Shown here: positions 1 through 64,000 of the stretch, one piece after another | Layout: the number at the start of each line of letters is the position of its first letter | Position numbering within the stretch: position 1 is the first letter of the stretch | DNA from: Minisyncoccota bacterium | Lineage (GTDB): Archaea > Nanobdellota > Nanobdellia > Pacearchaeales > GW2011-AR1 | Assembly: GCA_035453125.1 (NCBI GenBank) | Contig: DAOTCN010000001.1 | Coordinates: 85,061-149,060 of the forward strand | Direction of reading: 5' to 3' | Length of the DNA: 64,000 nucleotides | Notes under the pieces: generated by a model | Seen by the model: the letters and a program-made list of their open reading frames with translations, nothing else | Told to the model about the DNA's origin: nothing | The model's database searches: none | Made by a program: the position numbers and the translations under genes

Positions 1-2
1 TT

Positions 3-548
3 ATGAAGAAAAATCTTTCAATACAAAATATTGTTGCTACAGCTTCATTAGGAAAACCAGTTTCTTTGACAAAACTTGCTCGAACTCAAACTAATACTGA
101 ATATAACCCGGAACAATTCCCGGGACTTGTTTTAAGAATTAAAAAACCTAAATCTGCTGTTTTAGTTTTTTCTTCTGGAAATTTAGTTTGTACTGGAACA
201 AAATCAACTGTTCAAGTTAAAGAAGTTATTAATCAAGTAATTAAACAACTTGCAAAAATAGGTGTAAGAATTACAGATAAACCAAAAATTACTGTACAAA
301 ATATTGTTGCATCTGGAAGTATTGATCTAAAGTTAAACCTTAATTATCTTGCTTTAAACTTAGAAAATACTGAATATGAACCTGAACAATTCCCAGGTTT
401 AGTATATAAATTAATTGAACCAAATGCAACATTTTTATTGTTTAGTAATGGAAAACTTGTTTGTACAGGAACTAAAAATAAACAACAGCTTGATGAAAGC
501 ATGGTTATTCTTAATGCAAATATAAAGAAAGCACTTGCTGAAAAGTAA
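3..548 (+). CDS. tbp: TATA-box binding protein (two imperfect TBP repeats)
   Basis: 181 aa; internal duplication (..NPEQFPGLV..SGNLVCTG.. / ..EPEQFPGLV..NGKLVCTG..) typical of the archaeal TBP fold. Confidence 0.9.
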   Translation: MKKNLSIQNIVATASLGKPVSLTKLARTQTNTEYNPEQFPGLVLRIKKPKSAVLVFSSGNLVCTGTKSTVQVKEVINQVIKQLAKIGVRITDKPKITVQNIVASGSIDLKLNLNYLALNLENTEYEPEQFPGLVYKLIEPNATFLLFSNGKLVCTGTKNKQQLDESMVILNANIKKALAEK

Positions 549-627
549 TTTTTTGTCTTTCTGTAGTTGTACTTGCCTATTTTTATGTATATTTACTGAT
601 AGAAATTAATATAAATGAAGTGGGTTT

Positions 628-2655
628 TTGTTTGTTATGGATAAGTTAAAAATAGAGGAGATAATTGTTGAAGCTAAGAACTTCTTTGAATTTTACAATA
701 AAAAAGTAGGTGAAGCTATAAGATCTCCAGAAAGGGTTTTATTTATTAATTTTAATGATTTGTCTGGTTTTTCACCTCAACTTTCTGAGTATTTACTTGA
801 TAAACCTGAAGAATCATTATCAACACTTGAACTCGCTTTACAAGAAAAATGGCCTGAAAGTAATTTAAAAATTAGAATTAGTGATCTTCCAAAAGACAGT
901 TATGTAAAAATTAGAAATATAAGGTCTAAAAATTTAAGTAAATTTATTTGGATTGAGGGAATTGTAAGACAGGCAAGTGATGTTAGACCTCAAGTTGTTA
1001 GTGCAAGGTTTGAATGTCCTTCATGCGGAACAATTATTTCTGTTTTACAACTTGACAGAAAGTTTAAAGAACCAACAAGATGTTCTTGTGGTAGAAAAGG
1101 TTTTTTTAAACTTGTAAGTAAACAGATGGTTGATGCTCAAAGGATTGTACTTGAAGAAAGTCCTGATGCTCTTATTGGAGGTGAACAACCAAGAAGGATG
1201 AATGTTTTTCTTAAAGAAGATTTAGTTGAACCAAAAATGGAGGAGAGAACAACACCTGGAAGTAAAGTTAGAGTTTTAGGAATATTAAATGAAGTTCCTG
1301 TTCCATTACCAACTGGTGGAGTTACAACAAGATTTGATTTAGCTGTTGAAGCTAATAATGTTATTCCTCTTGAAGAAAATTATGAAGATTTAAAAATTTC
1401 TGAAGAAGATGAATTACAAATAAAAGAATTGTCAGTTGATCCAGCTATTTTTACAAAACTTACAGAAAGTATTGCACCAAGCATTTATGGACATAGTGAA
1501 GTTAAACAATCTTTGGTTTTACAATTGTTTGGAGGTGTTAAAAAACAAAAAGTTGATGGAACTGTAACAAGAGGTGACATTCATGTTTTGCTTGTTGGAG
1601 ATCCAGGAGTTGCTAAGTCAGTTATTTTAAAATTTATTTCTAAAGTTGCACCAAAAGGAAGATATGTTGTCGGTAAATCTGCTTCTGGTGCAGGACTTAC
1701 TGCAACGGTTGTTAGAGATGAATTTTTGAAAGGATGGAGTTTGGAAGCAGGAGCAATGGTCTTGTCACATAAAGGAACTGTGTGTATTGATGAAATTGAA
1801 AAGATGGATGAACAAGATAGAAGTTCCATGCATGAAGCGATGGAACAGCAATCAGTAACAATTTCTAAAGCAAATGTTCAAGCTAGCTTAAGGGCAGAAA
1901 CTACTGTTCTTGCTGCTGGAAATCCAAAATTTGGACGTTTTGATCCTTATCAAGCTATTGCTCAACAAGTAGATATTCAGCCAACATTATTGAATAGGTT
2001 TGATGTTATTTTTATGTTAAGAGATCTTCCAGATAAATCTAAAGATGAAGCAATTGCTTCGCATGTTCTTTCTGAATTTCAAGATGCTGGGTCTATGGGA
2101 CCAATTGAACCAGAGTTATTTAGAAAGTACATTGCTTATGCTAAACAAAGAGTTATTCCTAAACTTTCAGATGCTGCTGCAAATGAAATAAGAAATTTTT
2201 ATGTATCTTTGAGAAATGCTCCTACTCAATCTGATTCTCCGCTAAAACCAATTCCAATAACAGCAAGACAGTTAGAAGCATTAGTTAGATTAAGTGAAGC
2301 ATCTGCAAAATCTAGATTATCTCAAGTTGTTGAAAAAGAAGATGCAATTAGAGCAATTAATTTAATGAAGTTTTATCTTATGCAAGCCGGTTATGATTAT
2401 GAATCAAAAACTTTTGATATTGATAAAATTGTTTCAGGAGTCACTTCCTCAAAAAGGGCTAAGATCAATGAGGTTAGAGAAGCAATATTTAGATTAGAAT
2501 CAAGAATGGGAAAGATGATTCCTACTGAAGAACTTGAGAAAGAAATGGAAGGAAAAGTAACTCCTTTGGAACTTGAAGAAATTTTGAATAAACTTGCAGC
2601 ATCAAGTGATATTTTTCATCCACGAAGTGGTTATATCCAGAGATTGGGAAGTTGA
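628..2655 (+). CDS. mcm: MCM replicative helicase
   Basis: 675 aa; C4 zinc finger (CPSCG..CSCG), Walker A GDPGVAKS, Walker B/DExx CIDEIEKM, arginine finger SRFD; winged-helix C-terminus. Confidence 0.9.
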   Translation: MFVMDKLKIEEIIVEAKNFFEFYNKKVGEAIRSPERVLFINFNDLSGFSPQLSEYLLDKPEESLSTLELALQEKWPESNLKIRISDLPKDSYVKIRNIRSKNLSKFIWIEGIVRQASDVRPQVVSARFECPSCGTIISVLQLDRKFKEPTRCSCGRKGFFKLVSKQMVDAQRIVLEESPDALIGGEQPRRMNVFLKEDLVEPKMEERTTPGSKVRVLGILNEVPVPLPTGGVTTRFDLAVEANNVIPLEENYEDLKISEEDELQIKELSVDPAIFTKLTESIAPSIYGHSEVKQSLVLQLFGGVKKQKVDGTVTRGDIHVLLVGDPGVAKSVILKFISKVAPKGRYVVGKSASGAGLTATVVRDEFLKGWSLEAGAMVLSHKGTVCIDEIEKMDEQDRSSMHEAMEQQSVTISKANVQASLRAETTVLAAGNPKFGRFDPYQAIAQQVDIQPTLLNRFDVIFMLRDLPDKSKDEAIASHVLSEFQDAGSMGPIEPELFRKYIAYAKQRVIPKLSDAAANEIRNFYVSLRNAPTQSDSPLKPIPITARQLEALVRLSEASAKSRLSQVVEKEDAIRAINLMKFYLMQAGYDYESKTFDIDKIVSGVTSSKRAKINEVREAIFRLESRMGKMIPTEELEKEMEGKVTPLELEEILNKLAASSDIFHPRSGYIQRLGS

Positions 2656-2701
2656 GTTCTAAAAACAAAAAATATATAAACTATAGTTTAACTATAGTTA
2701 T

Positions 2702-2962
2702 ATGGTAACCACAATTCAGTTAAATGAAAATGTAAAAAAAGCTCTTGATAGACTGAAAAAAAACAAAGAAACTTATGAGGAAGTTATTTTAAGTCTAATG
2801 AAAGAAGCTCAAAGATCAAAGAGAGAAAAGGAAGAATTAATAATTGAAGGTTGTAAAGTAATGGCTGAAGATATGATTAAGATAAATAAAGAGTGGGAAA
2901 ATGTTGATTCGGATTTAGACTGGGAATGGAATAATAATCAAAATGAAACTTCCAAAAGTTAA
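2702..2962 (+). CDS. putative antitoxin (RHH/MazE-like) of a type II TA pair
   Basis: 86 aa; small charged protein; 20-nt overlap with the downstream MazF-like gene. Confidence 0.45.
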   Translation: MVTTIQLNENVKKALDRLKKNKETYEEVILSLMKEAQRSKREKEELIIEGCKVMAEDMIKINKEWENVDSDLDWEWNNNQNETSKS

Positions 2963-3335
2963 TTTGTTTAACAAAAAGAATAATCGAAATTTAGATATAA
3001 AGAAGGGTGATATTTTAATAGTTAATTTTGAACCAATCAAAGGAAGTGAACAAGGAAGAGTTAGGCCAGCATTGGTTATACAAAATAATTTATTGAATAA
3101 ATATAGCCCTTTAACAATTGTGGCACCAATAACTTCAAAAATTTATGAAAAAGAATATCCTACAAATGTTGTTATCTCTAAAGCTGATTCTTTATTGAAT
3201 AATGATTCAACTGTTTTAGTAAATCAAATGAGAACAATTGATAAACAGAGAATTTTAAAGAAGATTAGCAGTTTGAATAATTTTATTATGGATGAAGTTA
3301 ATTCAGCTATCAAAGTTTGTTTGAGTTTAGATTAG
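2943..3335 (+). CDS. mazF: MazF/PemK family endoribonuclease toxin
   Basis: 130 aa; GDILIVNFEPIKGSEQGRVRPALVIQNN...TIVAPITS matches the MazF/PemK core motifs. Confidence 0.75.
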   Translation: MKLPKVNLFNKKNNRNLDIKKGDILIVNFEPIKGSEQGRVRPALVIQNNLLNKYSPLTIVAPITSKIYEKEYPTNVVISKADSLLNNDSTVLVNQMRTIDKQRILKKISSLNNFIMDEVNSAIKVCLSLD

Positions 3336-3377
3336 TCTTACAATAATCTTTATAAGAGGAGTTTTTAGTGTATTTAT

Positions 3378-4289
3378 ATGGAAAGAAGATATGCTCTTGT
3401 TGTGAATCCAAAAGCAGGGACACGGAATATTGAAGAGAAAAAAGAAAAATTGAGACCTGCAATGGAAATTTTTAATGTTAATGAACTTTATGGTTTAGAT
3501 ACAAAATCACCAGAAGAATTTAGAAGTTGTGTTAGTGATTTAGCAAAAAGTGGAAAGGTTGATGTTCTTGGATTATGTGGTGGAGATGGGACTTCTAATG
3601 AGGGTATTAATTCTGATATTGGTGATAGTAATGTAGCATTTGCATTTTTACCTTTAGGAGCTGGAAATGCAATGCCACATAGTGTTGGATATAGTGCATT
3701 GAGTATTAAAAGATCTGCTGAAAGAATTGCAAAAGGGAGTGTTCACGAACTTGATTTAGTTTTATGCGATAACAATCTTAAGGCAATGTTTGCAAGTGTT
3801 GGTATTGATTCTTATATTTTAAGTAAAAGAGATGAATTGCAGAGAGAAGGGCATAATGGTTTTGTTGCATATGCAAAAGCTACATGGGATATTTACAGAA
3901 ATGGATATGAAAGATTAGATACAATTGTTCGTGTTGATAATGAAAAATTTGTAGTTCCAGATAATTTATTGATTATTGTAACAAAATTTCCGTGTTATGG
4001 TTATGGTTTGAATGTTGTTCCAAAAGCAGACATGACTGATGGAAACTTGCATCTTAATTGTGTTAGCGACAGAGGAATTGTAAATACTGCTTATGGTATT
4101 GCAACTGGTTTTAGGTATAGAATAAATCCTAAATTTGGAGGATGCAGGGTTGGAGAGTATAAATCTGGAAAAAGAGTTACGATAACTACACCTAAAGAAG
4201 TTCTTCTTGAAACAGATGGCACTGTTATAAGAGAAGGATGCGAGTTTGAATTTGAAGTTATTCCTCGAGGATTAAGACTAGTATATTAA
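3378..4289 (+). CDS. diacylglycerol-kinase catalytic domain lipid kinase (YegS/BmrU-like)
   Basis: 303 aa; VVNPKAG...GGDGT motif of the DAGK_cat fold. Confidence 0.55.
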   Translation: MERRYALVVNPKAGTRNIEEKKEKLRPAMEIFNVNELYGLDTKSPEEFRSCVSDLAKSGKVDVLGLCGGDGTSNEGINSDIGDSNVAFAFLPLGAGNAMPHSVGYSALSIKRSAERIAKGSVHELDLVLCDNNLKAMFASVGIDSYILSKRDELQREGHNGFVAYAKATWDIYRNGYERLDTIVRVDNEKFVVPDNLLIIVTKFPCYGYGLNVVPKADMTDGNLHLNCVSDRGIVNTAYGIATGFRYRINPKFGGCRVGEYKSGKRVTITTPKEVLLETDGTVIREGCEFEFEVIPRGLRLVY

Positions 4290-4365
4290 TATTATTTGTA
4301 TATTATTAATTAAATAAACACTTAAAAAGCTTAAAATTTATTGAATATTATAAACAAAGAGGAAA

Positions 4366-4974
4366 ATGGCTGATTTTAAAAGACAAACTGCTTACAAAAT
4401 AAGAATTGGAGATGTACTAAAAGGAAAACCAATTGTTGATAATGGAAGATTTATGTTTCTTGAACTTGGAGATAGAAAAATTTCAAGAGTTAATATTGTA
4501 GCAAATATTATTGATAAATATAATTCTGCTGAAAAGCAATATATTAGTTTTACAATTGATGATGCTTCTGGACAATTAAGAATAAAAGTTTTTGGAGATG
4601 ATGTTTTAAAGTTTTCTGAAATTTCTCAAGGAGATACAGTTATGGTAATTGGTTTGTTAAGAGTTTTTAATGAAGAGCTTTATATTACTCCTGAGATAAT
4701 AAAACCAAAAGATACAAGATACTTGTTAGTGAGAAAGTTGGAACTTGAAAAAGAAGCACCTAAAGTTATTGACAAGGAACAAATACTTGTGTTGGCTGAT
4801 CAAATTCTTGAAAAAATAAAACAAGCTGAGCCAGAAGGAATTTCTTATGAGAAGATAATCATGGAAATAAACTCCTCTTCTCCAGATTTGATAAATCAGG
4901 AAATAAAGAAAGCTCTTGAGCAAGGTATAGTTTATGAGCCTCGGCCAGGAATGTTAAGGTATTTGGGGAATTAA
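4366..4974 (+). CDS. OB-fold nucleic-acid-binding protein with C-terminal winged helix (RPA32/Stn1-like)
   Basis: 202 aa; OB-fold-like N-terminal region and wH-like C-terminus; immediately downstream of mcm. Confidence 0.4.
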   Translation: MADFKRQTAYKIRIGDVLKGKPIVDNGRFMFLELGDRKISRVNIVANIIDKYNSAEKQYISFTIDDASGQLRIKVFGDDVLKFSEISQGDTVMVIGLLRVFNEELYITPEIIKPKDTRYLLVRKLELEKEAPKVIDKEQILVLADQILEKIKQAEPEGISYEKIIMEINSSSPDLINQEIKKALEQGIVYEPRPGMLRYLGN

Positions 4975-4987
4975 AGTTAGTATTCTA

Positions 4988-5380
4988 TTGTACTTTGTGT
5001 TATTAGTTAGTAGTAACAAAACCGAAAGATTTAAAAAAAAGATTTTTGAAAATGATCTTGGTTCGGGAAATGGGGCTATTTTTTTAATAGAAGAAAACAA
5101 AGAAGCAATTGGATATATTTTTGTCCTTTTATTTATTCCTGGAATGGAAAAGTACAAAAAAGATTCTCCAGCATATATTAGTGATCTATATGTCAAGAAA
5201 AGTTTTAGAAAAAAAGGATTTGCAATAAAACTAATAAAAGAATCAGAAAAGTGGGCAAAGAGTAAAAATAAAAAAGAGATTATATTAGATGTTGAAACTT
5301 TTAATAATAAGGCACTTAATTTATATAAGAAAATAAAGTTTAAACCTATTTCATTCAAATTGAAAAAAGAGTTGAAATGA
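4988..5380 (+). CDS. GNAT family N-acetyltransferase
   Basis: 130 aa; acetyl-CoA binding motif region LYVKKSFRKKGFAIKLI. Confidence 0.5.
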   Translation: MYFVLLVSSNKTERFKKKIFENDLGSGNGAIFLIEENKEAIGYIFVLLFIPGMEKYKKDSPAYISDLYVKKSFRKKGFAIKLIKESEKWAKSKNKKEIILDVETFNNKALNLYKKIKFKPISFKLKKELK

Positions 5381-5466
5381 AAATAAGAGAAGCAACTGAG
5401 ATATAGGAAGATTTAAATATATCACTATTCTGATAATAGTTAACATTATTATGATAATATTATAAC

Positions 5467-5973
5467 ATGGCAGGCCTAATTTCAATTATAAAAGATGAGA
5501 AGATGAGAGTATTATTTGGTAAACGAGAGTTGGAGATAATTGAAAAACAACTTCTTGGAATTAATTTAACACAATCTGAGAAAACAAGACTTTCTAGAGA
5601 TATAAGAAAAAAATTTGAGATTATACAAGAATTAACTAAATTTTCAAGAGAGTTTAAACTTAAGAAAGGTTCTGAAATTAAATGGATAGTTAATGATACT
5701 AAAGATTTTATACTTAATAGCAATTATTTGCCTAAGATTAAAAAAATTTATTTATTTGGATCTACTGCAACAAATGAAAGAATTTTTCGTTCAGATATTG
5801 ATATTGCAGTTGAATTTAATGAGATTGATGTGAAAGAGGCAACAAAATTTAGAATTTATGTTGCTGGAAGGGTTAGTGATAAGGTTGACATTCAGGTTTA
5901 TAATACTCTTCCAGACAAAATTAAAAAAGAGATTGATAAAAATGGAAAGGTGATTTATGAAAGAAAGAATTAA
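5467..5973 (+). CDS. minimal nucleotidyltransferase (MNT) with N-terminal HTH-like extension
   Basis: 168 aa; GS..(9)..SDIDIAVEF NTase motif; N-terminal segment resembles a sigma-70 region-4-type HTH; no HEPN partner adjacent. Confidence 0.55.
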   Translation: MAGLISIIKDEKMRVLFGKRELEIIEKQLLGINLTQSEKTRLSRDIRKKFEIIQELTKFSREFKLKKGSEIKWIVNDTKDFILNSNYLPKIKKIYLFGSTATNERIFRSDIDIAVEFNEIDVKEATKFRIYVAGRVSDKVDIQVYNTLPDKIKKEIDKNGKVIYERKN

Positions 5974-5999
5974 TGATAAAATCGAAGAGATAAACTCAA

Positions 6000-6230
6000 C
6001 TAATCATGTGTATCTAAATTAAAGACAGCTCCGCTGTCTTTTAATGCGTCTGAGATTTTGTCGCCTAAGGCAAATATCTGCTCTTTTGTTGGCTGTTGTT
6101 TCCAGGTGTAAATGAAGTCAACTGGACCCATTTTTCCTTCAAAACCAAGCTTTTCCATTGCCCTTCCAACTTCAGAAGGCTTTTTGTTTTTAGCACCAAA
6201 GTATATTATTAAGTATGTTTTCCATGCCAT
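6000..6230 (-). CDS. hypothetical small protein
   Basis: 76 aa ORF between the two MNT paralogs; no recognisable motif. Confidence 0.3.
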   Translation of the reverse strand: MAWKTYLIIYFGAKNKKPSEVGRAMEKLGFEGKMGPVDFIYTWKQQPTKEQIFALGDKISDALKDSGAVFNLDTHD

Positions 6231-6371
6231 GAATTATACAGTATTTGGGGCTTTTTAAGAGTTGTGATTTGAGATGTTATATTGAGATTAGTATATTATC
6301 TCTGATTTGGAAAGATTTAAATATAACCTTAATTTAGGTTATTATAACCATTATAATGGTTATTTATAAAA

Positions 6372-6872
6372 ATGAACCTATTGCAGTTTATTAAGAAAAA
6401 TGAAAATACTCGGAAGATTTTTGGTGTTAGGGAACTAAAGATAATTGAAAAACAACTTCTTGGTATTAATTTAACTCAATCTGAAAAAAACCGACTTTCA
6501 AGAGATATAAGAAAAAAATTTGATTTTATTAAAGAAATCTCAAAATACAGTTATGCTCTTGATTTAAAAAAAGGAAGTGTTATTAAAGAAAGGATTGAGA
6601 AAGCTAAAGAATTGATACTAAGTGATAAACTTGAGAAGAAAATAAAAAAAATCTATCTATTTGGTTCATCTGTTAAAAATGAGAGAACATTTAGGTCCGA
6701 TATAGATATTGCAGTTGAATTTGATGAAATTGATAATCTTGAAGCTGGAAAATTTAGATTGCGTATTTTAGGGGAATTTGATAAAACAATCGATATTCAA
6801 GTTTTTAATGTTCTTCCAGATAAAATTAAAAATTCAATTATAAAAAATCATAAAGTGCTATATAAAAAATGA
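6372..6872 (+). CDS. minimal nucleotidyltransferase (MNT), paralog of 5467-5973
   Basis: 166 aa; same HTH-like N-terminus plus GS...SDIDIAVEF motif; 4-nt overlap with the downstream HEPN gene. Confidence 0.6.
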   Translation: MNLLQFIKKNENTRKIFGVRELKIIEKQLLGINLTQSEKNRLSRDIRKKFDFIKEISKYSYALDLKKGSVIKERIEKAKELILSDKLEKKIKKIYLFGSSVKNERTFRSDIDIAVEFDEIDNLEAGKFRLRILGEFDKTIDIQVFNVLPDKIKNSIIKNHKVLYKK

Positions 6873-7285
6873 ATAAAGAAAATAAAAAAGAGAGTAAGAT
6901 TTTAGAAATAGAATCTTATTTAGATAACTTGTCTTCATATATTCCTACTAGTTTGGATGAGTATATTTATGATAGTAAAACAAAAGATGCATGTGAACGT
7001 TGTTTTGAAAAGATTGTTGAAGCTATTATTGATTTAGCTTTTATTATAATTAAAGAAAGAAATCTGAGTATTCCTGAAGAAGAGGATCAAGTATTTGAGA
7101 TTTTATTGAATAATAGTATTATTTCTAATGATTTATATAAAAAATTGAAAGAGGCCAAAGGAATGAGGAACTTTATTGTTCACCAGTATACCAAGATAAA
7201 TGATGAACTTGTTTTTAATTCAATTAGTGAAGAATTAATTCCAGATGTTAGACTGTTTTTAGAATGCATCAATAAAATTGCTTAA
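6869..7285 (+). CDS. HEPN domain protein (partner of MNT, TA-like module)
   Basis: 138 aa; Rx4HxY motif (RNFIVHQY); translationally coupled to the MNT gene. Confidence 0.6.
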   Translation: MNKENKKESKILEIESYLDNLSSYIPTSLDEYIYDSKTKDACERCFEKIVEAIIDLAFIIIKERNLSIPEEEDQVFEILLNNSIISNDLYKKLKEAKGMRNFIVHQYTKINDELVFNSISEELIPDVRLFLECINKIA

Positions 7286-7320
7286 GAAAACTTTAAATCC
7301 GTATCATTTTATTCTAATTT

Positions 7321-8418
7321 ATGAAAGAAATTAAAATTCGGGGTAGAAAAATGCAGTTGCCTGCATTTTTGCCAGATGCAACTTTTGGAAAAATAAAAGG
7401 AATTGATGATTCAGAAGATTTAGTTAAGTGCAAACTTGATGGTTTGGTTGTTAACACTTATCATTTGTTTAAGGAAAATTTAATTCATGGAAATAAAGGA
7501 ATAAAGCAGAGTGGTGGAATTCATAATTTTATGAACTTAAATGATAAAATAATTATTTCTGATTCTGGTGGTTTTCAAGTTATGTCTATTATACATACTA
7601 ACTCAAAAAATGGGAAGATTAATGATGATGGAGCTGTTTTTTTACTTGATGGAAAAAAAGTTGAGTTAACACCTGAAAAATGCATTCAATTTCAACTAGA
7701 TATTGGGAGTGATATTGTTATGTGCTTAGATGATTGTACTTATCCAGATATGTCAAATGAAGAACAAGAAATAAGTGTTAAGAGAACAATTGATTGGGCG
7801 AAACGATGCAGAAAGGAATTTGATAAACTGACTAAAAATATAGAAGAGGGGGATAAACCATTTATTTTTGGGATTATTCAGGGAGGAAATAATTTAGAAT
7901 TAAGAAAAAAGTGTGCTGATAAGTTGATTGATATCGGATTTGATGGATATGCTTTTGGTGGATGGCCTGCTGAAGATGGAAAGTTTTTGCATAGTATCTT
8001 GAAATATACTTGTGAGTTAATGCCAGAAAATAAACTAAAGTATGCAATGGGTGTTGGTAAGCCAGAGGATATTTTTTATTGTGTAAGCATAGGCTATAAT
8101 ATGTTTGACTGTGTAATTCCTACACGAGAAGCAAGAAATAATAGACTTTATGCATTTAAGAAAAATATTTTTGGAAAAATGAAGAAGATAAAAGAGAGAA
8201 ATAACTTTTACGAATATGTTAGGATAAGGAATTCAAATTATATTGGAGATAAAAAACTAATTTCTAAGTTTTGTGATTGTGAATGCTGCACTAAATATTC
8301 TAGATCAGATATTTACAAATTGTTTAAAGAAAAGAATAGAGAAAGTGTTAGATTAGCAACAATGCATAATTTAAGGTTTTATAGCATGCTTATGGAAAGG
8401 CTGAGAAATATTTATTAA
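7321..8418 (+). CDS. tgt: tRNA-guanine transglycosylase, catalytic-domain-only form
   Basis: 365 aa; DSGGFQV active-site motif, zinc site CDCECC...H; no PUA domain. Confidence 0.8.
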   Translation: MKEIKIRGRKMQLPAFLPDATFGKIKGIDDSEDLVKCKLDGLVVNTYHLFKENLIHGNKGIKQSGGIHNFMNLNDKIIISDSGGFQVMSIIHTNSKNGKINDDGAVFLLDGKKVELTPEKCIQFQLDIGSDIVMCLDDCTYPDMSNEEQEISVKRTIDWAKRCRKEFDKLTKNIEEGDKPFIFGIIQGGNNLELRKKCADKLIDIGFDGYAFGGWPAEDGKFLHSILKYTCELMPENKLKYAMGVGKPEDIFYCVSIGYNMFDCVIPTREARNNRLYAFKKNIFGKMKKIKERNNFYEYVRIRNSNYIGDKKLISKFCDCECCTKYSRSDIYKLFKEKNRESVRLATMHNLRFYSMLMERLRNIY

Positions 8419-8439
8419 CTTACTCTAACTTAATATTTT

Positions 8440-8682
8440 ATGTATAAACAGAAGAGGAGAATTTCGTTTGCAATTGCAATACTTTTTGGTTTTGCAGGTA
8501 TGGTTATCTTTTTGAATTCAAACTTAGAAATTAATGGAAATGTAATTGCTGAAGGTTATAATTCGGATGTTTCTGGAAGTTTGTTTGGATTAGCTTTTGT
8601 TTTTATATCTTTATTAATAACTTTTTATGCAGTTCATTTAAAGAAAAAAGAAGTTAATTACCTTTTAAACAGAAAAAGATAA
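8440..8682 (+). CDS. small membrane protein
   Basis: 80 aa with two predicted TM helices. Confidence 0.3.
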   Translation: MYKQKRRISFAIAILFGFAGMVIFLNSNLEINGNVIAEGYNSDVSGSLFGLAFVFISLLITFYAVHLKKKEVNYLLNRKR

Positions 8683-8706
8683 ATAATAGTTTATCCTTAT
8701 TATTTT

Positions 8707-9354
8707 ATGGTTAAAAAGACCATAAAGAAGAAATTTGTTAAAAATATTAAAAAAGATTTTAGTATTAAGTTAGTTAAAATTGATTTTTTTGATAGTGATT
8801 TAAAAGAAAAATTTAAAATTGTAAAAAAAGAAAGACCTAATGAAAATCTTGAACAAGAAGTTAAAAATGATTTTCTTTTTAATGAAAAAGGTAAAGACAA
8901 TTTTATAATTAATACATCTAAAAAAGATTTTAATAATGAAATAATCAAATTAGAAGAAATAGATTTTAATGTAATGAATGATTTAATGAGTAATAAAAAA
9001 TATTCTTTTATTAACAATTCAGATTATGTTTCAGATAAGAATATTGATAATCATAATGAATCCGTTTATATAAATCTTCAAAATGAATTTAGGATTGATA
9101 GAATAAATTTTAATACAAATGTAGGTTTAAAAGATAAAATAATCAATTTTAATCAATTTTTTTGGATGCAAGATAAAATTGAAACTATGAATTTTGGAGA
9201 GAGAAATGTTAAAAAAGATTATATTATAATAATACAACCAGAAAATTATTTTAGATTAGATGAAGTTAAGGAGGATAGAAGGGAAAGAATTACAAGATGG
9301 GTAATATTATTTTTTGTGAATGTGATTTTAATAATCTTAAAAGATAATGTTTAA
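8707..9354 (+). CDS. hypothetical K/N-rich protein
   Basis: 215 aa low-complexity ORF with a C-terminal TM segment. Confidence 0.3.
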   Translation: MVKKTIKKKFVKNIKKDFSIKLVKIDFFDSDLKEKFKIVKKERPNENLEQEVKNDFLFNEKGKDNFIINTSKKDFNNEIIKLEEIDFNVMNDLMSNKKYSFINNSDYVSDKNIDNHNESVYINLQNEFRIDRINFNTNVGLKDKIINFNQFFWMQDKIETMNFGERNVKKDYIIIIQPENYFRLDEVKEDRRERITRWVILFFVNVILIILKDNV

Positions 9355-9384
9355 ATACATTTTAAACTTACTAAAAATATTAAA

Positions 9385-11205
9385 TTGAGAGGATGTATTA
9401 TGGGATATAGTGATCATTTTTATATGGGAAGTTCTTATGGACTAAATAGTTCTGAACCGAAGTATGGTTATAGGCTTAGAACAGGTAATATAAGTATATC
9501 TACTGATGCTAGAACTGCTAATCAGTTAGGAGAAATATCTCAAAAACTTAATCAAGGAGTTAAGAATATTGAGATGTCTGCTTTAGCTATGCAGGGGATG
9601 GGAGGAGACTTTAATAAAATTCCACAACAACATTTAGAGGAATTAAGAAGAGTTAGTAAACTTGTTGGTGCAAATATAAGTGTTCATGGTCCTCTTATTG
9701 AGCCTTCAGGTGTTAATCTCAGATCTCAACAATGGAATGAAAGTGAGAGACAATATGCTGAGAGAGAAATTAAAGAAGTTTTAATGAGAACTCATGAGAT
9801 AAATCCAGAAGGAAATATTGTTGTTACTTTTCATTCAAGCGCAGCTCTTCCAGAGATGCTTCAAAAAGAAAAAGAAGGTAAGGAAGAAAGAACAAAATCA
9901 TTAGTTGTTATTAATGAAAATAGAGGTGTAACGGAAATTAAAGATCAAGAGAGGTTTTTTCCAAGAGAAACTGAACAAGGAGTTTATAAATTTGATCCAA
10001 AAAAAGAATTAGAAGAGTTAAATAATAAAAATTGGGTTGAATCTATTGATGCATTTGCTTATCATGCAGATATTGCAAAAGATCGTATTATTAGGAGCAG
10101 AGAGTTATCAGAAATTTCTGAAGAAACAAGACAGGCAATTTCAGAAGGAACTCTTGATCCTGAAAAACTTAAAAGAGAAAATCCGTATGATTATCAAGTT
10201 CTTATTGGTGGAGGAAAATCAAATGAAGGTCTTCTTATGTTAAAAAGATCATATGAAGATCTTAAAGGATTATATGAAATGGCCTATAAAAGTGCAAAAG
10301 ATCAAAATAACCAAGAACAATTAAAGAAATTAAATGATTTTGGAAATTTTGTTAAAGAAAATCTTTATAAATTAAAAGAAAGCGATCCAATTGTTTTAAA
10401 TTCTATTATAAGTAAGGGTGTTAATGTTTTGAGTGAAATTAAAGATGTTCAAATATTTAAACCATTAAATGAATTTGCGATTGATAAATCATCTGAAACG
10501 TTTTCAAATGCTGCATTTGATGTTTATAATAAATTTAAAGATAATTCACCAATTATAAGTATTGAAAATCCACCAGCTAACCAAGGTATTAGTAGAGCTG
10601 AAGATTTAAAGAAATTGATTGAAGAATCGAGAAACAAACTTGCTAAAAAATTAATTTCTGAAAAAGGAATTTCTGATGATGAAGCAAGTAAAATTGCTGA
10701 GAAAATGATTGGAGCTACTTGGGATGTTGGACATATAAATATGATAAGAAAATTTGGTTATGGAGAACAGGATGTTGTTAAAGAATCTAAAAAAATTGCT
10801 CCTTTTGTAAAACATGTTCATCTTTCGGATAATTTTGGAATGGAACATAGTGAATTGCCTATGGGCATGGGTAATGTTCCAATGAAAAAAATTATGGAAG
10901 AATTGGGAGAGAAAGGAGAAAAGGCTGCAAAAGTTATTGAGGCATTTGATTGGTGGTCAAATTTTAAAACATCTCCGTTAGTTGAATCTTTGCAAGCTTT
11001 TAGTTCACCGGTTTATGCTATGAAAATGGAGCCTTATTGGAATAGTTCTATGAATTATGGAAATTACTTTTCAGGTTATGGTGAAATGCTTCCAGATAGA
11101 TATTTTTCCGATATGGGTTCAGGTTTTTCGAATCTTCCTTCAGAATTAGGTGGTCGAATGCAAACAAGTGGAAAATCTAGAATGAGCGGAACTCCGATGG
11201 CTTAA
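9385..11205 (+). CDS. xylose-isomerase-like TIM-barrel (AP endonuclease 2 / sugar phosphate isomerase superfamily) protein with large insertions
   Basis: 606 aa; VKHVHLSDN...E metal-binding motif near the C-terminus; glycine-rich tail. Confidence 0.35.
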   Translation: MRGCIMGYSDHFYMGSSYGLNSSEPKYGYRLRTGNISISTDARTANQLGEISQKLNQGVKNIEMSALAMQGMGGDFNKIPQQHLEELRRVSKLVGANISVHGPLIEPSGVNLRSQQWNESERQYAEREIKEVLMRTHEINPEGNIVVTFHSSAALPEMLQKEKEGKEERTKSLVVINENRGVTEIKDQERFFPRETEQGVYKFDPKKELEELNNKNWVESIDAFAYHADIAKDRIIRSRELSEISEETRQAISEGTLDPEKLKRENPYDYQVLIGGGKSNEGLLMLKRSYEDLKGLYEMAYKSAKDQNNQEQLKKLNDFGNFVKENLYKLKESDPIVLNSIISKGVNVLSEIKDVQIFKPLNEFAIDKSSETFSNAAFDVYNKFKDNSPIISIENPPANQGISRAEDLKKLIEESRNKLAKKLISEKGISDDEASKIAEKMIGATWDVGHINMIRKFGYGEQDVVKESKKIAPFVKHVHLSDNFGMEHSELPMGMGNVPMKKIMEELGEKGEKAAKVIEAFDWWSNFKTSPLVESLQAFSSPVYAMKMEPYWNSSMNYGNYFSGYGEMLPDRYFSDMGSGFSNLPSELGGRMQTSGKSRMSGTPMA

Positions 11206-11250
11206 GACAACATTTATAAATAAAATTTAACTTGTTAATTTGTAAAAAAG

Positions 11251-12078
11251 ATGGTGAAAAAGAAAACTAAATTAAAGTTTGTTAAAGAAAAAGTTGTTTC
11301 AATTGATTTAAAAACAGATAGAGATATTGGAATGGATTTTGCAGTTAAAGTTTATAGAAAATTTGATAAGATTGTTAAAGCAATTGTTTTATTTGGTTCT
11401 TCTGCAAAAAAATCAGCAGTTTCAACTTCAGATATTGATATTGTAATTATAGTTGATGATGCATCAATTCAATGGGATCAAGAATTAATTGCTTGGTATA
11501 GAGAGGAACTTGGTAAAATTGTAGAAAAAAATCCTTATAAAAAAGAATTACATATTAATACTATTAAATTAACAACTTGGTGGGATGATTTAATAAAAGG
11601 AGATGCCGTTCTTCTTAATATTTTAAGGTATGGAGAAGCATTAATTGATATTGGTGGATTTTTTAATCCACTCAAAGCTTTATTAATACAAGGAAGAATA
11701 AAATTAACTCCTGAGGCAGTTTATATTGCATTGCAGAGATCACCAGAGCATATAAGAAGAAGTAAACTTGCTGAGATAAGTGCTGTTGAAGGACTTTATT
11801 GGTCAATGGTTGATTCTGCTCAAGCTGCACTTATGTCTATTAAGCTTCAACCACCTTCACCAGAACATATTCCTTTATTGTTAAAAGAAAATTTTGTAGA
11901 TAATAATCAACTTGATATAAAATATGTATCTTATTTTAGAGATCTTTATATTTTTTATAAAAAGATTATTCATGGTGATATAAATGATCTTGATGGTGCT
12001 GATTTAGAAATGTGGCAAAAAAGAACTGAAGAATTTCTTTCAGTAATGGTTAATCTTGTAAGAGATAGTATTGAATAA
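11251..12078 (+). CDS. nucleotidyltransferase-HEPN fusion protein (KNTase-like)
   Basis: 275 aa; LFGSSAKK..STSDIDIVIIVDD NTase motif followed by a helical HEPN-like C-terminal half. Confidence 0.55.
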   Translation: MVKKKTKLKFVKEKVVSIDLKTDRDIGMDFAVKVYRKFDKIVKAIVLFGSSAKKSAVSTSDIDIVIIVDDASIQWDQELIAWYREELGKIVEKNPYKKELHINTIKLTTWWDDLIKGDAVLLNILRYGEALIDIGGFFNPLKALLIQGRIKLTPEAVYIALQRSPEHIRRSKLAEISAVEGLYWSMVDSAQAALMSIKLQPPSPEHIPLLLKENFVDNNQLDIKYVSYFRDLYIFYKKIIHGDINDLDGADLEMWQKRTEEFLSVMVNLVRDSIE

Positions 12079-12083
12079 GTTAA

Positions 12084-12818
12084 TTATCTTGTAGAATTTT
12101 GAACATATTTTGCAAATTCATAACCTATTGTTGCATAAGCTTTATCTTTATCTTTTTTTTCAAGTGAATTTATATCTGCCTTTAAATATTCTTTTACTTT
12201 GTTTTCGTCAATTTGCCCTTCTTTATCTATAAAATAAGATAAGTACTTATTTATTTCATAATTTGCCCTTCCTTTTATAAGTGTTTTAATTTCTCTTTCA
12301 TTCTTTACTCTAGTTAAAACTTTTGCAAATGCTTCGTTTCCTTCTTTTATGAAATTAATATAACCTTTTACATCCTCTTCTTCAGCTATTTTATTTACTT
12401 TGTCTGATCTTTTTTTAGAATTTATAATATCTTTATAATTTTTATTAGATAAATTTCCAGCAGGTGTTTCGATAAGTATTTTAATCAAATATTCTCCACT
12501 AAGATTATCAATCATTGAATTGTATTCAGGTTCAACTATTTTTGCAAGATTTTGAGTATAACTTTCATATGCTGGTTTTATTGCCTTTGAAAGTGTTGGA
12601 TCAAGTTCTCTTGTAGGTAAGTTTCTTAATAGTTTAAATTCATCTTCACTTAGATCACCATAAGCTATAGGTAAAAGCATTTCAACTTCATTAACATTCC
12701 AGTCTAAGACATTAACTCCTTCTTTTTTTGATTTTTCATATCTTTTTTTTAGATTATCAACTAAACCGTATCTCATTGCTTCTTGCATTAATTCTTCAGT
12801 TATATTTTCAAGTGTCAT
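12084..12818 (-). CDS. hypothetical protein
   Basis: 244 aa ORF with no recognisable motif. Confidence 0.4.
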   Translation of the reverse strand: MTLENITEELMQEAMRYGLVDNLKKRYEKSKKEGVNVLDWNVNEVEMLLPIAYGDLSEDEFKLLRNLPTRELDPTLSKAIKPAYESYTQNLAKIVEPEYNSMIDNLSGEYLIKILIETPAGNLSNKNYKDIINSKKRSDKVNKIAEEEDVKGYINFIKEGNEAFAKVLTRVKNEREIKTLIKGRANYEINKYLSYFIDKEGQIDENKVKEYLKADINSLEKKDKDKAYATIGYEFAKYVQNSTR

Positions 12819-12921
12819 TTTTCCTTTTTTTAGTATGTTTATTAATTTTATAATATATTAAGAGTATTTAAATCTTTCGGTTTGTGTTACCTATATAGTA
12901 GTAACAAAAATTATTGTTTAT

Positions 12922-15510
12922 TTAGAAAATATCTATAATCTCATTTAACTCTTCTTCAGAGAGGTCTTTTACTTGAGAATCCAAGATTTCTTTGTTATCT
13001 TCATTTGATGATTTTTCAATAGATAAGATTTCATCAGCAACATATTCTGGAATCTTTTTATTATTGGAGTATTTTGAGTTGTTTGTTTTGTCTGAATTTT
13101 CAAAGATTAATTCTTTGAGTGATTGTTCATTAGATTTTAAATTTGTAATTGCTATTGCCTCTTCAATATTTTCGCGATTCATTTCTCTTTCTATTTCTTT
13201 TTTATTTTCATATATTTTTTTATTATTGTCTTCTGAATATTCTCTTTTAATAGTTTCATTTTCTTCAATTTCAGAAATTAGCTTTGAGATATCGTAAGCT
13301 GCATCTGCGTTTACAGAAATACTTGATATGTTATTTTGAATAAGAAATTTTACCATTTCTTTATTTGAACCTGCTTGGCCACATATACTTGATTCCACTC
13401 CCATTTCTTCACATGATCTTAAAACTCTTTTAATTAAATTTAATACAGCAGGGTTTGTTTCATTATATAAATATTGAACATCTTCATTTCCACGATCAAT
13501 TGCAAGTGTATATTGAGTAAGGTCATTTGTTCCTAAACTAATAAAGTCTAATTTTTGTTTTAGTAAGTCTTTGATTACAACACATGCTGCAGGAGTTTCA
13601 ACCATTATTCCTACTTTTATATTTTTCATATTCATTTTCATATTTTCAATCACTTTTTTAGCAGATATAACTTCTTCTACAGAAATTATTTGAGGGAACA
13701 TTATTCCAAATATTTTTTCTTTATTTTTTTCAGCACAGTTTTTTATTGCTTGTAGTTCTGCTTTAAATATTGAAGGATTTTTTAAAGAAAATCTTATTCC
13801 ATGCATTCCTAACATTGGATTAAGCTCAAAATTTTTTGGTGCACCTTCTAGATTTCTGAATTCATCTGTTCTTATGTCCGATGCTCTTATCCATACTTCT
13901 TTAAAATATTCAGAAATTTTTTCAACACCTTCTTCTATTATTTTTGTGTAGTCTTGAAGTTTATTTTCTTTTAAGAATTTTATTGGGTGTTTTCCAGATT
14001 CAGCAATTATTCCTTCTAATCTCAAAAGACCAACTGCTTCACATTTTGTTTGTGCTGCTCTTTCAGCAAAACTTGGTAAGTCAACAATTACTTTTATTTT
14101 TGTTTTAGTTTCTACAATAGGTTTTATTTCAACTTTTTGTGTTTTTGCTTCTCCTTCAAATACTTTGCCTTGAAATCCATCAACTGTGATAATTTGACCC
14201 TCTTTTAGTCGTTTTGTTGCAAAATCTGTTCCTACAACAGCTGGAATTCCCATTTCACGGCTTACAATTGCTGCATGACTTGTAATTCCACCTTCATCTG
14301 TGACAATTCCTGCAGATTTTTGCATGGTTACAACCATATCCGGATTTGTCATTTCAGTAACTAAGACATCTCCTTTTTGAACTTTGGTAAGATCTGAAAG
14401 AGTGTGAACAATTTTTACAGGTCCAGATGCAACACCTGGAGATGCTCCAAGACCTGATAGAAGTATTTCTCCTTGTATCTCTTTTTCTTTTGATTCTATT
14501 GAAACAGTTGTTATTGGTCTTGTTTGTAAAATATAAAGTTCTCCAGATTCAACTGCAAATTCAATATCTTGTGGTTTTCCATAATGTTTTTCAAGTTTAA
14601 TTCCATAATCGGCAAATCTTTTAATTTCATGGTCTTCAAGAACTTGCATCTTGCTTCTTGTTGCAGTAAGCTTAACTTCAGTATTATTACCTTGAGAGTC
14701 TCTTACTAATGCAATTTTCTTTTCAGCTATTTTTTTATTAATAATTTCAAGATCTTGAGAAACTTCATAATTATCTGGTTTTATTTTTCCAGAAACAATT
14801 CCCTCACCTAATCCATAAACAGCTTCAATCATAACATTATTATTGTTTTTTACAGGATTTCTTGAAAACATAACTCCTGATTTGTCTGCATTAATCATTT
14901 TTTGAACAATTACTGAAAGAGAGAATTTTTCATTTGCAAATCCTCTTTTTTTTCTATAGTAGATTGCTCGTGCTGTAAAAAGACTTGCAAAATCTCGTTT
15001 AACTGCTTCGATTAGTTGTTTATTTCCCTTTATATTTAAGAAAGTTTCTTGTTGTCCAGCAAAGCTTGATCCTTCTAAATCTTCAGTTGTTGCACTCGAA
15101 CGAACAGCAACAAATGCAGGTTCACTGCTGTTTTTTAGTATACTCAAAGCATATTTGCTTGCAGCTTCAAGAGTCTTTTTATCAACACTTAAATTTTCAT
15201 AAGCTTCAAGTATTTCTTTTTGAAGGTCTTGAGGCATTTCAGAGCTTATTATTATCTTTCTAATACTTTCTGATTCTTTTTCAAGTTCTCCAGTATTATC
15301 AACATCGATTGAATCAAGAATTTCATTTATCTGGTTTTTTATACCTGCTTTTTCAATAAAATGATAGTATGCTTTTGTTGTAATTGCAAAACCTGGAGGA
15401 ACTGGGAATTTGGAATTATACATTTCTCCAAGATTAGCACCTTTACCTCCTGCAATTGGTCCAGAATTTTTATTAAGTTCTGAAAACCATCTAATAAATT
15501 CGCTTGTCAT
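12922..15510 (-). CDS. ppsA: phosphoenolpyruvate synthase (water dikinase) with C-terminal acidic low-complexity tail
   Basis: 862 aa; GGKGANLGEM ATP-grasp start, phospho-His GGITSHAAIVSRE, PEP-utilising TIM domain (NDLTQY); roughly 130 extra C-terminal residues rich in E/K/N. Confidence 0.9.
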   Translation of the reverse strand: MTSEFIRWFSELNKNSGPIAGGKGANLGEMYNSKFPVPPGFAITTKAYYHFIEKAGIKNQINEILDSIDVDNTGELEKESESIRKIIISSEMPQDLQKEILEAYENLSVDKKTLEAASKYALSILKNSSEPAFVAVRSSATTEDLEGSSFAGQQETFLNIKGNKQLIEAVKRDFASLFTARAIYYRKKRGFANEKFSLSVIVQKMINADKSGVMFSRNPVKNNNNVMIEAVYGLGEGIVSGKIKPDNYEVSQDLEIINKKIAEKKIALVRDSQGNNTEVKLTATRSKMQVLEDHEIKRFADYGIKLEKHYGKPQDIEFAVESGELYILQTRPITTVSIESKEKEIQGEILLSGLGASPGVASGPVKIVHTLSDLTKVQKGDVLVTEMTNPDMVVTMQKSAGIVTDEGGITSHAAIVSREMGIPAVVGTDFATKRLKEGQIITVDGFQGKVFEGEAKTQKVEIKPIVETKTKIKVIVDLPSFAERAAQTKCEAVGLLRLEGIIAESGKHPIKFLKENKLQDYTKIIEEGVEKISEYFKEVWIRASDIRTDEFRNLEGAPKNFELNPMLGMHGIRFSLKNPSIFKAELQAIKNCAEKNKEKIFGIMFPQIISVEEVISAKKVIENMKMNMKNIKVGIMVETPAACVVIKDLLKQKLDFISLGTNDLTQYTLAIDRGNEDVQYLYNETNPAVLNLIKRVLRSCEEMGVESSICGQAGSNKEMVKFLIQNNISSISVNADAAYDISKLISEIEENETIKREYSEDNNKKIYENKKEIEREMNRENIEEAIAITNLKSNEQSLKELIFENSDKTNNSKYSNNKKIPEYVADEILSIEKSSNEDNKEILDSQVKDLSEEELNEIIDIF

Positions 15511-15763
15511 TTTCCTCTTTATTTTGTTTTATATTTAGGGTAAACAAGTAAGCATTAATAAAGTTTGTTATGGCTTGAAATTTATTTTATTATTTATTAT
15601 AAAAGTTTAAAAAATAGTTAATAAGGACAATAGAATAAATAATTAAAAAATTAATTAGGTGAACAAAATGTTTTTAGATCTTATAATAAATAATAGTATG
15701 ACAAACTTATTTTGCAAGAGAAAAATTAAAAAACTATGATTTGAGTATTAATTAAATTGACAA

Positions 15764-15985
15764 ATGAAAAACAATATAAATAAAATGTCATGTAAAAATT
15801 GTTCATATTCTTATTATAGTTCCGATGACTATTTTGAATATGAAAAATGTAGTATTTCTGGTAAGTATAATGATTATCCAATTAATCTTGCTGCATTACA
15901 TAAGATTTTATCTTTAAATCAAGAAGATTCTTTAGATTTTTGTGAGTATTATAAACCAAGAAATAAAAAAGAAATGTTCAATTAA
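15764..15985 (+). CDS. small Cys-containing hypothetical protein
   Basis: 73 aa ORF with a CxxC pair. Confidence 0.25.
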   Translation: MKNNINKMSCKNCSYSYYSSDDYFEYEKCSISGKYNDYPINLAALHKILSLNQEDSLDFCEYYKPRNKKEMFN

Positions 15986-16032
15986 AATTTAATTAATACT
16001 CAAAAATCAGTATTATTTAGAGTGTAGTGTAT

Positions 16033-16257
16033 TTAATGTTTTTTATATAATAAATTACTTTTTATTCTTTTTTCAATTATAAAAAGAGCAAATCCTAAAA
16101 ATAAAAAAGTTAATCCAAAAATAAGGCTTATTGAAGGTGAAACGTTTCTTATTCCAATAATTGCACCAAGTGTTTTAACCTCTGCATTAATTAAAAGGAA
16201 TGCTCCCAAAATTATTGAGAACAAACTTAAAACAATATAGAATGTTTTAATATTCAT
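16033..16257 (-). CDS. small membrane protein
   Basis: 74 aa with two TM helices. Confidence 0.25.
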   Translation of the reverse strand: MNIKTFYIVLSLFSIILGAFLLINAEVKTLGAIIGIRNVSPSISLIFGLTFLFLGFALFIIEKRIKSNLLYKKH

Positions 16258-16286
16258 TTTATTAAATGTTATTTTATTTTAAATTT

Positions 16287-16829
16287 TCAGTTTTTTATTT
16301 TTTCTTGGGTAATCTTTGTTTTGCAAGGGAGTTTTGATTTTACAGAATTTATAATATCTTTAATTATTTTTATTTGTTTATCTCCACTTGTTGAAATTAA
16401 GTATATTTCTTGGTTTTGTTTTAATAATGCTGCTCTTCCCATTGCTTTTCCAAATGATGCAGACATACCTGTCTGCATTCTATCTGCTCCAGCTCCTGTC
16501 AACATTTTATTTTCTCTAAGAATATGGTGCGGGTAAACTCTTACTTCAAAATAATACTGGCCAGGAATTTTATTTTCAAGATTCCTTGAAATATATTGTC
16601 TTGCTGCTTCAAGTGCATTATCTCTTATTTGAACTTTTTCTGTTGTTGCTACTTTTATTACTGTGTCAAATTTTCTTTCTTCATAAAGCTTCATTTTTCC
16701 CATATTAAATTTATTTATTTTTTGTACAGGAACAGCTTTTATAAAATTCTTTGATTTTCTTTTAGATTTTCTAGTATAAGGTCTTGCATATCTTTTTGAA
16801 TAAGCTCCAGCTTTTCTTAAACTTGCCAT
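16287..16829 (-). CDS. rpl10e: ribosomal protein L10e (uL16)
   Basis: 180 aa; RVYPHHILRENKM..GAGADRMQTGM signature. Confidence 0.85.
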   Translation of the reverse strand: MASLRKAGAYSKRYARPYTRKSKRKSKNFIKAVPVQKINKFNMGKMKLYEERKFDTVIKVATTEKVQIRDNALEAARQYISRNLENKIPGQYYFEVRVYPHHILRENKMLTGAGADRMQTGMSASFGKAMGRAALLKQNQEIYLISTSGDKQIKIIKDIINSVKSKLPCKTKITQEKIKN

Positions 16830-16830
16830 T

Positions 16831-17097
16831 TTATTTCATCTCCACCTCAGTTGTTAATGCTTGACCTGGAAGACCTTTTTCAAATATAGCTCTTACAAGT
16901 CCTTTGTTTCCATGAGCACCAGATATTTTACCGGTTATAACTTTCTTTTTAACACCTGGAGAAGTCCATGTAACTTCTTTACCTATTGATTTTTCTGCTT
17001 CAGCTCTAGTTTTGAATCCAAAGTCAAGGATAAAATGCTTTTCAGTAACTGTATGTCTTCCTTGTCTAAATTGTATAACTTTTCCTTTGTTTGTCAT
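16831..17097 (-). CDS. rpl35ae: ribosomal protein L35Ae (eL33)
   Basis: 88 aa; GKISGAHGNKGLVRAIFEKGLPGQAL matches the archaeal L35Ae C-terminal signature. Confidence 0.8.
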   Translation of the reverse strand: MTNKGKVIQFRQGRHTVTEKHFILDFGFKTRAEAEKSIGKEVTWTSPGVKKKVITGKISGAHGNKGLVRAIFEKGLPGQALTTEVEMK

Positions 17098-17164
17098 TAT
17101 TCTACCACAAAAAATATGTTTAAAAATCTAACTATTTATGTTTTTTAAATCTTTTTCACTATGT

Positions 17165-18967
17165 TTATATAACTATTTCAAAATCTCCGAGCTCTTTTTT
17201 CAGAATTTCAAAGAGTTTTCCACTGAATTTAAGCTGAACTTTTCCTTTTTGTTCAGATATTGCTTTGTTTAAAGATTCAATATCTGAATTTTCAAGCTTA
17301 TTTGTTATCTTTTTTATTGTTGTCCCAATAACTAAGAAAGACTCTTTTTCAGTAAAAATTATTTCAGCTTGTTGTTTATTGTTTGAAGAACCATAAAGTA
17401 TTTGCATTCTTGATTTGTCTATTGTGACTAAATCACATCTTTGTCCATAATCAATTAATTGATTAATTAATAATGTTGCATTTTTTCTTGCATTTTCAAT
17501 ATCATTCTTTTTTATTTTTCCTGACTTAAATTCAGTTATGGCTTTTTCAATGTTTTTTAACATTTCAAGCATTTTTACTGGCATTTTTCCTTTTTTAACA
17601 AGTTCTTTGTTGAACAGTTCAATTAATTCTTTCTTAGACTTTTTACCAAATAAATTTTCAAGAATTTGGAAAACATCTTTTTCAATTTGTTCAATTGTCT
17701 TTTTCTGACTTACTTTTTCAATTTGTTCTCTTAGTTTTTTCATTCTTTTAATAAAATCTTCTATTTCAATTATTAATTCATCTATTTCTGAACCTTTTAT
17801 TTCTGTTACTTTCCCATGTTCGTACCCTTTGTATATTTTTATTATTTTATCGAGAATATCTGCATACTTTTTTTCAAGTATTTTTTCTTTGTTTACAAAT
17901 GTTTCTTGAAAGATTTGTGCAGTATCTTTTGGAACTGGTGGAGGAAGACCATAAAGCATTAATAAAGCTTGTGCAGGTGTTATTGCTCCCCAATATATAT
18001 CATTTATAACAATATCTAATAATCTTCTTTTTGCTGTTTTCTCAACTTTATCTCCCATTGACATAAAAATATCAATTGCTTCAGGAGATGGCTTGATTTT
18101 ACCCATCTTTAGAAGAAGTTTCCAAGGGATGAATGTTCCTCTATCATATAGTGGAACTCCATCTCTAATAAATGTAAACATAACAGGATGTGCATCTTTA
18201 ACAGCTTCCCAGAAATCTGTTAAAAGATAAATTTGTGGTTCTAATTTATTTTTTGCACCAGATATTGCAGCTGCATCTGCAAGATATTTATAGATAATAC
18301 TCCTTAACTTTTCTCTTAATTCTAATCGAGGCATTCTTTTTACATCAGTATCATCAATAATTATAAAAACATCAACGTCAGAGGTTTTTGTTGCTGTACC
18401 TCTTACTAAAGAACCTGCAATTACATAACTTGAAACATATTTTTCAAATTTCCTTATTACTAAATTTTTGTGTACTTCTGCAACTCTTAATGCTCCAAGT
18501 AATCCTTTATCATACAAAGGATAAGAAAGAGCAATTGCTGATACTAGTTCATATCTCGAATCCATTCCGAAATTCCATATATCAACAGGAGTTATTATAT
18601 GTAACCATAATTTTGGTTTTATGTCTTTTGTTTTTTCAATTAATTCTTTTTTTATCTTTTCTATATTCTTGAATTGTTCTTCTGGAATTAGAACTAAAAC
18701 ATGTTCTCTTTTTTCATTTTTTTCAGATTCAGGAATATCCTCTTCTTCTTCGATTTTAGGGATTGATTGAGGAGGAAGTAAACTTACTGATATTGTAAAA
18801 GGGTATTTTTTGATAATCATATCTTTTACTTTATTTAGTTCATTTTTTCTTTTTTCAATCTCTTTTTTAACACTTTCAGATATTTCAGGCATTAAATCTT
18901 TCGAAACATATTTTTTATTGTCTACAATTTCTGAATGTAAATCTTTTACTTGTTTTTCTTCAGCCAT
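17165..18967 (-). CDS. large nucleotidyltransferase-domain protein (NTase + HEPN-like core with coiled-coil extensions)
   Basis: 600 aa; GSLVRGTATKTSDVDVFIIIDD NTase motif; helical HEPN-like region; K/E-rich coiled-coil N- and C-terminal parts. Confidence 0.5.
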   Translation of the reverse strand: MAEEKQVKDLHSEIVDNKKYVSKDLMPEISESVKKEIEKRKNELNKVKDMIIKKYPFTISVSLLPPQSIPKIEEEEDIPESEKNEKREHVLVLIPEEQFKNIEKIKKELIEKTKDIKPKLWLHIITPVDIWNFGMDSRYELVSAIALSYPLYDKGLLGALRVAEVHKNLVIRKFEKYVSSYVIAGSLVRGTATKTSDVDVFIIIDDTDVKRMPRLELREKLRSIIYKYLADAAAISGAKNKLEPQIYLLTDFWEAVKDAHPVMFTFIRDGVPLYDRGTFIPWKLLLKMGKIKPSPEAIDIFMSMGDKVEKTAKRRLLDIVINDIYWGAITPAQALLMLYGLPPPVPKDTAQIFQETFVNKEKILEKKYADILDKIIKIYKGYEHGKVTEIKGSEIDELIIEIEDFIKRMKKLREQIEKVSQKKTIEQIEKDVFQILENLFGKKSKKELIELFNKELVKKGKMPVKMLEMLKNIEKAITEFKSGKIKKNDIENARKNATLLINQLIDYGQRCDLVTIDKSRMQILYGSSNNKQQAEIIFTEKESFLVIGTTIKKITNKLENSDIESLNKAISEQKGKVQLKFSGKLFEILKKELGDFEIVI

Positions 18968-19056
18968 TTTTATTTATTTTAATCTTACTTTTATTCAATA
19001 GTTTATAGTTTATAAAACTAAGGATATATAAAGTTAATCAATTATAATTTGATTAA

Positions 19057-20031
19057 TTATTTTTTTCTTTTTTTATTAATTGGTTTTTTGCTAAATTTTT
19101 TTTCTTTTATTATTTTTACTGTGCTAACTGTTTCTTTACTTTTTCTTTTTAATAATTCAAATAAGGCAAAAAGTGTTATTATTGCACCTGCAATTGCTGA
19201 GAAAGTGACTAAATAATCTTTCAATCTTTTAACTTTACTTGCTTCCTCTGCCTTTTCTAATTTGTTTTTTTGATATAATAGTTCGTCATTTGCAAGAATA
19301 ATGTTTACTTTTGCATTTTCAATATCTTCAGAAATAATTGCTGCTTCCGCCTTCCTTATATATCCTTTTAATTCATTAGTATTTATACCCGAGGTATCAT
19401 AATCATCTTTTTTATTATTTATCTCCTCTTCAAGGTAAGTATAGTTTTCTTTTAAAATGTATAATTTTGAAGAAAGTTCTTTTAATATCTCTTTGTTTTC
19501 TTCATTTTCATTTATTTCACTTTGAGCGGAGTTTACAGTTACATTCTGATAGAAGGTGTATTGTCTTATTTTTATTGCTAATGTAACATTACCTGGTGTA
19601 TTAAAATTTCCAAATATTAGAATATATCCTTTTTCATTAGGAGCTAAACTTTCTATAGAAATAATATCATATGTTGAAAATCCATTACCCGTTATAACTG
19701 CAAAAATATCGTTTATTGTTTCATTTTTTTTATTTTGAATTTGGAGACTAAATTGAGATTCTCCTATTTCAAAGTTAGTTGGAGTAAATTTTGTTAGAAA
19801 AATTTCAGGAGTAATAATTTCTGTTTCATTGTTTAATGATTCATTAAGAATTTGAGACTCGTTTTGTTCTGGAGTGATATTTTGTTCTGGAGATATATTT
19901 TGATCAATTATTATTAATTCAGAATCATTTATAACTTGGCCAGTAAAATTTTTAATTCCAACAATAATGCTTAGGCTAATTATGCTTAATCCAACTAAAA
20001 ATATAATTAACCAAAATTTATCACCTTTCAT
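19057..20031 (-). CDS. membrane-anchored surface protein (N-terminal TM, N-glycosylation sequons, coiled coil, C-terminal TM plus basic tail)
   Basis: 324 aa; multiple N-x-S/T sequons; hydrophobic segments at both ends. Confidence 0.4.
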   Translation of the reverse strand: MKGDKFWLIIFLVGLSIISLSIIVGIKNFTGQVINDSELIIIDQNISPEQNITPEQNESQILNESLNNETEIITPEIFLTKFTPTNFEIGESQFSLQIQNKKNETINDIFAVITGNGFSTYDIISIESLAPNEKGYILIFGNFNTPGNVTLAIKIRQYTFYQNVTVNSAQSEINENEENKEILKELSSKLYILKENYTYLEEEINNKKDDYDTSGINTNELKGYIRKAEAAIISEDIENAKVNIILANDELLYQKNKLEKAEEASKVKRLKDYLVTFSAIAGAIITLFALFELLKRKSKETVSTVKIIKEKKFSKKPINKKRKK

Positions 20032-20084
20032 ATTTAAATATACTTTTTTGATTTAATAAATCTTATTATTTGTTATTTAACATA

Positions 20085-20618
20085 TTATATCCAGTCAGTA
20101 ATTTTATTAGATATAATTCCAGAATCATTACAGTGGTATACTTTATGAAAAATTTGGGTAAAAATTGTGTGAACTTTAAAATTAAATTCATTTTTTAGTA
20201 TATTTTTATTTTTCTTTGAGAGTTCTAGTTGAGGTGCTTTAAATTCTGTGGCATCAAATCCAAAACATTTTTTGAATTCTTCTTTACCTACTTGAATATA
20301 CTCTATCTCTCTTTTTGTATTAAATTCATTATATGTATGATAAACTCCATGCATAACTAAGCTTTTATTGAATTGATTAATGTAACTACACCATTCAGGA
20401 TAATTTTTAATACTTTCATTTTCAAATAATGGTATTACTGCAAGATAATCTGATTTTTTAATTAAATCTTTACTACAAGGAATATTTGGATGCAAATCAT
20501 CTAAATGTTTTGGAGAAAAAAGTCTAATAATGAATAATATTATAGCTAAAGACAAAATGATTAAAACAATTAATAATACTATTTTTTTAATTTTCATTCT
20601 CTTTTGACTATTGTACAA
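20085..20618 (-). CDS. membrane-anchored hypothetical protein
   Basis: 177 aa with an N-terminal TM helix. Confidence 0.35.
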   Translation of the reverse strand: MYNSQKRMKIKKIVLLIVLIILSLAIILFIIRLFSPKHLDDLHPNIPCSKDLIKKSDYLAVIPLFENESIKNYPEWCSYINQFNKSLVMHGVYHTYNEFNTKREIEYIQVGKEEFKKCFGFDATEFKAPQLELSKKNKNILKNEFNFKVHTIFTQIFHKVYHCNDSGIISNKITDWI

Positions 20619-20720
20619 TCACTTTTTATTGGAACTTAAGATACTTCATTATATTTTAAGTCTATAAATAACTAATTAATAAGTTATTTTTAAGTTTATG
20701 CTTATTAAATAAAATATTTC

Positions 20721-21197
20721 CTAAAAATCAATATCTGGATTTCTATCAAGATAATCCAAGAGTTGAAGAGATATTAAAACAGATGTTGCATATCGCCTTC
20801 CATTATCTATTTGTTCTTGAGTTGGACGTCCTTTACCTCCCCAAATACCACATTTTTCAGTTTCTCCAGAATATCTTGGTAATCCTTCAATTATACAAAC
20901 ATCACCATATGTTATTTCTTTTACGGGAATAAAAATGTTTACTGAAAGATTTTTTGAATCTAACCAGAATAATCGTTTTAGTTGATCTTTTGTAATTGGA
21001 AGTTCTCCACTTTTATACTTTCTAACATCTTCAACAGTTGTTCCTAATTTTTTTGCTAAAAATTCATCAGGGTATTTTTCTTCAGATAAAATTTGAAATA
21101 ATTTATTTCTAATATATGTTCTTATTGTTGGTCCTTCTGCCTTTACTTTATCAAAATTGATATATTCACGAAAGTAGTTTTGATCTTTATCCGTCAT
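20721..21197 (-). CDS. HTH-containing hypothetical protein
   Basis: 158 aa; XRE-like HTH (LAKKLGTTVEDVRKY) and an uncharacterised C-terminal domain. Confidence 0.3.
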   Translation of the reverse strand: MTDKDQNYFREYINFDKVKAEGPTIRTYIRNKLFQILSEEKYPDEFLAKKLGTTVEDVRKYKSGELPITKDQLKRLFWLDSKNLSVNIFIPVKEITYGDVCIIEGLPRYSGETEKCGIWGGKGRPTQEQIDNGRRYATSVLISLQLLDYLDRNPDIDF

Positions 21198-21227
21198 TTT
21201 TAAGAATTTTATGATGTTTATTTAATA

Positions 21228-22733
21228 TTAATTTGCACAAGTTGTTCCAGCACACATTGGTTCTAAAGTTCCTTCATTTGCTATAATAACAGTAATACAG
21301 TCATGAGGGTTTTCTATTTTTTCTTCATTGTTTTTCCAGTCTGCACTTTCACAACCCATTCCGCAGTCATCTTGAAGCGAACAAAATTGAGGGTTTGAAC
21401 ATCCATTTTCATCAACAGGTTCGTTTGGTTCAGTGTCTGGACATTCATCTTCATTGTCACAAACACCATCATTATCTTCATCATCACATTCATCTGGTGT
21501 ACATTCTCCATCTTCACAATCATTTAAACAGTATTCGATTATTTGAGTGATATTTTCTGAAAAACAACTACCACTAATACAGCTAGGAATTGTTGTTATA
21601 TTTATAACCTTATTTCCTTGACAAGTTATTTCTGAATTTGGACTTCCACAATTTTTTAAAAACAGGCTATTATTATTACTAAAACACTGAGCATTATCAC
21701 AGCCCATTTCAGTTGACTGATTATATACGTCTAGTCCAATACATACTAGTTGTGAAAAACTATTTCCACAGTCTATTGTTAAATCAGGAGATCCAGTTAT
21801 GTTATAACATTCTCCATTTGAGCAACCTTGAGTTGTTGTAACTCTAATTATATCATTGTTCGAACAAGAGTAAACTGATGAAGATAAGTTACATGTTTTT
21901 ATTGTTGTATTTGAGCTTGTAAAAATACATCTCCCTATTGGTGGCAGACATTTTTCTGAGATGCATCTTTCACGTTCGAAAATACAATCAGGAGTTATTG
22001 TCATGTTTATTACATTAATTCCAGAACACATTAATTCAGAACTTTCAATTCCACAATCACTATCACTTGAGCATCCAGAGGGAATGACTCGATAATTATC
22101 TCCTTTTACATCAAATTTAACTTGATATTCTCCACAATCGTCTGAAGAGATATTATAAGCTGCTATACAAAATGATTCAGAAGAATTAATAATTCTTGTT
22201 CCAGAAGCAACAATTTCATTTGGATCACATGAAGCACCACCAGGTTTTCCAACTATTGTCCAGTTATATGTTCCTGATGAAAATCCATCTCCATTGATGT
22301 AAACTATTTCATTAATAGAATATTTATTTACATCTTGATTTTGAGAATCACAATTATTTTTTGTTGTCCAAATTGCAGCATCTGTGAATAAAATTGTTGC
22401 TGTGTTTCTTCCATCTGTTGAAATAACATTATAATTTCCTTTTATTCCATTTAAATTGTAAATTGCAAAAAATTTTCTATTTGAATCTGAAACTGAAAAA
22501 ATAGTATCAATTGTTAGATCAGGTCGAGTTATCTTTGTGATTATTAATGAATTTGGTAAAAATTCACTTCCACTAATATAAACAAATTCATTTGGAGAAT
22601 AATCTGTTTTGGGATTTCCAAACAAGTCAGTTGTTATAATTGTTGCAGCTTGTGCAAAGCTAATAACAGTCACTATTAAAAATAGTAAAAATGTTACTTT
22701 GTTTCCTATAACCCTCTTTTTCATTAATTTCAT
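21228..22733 (-). CDS. secreted cysteine-rich repeat protein with C-terminal TSP3-like acidic calcium-binding repeats
   Basis: 501 aa; signal peptide; about 6 repeated Cys modules (..C..G..VIN.T..P.C....C.S.N...); DxDxDGxCDNEDECPD motif. Confidence 0.5.
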   Translation of the reverse strand: MKLMKKRVIGNKVTFLLFLIVTVISFAQAATIITTDLFGNPKTDYSPNEFVYISGSEFLPNSLIITKITRPDLTIDTIFSVSDSNRKFFAIYNLNGIKGNYNVISTDGRNTATILFTDAAIWTTKNNCDSQNQDVNKYSINEIVYINGDGFSSGTYNWTIVGKPGGASCDPNEIVASGTRIINSSESFCIAAYNISSDDCGEYQVKFDVKGDNYRVIPSGCSSDSDCGIESSELMCSGINVINMTITPDCIFERERCISEKCLPPIGRCIFTSSNTTIKTCNLSSSVYSCSNNDIIRVTTTQGCSNGECYNITGSPDLTIDCGNSFSQLVCIGLDVYNQSTEMGCDNAQCFSNNNSLFLKNCGSPNSEITCQGNKVINITTIPSCISGSCFSENITQIIEYCLNDCEDGECTPDECDDEDNDGVCDNEDECPDTEPNEPVDENGCSNPQFCSLQDDCGMGCESADWKNNEEKIENPHDCITVIIANEGTLEPMCAGTTCAN

Positions 22734-22827
22734 AGGTTATTGCTCTTTAAAAATAAAATTAACTTTTGATACTATTTTTTGATTGTATGATACTATAAGA
22801 TATATATCAGGAATTAGATATTTGTAA

Positions 22828-24042
22828 TTAACTAAACAAAACTCTTTGAACACCAATTATACTTCTTAATCTTCTTAATGTTTCTTCATTAACTTGTTGA
22901 TGAACAAGACAGTTTGTTATTACTTTTCCATTTTCTGCAATTTGTTCAGACTTCATATCTCGAATGTTTATTCCATTATTCCCTAGTATTTGAGTCATTT
23001 GTCCAAACATTCCAGGAATATCTTTATGATAAATACATATAGTGTATATTGAACTTAATTCTTCTGAAGGTTTTATTGTATTAACACTGTTTGAATAACT
23101 TCCATTTAATAAATAATCAGCTGTAACTCTTGCAAGTTCAATTGATGTTTTTCTTTGACCTTCGTTTGTAGAAGCACCTAAATGTGAAGTCATAACAACA
23201 TTTTCAAGTGTCGCTAATTTTTTCATTGATTCTGTTGTTTCTTGATCTTCGTTTTTTGGTTCATTTTTGTATGAGTCTATTGCAGCACCATAAAGTTTTT
23301 TGCTTGAAAGTGCTTTATACAATGCCTCTTCATTAACATTATTTCCTCTTGAAGCATTTATTAAAATAGCATTTTCTTTCATTTTAGAAAGTTCATTTTC
23401 ACCAATTATCTGCTGTTTTCCGCCAGTATGAAGAGAAATTACATTTGATTCAGTTAAAAGATTGTCTAAATCAGTATATTCTATTACTGAATCTGGGAAG
23501 TTTTCTTTTAGGTAACTAATATTTGAGTCATAACCAATAACATTCATTCCAAGAGCTCTTGCTTTTTCAGCAACTCTTTGACCAATTCTCCCACATCCAA
23601 TTAATCCTAAAGTTTTTCCTTCAAGTTCTATTCCAGATAATGATTTCTTTTTCCAAAATCCTGATTTTAATGAAAAATCTGATTGAGGTATTTTTCTTGC
23701 AATAGAAAATAATAAACCAATTGTATGTTCTGCTGTTGCATTTGTAACTCTATTTGGTGCAAATTTTACAACAATTCCATGTTCACTTGCAGATTTAACA
23801 TCAATATTGTCTACACCAACTCCTCCTCTGCCAATAATTCTTAATTTTCCATTTGTACCAGCTTCAATTATCTCTTTTGTAACTTTTGTTTTACTTCTTA
23901 CAAGAAAGGCATCAAACTCACCAATTGTTTCAAGAAGATTATTACCTTCTCTATATTCGTTTATATACTGAATGTTTTCTTTTTCAAATATGTTTAATCC
24001 TTCTTTATCCATTCCATCATTAATCAAAACTTTGTATGACAT
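22828..24042 (-). CDS. serA: D-3-phosphoglycerate dehydrogenase (2-hydroxyacid dehydrogenase with C-terminal ACT domain)
   Basis: 404 aa; NAD-binding GLIGCGRIGQRVA, catalytic R/E/H, ACT-like C-terminus. Confidence 0.85.
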   Translation of the reverse strand: MSYKVLINDGMDKEGLNIFEKENIQYINEYREGNNLLETIGEFDAFLVRSKTKVTKEIIEAGTNGKLRIIGRGGVGVDNIDVKSASEHGIVVKFAPNRVTNATAEHTIGLLFSIARKIPQSDFSLKSGFWKKKSLSGIELEGKTLGLIGCGRIGQRVAEKARALGMNVIGYDSNISYLKENFPDSVIEYTDLDNLLTESNVISLHTGGKQQIIGENELSKMKENAILINASRGNNVNEEALYKALSSKKLYGAAIDSYKNEPKNEDQETTESMKKLATLENVVMTSHLGASTNEGQRKTSIELARVTADYLLNGSYSNSVNTIKPSEELSSIYTICIYHKDIPGMFGQMTQILGNNGINIRDMKSEQIAENGKVITNCLVHQQVNEETLRRLRSIIGVQRVLFS

Positions 24043-24178
24043 ATTTTCTCATAATAAAAGTTGTTTAAATTCTTTTTGGTATTATTATATAATTAATGTA
24101 TATATTGGATTAATTGTATTATAAAAATAACTAATAAACAAAATAAACCTTTAAAATAAGTTTAATTTTAAGGTTTTA

Positions 24179-24850
24179 ATGGATCGAAGAAGATTCTTAA
24201 AAAAGTCATTGATGGGTGTTTCAGCATTTGCACTCTCATCTGCAGGTTTTGGAGAGGAAAATGTACAAGAAAAAAGCGAGAGCATTAAAAAAATAATTCT
24301 TACAATTGATGACGGACCTTTAAATTCTATGGGAGATATTTTAGAAACTCTTGGAACAGAAAATCCAGTAATATTTTATGAAATTGGAGAGTGTATGAAT
24401 TCATCTCGTGGAATGGACTTAACTAAAAAAGCTATATTCAATGGGCATGCAATTGGAAATCATTCTTATTCTCATCCTGATTTTACAAAAATCTCATTTA
24501 GTTCAGCTGTTAGACAGATTGAGAGAACAGAAGAACTGATTAACCAAGCATATGAAGAAGTTGGAGTTAAACAAAAACAAAAGTTTTTTAGATTTCCTGG
24601 TGGAGCAGAGAGCAGCAGAGTTAAAGATGAACTTGTTGATAGAGGATATATTATTCAAGGTTGGGACACAGATACAAACGATTGGCGATATTATTCAAGG
24701 AAAAAACCACTAAGTGGAGATAGGATAATGAGTTATTGTGCAAGTGCTAAAGACGGTGATATCGTTCTTACACATGACAGACCATTTTCTTTGAGAAAAG
24801 TAATTCCTTATTTTTTGGATAAAGATAGATTTAAGTTAGTTCTTCCGTGA
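24179..24850 (+). CDS. polysaccharide deacetylase (NodB homology domain), Tat-secreted
   Basis: 223 aa; RRRFLK Tat motif; TIDDGP and HSYSHP motifs. Confidence 0.6.
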   Translation: MDRRRFLKKSLMGVSAFALSSAGFGEENVQEKSESIKKIILTIDDGPLNSMGDILETLGTENPVIFYEIGECMNSSRGMDLTKKAIFNGHAIGNHSYSHPDFTKISFSSAVRQIERTEELINQAYEEVGVKQKQKFFRFPGGAESSRVKDELVDRGYIIQGWDTDTNDWRYYSRKKPLSGDRIMSYCASAKDGDIVLTHDRPFSLRKVIPYFLDKDRFKLVLP

Positions 24851-24909
24851 GATATTTATTGTTAACTAATTATTAGCTCTTTTTAATAAAGAATCAGCTT
24901 TTTTGATTT

Positions 24910-26529
24910 TTAGAATCTTTCAGTTATTGGTTTAAATGGAGGCTCTTTTGGATTATTTGCTGGATTCAAAGAACTTGGTGTTGCCTGTCTTTCTGGGTAA
25001 TATCTTAATCCTCTTTCAAGTTCGTATATTTTTAATGCAGGCAAAGTTTCTCCTGTTCTTAGAGGAGTGTTAATTATTTTCATTCCTTCTCTTTCTTTGC
25101 TTGTTTCAGGTGCTCCCCATCTTAGTTCAGGAGCATGATTTGGATCAAATGACATATCAAATAATCTTTTTTCAACATCATTTAAAGTTAGTGCGAATTC
25201 AATACCGCTTGAATTTGTATAGATAATTTTTTGCTCTGAAAATAATTTTTCTTTTGTTTGTTTTATTGCATCAATAAGTTGTTCTTTTGATGTAAATCCT
25301 TCATAATCAAAAGCAGGTGATGAAGGATATCCAGAAACCATTGCTTCAAGTCTTTTTCCGATGCTGTTGTATTTATTTTTTCTATCAACATCTGAAGAAG
25401 GAGAACTCCAAGTTTCCCATCTTCCATCTGCTTGATATATATTTGCTTCTGTAGAATCATTTGGAAAAACTATAGAACCATTTGTTAAAACATCTCTCCA
25501 ACCTTCATTGACAAATTTTGCTCTTTCTTTCATCATTTCTCCGAGTTCTGTTATACTACTATTTAGATATTCAATTGGTTTTTCTGTTCCGATTCTTAAT
25601 CTGTTTCTTACAAAGGATTCATAGTCTGATATTTTTGATTCATATTGGTCAAGTGAAAAACCATATTCACTCATTTCACTGTTTGTAAAATGAATTGCTT
25701 GACCCTTTCTTACTCTTGCTAATCTAATAATCTTTAAGCCATCATTCCATTTTTTGTGATCTGAAGATGAGTTAACTGATTGTATTGCTGAAAGTGTTTG
25801 ATTGAAAGTTATTGAGTGATCTGGATGAGAGTCAAGGAAATGAACTTCGCCAGAGTCATCAACCTTTCCAACAACTAAGCAATGGCCATTTGCATTGTAA
25901 GCCATTGTTCCAGGTTTTACAAATTCTCTTGATATTTTTATTGGAAGTGAATCTGTTCCTTCAAGTTCAGGAGAAGTTCTGAAATTACCTGAAACAAAAT
26001 TGTATCCTCCACCAACACCTTCCATTGATGATAAAATAAAATCTCCAAAACTTCCACTAAATGGCATGCTTTTTACATGTCCGATTGGATGATTTCCATA
26101 GGAGTATCTTATATCTCCTCCTCTTTCCATTTTTATTTTTGAAACAATTGCAGGTAATCCTCTTCTTGCTGAGTAGTATAAAAATAATAACATTGGAAAA
26201 CTTCCACAATGAGAACATGTAGTCATTAAATTCATTTCACTGCTTGATATTTGTGGATTTCCATCCCTAAGAAAATCAGGATTATTTAATAAATTCATTT
26301 CGTTATCATCAATAATTCTTCCCAACTTTGCTCCTTTTTGAGAGCTAGTTCCGTTTCTTTTAAAGTTGTAAATATTTTCAACCCACTGAGAGTATTTATT
26401 AAATTCTTCTTTATTCCAGTCTCTAATATGATTCCATGCAAAAATTTGAGAATTTTGTGAATATGAGCTTGAGCAAATAATCCCAAAAGAGTTAATTGCT
26501 GAACTTAAAAGGAATTGTCTTCGATTCAT
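24910..26529 (-). CDS. Tat-secreted hypothetical protein
   Basis: 539 aa; RRQFLL twin-arginine motif followed by a hydrophobic region. Confidence 0.4.
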   Translation of the reverse strand: MNRRQFLLSSAINSFGIICSSSYSQNSQIFAWNHIRDWNKEEFNKYSQWVENIYNFKRNGTSSQKGAKLGRIIDDNEMNLLNNPDFLRDGNPQISSSEMNLMTTCSHCGSFPMLLFLYYSARRGLPAIVSKIKMERGGDIRYSYGNHPIGHVKSMPFSGSFGDFILSSMEGVGGGYNFVSGNFRTSPELEGTDSLPIKISREFVKPGTMAYNANGHCLVVGKVDDSGEVHFLDSHPDHSITFNQTLSAIQSVNSSSDHKKWNDGLKIIRLARVRKGQAIHFTNSEMSEYGFSLDQYESKISDYESFVRNRLRIGTEKPIEYLNSSITELGEMMKERAKFVNEGWRDVLTNGSIVFPNDSTEANIYQADGRWETWSSPSSDVDRKNKYNSIGKRLEAMVSGYPSSPAFDYEGFTSKEQLIDAIKQTKEKLFSEQKIIYTNSSGIEFALTLNDVEKRLFDMSFDPNHAPELRWGAPETSKEREGMKIINTPLRTGETLPALKIYELERGLRYYPERQATPSSLNPANNPKEPPFKPITERF

Positions 26530-26742
26530 TATTTTTAGATAAATAATTTCTTTTTAAATTATTGTTTACTTAGAAATATGTTTTCTTAAATGACTTTTAA
26601 CTATTATTTATTTAAAATTATCTTTTTAAACCTAAAAATTAATATTATGTTAGTTGTGTGTATTTTTTATGAAGCAAAAAACAAATCGTTTAGAATTTAG
26701 TATATGTAAAATTTTTTGATTTTTCTTTAGCATTTTCTTTAA

Positions 26743-27381
26743 TTATAAATGTTTAGCTATTTGTTTTTTTCGATATTTAATTGAGAAGAATCCAACAAAA
26801 ATAATTATTATGAGAATTATTATACTAATTACCTGTATATATACTGGTAGTGTTCCAATATATGCAATAAAAAAAGCTAATGGCATAAATCCTATGATTG
26901 TTGCAAAAAAATAAGGCCAAAATTTTATATTAGTAAATAATCCTATTGCATAACTAACTAAATCAATGGGAATGGCTAATCTTAAAAAGATTATTCCTAT
27001 AAACAAATGTTCTTTTGGCATAAACTTTTCATATTTATGCATTTTTGAAATAGGAATGAATTTTTTGATAATTGGAACTCCGAACTTTCTTGATAAAAAA
27101 AATACTGCTGCTGATCCAATTGTCCATCCAGTTAAAGTAAGTATCCCTGCTATAAACCAACCCCAACTTGCAGTTGCTATTGGCATTAAAACAATTTCAT
27201 TTATTGGTGCAATAATACTAAAAACAATTAAAATAAAAATATAGATAATCATTCCTATGAAACTGTCTTTAATATAACTTTTTAATAGCTCAGATTCGGA
27301 CTGTGCAATATAAGAGGTTATTATAAATATTGCAATAATAACAAATATTTTAATTGCAGAATTAATCTTCTCTTTTTTCAT
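26743..27381 (-). CDS. DedA/TVP38-TMEM64 family membrane protein
   Basis: 212 aa polytopic membrane protein with DedA-like core (..SRKFGVPIIKKF..). Confidence 0.5.
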   Translation of the reverse strand: MKKEKINSAIKIFVIIAIFIITSYIAQSESELLKSYIKDSFIGMIIYIFILIVFSIIAPINEIVLMPIATASWGWFIAGILTLTGWTIGSAAVFFLSRKFGVPIIKKFIPISKMHKYEKFMPKEHLFIGIIFLRLAIPIDLVSYAIGLFTNIKFWPYFFATIIGFMPLAFFIAYIGTLPVYIQVISIIILIIIIFVGFFSIKYRKKQIAKHL

Positions 27382-27621
27382 AATAAGTAATAAAATGATA
27401 AGGAGTATATAAACTTGAGTAAAAGTCTGAATTATATTTAGATAATTTTTTATTTTTAATTATTAAATTAAGAATACTTTAAATTTAATATTCAAAAGGT
27501 TTGTAATAAATAAGTTATTAATCATTAAAAATTTTATACTCTTTGTGATGTAATGAAATAAACTTTTTTGATTTAACTATTGTATAATTAAACTTATAAA
27601 TAAGTATTTTATTACAAATTA

Positions 27622-28815
27622 ATGAGCATTTCATTTAAGCAGTTATCAAGAAGAGACTTTTTAAAGTTAGGAGTTGCAACTACTAGTCTTGTAGAAATTG
27701 TTGGAAATTTTAATGCTTTTTCAGATGGAAAAAAAAGTGTTGCAGATATACCTAATTATAACATGAAACAATTTGAATGGAATCCTGAAAATGTTACTGA
27801 TAAAGTTTGTAGTGTTTTTGATAAAGAAGGTCTTTTTGATTCTTTAGATTTAATAGATTTCATAAATGTTTCAAGAAATGGTAATTGGAGAATTGATGAA
27901 TCTTTTGATAAAGGGGGTGAAACAATTTATTTAAAGGAAGCATTGCCAGAAGTTGGAAGTGCTTTGTTTATAGATAATAAAAATAGACAAGTTTATACTT
28001 TGACAAAAGAAGATAAAAAATTGATTGGTAATTTTCCGGAATTAAGATTAGCTGGAATTGGAGATAATGGTCTTTGTGCTTATCTTTCTGCAGTTCAATC
28101 TGAAGATGACTGGGAATGGAATGTTAGAGCACTTGTTTTTGCAGATTTTAACAAAAAAAGAAAAACAATAATTTGCCCTAATGAAGGAAAAAAATGGGAA
28201 ACTGCCTTTTTTACAGGTGATGATTTTATGTCAGGATTTAACATGTCAAGCAACGGAAATGTTGCTGTTGTTTACTCAGGTTCCCTTGAAAATTCACATA
28301 TGTATTTAATTGACACAGATAAATTCGAAGTTGTTCATGAACAAAACAATGCTCTTTTTTCAGGTATGAATTCTGATGGTAGAGTTATTGTTATTGAAAA
28401 AGAAAATGGATACTATAGAAATGATCTCAAGAGTGGTGAAAAAACTTTTTTGTATCGTGGAAACGATTATTTTAATTTAAGTCCTGATGGAAATTTTTTA
28501 GTTGGAACTCAAAATCCACTTATAGGAATTTCTGACTCTGAAGGAAATTATCTAGACACAAGTGGAATCAGAATATATTCTCATTCTGACAAGAAATTTT
28601 TTAATATTTTAAATTTCAGTGATGAATATTTTAAAATTGATGTTAATGACAGGGGAACAGTTAGTCTTGGAGGAGAAAAAAAATCACTTGAATTAAGATA
28701 TGAAAATGGAATGTATAAATTTTATTCTTGTTCTGGAAATAATTTAGCTGATTTTGAAAATGCAGTTATAAAACAAGTTCCCGAAATAACTTTTAAGCCT
28801 TATCCTAAAGATTAA
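27622..28815 (+). CDS. Tat-secreted hypothetical protein
   Basis: 397 aa; SRRDFLKLGVA twin-arginine signal. Confidence 0.4.
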   Translation: MSISFKQLSRRDFLKLGVATTSLVEIVGNFNAFSDGKKSVADIPNYNMKQFEWNPENVTDKVCSVFDKEGLFDSLDLIDFINVSRNGNWRIDESFDKGGETIYLKEALPEVGSALFIDNKNRQVYTLTKEDKKLIGNFPELRLAGIGDNGLCAYLSAVQSEDDWEWNVRALVFADFNKKRKTIICPNEGKKWETAFFTGDDFMSGFNMSSNGNVAVVYSGSLENSHMYLIDTDKFEVVHEQNNALFSGMNSDGRVIVIEKENGYYRNDLKSGEKTFLYRGNDYFNLSPDGNFLVGTQNPLIGISDSEGNYLDTSGIRIYSHSDKKFFNILNFSDEYFKIDVNDRGTVSLGGEKKSLELRYENGMYKFYSCSGNNLADFENAVIKQVPEITFKPYPKD

Positions 28816-28864
28816 TTCTATTTTTAATATAAATGTTTAATAATTAACATAAGTCTTTTGATTT

Positions 28865-29263
28865 ATGAATTTTCTTAAAGATTGGGAGAATTATTACAGA
28901 AAAAGTATATTAGAAGAGCTGAAAGAGGCTGGAGTAGATTTTAGTTCTGAAAATATTTCAAAAATTTTGGAAGAAATATCTTTTAGAGTTAGAAGCAAGA
29001 AATATTCCGACAAGTGCCCTTATTATTCACAAGGAGTTTCATGTCATCCAGAAGTTGATGATCTTAATTGTTTTTTATGTGCATGCCCAAATTATGAATC
29101 GTCAAATTTAGTTGGTGGGTGTAAAATAAATAGTATTCAAGGAAAATTTACTTTTCATCCTAATTTGCCTGAAGGAAAAGTTTGGGATTGTTCAGATTGT
29201 AGTGTAAATCACTCATCTGATGAAGTGAGAAGATATCTTGAAAGAATCCTGAATAAAACTTAA
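28865..29263 (+). CDS. Cys-rich hypothetical protein
   Basis: 132 aa; several CxxC / C..C pairs, possible metal-binding. Confidence 0.35.
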   Translation: MNFLKDWENYYRKSILEELKEAGVDFSSENISKILEEISFRVRSKKYSDKCPYYSQGVSCHPEVDDLNCFLCACPNYESSNLVGGCKINSIQGKFTFHPNLPEGKVWDCSDCSVNHSSDEVRRYLERILNKT

Positions 29264-29349
29264 TCTTTTTTAGTTTCTTTAATTTTCTGAGTGATCAAGA
29301 ACCATAAAAATAATAAAATTTTTTGACAGTTCGATTTTAGAATATTTAA

Positions 29350-29363
29350 ATGGCCCTAACCAG
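29350..29363 (-). repeat. 14-nt direct duplicate of the 3' end of the tRNA-Val gene (att-like scar)
   Basis: ATGGCCCTAACCAG occurs at 29350-29363 and 29493-29506; the second copy is the T-stem 3' half plus acceptor 3' strand of the minus-strand tRNA. Confidence 0.5.
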
Positions 29364-29493
29364 TACTCAAAAATCAGATTTTTGGTAACCATTCGCACAA
29401 GAGGTGTGCTCAGGTAATCGAATTGGTGTATCCTCGGTGTAAAAAATAAGACCCTTTTTGTTCTATTTTGAGTGATAAGTCTTTACACTTTAA

Positions 29494-29598
29494 TGGCCCT
29501 AACCAGAATCGAACTGGTGCATGCTCGGCTTTTAGAAAGGATTTGTCATGTTTTTTAAGACTAATCTTTCTTGTAAACGAGCCAGTCTAACCACTAGC
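29494..29598 (-). tRNA. tRNA-Val (anticodon TAC) candidate with an intron of about 43 nt at position 37/38
   Basis: Minus-strand cloverleaf: acceptor GGCCCTA/TAGGGCC+A, D-arm AGCT-AGTGGTTA-GACT, anticodon stem GCTCG/CGAGC with loop TTTACAA interrupted by the intron, T-arm ACCAG-TTCGATT-CTGGT. Confidence 0.6.
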
Positions 29599-29671
29599 TT
29601 ATAGGGCCATATAGATTATTTAATAACCTATGAAATATTAATAAACTTATCACTTTTAAAGCTTATCTAAA

Positions 29672-30112
29672 TTAACTTGCTATAACATCCTGTAACTCTT
29701 TATAAAACTGCTCTTTGTCTTTATCATATTTTTCCCTTAATTTTCTTAGATATTTCCAAAAAGAAATATGATGATGCCAATCAATATATTCCCCTTCTTT
29801 TAAATCACTTGATTTATAAAATGTAAGTTTATTAGAATCCTCTAATTTCTTTAAATGTGCAATCTCATGTAATATAATTTCCCATATTTCTTCTTTGTAA
29901 TTTTCAAAATAAAAGACGCATAAAGGAATAAGAACTCTATTGAAGTTTATTTTATTCTTTTCTACATTGCAATTTCCACGAACCGATTTTTTACTAGAGA
30001 TATAAAGACTACAAAATTTTATTTTTATATTGGCATAACTTTCTTTTTCAGCTATTTCTTTAGCCCATTTTTTAATTATTTCTTCTGTCTTTTCTAGTTT
30101 ATCATCTCCCAT
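29672..30112 (-). CDS. putative zinc metallopeptidase (HExxH; SprT/WLM-like)
   Basis: 146 aa; ILHEIAHL motif. Confidence 0.45.
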   Translation of the reverse strand: MGDDKLEKTEEIIKKWAKEIAEKESYANIKIKFCSLYISSKKSVRGNCNVEKNKINFNRVLIPLCVFYFENYKEEIWEIILHEIAHLKKLEDSNKLTFYKSSDLKEGEYIDWHHHISFWKYLRKLREKYDKDKEQFYKELQDVIAS

Positions 30113-30154
30113 AATAAACTAATAAAACTAACATATTTAGAATTTACTCTCTTT

Positions 30155-30385
30155 TTACTTTTTTATCTTTACTCCATGACAAGTAATAAGCTCAATTTTC
30201 CCCTCTTTTTCAAAGTCGCTTAATAGCTTCCAACAATCAGATTTTTTAATGCCAAAATGAGTGCATAGCTTAACCCAAACATTAGGAAAAGAGATTATAT
30301 TATTTCTTTTTCTGCACTCTTTTAGTTTCTGAAATGCCAGTTCGTTTAAGTCGAATTTTTTCTTTGAGTTCTTCATCATCACCAA
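30155..30385 (-). CDS. small hypothetical protein (possible wHTH)
   Basis: 76 aa; overlaps the 3' end of the upstream zinc-ribbon ORF by 86 nt in another frame. Confidence 0.3.
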   Translation of the reverse strand: MVMMKNSKKKFDLNELAFQKLKECRKRNNIISFPNVWVKLCTHFGIKKSDCWKLLSDFEKEGKIELITCHGVKIKK

Positions 30386-30656
30386 TAGCCCGGTCTTCCC
30401 AATATTGTACTACTTCCTTATACCATTCATATAAACTTACATCTGCTCTTTTTACTAAATCCTCAAATTCTTCTAAAGACTTTTTATCATTTCTATTTAT
30501 TCCATGCATATAACCTAAAATATACCAAGATTTTGCACACATTTTCATAGTATCGTCAAACCCTGTGTGTATGGGTTTTTCTTTAATTTCAGAACCACAA
30601 TTATTACAAAACTTAGAACCCTCAGAAACTTCTTTTTCACATTTTAAACAATTCAT
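30300..30656 (-). CDS. zinc-ribbon domain protein
   Basis: 118 aa; N-terminal CLKC..(10)..CNNC double zinc ribbon. Confidence 0.4.
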   Translation of the reverse strand: MNCLKCEKEVSEGSKFCNNCGSEIKEKPIHTGFDDTMKMCAKSWYILGYMHGINRNDKKSLEEFEDLVKRADVSLYEWYKEVVQYWEDRAIGDDEELKEKIRLKRTGISETKRVQKKK

Positions 30657-30757
30657 TTAGAAATGCTGGATTCAAGTTTGTTAAATACTTATATAATAAA
30701 AAATCCAATAAAAAAGATTAACAATCGTATTAAGGTTAATTGTCTTAATATCTATTT

Positions 30758-30952
30758 TTACTCTTCTATCAATGGAAACTTCTCAATTACCATGTACTTC
30801 TTATTCCCAACCTTTACTGCACTTACCTGTACTTTGCTCCCACTTTTCAATCCAATGGCTTTTCCTTCTCTAGTTACTAAAACTCCGATCCCGTTTCCAT
30901 AGGTATTAAGCTGTTTTACAGATCTTTCTATTATCTCCTTGTTAGTTACCAT
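30758..30952 (-). CDS. AbrB/MazE-like swapped-hairpin DNA-binding protein (orphan antitoxin-like)
   Basis: 64 aa; GNGIGVLVTREGKAIGLKSGSKVQVSAV pattern. Confidence 0.4.
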   Translation of the reverse strand: MVTNKEIIERSVKQLNTYGNGIGVLVTREGKAIGLKSGSKVQVSAVKVGNKKYMVIEKFPLIEE

Positions 30953-31072
30953 AATATACTTTATATTACAGAAAGATTAATAAATAGAGTAATATACAGT
31001 ATATTACAATGAAAAAGAGTTTGAAAGTTGTAATAGGAATAATCATGATTTTGTTTATTATTAGTTTTAATT

Positions 31073-31405
31073 TTGTACATATTAGACTCAAAACGGCTCC
31101 CTGAAAAACTTCATTTTAAAATTTCAGCACTGGGTCCAGAGTCTATAGATTCAACTGAAATTTGTAATAATATGTTCTCAAATGAGTTTAATTGTAAATC
31201 ATATAATGGATTATCTAGTAGGAAGAATTACATTTGCCAAATTAATTCTGAAAGTGAAAATTATGGGGATGCTCAATGTGGCAGTAATAATGGTAATCAG
31301 AAACTAAAATGGGTTGATTGTGATTGCGAAACAATTTATGACTTAGTGTTTTATAGTGCTCAAAATCAAAATACATATGATTGGACACCAACAAAGAAGG
31401 CATAA
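31073..31405 (+). CDS. small Cys-rich hypothetical protein (possibly the frameshifted remainder of a signal-peptide ORF at about 31012)
   Basis: 110 aa; an upstream out-of-frame mini-ORF MKKSLKVVIGIIMILFIISFNFV looks like its signal peptide. Confidence 0.25.
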   Translation: MYILDSKRLPEKLHFKISALGPESIDSTEICNNMFSNEFNCKSYNGLSSRKNYICQINSESENYGDAQCGSNNGNQKLKWVDCDCETIYDLVFYSAQNQNTYDWTPTKKA

Positions 31406-31439
31406 TCTTTATAAAAAAGATGTTAACAAACTAACAAAA

Positions 31440-32519
31440 ATGAAACAAATAAAAAAGAGGTTACTTATGGCATATTTATTCATTGGACTATTCTTAATAA
31501 TTTTTATGATTGAAAATGCAAGTGCTTTTTTTAGTAGAGATAAAGAAATCGGATTTATTAACACTAACGATAATTTTTACTCTTTTTCTTCAGACCTGAG
31601 TTCATTTAGTATAGAAGTTAATAATAGTCTTAATACTGAAGGAGCTAGTATTTATTTGGACACCAGCACTACCACTGATGGAGGATATTATGGTTCTCTT
31701 TACTATTTCAATAATAATGAAAAGTACGATTGTGAATTCACAGGATATTATAATGAAGGCATATCTGCAATGTTTGGAAACAAAAAACTTAGGTTTAATG
31801 GATTTATTACATGTAAAGAGAAAAATAATGGCATAATTTTACTAGGTCAAATTTCATCTAATCTTAAACTAGACTCTAATTGTAGAAGAAATTCAAATAT
31901 AAATTATTGTAAAGTAATAAGCGACGATCTCCCAGATTTTAGTTCAATAAACCTATTTTTATTTGAGGTTAATAATTCTCTACAAGACTTTCAACAAAAT
32001 ATTAAACTTAAAAATATTGAAACAACTCAATCTAGTCAAACCGAACAAATTACTAATCTAACTTTATGGAGAAATAATGTTAGTTTTGTTTTAGCAACAA
32101 ATTCTTCTCCAATAGGTAATGGGAGTTATTCTTATAATATCACAATTTATAATTTGACAAATATAAATCAAAGAATTTCATCCTTAGAAGCAAATCAAAC
32201 AAATATCACTGCAAGAGTATCGCTTCTTGAGTCATGGAAAGAATTCATTAATCGTGCTTTAGTTTCTTTAGATGAAATTGGTTTTGGTTTGAATAAATTA
32301 ACTGAAAGAGTTGTTGTATTAGAAAATAAATCAATAGTAATCCAAAATGGTTCTTTACCAAATTATTTCAAATATCTAAGTACTAGTGATAGAAAGACAA
32401 TGATTTGTGGTTATGCACAAGATAATCATCTAACACAAATAAATGACTTGGGATTAAATTGCAATATTACTTATAGACAAACCTCAACAAGAGAATATGC
32501 TACTTGTAAATGTAAATAA
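31440..32519 (+). CDS. secreted N-glycosylated surface protein
   Basis: Probable start MKQIKKRLLMAYLFIGLFLIIF (signal/TM) within the 31356-32519 ORF; many N-x-S/T sequons; C-terminal Cys pairs. Confidence 0.4.
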   Translation: MKQIKKRLLMAYLFIGLFLIIFMIENASAFFSRDKEIGFINTNDNFYSFSSDLSSFSIEVNNSLNTEGASIYLDTSTTTDGGYYGSLYYFNNNEKYDCEFTGYYNEGISAMFGNKKLRFNGFITCKEKNNGIILLGQISSNLKLDSNCRRNSNINYCKVISDDLPDFSSINLFLFEVNNSLQDFQQNIKLKNIETTQSSQTEQITNLTLWRNNVSFVLATNSSPIGNGSYSYNITIYNLTNINQRISSLEANQTNITARVSLLESWKEFINRALVSLDEIGFGLNKLTERVVVLENKSIVIQNGSLPNYFKYLSTSDRKTMICGYAQDNHLTQINDLGLNCNITYRQTSTREYATCKCK

Positions 32520-32573
32520 ATATCCTACTCTTTCAAAGCATTATCTTTCTTAATCTTCTTTCTAACTATAAAA

Positions 32574-33977
32574 ATGGAAGAAACGCTTTATGATAAACTT
32601 TGTGATATTAATAATTTATTTCTCGCTTTTGATAAAGCCAGAAAAGGAAAAACTAAAAGAAGATATGTAAAAAGATTTCAAAAGAATCTTAAAGAGAACT
32701 TAGAGAAGCTAAATAAAGAACTTGTAAATCAGACTTATGAACCTTGCCCGTTAAAGAATTTTATTTTAGGAGACCCAAAAACAAGAAAAATAAGCAAGTC
32801 TGCTTATAGAGATAGAGTTGTTAATCATGCCTTATGCAGTATAATTGTACCAATACTTGAAAAGAGTTTTATTTATGATTCTCATGCAAATCAAATAGGC
32901 AAAGGAACTTTAAAGGCAATAGAACGATTTGACAAGTTCAAAAGAAAAGTATCAAGAAATAATACTAGAGAATGTTATGTACTGAAAGCTGACATCAAAC
33001 ACTATTTTGAAGAAATAGACCATGATATATTAATAGGAATAATAAGAAGAAAAATTAAGGATGAAAAAGTTATTTGGCTTATAAAAAAGATACTTGCTGT
33101 AAGCCACAAAGAAAAAGGTATGCCATTAGGAAATTTAACATCGCAATTTTTCGCTAATCTGTATCTTAATGAATTAGACCAATTTGTAAAACATAAGTTA
33201 AGAGTCAAATATTATATTCGTTATGTTGATGACTTTGTAATTATGCATAATTCTAAACAACAGCTTGAAGAATGGAAAATTGAGATTAATAATTTTTTGA
33301 AAGAAAGACTAAAAATTGAATTGCATCCAAGTAAATCCCATATTTTAAGATTAAGCAGTGGAATAAACTTTTTAGGATTTAGAATATTCTTTTATCATAA
33401 ACTTATAAGATCAAGCAATTTGAAGAATCTTGAGAGAAGATTAAATAAGCTTAGAATATTGTTTGATGCTGAGTTGTTAAGCAGAGAAAAAGTTCTCGAA
33501 TCTTTAGAGGGCTGGTTAGCTTATTGTTCTCATGCAAATACCTATAAGTATAGAAAGTATTTAATCAGAATATTTAACAAATGTTTTTCTTATGGAAATA
33601 AATTATTTGTTCATAACAAAAAGAATTATATTAATTACATTAAGAAAGTTAGTGAAAGTGAATTACAATTTGCGGTTCAAAGAACATTATTCAATTATAA
33701 AAAAGGATTATCTATAAAAGAAATTGCAATTAAGCAGAGAATAAAAGAATCAACTGTCTGGGGTCATTTAGCTAATTTAATTGAACATAAGCAATTATCT
33801 ATATGGCAAGTTATTGATAATGAAAAAGCACGTAAGATTTTCAATAAAATTTATAGTCCAAAAGAGAGATTAAGGGATATTAAAAAGAGAATAAAAGATA
33901 ATTCAATAACTTATGATGAAATAGCTTGTGTAATGGCAAGTATTAAGTCTAAAAGAAAGTATTTACACATATTGTAA
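32574..33977 (+). CDS. diversity-generating retroelement reverse transcriptase with C-terminal helical (HTH/HRDC-like) extension
   Basis: 467 aa; RT motifs 1-2 (PKTRKISKSAYRDRVVNHAL), DGR-type motif 4 PLGNLTSQFFANLYL, motif 5 YIRYVDDFVIM; about 130-aa C-terminal extension containing GLSIKEIAIKQRIKESTVWGHL. Confidence 0.8.
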   Translation: MEETLYDKLCDINNLFLAFDKARKGKTKRRYVKRFQKNLKENLEKLNKELVNQTYEPCPLKNFILGDPKTRKISKSAYRDRVVNHALCSIIVPILEKSFIYDSHANQIGKGTLKAIERFDKFKRKVSRNNTRECYVLKADIKHYFEEIDHDILIGIIRRKIKDEKVIWLIKKILAVSHKEKGMPLGNLTSQFFANLYLNELDQFVKHKLRVKYYIRYVDDFVIMHNSKQQLEEWKIEINNFLKERLKIELHPSKSHILRLSSGINFLGFRIFFYHKLIRSSNLKNLERRLNKLRILFDAELLSREKVLESLEGWLAYCSHANTYKYRKYLIRIFNKCFSYGNKLFVHNKKNYINYIKKVSESELQFAVQRTLFNYKKGLSIKEIAIKQRIKESTVWGHLANLIEHKQLSIWQVIDNEKARKIFNKIYSPKERLRDIKKRIKDNSITYDEIACVMASIKSKRKYLHIL

Positions 33978-34032
33978 TTACTAAGTAGTAACTAACCGAA
34001 AGGTTTATAAATAGCTTATTTATTGATTTAGT

Positions 34033-34845
34033 ATGGCATTAAAATTAAATCCAGAAAGAGAAGTATATAGAGAATTTTATGGTCAGAATGTGGCTCAAAT
34101 GCCTCTATTAGTAGCTGACAGAAGAGTTCCTATGAATGTTGCTCAATTATTGCAAAGAAGATTAGATGTTAGAAATTCTGATGCTGATGTTAGAACTGCT
34201 TATCATGATAATTATTTTGACACTGGTGATGCTATTGCATATCATCCAGATGGCAGAGTTAAAGTTGTTCTTGATTCTCAAACATTAAGAGAAATTAATC
34301 CTAAAAGTCAGTTAACTAATGGAGCATTAGTCTTAACAGAAGATGCTTATAGAGCTTTAGATGGTGTTGAGTTTAAGAAAGGAAAACTTGAGAAAGTTAA
34401 TGAGGGTCTTTCAATAAAAGAAGTTAAAGCTCATCCAGTTTGGAAAGTTTTAACAAGAGAAGATAAGGCATTACTTGACGATTATGCTGATTGGGCTTTT
34501 ACAGAATATAGAGATAGATTTGCTCAAGGTTCTGATGTTGATGACATAAGAATAATGGGAATTTATCCAGATTCAGCTGGAGAAGCTCCAAAATTAAGGG
34601 CTTGGTGTGTCAACAGGCTCGAGGACGGGTCTAATGCTAATGGCAGGTACCTCCTTGGCGATGACAATGGTCGCTTCCTCGGTATAGCGCCGGAGGCGCT
34701 TAGTGCGCCGGGTAAGGGTGCTTTAAGTGTAAGATTATATACAGTTGCAGATGTTCAAAAAGCACAAAAACAATTAGAACAAATTGATTCAGTAGTAAGA
34801 CCAGAATCTATTAGTGATGTTAAGTCTTTAATATCAAGACTTTAA
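34033..34845 (+). CDS. DGR variable (target) protein
   Basis: 270 aa; VR encoded at about residues 189-219; AT-rich codons except the GC-rich VR; no signal peptide. Confidence 0.7.
   Translation: MALKLNPEREVYREFYGQNVAQMPLLVADRRVPMNVAQLLQRRLDVRNSDADVRTAYHDNYFDTGDAIAYHPDGRVKVVLDSQTLREINPKSQLTNGALVLTEDAYRALDGVEFKKGKLEKVNEGLSIKEVKAHPVWKVLTREDKALLDDYADWAFTEYRDRFAQGSDVDDIRIMGIYPDSAGEAPKLRAWCVNRLEDGSNANGRYLLGDDNGRFLGIAPEALSAPGKGALSVRLYTVADVQKAQKQLEQIDSVVRPESISDVKSLISRL
34598..34688 (+). repeat. DGR variable repeat (VR)
   Basis: 91 bp, 81/91 identical to TR at 35094-35184; all 10 mismatches lie at TR adenines. Confidence 0.8.
34687..34715 (+). promoter_or_regulatory. GC-rich inverted repeat at the 3' edge of VR (IMH-associated hairpin candidate)
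   Basis: GCGCC-GGA-GGCGC hairpin then a second GCGCCGG; absent downstream of TR, where homology stops. Confidence 0.4.
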
Positions 34846-35093
34846 TTATTTTATTTTTACAATTCTATACAAATATTTTTACTTGAAATTTCGCAAGAAA
34901 TGAAAGTTAAAGATTGTACAACAATCTTTTTATAATCGATTTAATATAGTTCTAAGTCCTGGCAACCGTGGAAACATGAGAAGCTGGGTTATACGCACTT
35001 CCACGACGGCAACATAGTTGTCATAAAATACAACCATAACACCTAATGTTGTGAAATGGTGGTGAGAAAGTTAAGTGGAAGAGCTATGCTCTG

Positions 35094-35184
35094 GGGCTTG
35101 GTATGTCAACAGGCTCGAGAACAGGTCTAATGCTAATGGCAGGAACAACCTTGACAATGACAATGGTCGCTTCCTCGGAATAAC
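35094..35184 (+). repeat. DGR template repeat (TR), non-coding
   Basis: 91 bp with 27 adenines, 10 substituted in VR; lies in an intergenic region where the overlapping 83-aa ORF is spurious. Confidence 0.8.
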
Positions 35185-35242
35185 TCAGTTGTTGTTTACA
35201 GGACACTTATTATTATATTTTATATCTATATTTATTAAACAA

Positions 35243-35419
35243 TTATTTCTTCCAATAAACAACCTTAGTTCCATCACTAAGAGCAATACCTTTAGACTTA
35301 TATCCCTTAAGATTTTTGTGAAGTAATTCATCTAATATCATAATTAAATCAACAGTTTTGTTAAACTCTTTTGCTGTTGATTTCTTTTTATCAGTTTTGA
35401 CTGTTAGAATTATTTTCAT
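35243..35419 (-). CDS. small hypothetical protein (58 aa)
   Basis: Minus-strand ORF MKIILTVKTDKK... immediately downstream of the 87-aa gene; not in the supplied ORF track. Confidence 0.25.
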   Translation of the reverse strand: MKIILTVKTDKKKSTAKEFNKTVDLIMILDELLHKNLKGYKSKGIALSDGTKVVYWKK

Positions 35420-35469
35420 CTAGGACAAAGATCGTCACTTGTATTTGAATCTTCTTCATTACTTAGAAA

Positions 35470-35733
35470 TTACTCTTGCCCTTGATTAGTTGATTGTTCT
35501 GCTTCAGGTTGATTTGCTTCTGCTTCCTGTTCTTGTTTAAGTCTTTCCAATCTTTTTACTAGATAATTATGAATAAGCAATCTAATTGCTAAACTAAAAC
35601 GTCCTTGGTCTTCATGTTTTACTTTATCTGTAAATCTTGAATCTTTTTTGATTGACTTATTAAAAAGCTCCATTTCTTTCTCAAAGTCCTTACCATAATA
35701 TACTTGTTTTGAATATCTAGGATTATTTGTCAT
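35470..35733 (-). CDS. small hypothetical protein with acidic/Q-rich tail
   Basis: 87 aa; possible small DNA-binding protein. Confidence 0.3.
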   Translation of the reverse strand: MTNNPRYSKQVYYGKDFEKEMELFNKSIKKDSRFTDKVKHEDQGRFSLAIRLLIHNYLVKRLERLKQEQEAEANQPEAEQSTNQGQE

Positions 35734-35983
35734 GAAAAAGAAGAGATCCTTGTGTTTTTATATCCCGCTCTTTTATGTATGATACATATGAGTATTGTAT
35801 ATACATTCCCCTATAAGTTTACCCCCATTGATTTTCTCTATATGTATTAAACACTATTTTTGGGACACCATTTCAAAACAAAATTAATAATGATGAAAAC
35901 CAAATAAACACATGTTAATTTGTTTAGTTTTTTTGGTCCTCTTTCCTTTGTAAAAATATCTTAAAATGTAGGGGGTATATTAT

Positions 35984-37555
35984 TTGCAAAAGGTTATTAA
36001 TAACCAATATCTTAGGATAGATATGTCAATAAACAATAAAGGTGACTTAGGGTTTGAACAGAAGCTTTGGGTTGCTGCTGATAAGATGAGAAGCAATAGG
36101 GATGCTTCCGAATATAAACATGTAGTCTTAGGTTTAATATTTCTAAAATATATTTCAGATGCTTTCAAAGAAGTTTATGAAGAAATAGCAAAAGACCCCT
36201 AAGGTGATCCTGAAGATGTAGATGAATATAAAGCAAGAAATGTCTTTTGGGTTCCTAAAGAATCTAGATGGGATCGTTTACAAAAGAATGCTAAACAACC
36301 AGTAATCGGAAAATTTATTGATGATGCAATGGATGCTATTGAAAAGGATAATCCTTCATTAAAAGGAGTTCTTCCAAAAGACTATGCTCGTCCTGCTTTA
36401 GATAAACAGAGATTAGGTGAACTAATTGATCTCATAGGATCAATAGCTTTGGGAGACAATGAAAGTAGAAGTAAAGATATACTTGGAAGAGTGTATGAAT
36501 ATTTTTTAGGACAATTTGCAGATGCTGAAGGAAAAAAAGGTGGACAGTTTTATACTCCTAGATGTATTGTTAAACTTCTTGTTCAAATGATTGAACCTTA
36601 TAAAGGAAGAGTTTTTGATCCGTGTTGCGGATCAGGTGGAATGTTTGTTCAAAGTGAAAAATTTGTTCAAAGTCACTCTGGAAGGTTAAATGATATTTCT
36701 ATTTTTGGACAAGAAAGTAATCCAACTACTTGGAAATTATGCAAGATGAATTTAGCAATTAGGGGTATTGATTCTTCTTTTATAAAATGGAATAATGAAG
36801 GAAGTTTTTTGAATGATGAACATAGAGATCTTAAAGCAGATTTTATTATTGCTAATCCTCCATTTAATGATTCAGACTGGAAAGGTGAACAATTAAAAGA
36901 AGACATAAGATGGAAATATAGAGTGCCTCCAACTGGAAATGCTAACTTCGCATGGGTTCAACATTTTATACACCATTTAGCACCACATGGAATGGCAGGT
37001 TTTGTTCTAGCTAACGGTTCTTTATCTTCAAATAATGGTGGAGAGGGAGAAATAAGAAAAAACATTATTGAAGCTGATTTAGTTGATTGTATTATTGCGA
37101 TGCCTTCACAGTTGTTTTATAATACTCAAATTCCTGCTTGTTTATGGTTTATTTCAAAAGACAAGAAAAATCATAAATTTAGAAATAGGGAAGGAGAAGT
37201 TTTGTTTATTGATGCAAGAAAATTAGGAAGTATGATTGATAGAAGACATAGAGATCTTACTGATGAAGATGTAAAAAAGATTTCTTCAATTTATCATGCT
37301 TGGAGAGGAGAAGGTGGAAAGTATGAAGATGTTATTGGATTATGCAAGTCTGTTAAGTTAGATGAAATAAGAAAGCATGGACATGTTCTTACTGCTGGAA
37401 GATATGTTGGATCTGAAGAAGTGGAAGAAGATCCAGAAGTCTTTAATGAAAAAATGAAAAGGCTTACAATAGAACTCGCAGAGCAATTCAAAGAGTCTGA
37501 TAAATTAGAAAAAGAGATCAAAGAAAACTTAGCTGGAATTGGCTGGAGGATATAG
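35984..37555 (+). pseudogene. hsdM: type I restriction-modification N6-adenine methyltransferase HsdM interrupted by an in-frame TAA; orphan (no hsdS or hsdR)
   Basis: ORFs 35984-36202 (HsdM N-domain LWVAADKMRSNRDASEYKHVVLGLIFLKYISD) and 36329-37555 (DPCCGSGG motif I, NPPF motif IV) share a frame separated by one TAA at 36200-36202; the intervening sequence translates in-frame. Confidence 0.7.
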
Positions 37556-37558
37556 GGA

Positions 37559-37888
37559 ATGACTACTTTAAAGGCTAGTAAATATTTATATGTGCCTCTT
37601 TTTGTTGCATCATTTGCAAGATCATGTGATGAACCTTTTTTAGATAGAGAAGAAAAACTAAAATACCATTTCTTACCTATGAGTCTTGGTCTTGTGGCAT
37701 CATTTGGTTGTGGTTTGGGTTGTGGTTTATGTTTTTATGATAATATAGTCAATACTGAAAATTTGTTTGGAGCTGCTTTTTGTGGTATAGGATTGATTAC
37801 AAACATTTCTTCAGTGTTATATGAATTTTATAGATCTGCAAAACTTAAGATTGAAGAATCAGAAAATAATAAAAAAATAAGCAAATAA
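37559..37888 (+). CDS. small membrane protein
   Basis: 109 aa with Gly/Cys-rich TM segments. Confidence 0.3.
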   Translation: MTTLKASKYLYVPLFVASFARSCDEPFLDREEKLKYHFLPMSLGLVASFGCGLGCGLCFYDNIVNTENLFGAAFCGIGLITNISSVLYEFYRSAKLKIEESENNKKISK

Positions 37889-37967
37889 AAATTTATTGAG
37901 TCATATTTGACTTGAAATTCAATTAGGAGAATTTTTAAATAATGTACTTTTATGGTTTCTATATCAT

Positions 37968-38106
37968 GCGCTGCTAGTTTACCGGTAGAATATCTCGTTG
38001 CCAAGTAAAAAGAACCTACGGTTCTTCTTACGACATCTCCCTTGAGGTGTTAAAATGTAAGAAACGCAAAGACGAGGTGAACTGGGTTCAATTCCCAGGC
38101 GGCGCA
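37968..38106 (+). tRNA. tRNA-Gly (anticodon GCC) candidate with an intron of about 65-70 nt at position 37/38
   Basis: Acceptor GCGCTGC/GCGGCGC+A, anticodon stem TCTCG/CGAGG with loop TTGCCA|intron|A, T-arm CTGGG-TTCAATT-CCCAG; D-stem weak. Confidence 0.5.
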
Positions 38107-38109
38107 TAT

Positions 38110-38904
38110 TTATTCTTGCTTTTTAAGAATCTCTCTGATTTTTGGAAGAGCTCTTTTAGCAGATCTTCTTCCTTCTGCAATTAAATGTTTTGCTTCATAA
38201 AAATCAAAAGTACTTACTTTTACGTGAGGTCTTATTACTACATCTGCACCCTCTTCTTGAAATTTTGAAAGAAGACTGTTTTGAAAATAATTTGAATAAT
38301 TTGCAACATTAAAAAAACTAAAATTTTTTAATTCTTTTGTGTGATTAGCTTCAACATTTACAGCAATTATTTTTCCTTTTTTGTCATATTTTCTTGCAAT
38401 ACTCACTGGAAGTATATCTGAAACTCCCCCATCAACAATTAATGATTCTCCTAGTTTAAATGGTTCAAAAAAACCAGGTATTGAAATGCTAGATCTTATT
38501 GCATTAAATAAACTGCCTTTGTTAAATATGATCTTTTTTTGTTCTGATAAATTAAATCCAACTGCAATAAAATCTGTTTTAAGATCTTCTATATTTAGAT
38601 CTTTAGTAAAATCTTTTAGTTTTTCATCAACTCTTCTTGAATTAAACATATAATGATAGCTTGGAAGAGAAAAAAGCATTTTAAAAACATCTTTTTTCTT
38701 TAGATTTAAAAACATCTCTTTTGCTTCATTTAATTTACCTGCACAATACATTCCACCAATAAGTGCACCTGCACTTGTTCCAACAATTTTTTTAATAGGT
38801 ATTTTATTTTCATCAAGAATTTCTAGAACACCAATATGTGCAAGACCCTTTGCACCACCTCCACTTAAAACTACAGTTATACCCCTTCTTTTATTTTTTT
38901 TCAT
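38110..38904 (-). CDS. patatin-like phospholipase
   Basis: 264 aa; GGGAKG oxyanion motif, GTSAG serine hydrolase motif, catalytic DGG. Confidence 0.8.
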   Translation of the reverse strand: MKKNKRRGITVVLSGGGAKGLAHIGVLEILDENKIPIKKIVGTSAGALIGGMYCAGKLNEAKEMFLNLKKKDVFKMLFSLPSYHYMFNSRRVDEKLKDFTKDLNIEDLKTDFIAVGFNLSEQKKIIFNKGSLFNAIRSSISIPGFFEPFKLGESLIVDGGVSDILPVSIARKYDKKGKIIAVNVEANHTKELKNFSFFNVANYSNYFQNSLLSKFQEEGADVVIRPHVKVSTFDFYEAKHLIAEGRRSAKRALPKIREILKKQE

Positions 38905-38961
38905 ATTAACTAATATTTATTTTTGCTTAAATATCTTTTGTTATCTTTAGTTTACAGGAGA

Positions 38962-39528
38962 TTACATTTCATCTTTACAAGATTCACATAAATTTCTACC
39001 ATCTACTAATTCAAGAATATCAAAATTACCACATTCTTCGCATGGAGATTCAATAAAAATTCCTTTCTTTGCAAAGTCACTTCTTTGAATTTTTTCGTAT
39101 TCTTCTCTTATTTTTTCATATTCCCTATTAGAATCAAATATTTCTGGAATAAATTTTACAATATCTTTCAGTGTGATATATCCTATTATATATTTGTTTG
39201 AAATAACCGGCATTCTTCTGATTTTGTGCTTGTTCATTTTTTGGAGAGCTTCTTTTAAAGAAGATTCTGGTTTTATTGTATATACTTTTTTTGTTGCTAC
39301 TTCTTTTGCAGTTATTTTTTCAAAATCACAATTTTTTGGTTTTTTTGTAAGTGCCCAAATAATATCTTTTTCAGTTATAATACCTTTTAGTTCCTCTCCT
39401 TTTTTTAAAACAAGGCTTCCTACTCTATTTTTTATCATTTTTTTGGCACAATCTAAAATATTTGAATCAGGATCTGTAGATGCAAATTTACGGGTCATTA
39501 CATCACCTACTCTTATACGATTTTCCAT
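38962..39528 (-). CDS. CBS-domain pair protein with C-terminal zinc ribbon
   Basis: 188 aa; two CBS repeats; CEECG..(13)..CESC. Confidence 0.6.
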   Translation of the reverse strand: MENRIRVGDVMTRKFASTDPDSNILDCAKKMIKNRVGSLVLKKGEELKGIITEKDIIWALTKKPKNCDFEKITAKEVATKKVYTIKPESSLKEALQKMNKHKIRRMPVISNKYIIGYITLKDIVKFIPEIFDSNREYEKIREEYEKIQRSDFAKKGIFIESPCEECGNFDILELVDGRNLCESCKDEM

Positions 39529-39650
39529 TATTTAGTTAAGTTTCTTAAGTTTATATAAGTTATGAAATTGTTTTTTGGTTATTTATTTTACTACATAAAT
39601 GCTTAAAAATTGACTTTTATTCAAATTTTTAGAGGTTATTTTTAATAAAG

Positions 39651-41258
39651 ATGGCTGATAATAAACAAGTATATGTTTTACCTGAAAATGTTCAAAGAAT
39701 GTTAGGTCAGGATGCTCAAAGAAATAATATTCTAGCTGCGAGAATAGTTGCAGATACTGTTAAAACAACTCTTGGACCGAAAGGTATGGATAAGATGCTT
39801 GTCGATTCTACAGGTAATGTTATTGTTACAAATGATGGAGTTACTATTCTTGAGGAAATGGATGTTGAACATCCTGCTGCAAAAATGATGGTTGAAATTG
39901 CAAAGACTCAGGAAAAAGAAGTTGGTGATGGAACTACTACTGCAGTTATGCTTGCCGGAAAATTGTTGGAAAATGCTGAAAAACTTTTAGATAAAAAAAT
40001 ACATCCAACAATAATAACAAAAGGTTATCAAATTGCCTCTGAAAAATCAATTCAAATACTTAATGATATTGCATCAAGAGTTACAACAGAAGATGATATT
40101 GCACTTAAACAATTAGCAATAACCTCTATGACTGGAAAAAGTATTGAAGGTGTAAAAGAAAAATTTTCAGATATTGTTGTTAATGCAGTTAAACTAGTAG
40201 AAGATTACGGGAAAATTGATTTAAATAATATTAAAATTGAAAAAATTCAGGGAGATAGTATTAAAGATAGTGAGCTGGTTTCTGGAATTGTTTTAGATAT
40301 AGAAAAAATTAACATTGATATGCCGAAGATTGTTGAAAATGCACGTATCTCTTTAGTTGATTTTCCAATTGAATTAAAAAATCCAGAAATTGAAACTAAA
40401 TTAAGCATTTCAAGTCCTGAAGAATTACAGAGTTTTGTTGAATCTGAAGAGATTATGTTAAGAGAGATAGTTAATAAAATTAAAAAGACTGGAGCAAATG
40501 TTATTTTTTGTCAAAAAGGTATTGATGATGTTGCACAATATTTTTTGACAAAGGCAAATATATATGCTTGTAGAAGAGTTTCAAAGAGTGATATGGAAAA
40601 ACTGTCTAAGGCAACTGGTGCAAAAATAGTTAGTAATTTAAATGAATTGAGCAGTGATGATTTAGGAAGTGCAAAAAGCGTTGAAGAAGTAAATGAAGGA
40701 AGTAATTTAATGACTTATGTTCGAGGATGTTTAAATCCAAAAGCAGTTACTATTTTGATTCGCGGTGGTTCTGAACATGTTCTTGATGAAACTGAAAGAG
40801 CTGTAAAAGATGGATTGGGAGATGTTAGTGCTGTACTTAGAGATGGGATGATTGTTGCTGGTGGTGGTGCTATTGAGATTGAACTTGCAAAGAAGTTAAG
40901 GGAGTTTTCTCAATCTCTTTCTGGAAGAGAACAATTAGCTGTTGAAGAGTTTGCTTCTTCCCTTGAATTTATACCAATAACTCTTTCTGAAAATGCAGGA
41001 ATGGATCCAATTGATGTTATTACTGAAATGAAATCTTGTCATGATAATGGCAAAAAAAATTTTGGTTTAAATCTTTTTAATGGAAAAATAGAGGACACTT
41101 TTTTAGCAGGAATAATTGAACCTTTGAAAGTTAAAACTCAAGCAATAAACTCAGCATCTGAAGTAGCTATTATGATCTTAAGAATTGATGATGTTATTGC
41201 TGCAAATAGTAAAAAACAATCTAATTCTGGAAGAAATTATTTGCAGGATTATGATTAG
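39651..41258 (+). CDS. ths: thermosome subunit (group II chaperonin)
   Basis: 535 aa; [21 protein letters not shown]-binding motifs, helical protrusion region. Confidence 0.95.
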
Positions 41259-41491
41259 AATATGAAATTGTAATTAACTTTATAAAATAGTAGCACAAAA
41301 TGTCAATTATATTAAACTTTAATAATCCTTTACCATTACACTTTTAACAAATTGAGGAATACAAGTCATTCGTATTCCCACATTATCCAACCAGATTTTT
41401 AATGATATTATATTTAAGATTGATTTTATTATTAAGATAAAGTTTAAATATCTCTTTTTTATTAGTTTTATTATTAATTAAGAGGTATTTT

Positions 41492-41992
41492 ATGGCAGAA
41501 AAAGATAAGATTACTGAAACAAAAGTAAAATATAATGGTCTTTTTGATTTTAAAGAAACTTATTCATTTATTTATAGATGGTTAGTTGATGAAGATTATT
41601 GGGTTGAAGAAAAAAAATATGTTGAAGAAGTCGGTGGAGATTCTAAGAAAGTTGAAATTGAATGGCAGGCATCTAAAAAAATTTCAGATTATTTTAAAAA
41701 TACTTTAAAACTTAACTGGAGAATTGTTGGTATGAAAACAGTTGAAGTTGAGAAAGATGGTAGGAAAGTGAAAATGAATAATGGAAGTTTTGAAGTTAAG
41801 ATAACTGCTGTACTTGTAAAAGATTGGGGTAGTCAGTGGGATTCTTCACCTGCTATGAAATTCTTAAGAGGTACATATGATAAATTTGTAATTGAAGGTA
41901 GGATAAAACAATATGAAATTAAGCTTGATAAGGACTTAAATGAGCTTGCAGAGCAACTTAAGGCTTTTTTAGTTTTAGAAGCTAAAAAATAG
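41492..41992 (+). CDS. hypothetical protein
   Basis: 166 aa ORF with no recognisable motif. Confidence 0.4.
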   Translation: MAEKDKITETKVKYNGLFDFKETYSFIYRWLVDEDYWVEEKKYVEEVGGDSKKVEIEWQASKKISDYFKNTLKLNWRIVGMKTVEVEKDGRKVKMNNGSFEVKITAVLVKDWGSQWDSSPAMKFLRGTYDKFVIEGRIKQYEIKLDKDLNELAEQLKAFLVLEAKK

Positions 41993-42050
41993 CTTTTCTT
42001 TTTATCATAATAGAAGGGTAAATTTTTAACATAATATTTATATATCTCTC

Positions 42051-43454
42051 TTGTTACTTCAATTAATGAAATATCAAAAAAGAGTTATTTTTATGTTTTT
42101 TTTGTTACTTTTAATTGTAAGTTTTGTTTCTGCTTTAAATATTGAAGCAAATTTTAAACCTGATTCTGTTTCTATAATAAATAATTATGATGAACCAGCT
42201 GTTTTTGATTTTTATGTTAAAAATAACGATTCTGATGTAACACTTCAGTTTTTTACATATGAGAGATTTAGGATAGAACCAGATAATTTTACTTTAAGTA
42301 AAGGTGCATCAAAAAATATTAATGTTAAATTTTATGCATTTGATTTTATGAGAAATAATGTAGGATATATTTCTATGCCAGTTTATATAAGAAATATTCA
42401 AAATCCTGAAGATTTTTATAAAATTGATAAATTAATAATTAAGCTTGTCAATTTAAATAATGCTTTTGAAATTGAATCTGAAAATATAAATCCTCAATCT
42501 AATTTTGGAAAGATATATATTCAAAGTTTGGAAAATATTAATTATTCTAATATAAATTTAATGATTAATTCTGTTTTTTCTGATTCTAAAAAAGAAATCT
42601 TAAATTTGAAACCTTATGAAAAAAAAGAAATAATTTTTCCATTAGATCAAGAAAAGATGAAAGAGTTATTAGCAGGTGAATATAATGTTGAGCTGTTTTT
42701 TACAGTTAATGGACAGACAAATAGTTTTAAAGTACCTGTTAAATTGCTTGAAAAATCAGGACTTTCAGTTAAAGAATTTTCAAAGGGTTTTATTATTCAG
42801 GAATTAAGCATTGAAAAATTAAATGAAGGAAATATAATGTCTGTTGCAGATATTAGCATTAAAAAAAATATAATTTCTAGATTTTTTACAACCTTTTCTT
42901 CTGAACCAGATAGAGTTGAAAGAAAAGGATTATTTGTTTATTATTCATGGCAGAAAGAACTTAGACCAAATCAATCTTTGAAGGTTAATATAAAAACAAA
43001 TTTTATTTTTCCTTTTATAATTTTAATTCTTATGATAATTATTAGTATTCTTGTTAAACTTTTGTTTAGACAAGATGTAATTGTTAAAAAAAGAGTAGGA
43101 TTTGTTAAAACAAAATCAAATGATTTTGCATTAAAAGTAACTATTTCAGTTAAAACAAGAAAATTTATTGAACATATTAAGATATTTGATAGGATACCAG
43201 CTATTGCTAAATTATATGAAAATTTCGGAGATCCAAAACCAATTATAAGGGAGAATGGAAGGCTTGAATGGACTTTAGACCGTCTTTCTGAAGGTGAAGA
43301 AAGAGTTTTTAGTTATATTTTTTATTCAAAAATTAATGTTGTTGGAAAGTTTGAACTTCCACCAGTTACTGTTTTATTTGAAAAAGAAGGAAAACCTAAA
43401 GAGATTAATTCAAACAGAGTTTTTTTTATTAATGAACCAAAAAAAGACTATTAA
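42051..43454 (+). CDS. membrane-anchored hypothetical protein (N-terminal signal/TM and internal TM)
   Basis: 467 aa; hydrophobic N-terminus and a TM segment near residue 330. Confidence 0.4.
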   Translation: MLLQLMKYQKRVIFMFFLLLLIVSFVSALNIEANFKPDSVSIINNYDEPAVFDFYVKNNDSDVTLQFFTYERFRIEPDNFTLSKGASKNINVKFYAFDFMRNNVGYISMPVYIRNIQNPEDFYKIDKLIIKLVNLNNAFEIESENINPQSNFGKIYIQSLENINYSNINLMINSVFSDSKKEILNLKPYEKKEIIFPLDQEKMKELLAGEYNVELFFTVNGQTNSFKVPVKLLEKSGLSVKEFSKGFIIQELSIEKLNEGNIMSVADISIKKNIISRFFTTFSSEPDRVERKGLFVYYSWQKELRPNQSLKVNIKTNFIFPFIILILMIIISILVKLLFRQDVIVKKRVGFVKTKSNDFALKVTISVKTRKFIEHIKIFDRIPAIAKLYENFGDPKPIIRENGRLEWTLDRLSEGEERVFSYIFYSKINVVGKFELPPVTVLFEKEGKPKEINSNRVFFINEPKKDY

Positions 43455-43500
43455 CCTAATTCGTGATAAATTATTTAAACTATTGTTTATTTTATACTAA

Positions 43501-45000
43501 ATGAAAAAAGATAGGAGAATAAGCATTATTTTTATAATTCTTTTTAGTTTAATTACTTTGTTAATACTAATTATTGCTAATTTTGGTATTTTAGGTAATG
43601 TTATTAATTTAAGTTTTAATAAATGTGGAAGAATTGATAATTTTAAGTGTGTAAATGATACTTCGGTTAATTTATGTTTATCTATGTTTGCTTATGGAAA
43701 TGTTAATGAAGCTTCAACTGAAGGTTGTGTTACTTTTTGGAAAGAATCAAATCCTGGAAAAGAAAAAAATATTGATAAATTAAAAAAATGTGCAATGGAT
43801 TACAGGGAAAGAAGTATTAGCATTTATGAATTTCAATCTTGTTTGAATTATTGGAATGTTTATTTGGAAAATATTGCTTCAAGTTATGTTGCAAAACCAA
43901 TTATTATGAAAGAGATAGGTATTTTTACAGATACTGGAAGATATTTTGTTTATCAGTGGAATTATGATAAATGGGTAGAAATTACTGATGAGACTATGAA
44001 AGGAGATTATCTTGATGAAAAAACATCAAGGTGGTTTAATGAATATACTAATGAGTCTGGTCTTTTACCAAGAAGTATTACTCCTATAGTAAGTTATTAT
44101 TATCCTTCAACTGATGGTGGAAGAATTCATTTGTGGGCAAAAGTTAATGATAAAATGAAGTTTTTTATTTATAATCCAAGTTCTTTATTGAGTGTTAAGG
44201 GATGGTATGATAGAACTAATTTATTGTCTGGAACAGATTATAATTCTATCTTAAAACAATGGTGTGATACTTCAAAATGTGGAGTATTGCCTAAAAATTT
44301 TGAGATTTTAACGGGATATCATTTTTATGATACTAATAATGTTGGTAGAGTTAATTTATTTGGTTTAATAGATAATCAAGTTCATTTATTAGTTTATAAT
44401 CCTAATGTTAATTTGTGGTATGATAGAACTGAGGATATTTTTTCAGAAGGTTCTGAGAAATTTAGTGCAGATTTTATACCAAAAGTCGGATTTTATAGTG
44501 AACTAACTGGTAAGGAAGTTTATTTGTTTGGAAAGACAAATCCTGATAAGTATGGAATTACAACTAAACTTTATGTTTATAATATCTCAAATGGTTCTTG
44601 GTCTGAAAGATCAATTTTTAATTTGATGCTTCCAGATAAATATCCTCAAGCAGGATATTATGACTTTGCCTTGAATAAAAATGTTTTATGGTATAATGGG
44701 AATTTGGTTTATACAAGCGCTGATGGAAAATATTCTGTTTCTAAAGATTACTTAGAAGGAAGCGGAAGATTGCCACCAAATGAGTTTTATTTAACTTGCA
44801 AAAATTCTCAATTAACTACTGAACAACAAGAATATTTGAATTTGTTTAATAGTGAATTTGAGTTGTCTGATGAAATTAAATTATTTATTGTAGAAAAATA
44901 TCCTTGGATGAATGTGAAAAGCTTAACAAATTGTGACAAAGTATTTATGATTAAGGATTTTTCTGATGCAATATCTGTATTAGGAGCTTCGTTTTCTTAA
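43501..45000 (+). CDS. secreted/membrane-anchored hypothetical protein
   Basis: 499 aa; N-terminal TM/signal; aromatic-rich repeats. Confidence 0.4.
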   Translation: MKKDRRISIIFIILFSLITLLILIIANFGILGNVINLSFNKCGRIDNFKCVNDTSVNLCLSMFAYGNVNEASTEGCVTFWKESNPGKEKNIDKLKKCAMDYRERSISIYEFQSCLNYWNVYLENIASSYVAKPIIMKEIGIFTDTGRYFVYQWNYDKWVEITDETMKGDYLDEKTSRWFNEYTNESGLLPRSITPIVSYYYPSTDGGRIHLWAKVNDKMKFFIYNPSSLLSVKGWYDRTNLLSGTDYNSILKQWCDTSKCGVLPKNFEILTGYHFYDTNNVGRVNLFGLIDNQVHLLVYNPNVNLWYDRTEDIFSEGSEKFSADFIPKVGFYSELTGKEVYLFGKTNPDKYGITTKLYVYNISNGSWSERSIFNLMLPDKYPQAGYYDFALNKNVLWYNGNLVYTSADGKYSVSKDYLEGSGRLPPNEFYLTCKNSQLTTEQQEYLNLFNSEFELSDEIKLFIVEKYPWMNVKSLTNCDKVFMIKDFSDAISVLGASFS

Positions 45001-45001
45001 A

Positions 45002-46384
45002 ATGAAAAATTCATTAAAGATATTGGTTTTTGTTTTTTTCTTAGTTTTAACTTTATTTTTTGTTAGTTCATATAAAGTTGGAGATGTAGTTGAAAAAAAG
45101 ATATATTCTACTTTTTGTGGTACCACTTCTCCTATTATTGATTATATAAATGATCATGGAGGAACTTATTTTGGTGAGGAATTGGTTGTTGGACTTCCTT
45201 ATTCCCCCTCTACTTCAGGTCATTTTTATATTAATCTTTCAGTGCTTAATCCTCCTGGTTGCTTCCATGGTTATGAATTAGCTGTTTGGGAAAAAATAGC
45301 TAAAGAAAATTCTCATTGTTTATTAAGTAATTATTGTGATATTTCAGAAGGATTAGTATGTGCTAGGTTATATTATGAGGTTGATTTTAGGAATAGTTTT
45401 CAACTCGATCGTGTTGCAAGAGCTTACTATATGACTACTGTAGAAACATGTCAAAAATGTAATCAAGAGATTGTTAGAAATGAAAAACAAATTGATTATG
45501 ATGGAGTTAATGGAGTGATTAGAGTAGATATGTTAGTAAGTAGAAATAAGTGTGCTTTTAAAGATAAGATTTGTGCAAATGGTGAAAAGTTTGGTGATCC
45601 TTGTTTAGGTTTAGCTTGTCCAGAAATGCATTGTGAAATAAATGATAAAAATAGAGATGGAGATTTTGATGATGAATCTGATTATATTTGTGTTGCAGAT
45701 GAAAAAGAAAAGAGTTTGAGTGAAGCTGTTTCAAAATATACTCTTGATGCAAAAGCTTTGGAGAAATTGTATGAAAAGGGCTGTTGTGATGATAAAGTCA
45801 ACTATCAATCATGTTCTTCTGGAATACTTGGTAAAAAGAAGTGTTGTAGAATCGGGACAGAATGTTGTGATAACCGTTGCTGTTATGATTATCAAAATTG
45901 TATCTCTTATGGTCCTTTAGGATCATATAATTTCTGTACAGACAATATAACTATTTGTCCTCCAGAAAAACCAGTTCGATGTGATCCTGATCCAAGTCTT
46001 GCTAATACTCCCGATAGTAATTCGAGAAAACCAGTCTGTTGTAGAAGTGATCAGACTTGTTCTTATGCTATTTTAGAAACACCTCTTGGAGATAGAAAGA
46101 TAGGAACCTGTGCACCCTTAACTGAATGTGAAAATCCTTGCGGAGTTGTAGCTGATGGCCAACCAAAAGTCTGTTGTAAACCTGATCAAGAATGCAATTC
46201 TATTTCGGGCGTTCCTTTTTGTCAGGCTAAAGATGATAAGTCATGTCCTTCTGACATACCTTTTGCTTGTACAAGTATTAATCCTAAAGGTCCTAAAGAT
46301 ATTAGAATCTGTTGTCTTCCAGGTAGTACTTGTGAGTATAATCCTGAAGATGATACTCCTTATTGCGGAAAACCAAAAAGTTAA
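45002..46384 (+). CDS. secreted cysteine-rich protein
   Basis: 460 aa; signal peptide; C-terminal half packed with CC/CxC motifs (e.g. KKKCCRIGTECCDNRCCYDYQNC). Confidence 0.4.
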   Translation: MKNSLKILVFVFFLVLTLFFVSSYKVGDVVEKKIYSTFCGTTSPIIDYINDHGGTYFGEELVVGLPYSPSTSGHFYINLSVLNPPGCFHGYELAVWEKIAKENSHCLLSNYCDISEGLVCARLYYEVDFRNSFQLDRVARAYYMTTVETCQKCNQEIVRNEKQIDYDGVNGVIRVDMLVSRNKCAFKDKICANGEKFGDPCLGLACPEMHCEINDKNRDGDFDDESDYICVADEKEKSLSEAVSKYTLDAKALEKLYEKGCCDDKVNYQSCSSGILGKKKCCRIGTECCDNRCCYDYQNCISYGPLGSYNFCTDNITICPPEKPVRCDPDPSLANTPDSNSRKPVCCRSDQTCSYAILETPLGDRKIGTCAPLTECENPCGVVADGQPKVCCKPDQECNSISGVPFCQAKDDKSCPSDIPFACTSINPKGPKDIRICCLPGSTCEYNPEDDTPYCGKPKS

Positions 46385-46393
46385 AAGAATTAT

Positions 46394-46780
46394 TTAGAAA
46401 AAAACGATTGAGTCAAAAATTTCATAAGCTCTTTCCATTAAGAAAACTTTGTCTTTTATCTCTAGATTATCTAATTTAATAAAAGGATAGTTTTCACTTG
46501 CCCATTTTATGTCATGTTCACTTAAACCTTCTGTTCTTGCATAATCGTTGAAGGCTTTAAGACATTTTATTTGTTCAGCTGTTAAATTGGATTCATCAAG
46601 TCTTCCGTATTTTTGTCTGTATTCTTTGTAAGCTTTTCTTTGCTTTTCAGTCATTTCTTGAGCATTATTCACTTTATTATTCAAAGTAGCACAGCTGTTA
46701 AGAACAAGTGCAGATAAACCAGCACCAGCACCAATTCCAAACTCTTTCAAAAATCCCCTTCTTGATATTTCTTTTTCCAT
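46394..46780 (-). CDS. Tat-signal lipoprotein-like hypothetical protein
   Basis: 128 aa; RRGFLK..GAGAGLSALVLNSC (Tat signal plus lipobox-like Cys). Confidence 0.4.
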   Translation of the reverse strand: MEKEISRRGFLKEFGIGAGAGLSALVLNSCATLNNKVNNAQEMTEKQRKAYKEYRQKYGRLDESNLTAEQIKCLKAFNDYARTEGLSEHDIKWASENYPFIKLDNLEIKDKVFLMERAYEIFDSIVFF

Positions 46781-46872
46781 GATTATCTTAAGTAGATTAT
46801 GTATTTAAATCTTTCTATTTGTTGTTACTTAATAATAGTTATTTTTATTGGTGATTAAGCTTGGTTAAGCTG

Positions 46873-47391
46873 TTAAGGTGTAAATGAATCTTTGTACGAT
46901 AATGCACTTTCCTCTTTTATTTTTTTACCATATTTAACTCTATAAATCTCTTGCATTATGAAAATTTTGTCATTTACTGGCCATTTTTTTGGATCAGAAT
47001 CTTGACTTATAAAACTATAATTTTTATGAATCCATTTCATTTCTTTTTTTGAAAGTCCATTATTCTCTTTTAAATATTTGTTAAAATCATTAAAATATTC
47101 TATTTCTTCTTTTATTAAACTACTTTTATTTATTCTAGTATATCTTTTTAATACGCTTATTTTATCTTTTTCTGACAACTTAAAGTTATAACTATTTACT
47201 CTACTTCTAAAAAAATTTGTTTCTTTATTATTTGTTAAATTGTATTCATCTTTAATCCATGCTTCTTCAGGATATGATCCTAGAGGTATTGTTCTGCATC
47301 CACTAAAACAAGAAGATGAGAAAATTATTCCTGCTAAGGTTATTGATTCTAAAGTATTTCTTAATATTTTTTTTGGTTTGTTTTCAATCAT
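46873..47391 (-). CDS. secreted hypothetical protein, paralog of 46394-46780
   Basis: 172 aa; shared C-terminal motif (..NYPFIKLDN..DKVFLMERAYEIF vs ..NYSFISQDS..DKIFIMQEIYRV). Confidence 0.4.
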   Translation of the reverse strand: MIENKPKKILRNTLESITLAGIIFSSSCFSGCRTIPLGSYPEEAWIKDEYNLTNNKETNFFRSRVNSYNFKLSEKDKISVLKRYTRINKSSLIKEEIEYFNDFNKYLKENNGLSKKEMKWIHKNYSFISQDSDPKKWPVNDKIFIMQEIYRVKYGKKIKEESALSYKDSFTP

Positions 47392-47469
47392 AAACTTTTC
47401 TTGAATCGGTAACTATTTAAACTTTGCTTAAAAGCAAAGCTTATATACTAAGGTATAAGATTACTTTTT

Positions 47470-47841
47470 ATGATAAATAAAAAAAATGCAAGTTTGATTA
47501 ATATTATTGAAATTGAAAAAGCACCTTGTTGCTCACCAACAAATTCATTTAGTGTTTGGGTTCTTGATGAAAATGGGAAACCTTTACAGGAAGGTTTTGT
47601 ATTTACTTCTTCATATAATATTTATGAATTAAATTCTAAGAAAAATTATATTTGTGAACTTTTTGAGGAATCAAGTCTAAACGGTAATTGTGATAAAAAT
47701 AATAAGCATATTTTTGCTGTTGCTGATAATAAGGAAGAAGGTGAAAAAAAATTATATCAGAGAGCATATTATAGGGCTAATGAATTAGCCAATAAATACC
47801 GTGTTTCTGTTTTTGATTTTACAAGAAGGAACAAAAAGTAA
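47470..47841 (+). CDS. hypothetical protein
   Basis: 123 aa ORF with no recognisable motif. Confidence 0.3.
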   Translation: MINKKNASLINIIEIEKAPCCSPTNSFSVWVLDENGKPLQEGFVFTSSYNIYELNSKKNYICELFEESSLNGNCDKNNKHIFAVADNKEEGEKKLYQRAYYRANELANKYRVSVFDFTRRNKK

Positions 47842-47954
47842 CTAAATAATTGATTCTAAAAGAATCAAAATCATTTCTTGTGCGATACATTCTAGGTTTT
47901 TTGATTTTTCTTTTATGAATATATTTAAAAACAATTAAGTTCTTTAATTTTTAA

Positions 47955-48106
47955 CCCCGCATAGCTCAGTGGTTAGAGCGCCTGGCTGTAGACAATTGTC
48001 TAGGGTGGATTTTCCGTTTTGGAAATAAAATGAAACCTGATTAGAATAAATCCGTTAGGATTTAGCAGATCCCGGGAGATCCCCAGTTCAACTCTGGGTG
48101 CGGGGA
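47955..48106 (+). tRNA. tRNA-Tyr (anticodon GTA) with an intron of about 78 nt at position 37/38
   Basis: Acceptor CCCCGCA/TGCGGGG+A with a C1:G72 pair (archaeal Tyr identity), D-arm GCTC-AGTGGTTA-GAGC, anticodon stem CCTGG/CCGGG with loop CTGTAG|intron, T-arm CCCAG-TTCAACT-CTGGG. Confidence 0.7.
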
Positions 48107-48419
48107 TATATACTTTCTAGATAAATATTAAAATTTTGTAGTTTAACTATAATTATGAAAACTATTTTTTCTTATTTTCTAATCTTTAATTTTTTTAGAA
48201 CTCGAGGAATTAATCTTTTACTTTTTGCTTTTTCTTCTCTTGCTTTTTTCAGTTTTGCAATTTTTTTCAGTTTTGCAATTTTAGAATCTTTTGATTTTTT
48301 ACTCGGATTTCTTCCATTAATAACCTTTCTTTTTTTATTCTTGAATTTAATCTGCTCTCTTTTTTTACTTTTCATTATTGACCTCTTTTTTAATTTAAGG
48401 ATTAAATATTGCTGACATC

Positions 48420-48650
48420 TGGACTCGGTGAAGAAGTTCCTCAAGCAGGGGTTGACATCAATCTTAACCTACCAACAGCTTTAAAGGTTATCTCTTCGCT
48501 ACATATGGAAGCTTAACAGGTATAGGTTTCGTAAGACGAGTTATAGTCCAGTCGTCATTATTAATAGCTGAATACCTGACAGAGGCTTGTATGCCAGCAT
48601 CCTTTTCAGGACAACCGAAATGTCCTAGTCAGCTTATTTATATTATTATG
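48420..48650 (+). ncRNA. candidate structured ncRNA (GC-rich island; identity unresolved, e.g. SRP RNA, RNase P RNA or sRNA)
   Basis: GC content well above the flanks; stable hairpins (CCTGACAGAGG...CCTTTTCAGG; GGACAaccgaaaTGTCC) followed by a T-rich run; no ORF. Confidence 0.3.
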
Positions 48651-48754
48651 TTTTCTACTTTATAAGTGTTTATTACTACTTTATAATTAAAATATTATTT
48701 TTTATTTAATCATAAAATTAGTATTGATTAGAATGTAGTACACTTAATTATTTT

Positions 48755-49801
48755 TTATATTTTGTTTTTAAAATGAACATCTAATTGTGGGAAAGGTATC
48801 TGAATGTTATTTTGTATTAATGCATTATAAATTTTTGTATTTGCTTCATCTATTGCATCACTTTTATTTTTTAGATGACTAAAATTAATATAAAAATAAC
48901 CTTTAAACTTTAGATATGATTCATCCATTTCCATAAATCTAACAAAAGGTTGATGTGTTTTTAATGATCCTTTTATTGATATAAGTTCTTTTATTACTAT
49001 CTTTTTAACTTTTTCAATTTCTGAACCATATCCAACATTAAAGGGGATAACTATTCTGATTATTGGTTCAGGTAGTGATGCATTTGTGATTTGATTATTA
49101 GCTATTTTATTATTTGGAATTATTATTGTTTCTTCATTTGATGTTCTTATCTTTGTACTTCTTAAACCAATTTTGATAATTCTTGCTTCTTTATTGTCTA
49201 TGTATACTAAATCTCCTTCTTTGATTGTTTTGTCCATTACTATAGATATACCTGAAAATATGTTATCTAAAGTTGGTTGAAGTGCAAGTGCAACAGCTAA
49301 ACCAGCAATTCCTAAACCTGCAAGGATTGGACCAACTTCTATTCCCCAAATATGTAAAATAAAAATAATGCTTATTCCAATTAAAGAAATTTGAATAATT
49401 CCATGAAGTATAGACATTAGATTATCATCGATACTTGTATTTGTTTTTTCAGTTATTCTTTTCCACCAATTTAATACAAATAGATCTAGTGTAATGAATA
49501 ATAAATAATTTATCGTGATAAATGAAATTGAATAAATTAATTTATTAACTGTACTGCTAAATTCTGTTAAAACTGTTGATAATTCATTTATTGAAACCTG
49601 TATTATAAACATAAATATCAAAATCATAATTGGAAGAATAAAACGTCTTAATTTAGATTTTTGATAATATTCTTTCTTCTTATTTTTTATTCTAATTATT
49701 CTACTTAAAATTTTAGTTATTAAAATAATTAATAATAAAAGACCTCCCCCAATTATTAAAGCTCGTATATAAGGATTTGTTATATATTGATTAAATAGCA
49801 T
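48755..49801 (-). CDS. mscS: small-conductance mechanosensitive channel MscS
   Basis: 348 aa; TM3 pore helix GLGIAGLAVALALQPTLDNIFSGI and beta-domain. Confidence 0.8.
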   Translation of the reverse strand: MLFNQYITNPYIRALIIGGGLLLLIILITKILSRIIRIKNKKKEYYQKSKLRRFILPIMILIFMFIIQVSINELSTVLTEFSSTVNKLIYSISFITINYLLFITLDLFVLNWWKRITEKTNTSIDDNLMSILHGIIQISLIGISIIFILHIWGIEVGPILAGLGIAGLAVALALQPTLDNIFSGISIVMDKTIKEGDLVYIDNKEARIIKIGLRSTKIRTSNEETIIIPNNKIANNQITNASLPEPIIRIVIPFNVGYGSEIEKVKKIVIKELISIKGSLKTHQPFVRFMEMDESYLKFKGYFYINFSHLKNKSDAIDEANTKIYNALIQNNIQIPFPQLDVHFKNKI

Positions 49802-50221
49802 TTTGTTTTCTCTTTTTTTATGTAAATATACCCTTTGTTTGTTTTTAAATTATTTGTTTTATTAATCTTAAAGTAACTCAATATATTTAGGATTATGAAC
49901 TTTAATTTTTTCATGATTATTTTTCATGATATCTTTTTTATAATAAGAACATTTAAAAAGATGATATATTTAAAAGAATTAACTTTGAATAAAGAGGTTG
50001 TAAGTCAGAAAATAAATGGCAAATAAAAACATTGACTATGAGGAAGATTTTGATGAAGATTCAGATCTTGATATGAAAGATCTGGATGTTGAAGAGGATG
50101 TTGATTTTCCTGTAGATCTAAGTGACATTGATTAACAATTAGTCTTTCTTTTTCTTTTTTTCTTTTTTATAAAATATAGCAGTATACTAAATTATTTAAA
50201 TGAATTATATTTTAAGTTTTT

Positions 50222-51406
50222 ATGTTAATTGGTTTAGTTGGAAAGCCTAATGTTGGTAAATCGACATTTTTTAAAGCAGCAACTCTTGCAAATGTTCTTA
50301 TTGCAAATTACCCCTTTGCAACAATAAAACCTAATCATGGTATGGCTTATGTTAAAATTGATTGCATTGATAAAGAATTAAATACTCAATGTATGCCTCG
50401 TGCAGGATATTGTGTTAATCATCAAAGATTTGTTCCAGTTGATTTAATGGATGTTGCAGGTCTTGTTAAAGGTGCTAGTGAGGGAAAAGGACTTGGAAAT
50501 CAGTTTTTAGATGATTTGAGGCAGGCAGATGTTTTTATACAAATTGTTGATGTTTCTGGAGAGACTGATGAAGAAGGAAAAACAACTTCAAATTATAATC
50601 CTGTACAAGATGTTGAAATGCTTGAAAATGAACTTGATTTGTGGTATACTGGAATATTAAAAAAAGTTTGGAAAACATTTTCAAGAACAGTTCAAAGCAC
50701 TAATGAAAATTTTGCTTTAGCTATTGCAAAGCAATTTTCCGGATTGAATGTTCATGAAGAAGATGTTAAGAAAGTTATTTTGAAGCTGGGTTATGATGTT
50801 TCAAAACCAGCAAATTGGACAGATGAACAACTAATGGAATTTTCACATGAGTTAAGACATCATACAAAACCAATGATAATTGCTGCAAATAAAATTGATA
50901 GGCCTCATTCTAAAGAAAACTTAGAAAAATTAAAAGAAGAATATATTGATTTAATAATAACTCCTTGTAGTTCTGATTCTGAACTTGCATTAAGAGAAGC
51001 AAGTAAGGCTGGAATGATTGATTATATTCCTGGAGATAAAGAGTTTAAAATAATTAAAGAATTGAATGAGAAACAAAAAGAAGCTTTGGATACAATTAAG
51101 AAAAACGTTTTAGAGGTTTATGGTTCTACAGGTGTTCAGGATATTTTGAACAAAGCTGTTTTTGATTTACTTGGATATTTTGCTGTTTTTCCAGCAGGAG
51201 TTCACAAACTTGCAGATAGTAAAGGAAATATTCTTCCAGATTGTTTTTTAGTTCCACCAGGAACAACTGCTTTGGATTTTGCATTTAAACTTCATACAGA
51301 TATTGGAAATAATTTTGTTAAAGCAGTTGATGTTAGGACAAAACAAGCTGTTGGTAAAGATCATAAGTTAAAGCATCGGGATGGTATAGAAATTCTAACG
51401 AGATAG
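50222..51406 (+). CDS. Obg-family P-loop GTPase/ATPase (YchF/OLA1/DRG-like) with C-terminal TGS domain
   Basis: 394 aa; G1 GLVGKPNVGKST, FATIKPNHG, G4-like NKID. Confidence 0.6.
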   Translation: MLIGLVGKPNVGKSTFFKAATLANVLIANYPFATIKPNHGMAYVKIDCIDKELNTQCMPRAGYCVNHQRFVPVDLMDVAGLVKGASEGKGLGNQFLDDLRQADVFIQIVDVSGETDEEGKTTSNYNPVQDVEMLENELDLWYTGILKKVWKTFSRTVQSTNENFALAIAKQFSGLNVHEEDVKKVILKLGYDVSKPANWTDEQLMEFSHELRHHTKPMIIAANKIDRPHSKENLEKLKEEYIDLIITPCSSDSELALREASKAGMIDYIPGDKEFKIIKELNEKQKEALDTIKKNVLEVYGSTGVQDILNKAVFDLLGYFAVFPAGVHKLADSKGNILPDCFLVPPGTTALDFAFKLHTDIGNNFVKAVDVRTKQAVGKDHKLKHRDGIEILTR

Positions 51407-51537
51407 AATTTCTAATTTTCGATTTAAGAGATTAAATTTAAAATATAGATATTTTAATAAGGTAAAATCTTTTAATCTTTTATTTGAGATAAATCTTATG
51501 TTTAAAATAATTATTAGAGAATATTATAAAAATTAAA

Positions 51538-51759
51538 ATGTTAATAAAAGTAAAAGCAAAGCCAAATTCAAAAAAGCAAAGTGTTGAAACTGATGGAGAA
51601 TATGTTGTTGTTTCTGTAAAAGAAGCTCCTGAAGATAACAAAGCAAATATTGCAGTTATAAAAACACTTGCAAAATACTATAATGTAGAACAAAAAAGTA
51701 TAAAAATCAAATCTGGTTTGAGAAACAAGATTAAACTGATTGAAATTGCAGTTAATTAA
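51538..51759 (+). CDS. DUF167 (YggU) family protein
   Basis: 73 aa; VKAKPNSKK..VSVKEAPEDNKANIAVIKTLAKYYNV..IKSGLRNKIK pattern. Confidence 0.5.
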   Translation: MLIKVKAKPNSKKQSVETDGEYVVVSVKEAPEDNKANIAVIKTLAKYYNVEQKSIKIKSGLRNKIKLIEIAVN

Positions 51760-51780
51760 AATTAATAAAAAAGAGACAAG

Positions 51781-52002
51781 ATGGTTAGGATAATAAATAT
51801 TAGAGTAAGAAGAGGAGATATGAAAAGAAGTATTGAAAATTTTGGATCTGGAAGATTTCTTGTAAGAGTTGGTGGAAAAACAAATGAAGAAATAAATAAA
51901 GAAGTTGTTGAGATGCTTTCAAGATATTTAGGGCATCCAATGAATAGAATTGAGTTAATTGGTGGTTCTGAAGCTGAAGATAAAGTTTTTCAACTTGTTT
52001 AG
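51781..52002 (+). CDS. DUF167-like small protein (tandem paralog)
   Basis: 73 aa; similar beta-alpha pattern (VRVGGKTNEE..IELIGGSEAEDK). Confidence 0.35.
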   Translation: MVRIINIRVRRGDMKRSIENFGSGRFLVRVGGKTNEEINKEVVEMLSRYLGHPMNRIELIGGSEAEDKVFQLV

Positions 52003-52062
52003 TGTTCTTGTAGATTAATTAATTTAATTGTTTATATTGATGTTTAATTAAAAGAGGTAAAA

Positions 52063-52500
52063 ATGGCAATAAAATATCAATTTGATTCAGAATTACAAAT
52101 AAGAGCAGAAGAAATTTCAAAAGTTTTGTTTCCACATGTAAAACTTGATAGAGTGAAATGTTTTAGAAGTAAAGGAAGTGGTGCAAGAAGAACGATTGCA
52201 AGATGCCATACAATTGGAAAGCTAATGCAAAAGACAATTGGATGTGAAGCTCATTATGCTCTTGAATTTATTTCAGAAAGATTTGATAAAATGTCTTATG
52301 AAGAACAAACTAAAGTTATAATCCATGAACTTATGCATATTCCCTTTTCGTTTGGGGGTGGATTTAAACATCATGATTGGGTTTGTGACAAAAATATAAA
52401 TGTAATGTACAAACAGTTTCTGAATTCAAAGTCTAATTTAAATAATTCGAATTTTACTAATACTTTTAACAATGAAAATAGAAATAAGTCTTGGTGGTAA
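52063..52500 (+). CDS. putative zinc metallopeptidase (HExxH)
   Basis: 145 aa; IIHELMHIPFSFGGGFKHH. Confidence 0.4.
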   Translation: MAIKYQFDSELQIRAEEISKVLFPHVKLDRVKCFRSKGSGARRTIARCHTIGKLMQKTIGCEAHYALEFISERFDKMSYEEQTKVIIHELMHIPFSFGGGFKHHDWVCDKNINVMYKQFLNSKSNLNNSNFTNTFNNENRNKSWW

Positions 52501-52831
52501 GAGAATAATTCTTAATAGTATTAAAAAAACAAATTTTTTTAGTAAATTTTCTGGTTTAATGTTTAGAAGAAAAGAGAAATCTAATGTTTTATTGTTTGAA
52601 ACTGGAAAAAGAATTTCAATTCATTCTTTTTTTGTTTTTTTTGAGTTTGTTTGTTTATGGTTAGATAATGAAAATAACGTCCTGGAATGGAAGATTATAA
52701 AACCTTTTTCTGTCAGAGAAATTTCAAATTATAAATTCACAAAAATTATTGAAATTCCTATTAACAGAAAATGCAATGAATTAGTTAATCTTATCGTCGG
52801 AGAAAGGTTTAAAAAGGAAAACCATCTATAA
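52472..52831 (+). CDS. DUF192 family protein
   Basis: 119 aa; GLMFRRK motif. Confidence 0.45.
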   Translation: MKIEISLGGKRIILNSIKKTNFFSKFSGLMFRRKEKSNVLLFETGKRISIHSFFVFFEFVCLWLDNENNVLEWKIIKPFSVREISNYKFTKIIEIPINRKCNELVNLIVGERFKKENHL

Positions 52832-52863
52832 TATATATAATCTTAATAAAAAAGGAGGTAATC

Positions 52864-52989
52864 ATGGGAACTGTATTAGTAAAAAACGCTGTTAAAAGAA
52901 AGCCAGGATATCTTTACTATGTTGATGGTAAAGGAAATGTATGTGAAGCAAAAATGGCTAGAGGCGGAAGAAAAAAGAAAAAGAGATAA
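52864..52989 (+). CDS. small basic protein (41 aa)
   Basis: ORF with a strong SD (AAAAGGAGGTAATC-ATG); lysine-rich tail; not in the supplied ORF track. Confidence 0.3.
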   Translation: MGTVLVKNAVKRKPGYLYYVDGKGNVCEAKMARGGRKKKKR

Positions 52990-53049
52990 ATTCTCTTTAA
53001 ACTTTATTTTTTAAATATTTTTTATTTACTATTTCTATTTATTTTTTAT

Positions 53050-53310
53050 TTAATCATTTATTTCAAATAGATGTAAATTTTTTACAGAAACCTTTTTTTC
53101 TAACATTTCTCCTTTTTCTACGTCAATTCTCTCATTAGCTTTTGTTAAACATCCAGAATTTGAATGAGTATAAACTTTGTTTGAGATTGGTTTTAATCCT
53201 GCACTTAAAGTATAAATAATTTCATGATGTAGTGTATTGTTAAGGGAGTTACCACAACCATAACATGTTGCTTCTTTTTTTACTTGATTATATTTTAAAT
53301 TAATTGCCAT
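53050..53310 (-). CDS. hypothetical protein with CxxC
   Basis: 86 aa ORF. Confidence 0.3.
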   Translation of the reverse strand: MAINLKYNQVKKEATCYGCGNSLNNTLHHEIIYTLSAGLKPISNKVYTHSNSGCLTKANERIDVEKGEMLEKKVSVKNLHLFEIND

Positions 53311-53434
53311 AATTTTTTAGGATTAGAGTAGTTTATAAACTTTTCGGTTGTTATTATTAATGAGTAGTTACTAAAATTTGTTAAATGATAATTTTTTGAA
53401 ATAGTTTTAAAAAATATATTTCTATTGATTATTT

Positions 53435-54430
53435 ATGTCAGTAATATTAGGTATTGAATCAACAGCACATACATTTGGAATTGGAATTGTAAAAGATGGT
53501 AAAATTTTAGCTAATGTTAAAGAAACTTATACAACCGAAAAAGGAGGAATAATTCCTGTTGAGTCTGCAAAGCATCATGAAAAATTTTGTAAATTACTTT
53601 TGAAAAAAGCTTTTGATGAATGTGGAATGAGTTTTGAAAATGTTAATGCAATTGCATTTTCTCAGGCACCAGGTCTTGCTCCATGTTTGCTTGTTGGTTT
53701 AAGATTTGCAAAGAAAATTTCTAAAGAAAATAATATTCCTCTTGTTCCAGTAAATCATTGCGTTGCTCATCTTGAAATTGGAAGAATTACTGGTGCAAAA
53801 GATCCAGTAATGTTATATGCTTCTGGAGCAAACACACAAATAATTGCTTATGCATCTGAAAAATATAGAGTATTTGGAGAAACATTAGATATTGGTATTG
53901 GAAATTTTATTGATACATTTGCAAGATATACTGGATTAGGTTTTCCAGGAGGACCAAAAGTTGCTGAACTTGCTTTGAAATCAAATTCTGAAAAATACAT
54001 TGAGCTTCCGTATTCGATTAAAGGAATGGATGTTGCTTTTTCTGGAATGTTAACTAAATTAAGACAACTATTTGAAAGAAAACAAGCTACAATTGAGGAT
54101 CTTTCTTATTCACTTCAAGAAACTGCATTTGCAATGCTTGTTGAAGCAAGTGAGAGAGCACTTGCACATACTGGGAAAAAAGAGTTGTTGCTTGGAGGAG
54201 GGGTTGCATGCAATAAAAGACTTCAAGAGATGTGTAGAATAATGTGTGAGGAAAGAGGATGCAAGTTTTTTGTTCCTCCAAATTCTTTGCTTGTTGATAA
54301 TGGTGCAATGATTGCTTATCTTGGAGAAATACAATTTAAGTCTGGAATAAAATTTTCTGGAAAAGAAGCTGACAAACTTGACATAAATCCAAGGCAAAGA
54401 ACTGATCACATCAAAGTTACTTGGAGGTAA
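53435..54430 (+). CDS. kae1: tRNA N6-threonylcarbamoyladenosine synthase Kae1 (TsaD/OSGEP family)
   Basis: 331 aa; ASKHA fold; metal-binding H..H (VNHCVAH), LGGGVACN motif. Confidence 0.85.
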   Translation: MSVILGIESTAHTFGIGIVKDGKILANVKETYTTEKGGIIPVESAKHHEKFCKLLLKKAFDECGMSFENVNAIAFSQAPGLAPCLLVGLRFAKKISKENNIPLVPVNHCVAHLEIGRITGAKDPVMLYASGANTQIIAYASEKYRVFGETLDIGIGNFIDTFARYTGLGFPGGPKVAELALKSNSEKYIELPYSIKGMDVAFSGMLTKLRQLFERKQATIEDLSYSLQETAFAMLVEASERALAHTGKKELLLGGGVACNKRLQEMCRIMCEERGCKFFVPPNSLLVDNGAMIAYLGEIQFKSGIKFSGKEADKLDINPRQRTDHIKVTWR

Positions 54431-54528
54431 CTTCGTGGCCTAAAAATCTTAGAGAATTAAAAAGATTTTAAAGATTGGATGTTAAATGGAATTAAAAATA
54501 TAATTATCTTTAAATATAACTTATTTTA

Positions 54529-54789
54529 ATGAATTTGATGGCTTATCAAGTTTCTATTGAATATGATGGATCTTTAGAAAATTTTAGTATGCTTTCTCGT
54601 GTTACAATGACCATTTTAGAATTAATAACTTTAAATGAACGTGAGTTATTAACTGATATGACTGAAAAAGGTTACGGAACAGATAAATATTTACTTTATC
54701 GAATTACGAAAAAAGAAAAAGCTGAAAAGTTTAGAAGAAAAATTATAGAAAAAGGATTAGCTGAAGTTGTTTATGTTGATGAGATTTGA
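54529..54789 (+). CDS. hypothetical protein
   Basis: 86 aa ORF. Confidence 0.3.
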   Translation: MNLMAYQVSIEYDGSLENFSMLSRVTMTILELITLNERELLTDMTEKGYGTDKYLLYRITKKEKAEKFRRKIIEKGLAEVVYVDEI

Positions 54790-55221
54790 CTAACGTAACG
54801 GAATATCTTTCACTTTTAACCAAGCTTCTAAATCTTTTCTTCTTTGATTATTAATTAATTGGTTTATTGCAAAATTATTTGCATCAGTAGTTAACTCACC
54901 CAATTGTTTGCATTTTTTATATAGAAATTTAACAAAATGGTCTTCAGTTGAATTAATTGTTTCTTCTATACCACTTAAGTTATTTATAATTGTGCTTCTG
55001 TAAACAAATATGTCTATAAAACTTAAATTTGGATAGTTATTTTTATTTGCATTTCTATGATTTATTACCTCTAAAATGTTTTCATGCACGGTTATTTTTC
55101 CTTGAGCTAATAACTTTTTTATCCTTTTTTCAAGAAGTTTATCAAATCTATGATACTTATTTTTTGTTGATTCTGCATATTCAAATGCTTCGCTTATTCT
55201 TTGTTCTGGAATATATTCCAT
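54790..55221 (-). CDS. hypothetical protein
   Basis: 143 aa ORF. Confidence 0.35.
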   Translation of the reverse strand: MEYIPEQRISEAFEYAESTKNKYHRFDKLLEKRIKKLLAQGKITVHENILEVINHRNANKNNYPNLSFIDIFVYRSTIINNLSGIEETINSTEDHFVKFLYKKCKQLGELTTDANNFAINQLINNQRRKDLEAWLKVKDIPLR

Positions 55222-55295
55222 ATTTTTTTATATTGTTTTTATTATATAAATATTTAGATAGAAATTAATTTAAACTAATTATTTCTTAAGTATAT

Positions 55296-55520
55296 ATGGT
55301 ATTTTGTAAAAAAAAGAATAAAAATGTAGAGAGTAATTGTGGTCATGGATGCAAAGCAGCAGGTTGCGGTGGAGCACTTTATGGACTTGGTTTTGTTGGA
55401 GCATTGATTTACTATGTTTCAAATGCAACAAGTTTTTGGGTTGGTGTTCTTGGAATTTTGAAAGCAATTGTCTGGCCAGCATTTTTAGTTTTTCATCTTT
55501 TGAAATTTATAGGTGCTTAG
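55296..55520 (+). CDS. small membrane protein
   Basis: 74 aa; two TM helices; N-terminal CGHGCKAAGCGG. Confidence 0.3.
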   Translation: MVFCKKKNKNVESNCGHGCKAAGCGGALYGLGFVGALIYYVSNATSFWVGVLGILKAIVWPAFLVFHLLKFIGA

Positions 55521-55597
55521 TTTATAAGAAAGATTTATAAAGCTACTTTTGTAATAAATTTTACCGATGAGGTATTAAATAAATATACGGAGGCCAA

Positions 55598-55897
55598 ATG
55601 GACTTCTATACAATTGTTGAAAAAGCAAGAAAAACCGGAAAAATCGAAAAAGGAACTAATGAAGTTACAAAAGCAATCGAAAGAGGAACAGCTAAACTTG
55701 TAGTTGTTGCATCTGATGTTTCACCTAAGGAGATTATTCATCATTTGTCTATTCTTTGTAAGGAAAAAGGAATAAAATATGGTGAAGTTGATAATAAACA
55801 AAAATTAGGGATTTCTGCAGGACTTCCAGTAGCTTGTTCATCTGTAGCAATTATTACATCAGGGGATGCTGAAAAAGATATTGCTGCTTTGAAATAA
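55598..55897 (+). CDS. rpl7ae: ribosomal protein L7Ae (K-turn binding)
   Basis: 99 aa; KAIERGTAKLVVVASDVSP signature. Confidence 0.9.
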   Translation: MDFYTIVEKARKTGKIEKGTNEVTKAIERGTAKLVVVASDVSPKEIIHHLSILCKEKGIKYGEVDNKQKLGISAGLPVACSSVAIITSGDAEKDIAALK

Positions 55898-55926
55898 ATC
55901 ATTAAACTTTATTTGATTTAATTAAA

Positions 55927-56208
55927 ATGCCACCAAAACAAGAACAACAACAGCAAAAGAAAAAAGTATTTACAATTACATCTGGAGAAGCAGTTCCAGG
56001 AGTAGTTGAAGAAATAATTGGAAGAACAGGATTTAGAGGAGAAATTACTCAAGTTAAAGTTAAAGTTATGGAAGGAAGAAATAAAGGAAGATCAATGAGA
56101 AGAAATGTAAAAGGACCTATTCGATTAAGAGATGTTTTAATGTTAAGAGAAACTGAAGTTGAAGCAAGAAAAATAAAGAGCAAAGTTACAAGAGGAGCAT
56201 ATACATAA
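55927..56208 (+). CDS. rps28e: ribosomal protein S28e
   Basis: 93 aa; [34 protein letters not shown] signature. Confidence 0.9.
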
Positions 56209-56209
56209 A

Positions 56210-56650
56210 ATGGTAAAATCAATGCCAAGACCAAAAAAAGGTTATAAACCTATTTTAGAATTATGTGAAGATGTTTTAAATTCGGGGAGTTTTTATTGTG
56301 AATGTAATCATGAGATTTCAGGTATGATAACTAATTATCTTAGAAATTCAGGATTTGATGTTTATTCAGATTTAATTAAAGGAAAAGGTTATCAAGTAAA
56401 CTTTGTAAGAGATTATAATATTTCGCCAGGTAAAAAATATCAAAGAGTAGTTGAAAAATTTGAAGATGCTATTTTAACTGGTACTTTGAGGGTTAATACA
56501 CTTATATTGGAGGATAATTCTTTAGATATTAAGAGTGTTAGAAATGCATTAGGAAATTTAGGTTATACTCCTTGTATTAATCCTGCTGGACAAAATTCTC
56601 ATGAAATTCATTTTTATAAAAGTTTTATAGATTTAGGAGGGAACAAATAA
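56210..56650 (+). CDS. hypothetical protein inserted between rps28e and rpl24e
   Basis: 146 aa; tight coupling (ATG 2 nt after the S28e stop; its stop overlaps the L24e ATG). Confidence 0.35.
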   Translation: MVKSMPRPKKGYKPILELCEDVLNSGSFYCECNHEISGMITNYLRNSGFDVYSDLIKGKGYQVNFVRDYNISPGKKYQRVVEKFEDAILTGTLRVNTLILEDNSLDIKSVRNALGNLGYTPCINPAGQNSHEIHFYKSFIDLGGNK

Positions 56651-56847
56651 TGCCTGCATGTTCATATTGTAAAAGGCATTATGATATTCCAAGAGGATTG
56701 ACTTTTGTATTGTCAAATGGAGATATTTTATACTTTTGTTCTGGAAAGTGTAAGAAAAACTTTGATATGGGAAGAAAATCAGAGAAAAGAAATTGGATAA
56801 TTAAAGAAGACAAAAAACACAAACCTGAAAAAGTTGAAGAACAATAA
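56650..56847 (+). CDS. rpl24e: ribosomal protein L24e
   Basis: 65 aa; C4 zinc ribbon CSYC..(18)..CSGKC (TRASH-like). Confidence 0.85.
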   Translation: MPACSYCKRHYDIPRGLTFVLSNGDILYFCSGKCKKNFDMGRKSEKRNWIIKEDKKHKPEKVEEQ

Positions 56848-56873
56848 ATTTTAATTCTCGACGTTATTCTTTA

Positions 56874-56903
56874 GCATTTTATCGACGGAAAATGCTGTTT
56901 TTG
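56874..56903 (+). terminator. hairpin plus T-tract terminator candidate after the r-protein cluster
   Basis: GCATTTT-ATCGACGG-AAAATGC stem-loop followed by TGTTTTTG. Confidence 0.3.
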
Positions 56904-57003
56904 ACATAGAAAGCTTTTTAAAGCAAGTTTGCCTTTTTGTAAGTAGTAAGAGGGTGAAAATTAAGTAAAAACTAAATTATTCCTCTTTCTGCATAATTTT
57001 AAC

Positions 57004-58902
57004 ATGGCACAAGAAAAAGATAATTATGATGCATCAAGTATCAAAGTTCTTGAAGGTCTTGAAGGTGTAAGAAAAAGACCTGCAATGTATATTGGAAGTA
57101 CTGGAAAAGAAGGTTTACATCATTTGGTTTATGAGATTGTTGATAATTCTGTTGATGAGTGTTTAGCAGGAATTTGTTCAACTATAAGAGTTAGTTTAAA
57201 TAAAGATGGTAGTGTGACTGTTGAAGATAATGGAAGAGGTATGCCTGTAGATATTCATCCAATTTATAAAAAACCTGCTATGGAAATTATTGTTACTAAG
57301 CTTCATGCTGGAGGAAAGTTTGATAGAAAGGCTTATGCTGTTTCTGGAGGCCTTCATGGTGTTGGTATTTCAGTTGTGGCTGCACTTTCTAAGAAAATGA
57401 CTGTAGAGGTTAAGAAAGATGGAAAAATTCATGCTCAGAGCTACCAAATCGGAAATCCGCTCGATTCTGTAAAGGTTATTGGAAGTTGTGAGAAAGCCTT
57501 GACTGGAACAAAAGTAACTTTTTTACCTGATGAAACAATTTTTTCTGTTACTAAGTTTGATTTTAATACTCTTATGACTAGATTTAGAGAAATATGTTTT
57601 TTGAATGCAGGTCTTAAAATAATTTTTACTGATGAAAATTCTGATAAAAAAGAAGAATTTCATTATGCTGGTGGTTTAATAGAATTTGTTAAATGGTTAG
57701 ATCGAGCAAGAAATTCTTTACATAAACCAGTATATTTTAAAAAATCTGCCGAAGATACTGTTGTTGAAGTTTCTTTTGAATATAATGAAGGTTATACTGA
57801 AAATATTTTTGGTTTTGTAAATACTATTAATACTATTGAAGGTGGAACTCATGTTTCAGGTTTTAAAACAGCGTTAACAAGAGCAATAAATGATTATGCA
57901 ACCAAAAAAGGAATTTTAAAAAATGGAGAAAAATTAGAAGGAGATGATGTTAGAGAAGGATTAACTGCAATTATTTCTTTAAGATTAAAAGAACCTCAGT
58001 TTGAAGGACAGACAAAAACAAAACTTGGAAATTCAGAAATTAAAGGTTTAGTTGATTCAGTTGTTTCAACTGCTCTTACAGAATTTTTTGAAGAAAATCC
58101 TTCAATTGCTAGCAAGATTGGTCAAAAAGCAAGTGCTGCACTTAAAGCGAGACAGGCTGCACAGAAAGCAAAAGAGCTTGTTAGAAGAAAAAATGCATTA
58201 GGTATGGGTGGACTTCCTGGAAAATTAGCTGATTGTTCTAGCAAAAAAAGAGAAGAAACAGAGTTGTATCTCGTAGAGGGAGAAAGTGCAGGTGGAACTG
58301 CTAAAGGTGCAAGAGATAAAGAGTTTCAAGCAATTCTTCCATTAAGAGGAAAAATTTTGAATGTTGAAAAATCGAATTCAGTTAAGGCACTTTCGTCTGA
58401 ACAAATTGCAAATTTAGTAACTGCAATTGGAACAGGAGTTGGAGAAGCTTTTGATATTGATAAATTGAGATACCATAAGATAATTGTTATGGCTGATGCA
58501 GATGTTGATGGACAACATATTAAGACTTTATTATTAACTTTCTTTTATAGATATATGCCTCAGTTAATTGAATCAGGACATATTTTTGTTGCTGTTGCTC
58601 CTTTATTTAAAATAAGAAAAGGACAACAAGATTATTATGTTTATTCAGATGAAGAATTGAAGAAGACTTTAGATAAACTTAGTGGAAAGAATGAAGTTAA
58701 TAGATTTAAAGGTCTTGGTGAAATGAATGATGAACAATTATGGGATACAACAATGAATCCTAAAACAAGAATATTAAAACAAGTTTTTGTTGAAGATGCA
58801 ATTGAAGCTGATGAAACATTTAGTATCTTAATGGGTGATTCAGTTGAACCAAGAAGAAGATTCATTGAAGAAAATAGTAAGGAGGCTGAGTTAGATCTTT
58901 AG
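57004..58902 (+). CDS. gyrB: DNA gyrase subunit B
   Basis: 632 aa; GHKL ATPase (LEGLEGVRKRPAMYIGS), Toprim (EGESAGG, PLRGKILN, DADVDGQHI). Confidence 0.95.
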   Translation: MAQEKDNYDASSIKVLEGLEGVRKRPAMYIGSTGKEGLHHLVYEIVDNSVDECLAGICSTIRVSLNKDGSVTVEDNGRGMPVDIHPIYKKPAMEIIVTKLHAGGKFDRKAYAVSGGLHGVGISVVAALSKKMTVEVKKDGKIHAQSYQIGNPLDSVKVIGSCEKALTGTKVTFLPDETIFSVTKFDFNTLMTRFREICFLNAGLKIIFTDENSDKKEEFHYAGGLIEFVKWLDRARNSLHKPVYFKKSAEDTVVEVSFEYNEGYTENIFGFVNTINTIEGGTHVSGFKTALTRAINDYATKKGILKNGEKLEGDDVREGLTAIISLRLKEPQFEGQTKTKLGNSEIKGLVDSVVSTALTEFFEENPSIASKIGQKASAALKARQAAQKAKELVRRKNALGMGGLPGKLADCSSKKREETELYLVEGESAGGTAKGARDKEFQAILPLRGKILNVEKSNSVKALSSEQIANLVTAIGTGVGEAFDIDKLRYHKIIVMADADVDGQHIKTLLLTFFYRYMPQLIESGHIFVAVAPLFKIRKGQQDYYVYSDEELKKTLDKLSGKNEVNRFKGLGEMNDEQLWDTTMNPKTRILKQVFVEDAIEADETFSILMGDSVEPRRRFIEENSKEAELDL

Positions 58903-58958
58903 TGAATGACACCTGCGGTTTCTTACCGCACTACTTTCTCTTATTAACTTAAACAAAA

Positions 58959-61900
58959 ATGACACCAGAAGAAAAATCAGAAGCTGAACAACGAAGAGAA
59001 AAACTTAAGAAAAATATTGAAGCAAAAGAGTTAGTTGAAGCTGAAATATCTGGTGAAATGAGAAAGGCTTATATTAATTATGCAATGAGTGTTATTGTTG
59101 CAAGAGCTTTGCCTGCTGCTGAAGATGGTTTGAAACCAGTTCATAGAAGAATTTTGTGGGCAATGAATGAGATTGGACTTCAAGCTAATAAACCAACAAA
59201 AAAATCTGCAAGAATTGTTGGAGATGTTCTTGGTAAATATCATCCTCATGGAGATGTTGCTGTTTATGATTCTTTAGTTAGAATGGCTCAACCATTTTCT
59301 TTAAGATATCCTTTAGTTAAAGGTCAAGGAAATTTTGGTTGTTTTACAGCAGATACAAAAGTTAAACTTGTTAGTGGAAGAGATTTATCTTTTTCAGAAT
59401 TAATTGAAGAACATCAACAAGGAAAGAGAAATTTTACATTTACTGTTGATGATGGGAAAATAAAGATAGCTGAAATAAAAAATCCAAGATTAACAAGAGA
59501 AAATGCAGAGATTATGAAAGTTATTTTAGATAATGGTGAAGAGATAAAATGTACACTTAATCATAAGTTTATGTTAAAAGATGGAAGTTATAAAGAAGCT
59601 AATGAATTAGAATCTGGAGATTCTTTAATGCCGGCTTATTTTAGACTTTCTACAAAACAAGATGATTCAAAAGCTATTGGTTATACAATGGTTTTACAGC
59701 CAAATTCTGATTCATGGAATTTTGTTCATATTTTGTCTGATGAGTGGAATATAAACAATGGAGTTTATACAAATTCTGCAGGAAGAGTAAGACATCATGT
59801 GAATTTTAATAAGTTAAATAATAATCCTGATAATATCCGAAGAATGAACTGGAAGGATCATTGGCAAACACATTATGATTTTATTTCTACTAAGCATAAA
59901 ATTGATCCAGAATATAGATTTAAACTAGATGAAGGAAGAAAAAAGTTTTGGGATAATCCAGAAAATAGAGAAATTTATTCTAAAAGAATGAGTCAGAGAA
60001 ATTTTGCAAACTGGAAAAATGAAGAATATAGAAATGAAATGACTTTAACTTTAAGTGAAGTAAATAAAACATACTTGAAAGAACATCCTGAAAGAGTTGA
60101 AGAAATAAGTAAAACTGCTTCAATAACTATGAAAAGATTATGGCAAATTCCTGAATATAAGCAGTTGTTTCATGATAAAATTGTTACAAATAATAAGAAA
60201 AGAGAAACAAATTTAACTGGAAAGAAAAAGTTTGTTAAAATTTGTGATTATTTATTAAAAAATAATTTAGAATTAAATCAAGAAAATTTTGAAAAAGTTA
60301 GAAAAGAAGTTTTTGGTACAAAAAGCTTTACCTCTTGGGATTTAGGAGTTAAGAAGTATTTTGAGAATGATAAAAATTTAATTTTATGTGAAATTAACGG
60401 TAATCATAAAGTTGTTTCAACTGAACTATTACATGAGTTTGTTGATGTTTATGATATAACAATAGATAAGACACATAATTTTGCTCTTGCCTCTGGAGTT
60501 TTTGTTCATAATTCAATGGATGGTGATCCTCCAGCAGCTATGAGGTATACTGAAGCTAAAATGGAAAAAATTTCTGAAGAATTATTAGAAGATATTGAAA
60601 AGAAAACTGTAAAAATGCTTTCTAATTTTGATAATACTCTTGATGAACCTGAATTACTTCCAGGTAAAGTTCCTAATTTGTTAATTAATGGAGCATCAGG
60701 AATTGCTGTTGGTATGGCTACAAATATGCCTCCACATAATTTAACAGATGTTTGTGATGCTATTATAAGATATATTGAAGATCCTGAAGTTAAAATTGAA
60801 GAATTGATTAAAATTGTTAAAGCTCCTGATTTTCCAACAGGCGGTTATGTTTCTGGTGAAATGAAAAATATGTATCTAACTGGAAGAGGAAAGATGGTTG
60901 TTAGAGGAAGAACAAAGATTGATGACTCGGGGAATAAACCAAAAATAATCATTTCTGAGATTCCTTATATGGTTAATAAAGCAACACTTATTGAAGATAT
61001 TGCTAATCTTGTAAAAGATAAAAAACTTCCAGATATTTCAGATATAAGAGATGAATCTGCAAAGGGAAAAGTAAGAGTTGTTATTGAATTACGAAAAGAA
61101 TCTGATCCTAAATTTACATTAAATAGACTATTTAAGTTTACAAGATTACAAGACCGGTTTGATGCAATTATGCTTGCTTTAGTTAATGGTCAGCCTAAAT
61201 TATTGAATTTGAAACAACTTATAGAATGTTATGTTAATCATAGAAGAAAAGTTATAAGGAAAAGATCTGAATTTGATTTGAATAAAGCAGAGGATAGACT
61301 TCATATTGTTTTAGGGTTATTAATTGCACAGAAGAATATTGATGAAATAATTCATTTAATTAAAAAATCAAAAGCAACTGCAGAAGCTTCACAAGCTTTA
61401 CAAACTAAATACGGTCTTTCACAAAAACAAGCTCAAGCTATTCTTGAGATAAGATTACAACAGTTAACTTCTCTTGAACTTGAAAAATTGAAAAAAGAAG
61501 AGACTGATTTGAATGAACTAATTTTTGAATTGAAAAAAATACTTGGCGATGAAAAAGAAATTTTGAAAATAATTAAGAAAGAGTTAAATGAGATAAAGAA
61601 AAATTATGGTGATGAAAGAAAAACTACAATACTTGAAACAGTAAAGGAATTTGAAGAAAAAGACCTTGTAAGTAAAGAAGATGCTGTTATTACAGTAACT
61701 GATAAAGGTTATATAAAAAGAATGCCTTTCAAAGCTTATCATGAGCAAAAAAGAGGCGGAAAAGGAATTATTGGAACTGAACTTTCAACTGATGATTTTG
61801 TAAAACAAATAATTAGTTGTTCAACACATGATTATTTATTATTATTTACTAAACGAGGAAGAATGTTTTGGCTTAAAGCTTATAAAGTTCCTGAAACGCA

Positions 61901-62633
61901 AAGATATGGAAAAGGACAAGCAGTCATTAATCTATTGAATATTAAAGATGATTTTGTTACAAATATTATCTCAGTTAAAGATTTTAAAGGATATTTGTTT
62001 ATGGTTACAAAGAATGGACAAGTTAAAAAAATTGATTTGAAATTATTTGCAAAGCCAAGATCTGGAGGTATAAGAATAATTAATCTTCCTTTGGACAATT
62101 CAGATAGTGTTGTTGATGTAAGAGTTATTTCAGAAAAACAAGAAGTAATGCTTATGACTGCAGAAGGACAGGCAATTAGATTTAATTCAGATGAAGTAAG
62201 ATCAATGGGAAGAGCAAGTTATGGTGTTGCTGGAATTAAACTTGAAAAAGATTATGTTGTGAGTATGGAGGTTGTTCCTATTGAAAAAACAAAAGAAACA
62301 ATTATGACTGTTACTGAAAAAGGATATGGAAAAAGAAGTGAAATTGAAGATTATAGATTAACTGGAAGAGCAGGAAAAGGTGTAATCAATGTTAAAGTTA
62401 CAGATAAAACTGGAAAGGTTATTAGAACAATTGCAGTTGAAGAAAGAGATACGATTGTTGTAACAACAAAGAAAGGAATTGTAATAAGAACTCCTATAAA
62501 ATCAATAAGGGTTATGGGTAGAGCAACTCAAGGCGTTAGAGTGATAAATTTGAAAGAAGGAGATAAAGTTGGAGATGTTACAAAGCTTGTTGAAGGTGAG
62601 AATGAAGACGGAACTATTCAGGAAAAGTTATGA
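58959..62633 (+). CDS. gyrA: DNA gyrase subunit A, intein-containing precursor
   Basis: 1224 aa; extein junction GQGNFG|(intein)|[14 protein letters not shown] with active-site Tyr; beta-pinwheel C-terminal domain. Confidence 0.9.
59340..60512 (+). mobile_element. GyrA intein (391 aa) with HNH-type homing endonuclease segment
   Basis: Starts with Cys after GNFG, ends ..VFVHN followed by Ser; internal [26 protein letters not shown] resembles an HNH motif. Confidence 0.85.
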
Positions 62634-62692
62634 TAAATTAATCTGTTTTAAATTGTTTAAATGCTTATAAATCATCTTTTCTTTTTTATAAC

Positions 62693-63451
62693 ATGATAAG
62701 TATAGTTATTATAACAAAAAATGAGGAAAAATACCTTCCTAAGCTTTTGAATTCTATTAAAAAGCAGAATTTTAAAGATTATGAAATAATTGTTTCAGAT
62801 GCGAGTTCAACAGATAACACTCGTGAAATTGCAAGATTTTATGGTTGTAAAGTTATTGATGGTGGTTTACCAAGTGTTGGGAGAAATAGTGGTGCAAGAG
62901 TAGCAAGTGGAGATGTTTTAATGTTTTTGGATGCAGATGGAATTATTCCAAAAGATTTTTTGAAAAAATCTTTTGAGGAGTTTAAAAGAAGAAGACTGTC
63001 TTGTGCAAGTTGTTTTTATATTCCAATTGAAAATAGAGTTGTTGATAGAATGCTTTATTTGATTTATAGTATATTAACTTTGGTACTTCAATATATTTCA
63101 CCTCATGCTGGAGGATATTGTATAATTGTTAGAAAAAATGTTTTTGAACGTGTAAAAGGATTTGATGAAAATTTACCTATTTCTGAAGATCATCATTTTG
63201 CTAAGAAATGTTCAAAGGTTGGAAAGTTTAGAGTTTTATTATCAAGTTATGTTATGGGAGATATGAGAAAATTCAAAACAGAGGGCAGGTTAAGTATATT
63301 TGTTAAATATCTTTATTATGGAATTTATAGAATATATTTTGGTGATAGTAAAAAGCCGGTTATTAGCTATAATTTACATGGAGGGGTAAAAATAAAAAGG
63401 GGAAATTCTTCATATTTATATGAAAAAACTGAATATACTTCTCGTTTGTGA
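62693..63451 (+). CDS. family 2 glycosyltransferase
   Basis: 252 aa; IVIITKNEE..DYEIIVSDASSTD..DADG (DxD) GT-A fold motifs. Confidence 0.75.
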   Translation: MISIVIITKNEEKYLPKLLNSIKKQNFKDYEIIVSDASSTDNTREIARFYGCKVIDGGLPSVGRNSGARVASGDVLMFLDADGIIPKDFLKKSFEEFKRRRLSCASCFYIPIENRVVDRMLYLIYSILTLVLQYISPHAGGYCIIVRKNVFERVKGFDENLPISEDHHFAKKCSKVGKFRVLLSSYVMGDMRKFKTEGRLSIFVKYLYYGIYRIYFGDSKKPVISYNLHGGVKIKRGNSSYLYEKTEYTSRL

Positions 63452-64000
63452 TGCAATAATTCAACAAACTGGAGGTTCCTTTATTTCAACTTTAAGATTT
63501 GCTGAACTTTTACATAAGAAAGGACATAAAGTAATCATTCTTGCTGCAAAATATCCTAAAACAAAAAAGATTGAATATTATAATGGAATAAAAGTTTATA
63601 GAGCATCTCCTGCTTTTTGCGTTCCAAAATTTGAAAAGAGAATTGCTTTTGCTATTCCTTCTTCAAGAACGATTAAAAAAATTATTAAAAAAGAAGATAT
63701 AAATGTTGTTCATGTAACTTTGCCAACTCCTTTAACTCTTGCTGCAATCAAGGCTGCAAAATCTTTAAGTATTAAGGTAGTAACTCATTCTCATGCTCAA
63801 CCAGAAAACGTATTTTTACATGCACCAAAATTTTTGCAAATTAAGTTTATAAATGATTTGTTTTATAAATATTTAATTTGGATTTATAAAAAAGGAGATA
63901 TTATTCTTTGTCCATCTAAATTTGCTGAAAGTCTTATAAAAAGATATGATTCTAATTTAAAAACAAAAGTAATTAGTAATGGTGTTGATTTAACTAAATT
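63418..64000 (+). CDS. family 4 (GT-B) glycosyltransferase, 3'-truncated at the window edge
   Basis: MKKLNILLVCDAIIQQTGGSFISTLRFAELLHKKGHKVIIL... typical GT4 N-terminal domain; overlaps the GT2 stop by 34 nt; runs off the window. Confidence 0.55.

Follow-up and report, generated by a model that had tools for sequence, protein, structure and literature searches.

Diversity-generating retroelements (DGRs) have been known in DPANN archaea since 2015–2017, and the work of Paul et al. 2017 is said to be the principal survey of DGRs from DPANN and CPR. To our knowledge, Avd is essential in the only DGR that has been studied biochemically. The DUSEL4 Nanoarchaeota DGRs (PMC4372165, PMC5006420, and PDB 5IOO) and the locus analysed here were both chromosomal and both had a DPANN host, and they further shared (i) an internal variable region (VR) with about 46–51 residues after it, as in AvpA, (ii) a hairpin with a trinucleotide loop, placed within the target gene directly past VR (PMC4372165), (iii) IMH/IMH* ends that differed at adenines, and (iv) a core fold, predicted for the present target, matching that of AvpA, with a sequence fitting RFxGV at the end of VR in both proteins. 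The DPANN DGRs summarised in PMC5758913 came from the same host groups as the homologues of this locus (Pacearchaeota, Woesearchaeota, and Nanoarchaeota), and these homologues came for the most part from the same MAG collections of groundwater; like this locus, the summarised DGRs were compact, were often without avd, and had targets of unknown function. The Bordetella phage BPP-1 DGR and this locus had homologous reverse transcriptases (RTs; 147 bits) and adenine-specific differences, and in each, the template region (TR) had its 3′ end in a duplex, beside a second duplex with the other strand just upstream of TR, the counterparts being TR:Sp and avd:Sp in BPP-1 (bioRxiv 10.1101/2023.10.23.563531) and the predicted helices H2 and P2 here (see below). 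They differed in the arrangement of these parts: the primer and stop strands were located 3′ of TR, in Sp, in BPP-1, while their presumed equivalents here were located 5′ of TR, in RT-16, with only about 20 nt left after TR; moreover, at this locus no Avd-like ORF was found nearby, the RT had a fused HTH_40 domain, and the target was not a phage tail fibre.

The window (the whole 64,000-nt stretch of DNA analysed, lying in a 754-kb contig) very probably contains a chromosomal DGR that conforms to the DPANN-archaeal type and in which all sequence components are intact. The components, namely RT-HTH_40, target, hairpin, promoter, RT-16, TR, and 3′ tail, were all arranged on one strand within 2.7 kb (Table 1). 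The initial annotation had called a complete DGR composed of RT, target with VR, and TR, spanning 32574–35184; each of these components was present and passed an independent test, but the 3′ limit had been set too short, as the DGR reached ~35204 and took in RT-16 with its own TATA box. The element is a DGR of a previously described archaeal type, and its host is a DPANN archaeon. The DPANN context proposed earlier was borne out by thermosome, MCM, archaeal Kae1, and an intron-containing tRNA in the window, and all homologues with a taxonomic name came from Pacearchaeota, Woesearchaeota, or Nanoarchaeota MAGs.

Table 1. Components of the DGR and their coordinates in the window
Feature	Coordinates	Strand	Remarks
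RT gene, 467 aa	32574..33977	+	Pfam RVT_1 4.7e-25, HTH_40 2.6e-16
Target (variable-protein) gene, 270 aa	34033..34845	+	Predicted AvpA-like C-type-lectin fold; ~50-residue helical tail past VR
VR	34598..34688	+	Encodes target residues 189–219 (RAWCVNRLEDGSNANGRYLLGDDNGRFLGIA); direct repeat with TR
GC-rich segment, 81% GC	34687..34712	+	IMH-like end, hairpin, second overlapping palindrome
TATA-like box of TR-RNA unit (TTTTTATA)	34927..34934	+	Fixed distance to helix H1 across loci
Predicted DGR RNA: 5′ end, RT-16, TR, 3′ tail	34956..35204	+	Fold, consensus, covariation
RT-16 RNA, Rfam RF03019	34958..35092	+	73.8 bits vs gathering 50, E = 1.5e-9
TR	35094..35184	+	27 A, 8 AAY codons; direct repeat with VR
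TR 3′ boundary, IMH*-like AUAACUCAGUU	35180..35190	+	Predicted helix H2 with RT-16 34982–34992 (AGCUGGGUUAU)

The genes flanking the cassette were chromosomal housekeeping genes (thermosome, PEP synthase-like, MCM, and gyrase). The order RT, target, and RT-16–TR on one strand represented a minority among homologous loci, the majority of which had target, RT-16–TR, and then RT on the opposite strand. Homologous cassettes occupied differing genomic contexts across many DPANN MAGs, and for many target-family members the contig showed neither RT nor TR within 5 kb. Immediately downstream of the cassette were a split hsdM gene and a tRNA; the tRNA, called from Rfam, carried a ~70-nt insertion, and ARAGORN reported no tRNA over the window. 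Small neighbouring ORFs gave weak, sub-threshold matches to viral capsid families.

The repeat search disclosed a single direct-repeat family (34598–34686/35094–35182, offset 496 nt), which was lengthened by base-by-base comparison to 34598–34688/35094–35184, giving 91 nt, of which 81 (89%) were identical and 10 mismatched, and reproducing the 91-bp VR inside the 270-aa ORF and the 91-bp intergenic TR reported before. TR was located 1.1 kb from the RT stop codon, and ORF 35075–35326, which overlapped it, was a mechanical call without homologues. All 10 mismatches fell on TR adenines, with VR carrying G at six, T at three, and C at one of them; the chance of such a 10/10 pattern was 1.3e-6 (27 A in the 91-nt TR). 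Across 22 homologous TR/VR pairs, differences were found at 280/501 A sites vs 4/1303 non-A sites (Fisher p = 2.6e-181). The TR pattern (A→N, up to 3 mismatches) matched just these two copies in the window and nothing in 100 shuffles. In a pattern search of metagenome DNA, L061, L063, and L070 were dropped as chance matches, and L056 and L064 were dropped as one truncated, diverged copy present twice. The GC contents of VR and TR (0.56 and 0.48, respectively) exceeded that of the window (0.28), in line with the GC enrichment over the flanks noted earlier. TR contained 15 codons able to change amino acid, which made about 1.8e13 amino-acid combinations available, with no stop codon reachable via adenine changes.

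The initial annotation had attributed all 10 mismatches to adenine-specific mutagenesis; their restriction to adenines was upheld on realignment, but two of them, at TR 35179 and 35183, are probably fixed IMH/IMH* boundary differences and not products of random mutagenesis. VR and TR were unlike at 35179 in 20/22 homologous pairs, with VR mostly T, and VR had G at 35183 in 15/15 gaplessly aligned pairs with A in TR; no adenines were present in the 14 nt preceding 35179. The remaining eight mismatches fell in hypervariable codons.

The homology of the two repeats ended with ATAGCGCC in VR vs ATAACTCA in TR (IMH vs diverged IMH*). Directly after VR, there was a hairpin GCGCC-GGA-GGCGC at 34687–34699 (family consensus GCGCC-RGA-GGCGC), which was overlapped by a second palindrome GGCGC-TTAGT-GCGCC at 34695–34709; the GCG and CCG codons of the hairpin segment were otherwise rare in the target ORF. 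The hairpin was found in 38/46 distinct family genes, and four further genes had a compensated stem GCACC…GGTGC, which entailed replacement of Ala by Val. For 50 nt of DNA surrounding the hairpin, folding yielded a z-score of just −0.67, which was uninformative because any DNA so GC-rich folds, and thus the evidence for the hairpin consisted of its conservation and stem compensation. Judged from sequence, IMH, IMH*, and a downstream hairpin all appeared to be present as in DGRs.

The RT ORF was full length and was composed of an RT domain (residues 69–271), a thumb region (to about 330), and a C-terminal HTH_40 (368–454). It contained the motifs MPLGNLTSQ and YVDD, and the LGxxxSQ (PLGNLTSQ) and YVDD signatures reported earlier were both found to align with those of the 8ub7 RT (LGNLTSQ opposite IGSLTSQ and YVDD opposite YMDD) in an alignment spanning fingers, palm, and thumb. 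The 328-aa RT of 8ub7 was the best PDB relative (147 bits vs ~83 bits for group II intron RTs). We take this chain to be BPP-1 bRT from its length of 328 aa and from the bRT sequence; the Bordetella phage records among the RT matches supported this assignment. The RT also matched the PHROG 1423 reverse transcriptase (2.9e-120), and its best match among phage and virus records was the ANMV-1 DGR RT (41% identity). The best NCBIfam model was group_II_RT_mat at 164 bits, far under its cut-off of 300. By these sequence affinities, the RT belongs to the DGR clade, as the initial annotation had held against a group II type. Some database sources labelled homologous RTs 'retron-type reverse transcriptase'.

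RVT_1 and HTH_40 occurred together in 119/120 best RT homologues. The search for Avd-like ORFs over about 3 kb around the cassette found none, and no such ORF was conserved across the homologous cassettes; it might be speculated that the fused HTH_40 takes over the nucleic-acid-binding role of phage Avd. DGR cassettes without avd have been discussed, Avd being not universal among catalogued DGRs (PMC5758913), and so its absence does not exclude DGR membership.

The target is predicted to be an AvpA-type variable protein with a C-type-lectin fold. AvpA (5IOO) was the sole fold match of the predicted model, by two methods, on the confident core, while the VR part of the model had low confidence (pLDDT 31–34). 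The target sequence had no match in Pfam, PHROGs, NCBIfam, or PDB, and neither the single sequence nor two profiles (44 and 72 family sequences) reached 5ioo at E up to 10; the link to AvpA thus rests on predicted fold plus motifs. The conserved motifs of the AvpA family are GxxVVVYAH, HPxxxPFxG, and RFxGV (PMC5006420), and their counterparts, compared by eye, were as follows: (i) RFLGI (target residues 214–218) fitted RFxGV, (ii) GDAIAYH (65–71) resembled GxxVVVYAH but was one residue shorter, and (iii) HPVWKVL (134–140) shared just HP with HPxxxPFxG. The target family comprised more than 1100 clusters, every named member of which was from DPANN archaea, and no relatives were found in 2.9 million viral contigs. 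In the family alignment, the poorly conserved columns were those matching TR adenines and no others. The earlier suggestion that each DGR instance defines a new hypervariable protein did not hold here, as the target sits in a large family with the predicted fold of the already solved AvpA.

The RT-16 family was originally placed merely near RT genes, with RT-10 alone tied to DGRs (PMC5737381), and the literature search found no paper assigning a role to RT-16. The RT-16 match in the window covered the whole Rfam model (positions 1–158). Differing from the Rfam description, RT-16 was always fused to TR, ending 0–2 nt before it in 16/16 related loci (17/17 tested, this locus included), and long-range pairing with the 3′ flank of TR competed for the base of its 5′ hairpin. 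Upstream, TTTTATA ended exactly 21 nt before the GT opening helix H1 in 18/24 listed loci, a count that rose to 20/24 after hand correction of the window and L003, with a spacing of 22–23 nt in the other four; from archaeal promoter geometry, we infer that this TATA-like box is the promoter of the TR RNA. A T-rich stretch followed CAGGAC in most loci; the terminator and the priming nucleotide of the TR RNA are putative.

The predicted DGR RNA folded at −78.3 kcal/mol (MFE; z = −3.25). Two long-range helices were placed around TR: H1 (34956–34961 with 35199–35204), joining the 5′ and 3′ ends of the RNA, and H2 (Table 1). Both were predicted independently by the RNAalifold consensus, and together they were 84% paired vs at most 43% when slid, with Watson-Crick compensations seen. 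The covariation of H2 in alignment A2 involved pairs 26–48 (GC 13, AU 5), 29–45 (UA 20, CG 2), and 27–47 (GU 16, GC 6), and the internal RT-16 helix P2 (34995–35004 with 35075–35084) had several compensated pairs. Covariation thus supports long-range helices enclosing TR. The Rfam helix P1 (34958–34963 with 34983–34988) excludes H1 and H2 and was itself 96% paired, while the H1/H2 conformer was energetically preferred to the alternative in 21/21 RNAs; because of this exclusion, either the RNA may switch between forms or the long-range model may be incomplete. On this model, 35179, where pairing past H2 ends, would be the 3′-most adenine open to mutation. The data favoured neither outcome: the difference at this site (see above) was mostly to T and seemed fixed, and the 14 nt before it offered no adenines.

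A tentative proposal, to which we would give somewhat less than even weight, is that RT-16 serves as the functional RNA in archaeal DGRs that lack Avd and carry RT-HTH_40, which make up a large clade. RT-16 would be a re-ordered equivalent of BPP-1 Sp, with the stop helix P2 and a primer-like strand (34982–34992, after which comes the invariant A34993) both located 5′ of the template, and would toggle between the P1 hairpin and the H1/H2 fold presenting TR to RT. The mechanism of the DGR would probably run as follows. An RNA of ~250 nt (34956 to about 35204) would be made from its own promoter, its ends would pair through H1, and the segment right past TR would pair with RT-16 through H2, leaving TR looped out between H2 and P2. 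If the Bordetella phage DGR is taken as the model, H2 would serve as the template:primer duplex and P2 as the stop duplex; a primer duplex adjoining a stop duplex is the logic of BPP-1 (bioRxiv 10.1101/2023.10.23.563531). RT would start cDNA at the TR 3′ end, possibly primed from A34993, misincorporate opposite adenines, and halt at P2. The resulting cDNA of ~85 nt would replace VR, with the common non-adenine sequence, the IMH-like end, and the hairpin directing it to that site. The outcome would be 15 rewritten codons, and the surface by which the lectin-fold protein binds its ligand could take as many as about 1.8e13 forms.

Diversification appeared evident at the family level, which is not a statement on this strain: the nine proteins of sister cluster P0071 were identical over residues 1–186, hypervariable at 187–205, and identical everywhere outside 187–205. 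The protein of this locus was a singleton cluster, present on 3 contigs, with no VR variants in a collection of 15 billion proteins, and the seven sequences of sister cluster P0072 had an invariant VR with scattered changes elsewhere, this frozen VR indicating that inactive copies exist in the family. These data, together with the many family members on contigs without RT or TR nearby, would suit a relic, that is, a formerly active DGR that produced the adenine-only differences but no longer diversifies its target, VR being now a fixed part of the gene. Such a relic is unlikely here, since the RT ORF was full length with its catalytic motifs kept, RT-16, H1 and H2, the TATA box, and the hairpin were all intact, and the 91-nt TR/VR pair had zero non-adenine differences, though drift after inactivation would yield some.

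The cassette could alternatively be a part of an integrated virus or mobile element and diversify a viral receptor-binding protein as in BPP-1 or ANMV-1, to which the ANMV-1 affinity of the RT among virus records, the weak capsid matches of small neighbouring ORFs, and the split hsdM gene and tRNA just downstream would lend some colour. Such an origin is very improbable, because the target had no relatives in the viral contigs, neither the target nor its neighbours had PHROG matches, the flanks were housekeeping genes, and the contexts of homologous cassettes differed across many DPANN MAGs. That the repeat is a plain duplication or a gene-conversion tract, its adenine pattern coincidental and the adjacent RT an unrelated one of the retron or group II intron type, was effectively refuted despite the 'retron-type' labels and the top group_II_RT_mat model, given the adenine statistics at the locus and family-wide, the failure of Rfam to find group II intron RNA domains, the affinity of the RT to the 8ub7 RT and the ANMV-1 DGR RT over group II or retron RTs, and its LGxxxSQ motif.

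As DPANN DGRs are known and the fold of this target type is solved, the chromosomal DGR described here adds a well-formed example and no new principle. It is useful as a clean, complete reference cassette, and since all parts are on one strand within 2.7 kb, an Avd-independent DGR could conveniently be reconstituted from it in a heterologous host. Through the constant RT-16–TR fusion and the enclosing helices, an RNA family with no role so far gains one that can be tested, which may be of interest for DGR mechanism and for orphan Rfam families. The fusion and the helices also suggest that RNA lying on the opposite side of the template can supply the primer/stop duplex logic seen in phage. If RT-16 is indeed a re-ordered Sp, the architecture of the DGR RNP would be conserved in logic and not in connectivity, and Avd would not be needed for cis-priming.

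A direct-repeat search of 31000-37000 returned one family only (34598-34686 and 35094-35182), which was widened to two 91-nt copies, the variable region (VR, 34598-34688) and the template region (TR, 35094-35184), matching the location given in the initial annotation. Base-by-base realignment displayed 10 mismatches, and the earlier claim that they were confined to TR adenines held for 10 of 10, VR having G at six, T at three, and C at one of these sites; with 27 adenines among the 91 TR nucleotides, the probability that all 10 would fall on A was p = 1.3e-6. The A-to-N version of TR, used as a query, found two copies in the window (VR and TR) and zero matches in shuffled sequence. VR lay inside the 270-codon target ORF (34033-34845) and TR was intergenic (ORF 35075-35326 over TR, a mechanical call, was unsupported), and both were, as also noted before, GC-richer than their surroundings (G+C of 56% and 48%, respectively, vs. 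28% for the window). The window TR contained 8 AAY codons and 15 codons able to change amino acid, allowing ~1.8e13 protein variants with no stop codon attainable. The comparison of 22 TR/VR pairs from 18 loci gave differences at 280 of 501 A sites vs. 4 of the 1303 remaining sites (Fisher p = 2.6e-181), with A->G 164, A->T 96, and A->C 20. Five homologous loci (L019, L021, L026, L035, and L038) each harbored two tandem target paralogues, both VRs of which matched a single downstream TR with adenine-only differences, and thus a single TR served two targets there. The contigs of several loci stopped at or near VR or TR, as assemblers do at hypervariable repeats.

Features of the retroelement cassette and of its template RNA
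Feature	Position	Strand	Basis	Remark
reverse TRANSCRIPTASE (RT)	ORF 32574-33977		RVT_1 domain plus C-terminal HTH_40 domain	467 aa
Hairpin GCGCC-GGA-GGCGC	34687-34699	+		directly 3' of IMH boundary
RT-16 (RF03019)	34958-35092		Rfam, 73.8 bits vs. threshold 50	ends one base before TR
Long-range helix H1			MFE fold	5'-end GUCCUG with CAGGAC
Long-range helix H2	34982-34992 with 35180-35190		MFE fold	AGCUGGGUUAU with AUAACUCAGUU; TR 3' boundary
RT-16 helix P2	34995-35004 with 35075-35084		RNAalifold

The RT contained MPLGNLTSQ and YVDD, which confirmed the diversity-generating retroelement (DGR)-type motifs LGNLTSQ and YVDD reported for this ORF. Its best solved-structure match, by a wide margin, was the 328-residue RT of 8ub7-8ube (147 bits, E = 7e-42), aligned from the N-terminus to the thumb with IGSLTSQ and YMDD facing the window motifs, followed by group II intron and retron-type RTs at ~83 bits. 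Its length and sequence suggest that the 8ub7-8ube chain is the bRT of Bordetella phage. The RT of archaeal virus ANMV-1 (41% identity) ranked first among 50,697 phage and virus records, and the next matches were RT genes from other phages; the NCBIfam group II intron model gave 164 bits, well under its cut-off of 300. The RVT_1 plus HTH_40 architecture was shared by 119 of the 120 best homologues, the named ones among which belonged to Pacearchaeota, Nanoarchaeota, or unclassified archaea. This evidence places the predicted enzyme in the DGR clade. No ORF resembling Avd, the accessory protein of phage DGRs, was found within ~3 kb of the cassette, and no Avd-like gene was conserved across homologous cassettes; speculatively, the near-universal HTH_40 fusion could provide a nucleic-acid-binding function.

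The target protein had zero matches by sequence in Pfam, PHROGs, NCBIfam, or PDB. Its family was large: a word-indexed search returned 361 matches at 52-68% identity, and an exhaustive one gave 1156 clusters (50% identity). Species-representative genomes contained 52 loci, with titles of DPANN or unclassified archaeal MAGs in all cases except L026 and L042, which had bacterial titles; none was found in the viral contigs searched. An alignment of 44 members displayed a strongly conserved scaffold (67% mean column identity) with a sole variable stretch, RAWxVxRLxxRSxAxGRxxLDxxxGRF, whose variable positions were those templated by TR adenines. AvpA, the solved variable protein of Nanoarchaeota DGRs, has a C-type lectin fold of a new subclass; it has an internal VR followed by 46 residues and the motifs GxxVVVYAH, HPxxxPFxG, and RFxGV, of which IMH, the VR 3' end, encodes the third (Handa et al., PMC5006420). 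The target had 51 residues after VR compared to 46 in AvpA, RFLGI at its VR end, and GDAIAYH akin to GxxVVVYAH, but shared only HP with HPxxxPFxG. AvpA was not reached by sequence with profiles built from either 44 or 72 members of the family, and thus the target represented a separate sequence family; it appears to work like AvpA and to share its fold.

The 3' boundary of VR was marked by two TR positions: (i) at 35179, VR differed in 20 of 22 pairs, mostly having T, and (ii) at 35183, each of the 15 gaplessly aligned pairs with TR A there had G in VR, giving a nearly invariant Ala219. These two mismatches behave as fixed differences that would mark the boundary between IMH and IMH* (the TR 3' end), represented by ATAGCGCC in VR and ATAACTCA in TR. 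Of 46 distinct family genes, 38 had the hairpin that followed VR, with a GGA or AGA loop, and four further genes had GCACC...GGTGC, keeping the stem by a double change at the price of Ala->Val; the hairpin codons GCG and CCG were avoided by the remainder of the ORF. This conservation, compensation, and unusual codon usage together argued for selection on the nucleic acid. The same arrangement of hairpin-in-target and IMH/IMH* is found in DUSEL4 Nanoarchaeota DGRs, which have a trinucleotide-loop hairpin within the target gene and an IMH differing from IMH* at adenines (Paul et al., PMC4372165). A second palindrome, GGCGC-TTAGT-GCGCC (34695-34709, + strand), overlapped the 3' arm of this hairpin, and thus two mutually exclusive hairpins were possible; the second GC-rich arm GCGCCGGG was found in many, not all, family genes.

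The window's own target protein formed a singleton cluster, present on three contigs. A related cluster from a sister lineage, P0071, had nine members, each from different contigs, which were identical at residues 1-186 and, save two single-sequence substitutions, from 206 on, with up to 13 positions differing inside residues 187-205; this is the population-level pattern that the initial annotation proposed to look for by read mapping, and it shows DGR activity at the family level. Cluster P0072 had an invariant VR with substitutions scattered elsewhere, indicating that frozen copies also existed in the family. Many loci (L004, L005, L006, L011, L012, L014, L022, L024, and others) kept the GC-rich post-VR hairpin with no RT or TR in the examined locus DNA; such target genes could depend in trans on a DGR at another genomic site or be relics.

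RT-16 ended 0-2 nt 5' of TR in 16 of 16 related loci tested, irrespective of RT gene position and orientation. RT-1 to RT-19 were described only as motifs near RT genes, RT-10 being the sole one linked to a DGR (Weinberg et al., PMC5737381), and our literature search found no published role for RT-16. The distance from the end of TTTTATA to a conserved GT ahead of the Rfam start was exactly 21 nt in 18 of 24 listed loci (20 of 24 after hand correction of the window and L003) and 22-23 nt in the other four, a spacing consistent with a TATA box and transcription start of the archaeal type. CYAGGAC was present 15-25 nt 3' of TR in every locus, and most loci had a T-rich run after it. The distal RT-16 hairpin had a ~50-60-nt insertion with recurring TCTTAAATTCGTAAGAATTTGAGAGTCAGAAAT...TTTCTGA in L003, L010, L015, L016, L019, L020, and L013, and the 3' tail of L057 had a comparable stem-loop insertion; the insertion looks like an additional, optional hairpin module. 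L056 and L064, identical in sequence, had an RT-16 copy devoid of its 5' part (no GTCCTRG and no helix P1) and a TR-like segment departing from the family consensus at many non-adenine TR positions, which looks like a decayed RT-16/TR unit.

The MFE fold of 34956-35216 (-78.3 kcal/mol, z = -3.25) contained the two long-range helices H1 and H2. Across 22 distinct RNAs in a fixed-register alignment, these were 84% paired vs. at most 43% with the partner slid, and Watson-Crick compensation was found at (i) columns 6-71 (GC 14 and AU 7), (ii) columns 26-48 (GC 13 and AU 5, with one independent event in L015), and (iii) columns 29-45 (UA 20 and CG 2); paired-cell percentage, doubly changed cells, and covariation score were reached by none of 500 shuffles. 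From 12 full-length RNAs supplied without any hint, RNAalifold recovered H1, H2, and P2 with compensated pairs in each. The competing Rfam P1 base was 96% paired, chiefly via wobble-tolerant one-sided changes, and in constrained folding the H1/H2 conformer beat the P1-base conformer in 21 of 21 RNAs (means of -80.5 vs. -72.2 kcal/mol); the RNA may switch between the two forms.

In the Bordetella phage RNP, the TR:Sp duplex of template and primer adjoins the avd:Sp duplex, the other strand of which lies just upstream of TR; this second duplex halts cDNA synthesis, and priming occurs in cis with TR G117 as the first nucleotide copied (bioRxiv 10.1101/2023.10.23.563531). In the archaeal RNA, H2 covered the TR 3' boundary, its 5' strand was followed by the invariant A34993, by one further nucleotide (C34994), and then by P2, and the other P2 strand stopped nine nt (35085-35093) short of TR. 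By analogy, the two systems would share this duplex logic, but the archaeal primer-like and stop strands, unlike those of the phage, would lie 5' of the template within RT-16, with ~20 nt after TR. From this match we infer a stepwise model: the folded RNA would be bound by RT, TR would be copied from ~35179 with misincorporation opposite adenines, RT would halt at P2, and the cDNA would replace VR, with the IMH-like end and the hairpin as guides.

The window was archaeal chromosome, with genes for thermosome (39651-41258), MCM (628-2655), archaeal Kae1 (53435-54430), a PEP-utilising enzyme, and gyrase B and A. NCBI proteins identical to P0001/P0147 (e.g., HRZ85285.1, on a 753,673-bp contig) were labelled Candidatus Paceibacterota bacterium (CPR); given thermosome, MCM, and archaeal Kae1, the source MAG looks taxonomically mislabelled, and the organism looks like a Pacearchaeota-like archaeon. 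Four other loci were observed: (i) ORF 31356-32519 (+, 387 aa), directly upstream of RT, which had an N-terminal hydrophobic segment, many N-x-S/T sequons, and no family match, and is possibly a glycosylated surface protein; (ii) hsdM (type I restriction-modification methylase), split 126 nt apart into a 72-aa ORF with HsdM_N (35984-36202, +) and a 408-aa ORF with N6_Mtase (36329-37555, +), with no hsdS/hsdR evident beside it, which may reflect a pseudogene, frameshift, or assembly error; (iii) a tRNA gene (37968-38106, +; Rfam 40 bits), missed by ARAGORN in default mode, whose ~70-nt insertion in the anticodon-loop region is presumably an archaeal intron; and (iv) gyrA (58959-62633, +, 1224 aa), just downstream of gyrB (57004-58902), which matched GyrA models from ~residue 510 onward and an intein-type model at 125-547, and was thus intein-containing.

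The locus displayed the sequence-testable defining features of a DGR, Avd excepted (Avd is not universal), and its gene order was a minority arrangement among homologous loci. DPANN DGRs were reportedly surveyed by Paul et al. in 2017; these, together with the DUSEL4 Nanoarchaeota and AvpA DGRs, were the closest systems. The sole element with no precedent found in the literature was RT-16 as a TR-linked scaffold with helices enclosing the template; covariation supports this putative role of RT-16, with long-range helices around the template, and the assignment is amenable to experiment.

Follow-up and report, generated by a model that had tools for sequence, protein, structure and literature searches.

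Results

Organization of the locus

The window, by which we mean the whole 64,000-nt stretch that was analysed, is part of an archaeal chromosome and carries genes for MCM (628–2655), a thermosome (39651–41258) and PEP synthase. Among its genes is a DGR target, or variable protein, of 270 residues (34033–34845, forward strand), which lacks a signal peptide or transmembrane segment. It belongs to a cassette, all on the same strand, with a reverse transcriptase (RT) gene directly upstream and a structured RNA and a non-coding template repeat (TR) downstream.

The RT gene (32574–33977, +) encodes 467 residues. Its product matches Pfam RVT_1 (E = 4.7e-25), carries a fused HTH_40 at its C-terminus (residues 368–454, E = 2.6e-16) and matches PHROG 1423, ‘Reverse transcriptase’, at E = 2.9e-120. 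DGR-type RTs are diagnosed by the motifs [ILV]GxxxSQ and YxDD; here they read LGNLTSQ (residues 185–191) and YVDD (217–220). Orthologues with 56–78% identity adjoin the target in 24 of 56 related loci, in a placement that varies: upstream and on the same strand here, downstream and in either orientation elsewhere. As for the accessory protein Avd, the neighbouring ORFs gave no Avd-like Pfam match and the 56 loci share no third conserved gene. Avd is present in most, not all, DGRs. Avd-less systems are indeed known (PMC5758913), and without Avd the details of the mechanism here may depart from those of the Bordetella model system.

The full RT-16 RNA model (Rfam RF03019) matches at 34958–35092 (+), in the interval between the end of the target gene and the TR and immediately 5′ of the latter; the match scores 73.8 bits, the gathering score being 50. 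RT-16 belongs to a series of RNA motifs associated with RTs and numbered RT-1 to RT-19 (Weinberg et al. 2017, PMC5737381). In all 12 related loci tested, it ends 1–2 nt before the TR. Two TATA-like boxes were read from the sequence. The first, TTTATAAATA (34004–34013, +), is centred about 25 nt upstream of the target ATG; the second, TTTTATAA (34928–34935, +), lies about 26 nt before RT-16 begins, and a similar box stands 5′ of the RT-16 copy in the related locus L001. Read with the established archaeal rule for the spacing between TATA box and start, the first box suggests that the target mRNA may be leaderless, and the two boxes together suggest that the target and the TR may be transcribed separately.

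The variable region and its template

The variable region (VR; 34598–34686, +) encodes residues 189–218 of the target. It forms an 89-nt direct repeat with the TR (35094–35182, +), in which 26 of the 89 nucleotides are adenines. There are nine mismatches between the two, and all nine fall at TR adenines; for mismatches placed at random the chance of this is (26/89)^9, or about 1.5e-5. The VR and the TR are the only copies of the repeat in the window, and shuffled sequence gave no matches. An ORF at 35075–35326 was rejected as a gene, being merely the TR in the reading frame of the VR.

Adenines occur in 15 TR codons, corresponding to residues 192–212, and enumeration of adenine substitutions over these 15 codons gives about 1.8e13 possible protein variants. 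The adenine-free codons of the VR specify W191, V193, L196, S200, A202, G204, L208, G213 and R214. The TR-adenine codons have a mean column entropy of 2.41 bits among 55 close homologues, as compared with 0.46 for the other VR codons and 0.86 for the target core. Across the family, the variable positions take up to 15 residue types and the interleaved adenine-free codons are invariant. Such tolerance lends indirect support to the view that the variable residues form a solvent-exposed binding surface.

Repeat pairs were also collected from the related loci, with the most adenine-rich copy of each pair taken as the TR. In these, 402 mismatches fall at TR adenines versus 63 elsewhere; the latter stem for the most part from a small number of pairs that either join two VRs without a real TR or are decayed (L038, L041, L048, L017 and L043). 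Since the mismatches are confined mostly to TR adenines, the family as a whole can be regarded as a family of DGR targets. Several of the related loci have two tandem targets per single TR.

For the strain itself, a scan of JGI metagenome contigs returned no match to VR variants, and an exact-protein contig look-up had nothing on record. The target's 90%-identity cluster consists of a single member sequence, recorded on three contigs. The hypervariability at adenine codons is consistent with DGR activity at the level of the family, and the present copy may be active.

A short GC-rich element and a coding hairpin at the end of the VR

Near its 3′ end the VR contains a GC-rich 14-nt element, GGTCGCTTCCTCGG (34669–34682, +), which is identical in the TR, codes for the invariant closing strand G-R-F-L-G and is kept in 61 family genes. 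Exactly two copies occur in the window, where chance would give none. The element is IMH-like: by analogy, its probable counterpart in the DGR of the Bordetella phage is the element for initiation of mutagenic homing (IMH).

The homology between VR and TR stops four bases after GGTCGCTTCCTCGG. This 3′ boundary is marked by a hairpin, AGCGCC-GGA-GGCGCT (34686–34700, +), which lies in coding sequence (I-A-P-E-A) and is absent after the TR. A protein anchor was used to select 56 family sequences. In these, 89% of the cells of the helix are paired, as opposed to 18–50% with the partners slid. Compensatory changes occur at three pairs, in seven cells, and the covariation score was reached by none of 500 shuffles. 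The codons used are rare: in the ORFs of the window (28% GC), GCG accounts for 1.8% of Ala codons and GAG for 15% of Glu codons. A conserved, covarying hairpin that is built from rare GCG and GAG codons implies that the constraint acts on the nucleic acid. These comparisons show that a DNA hairpin dictates the first post-VR residues, I-A-P-E-A. Single-sequence folding of the post-VR region was not significant (z = −0.89), and the support for the hairpin comes wholly from the comparative count. A second possible hairpin, GGCGC-TTAGT-GCGCC (34695–34709), is found only in the subfamily with this type of tail.

Start of the target and absence of an export signal

The target begins with MALKLNPEREVY. 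Three codons 5′ of its ATG is an in-frame TGA (34024–34026); the ATG is therefore the first possible start, and an N-terminal extension is impossible. The M-A-L-K-L-N start is kept in the 55 close homologues. In a hydropathy test, the maximal 19-residue Kyte-Doolittle (KD) mean of the target is 0.88, and six of its first 14 residues are charged (K4, E8, R9, E10, R13 and E14). By these two measures the target has neither a signal-peptide h-region nor a transmembrane helix. The same test was applied to 268 family proteins (120 close homologues and 148 representatives), none of which reached a 19-residue KD mean of 1.6. This shows that the absence of an export signal is a family-wide property and no accident of gene calling.

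The original prediction, made from the DNA letters, had described a target without a hydrophobic leader whose VR lies about 50 residues from the C-terminus, with variable codons at AAC/AAT-rich positions. All three points hold. The low KD maximum and the charged N-terminus agree with the missing leader, 52 residues follow the VR up to the C-terminus, and 8 of the 15 adenine-containing codons are AAY. An upstream in-frame start with a signal peptide, which would have spoken against the prediction, is excluded by the TGA at 34024–34026.

Fold of the target and its likeness to AvpA

An AlphaFold2 (AF2) model of the target, computed with 132 diverse representatives, has a pLDDT of 94.1 and a pTM of 0.82. 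An earlier run with the 55 close homologues was poor (pLDDT 62), and even so AvpA was top-ranked. When the model was compared with the PDB by Foldseek, the sole significant match was 5ioo_A (AvpA), with E = 6.9e-10 and a probability of 1.00; the TM-score normalised on AvpA is 0.71, over 233 aligned columns with 18% identity, and the next PDB match has E = 1.4. AvpA was available when AlphaFold2 was trained, and some bias toward its fold is possible. The BFVD yielded no structural match for the target.

According to the model, residues 1–218 (34033–34686, +) form an AvpA-type C-type-lectin-fold (CLec) domain, which runs from strand β1 at residues 12–17 to a closing strand at 213–218 and has a further predicted strand at 187–193. 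The first and last of these strands match AvpA's paired terminal strands β1/β5, the match being one of position and not of pairing. In sequence, AvpA was not matched at E ≤ 10, either by phmmer or by the 55- and 132-sequence profiles, in searches of all PDB sequences; weak PDB matches to replication factor A (E = 0.24) were judged to be chance and rejected. Two AvpA motifs, GxxVVVYAH and HPxxxPFxG, are absent from all 268 family proteins. Near the places of these motifs, as judged by position and not by alignment, the target reads GRVKVVLDS and HPVWKVLTR, and its RFLGI (214–218) corresponds to the third AvpA motif, RFxGV. The family has motifs of its own, namely NYFDTGDAxxYHPDGxxKIVLDS and PxWxxLAR. 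A fold match with no sequence link, together with the absence of the two motifs, places the target in the AvpA structural class as a separate sequence family.

AvpA was described by Handa et al. (2016, PMC5006420), and its PDB entry, 5IOO, is titled ‘Accommodation of massive sequence variation in Nanoarchaeota by the C-type lectin fold’. The two proteins are alike in several respects. They are of similar size, AvpA having 256 residues (with the CLec fold over 8–209) and the target 270. In AvpA, the VR begins only at the end of strand β4′ and the closing strand, RFxGV, is coded by the invariant IMH (PMC5006420); the target also has its VR at the end of the fold, with RFLGI as the closing strand coded by the IMH-like element. 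The 46 post-VR residues of AvpA, disordered in the crystal, are predicted to form two α-helices (PMC5006420), as are the 52 of the target. In both cases the VR is AAY-rich, the possible variants number about 1e13 and the host is of DPANN type. The differences are the low identity (18%, with no HMMER-detectable homology) and the number of variable codons, which is 12 in AvpA and 15 in the target. Other Nanoarchaeota targets, too, have an internal VR with about 50 trailing residues, and Handa et al. reported relatives of AvpA at 17–23% identity that were found only by fold recognition (PMC5006420).

The C-terminal tail

The fold is followed by a linker, residues 219–237 (APEALSAPGKGALSVRLYT; 34687–34743, +), that AF2 models with low confidence: pLDDT falls below 50 at residues 228–230 and 232–235, and the 10-residue block means are 71 and 60. 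Beyond it is a C-terminal module (34744–34842, +) of two predicted helices, residues 238–252 and 261–269, with block pLDDT values of 90, 94 and 86. The 55 close homologues keep this two-helix tail in length, in its YTMADLQ-type motifs and in the terminal K-L; its entropy among them is 1.18 bits versus 0.86 for the core.

In the wider family, the tails are of several types (none, two-helix, FxFNGxxYxPV and others). Fewer than 25 residues follow the closing strand in 74 of the 132 representatives, and 40 of those 74 have fewer than 10. Tails of 25 residues or more occur in 58 representatives, of which 32 cluster with the target's tail and nine share another, the rest being singletons or pairs. 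These numbers show the post-VR tail to be a module that family members may lack or swap. No relative was found when a tail-only profile was run against the PDB, the matches to myosin-2 and to designed proteins (E ≥ 0.06) being put down to chance. We infer that the two helices act as a docking or oligomerisation adaptor module, which would fix what the binder is attached to.

Family and genomic context

At E ≤ 1e-3 the target has 361 homologues in a 90%-identity collection and belongs to a family of at least 1150 clusters in a 50%-identity representative library, 766 of them at 1e-10. No family model in Pfam (none at E ≤ 1), NCBIfam or PHROGs matches it. A genome scan gave 55 loci, nearly all from MAGs labelled Nanoarchaeota, Pacearchaeota or Woesearchaeota; a few of the others are labelled simply ‘archaeon’ and one ‘bacterium’. 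An identical protein at NCBI bears the label ‘Candidatus Paceibacterota bacterium’. When ORFs of the 56 related loci and of the window's region were clustered, the target and the RT alone recurred as conserved neighbours, and a Pfam search of 10 atypically long family members found no fused domains.

Discussion

The target is, with high probability, the variable protein of a chromosomal, Avd-less DGR in a DPANN archaeon of the Pacearchaeota/Nanoarchaeota type, and has an AvpA-type CLec fold. The suggestion in the original prediction that this is a DGR-diversified binder is borne out by the adenine-only mismatches between VR and TR, the RT motifs and the CLec-type fold. The search for homologues in DPANN that it recommended did uncover a large family, with 1150 or more clusters at the 50%-identity level. 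Its proposal to look by AlphaFold for a CLec or FGE-like fold is answered in part, in that the predicted fold is of CLec type, in the AvpA subclass, and not FGE. One point has to be revised. A signal-less target with an internal VR was held to be atypical; both features match the solved AvpA and are typical of AvpA-like archaeal targets, so they are no departure. The main value of the earlier observation is therefore negative, because what it flagged is the norm for a known archaeal class. What is added here is the fold assignment, the family-wide absence of export signals, the modular tail, the hairpin in coding sequence and the fixed juxtaposition of RT-16 and TR. The fold assignment brings a large family without a Pfam, NCBIfam or PHROG model into the AvpA structural class. 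DGR targets of DPANN archaea are abundant.

We propose the following scheme, in keeping with the known DGR mechanism. RT-16 and the TR would be transcribed as a short RNA, from which the adjacent RT would copy the TR, misincorporating at adenines. The cDNA would then replace the VR, with its 3′ end set by the shared 14-nt GC-rich element and by the hairpin that only the VR has. In this way 15 codons would be rewritten, to give up to about 1.8e13 target variants, and the adenine-free codons would hold the scaffold constant. The rewritten codons would lie between the last two strands of the AvpA-type fold; the equivalent part of AvpA is a solvent-exposed binding surface, and the same exposure is to be expected here. 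The target itself would be made as a leaderless, soluble protein in which the fold is followed by a flexible linker, starting with the I-A-P-E-A that the DNA hairpin dictates, and then by the two helices, an optional docking or oligomerisation module that may decide the binder's attachment.

These results sharpen the question of where DPANN binders act. A real possibility, albeit one that we hold to be short of probable, is that the target is a cytoplasmic, diversified sensor or binder of viral, host-derived or regulatory molecules. This would agree with the family-wide absence of export signals, as judged by hydropathy in 268 proteins, and it has a precedent in the cytoplasmic DGR targets of multicellular bacteria, which have been described as lacking signal peptides (Dore et al. 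2024, PMC10907252). Those bacterial targets, STAND NTPase or MoxR-associated CLec sensors without predicted signal peptides, resemble the present one in that feature. They differ from it in being large and multidomain, with NTPase or effector parts, and in belonging to conflict systems (PMC10907252); the target consists of one CLec domain and two helices, and its only conserved neighbour is the RT. Nor is an effector or signalling domain fused, according to Pfam, in the 10 unusually long members of the family, which weighs against a cytoplasmic sensor. The original prediction spoke of intracellular or non-classically exported targets as reported for Nanoarchaeota and Pacearchaeota; in two papers on archaeal DGRs, one of them Handa et al. 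(2016, PMC5006420), the words signal, intracellular, cytoplasm and secret* do not occur.

A place at the cell surface, for attachment of the DPANN cell to its host, is also conceivable, if rather doubtful; export would then have to follow an unconventional path, such as carriage by a secreted partner to which the C-terminal helices bind. Passages in reviews credit Paul et al. 2017 with the notion that DPANN DGR targets mediate cell-cell attachment (PMC6349945; PMC10907252), a role in symbiosis was suggested by Handa et al. (PMC5006420), and the tail is modular, as would befit an adaptor. However, a hydrophobic segment of the Sec, Tat or pilin type or a C-terminal anchor was found in none of 268 family members, and the cassette conserves no secreted or membrane partner, the target and the RT alone recurring across the 56 loci.

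A more general proposition can be framed only tentatively, and as a whole we think it unlikely to be right: that the leaderless, soluble lectin-fold binders of this very large DPANN family (at least 1150 clusters), diversified by DGRs, act intracellularly, with about 1e13 specificities and with interchangeable C-terminal modules linking them to different partners, and that they are not surface adhesins. If true, such an intracellular repertoire would depart from the surface adhesin role usually assumed for DPANN DGR targets.

Could the roughly 50 post-VR codons exist only because translation reads through DNA elements that retrohoming requires, without a function in the protein? The start of the tail has this character, in that I-A-P-E-A is fixed by the hairpin, with its rare GCG and GAG codons, and more than half of the family representatives manage without a long tail. 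Beyond the hairpin, however, the tail is conserved as protein across the 55 homologues (in length, YTMADLQ-type motifs and terminal K-L) and is predicted to form two confident helices, and we consider the by-product explanation improbable. The two helices are better viewed, as proposed above, as an optional docking or oligomerisation module.

It is still harder to see in the cassette a provirus or mobile element, with the target as a viral receptor-binding protein comparable to the Bordetella phage protein Mtd. DGR targets of phages and viruses likewise lack signal peptides, a few small ORFs at 29.6–31 kb have weak PHROG matches, and seven of the related loci contain a putative integrase-like ORF, judged by eye from the sequence. 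Yet the target has neither a PHROG match nor a structural match in BFVD, capsid or tail genes are not conserved beside it in the 56 related loci, and the flanking genes are housekeeping ones (thermosome, MCM, PEP synthase), which makes a viral origin very improbable. Finally, the idea that the true start lies further 5′ and adds a signal peptide, or that the target is really membrane-anchored, is almost certainly wrong: no point in its favour was found, the in-frame TGA at 34024–34026 already refutes it, and the MALKLN N-terminus kept in 55 homologues, the first strand of the fold at residues 12–17 and the TATA-like box 25 nt 5′ of the ATG all speak against it.

The chromosomal DGR with an AvpA-type target can be set beside the better-known systems. 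With two members of the FGE subclass, the lipoprotein TvpA of Treponema denticola and the tail-fibre protein Mtd of Bordetella phage BPP-1, the target shares a VR that is templated by adenines and sits at the C-terminal end of a CLec-type fold, followed by a GC-rich IMH, or IMH-like element, and a hairpin. Unlike theirs, its VR is not at the extreme C-terminus, 52 residues lying beyond it; it has no Pfam FGE-sulfatase or DUF1566 match, and no Mtd or TvpA chain is among its Foldseek matches at E ≤ 10. AvpA itself was contrasted with Mtd and TvpA by Handa et al. (PMC5006420). As to the DNA and RNA elements, the locus and the Bordetella phage DGR both have a GC-rich element common to VR and TR, and a hairpin only after the VR. 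The hairpin here differs in having 5–6 bp and a 3-nt loop and in lying within coding sequence, and the cassette further differs from that of the phage in having no Avd and an RT with a fused HTH_40. In both systems a structured RNA adjoins the TR, RT-10 in BPP-1 and RT-16 here; in the present locus it stands 5′ of the TR, and not between TR and RT.

RT-16 RNA and the template repeat

The Rfam family RT-16 (RF03019) is recorded as an sRNA near RT genes, without an assigned role. In the window, a copy of this RNA lies at 34958–35092 on the forward strand, directly 5′ of the template repeat (TR, 35094–35182) of the diversity-generating retroelement (DGR). It recurs among the related loci, at 4840–4976 in L001, 1959–2140 in L003, 6402–6539 in L008 and in nine further loci, and the distance from its end to the TR was 1–2 nt in all 12 of the related archaeal loci tested. 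RT-16 sits directly 5′ of the TR in both the window and its relatives, and hence probably forms the structured 5′ portion of the TR RNA in the DPANN DGR lineage to which this cassette belongs. The arrangement differs from that in the Bordetella phage DGR, where the analogous motif, RT-10, is placed 3′ of the TR. A mechanical ORF of 83 aa (35075–35326, forward strand) spans the TR; it is simply a translation of the TR in the frame of the VR (AWYVNRLENRSNANGRNNLDNDNGRFLGI) and does not merit annotation as a gene.

A hairpin at the boundary of the variable region

A conserved GC hairpin, with a stem of 5–6 bp and a 3-nt loop, occupies 34686–34700 within the coding sequence of the target, and its start coincides exactly with the end of the VR/TR homology. 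The stem carries compensatory changes in relatives (G:C to A:T and C:G to T:A). At the protein level, the residues I-A-P-E-A are set by the hairpin, which uses GCG and GAG codons, both rare in the AT-rich genome of the window.

Cassette architecture in the window and its relatives

The RT (32574–33977) is a DGR RT with an HTH_40 domain fused at its C-terminus (residues 368–454), and the RT of L001 is likewise recorded with RVT_1 plus HTH_40. No gene for the accessory protein Avd was found in the window, and none is conserved across the related loci. Gene order varies between the window and these loci. The window reads RT-target-TR on a single strand; most relatives have target-TR followed by an inverted RT; and six (L022, L023, L027, L036, L040 and L043) have target-TR-RT on a single strand. 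Two tandem paralogous targets, each with its own VR and sharing one TR, are present in L019, L021, L022, L023, L040 and L043. Two VR-bearing genes also occur in L038, L041 and L048, with TR and RT absent from the fetched DNA; such loci might be supplied in trans, or be in the course of decay. Across the target family, what follows the VR is modular, as seen in an alignment of diverse representatives (A3; P0121–P0268): the tail may be missing altogether, or may be of a two-helix YTMADLQ...LRKKL type, an FxFNGxxYxPV type or one of several rarer types.

Genomic surroundings and taxonomic label

Just upstream of the RT, on the same strand, a 387-aa protein rich in Asn, Ser and Thr (31356–32519) has a single N-terminal hydrophobic helix (residues 36–54, KD 2.2) and is probably a surface protein; it is not a conserved neighbour of the cassette in the related loci. 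Further upstream lies a reverse-strand cluster of small ORFs (29672–30952), which may be a mobile-element remnant. Its products, one containing a zinc ribbon and the other a metallopeptidase-like HEIAH motif, each match PHROG families of unknown function weakly. On the other side, adjoining the cassette on the forward strand, the type I restriction-modification methylase gene hsdM is split into a 72-aa ORF (35984–36202), matching the N-terminal model positions 5–47, and a 408-aa ORF (36329–37555), matching positions 155–495. About 100 model positions are absent between the two, and the split gene may represent a pseudogene or a frameshift.

The NCBI record identical to the target protein, HRZ85285.1, is labelled 'Candidatus Paceibacterota bacterium', a bacterial phylum. 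This public label looks wrong, given that the window encodes the archaeal markers thermosome (39651–41258) and MCM (628–2655), and that the MAGs carrying homologous loci are nearly all labelled Pacearchaeota, Nanoarchaeota or Woesearchaeota.
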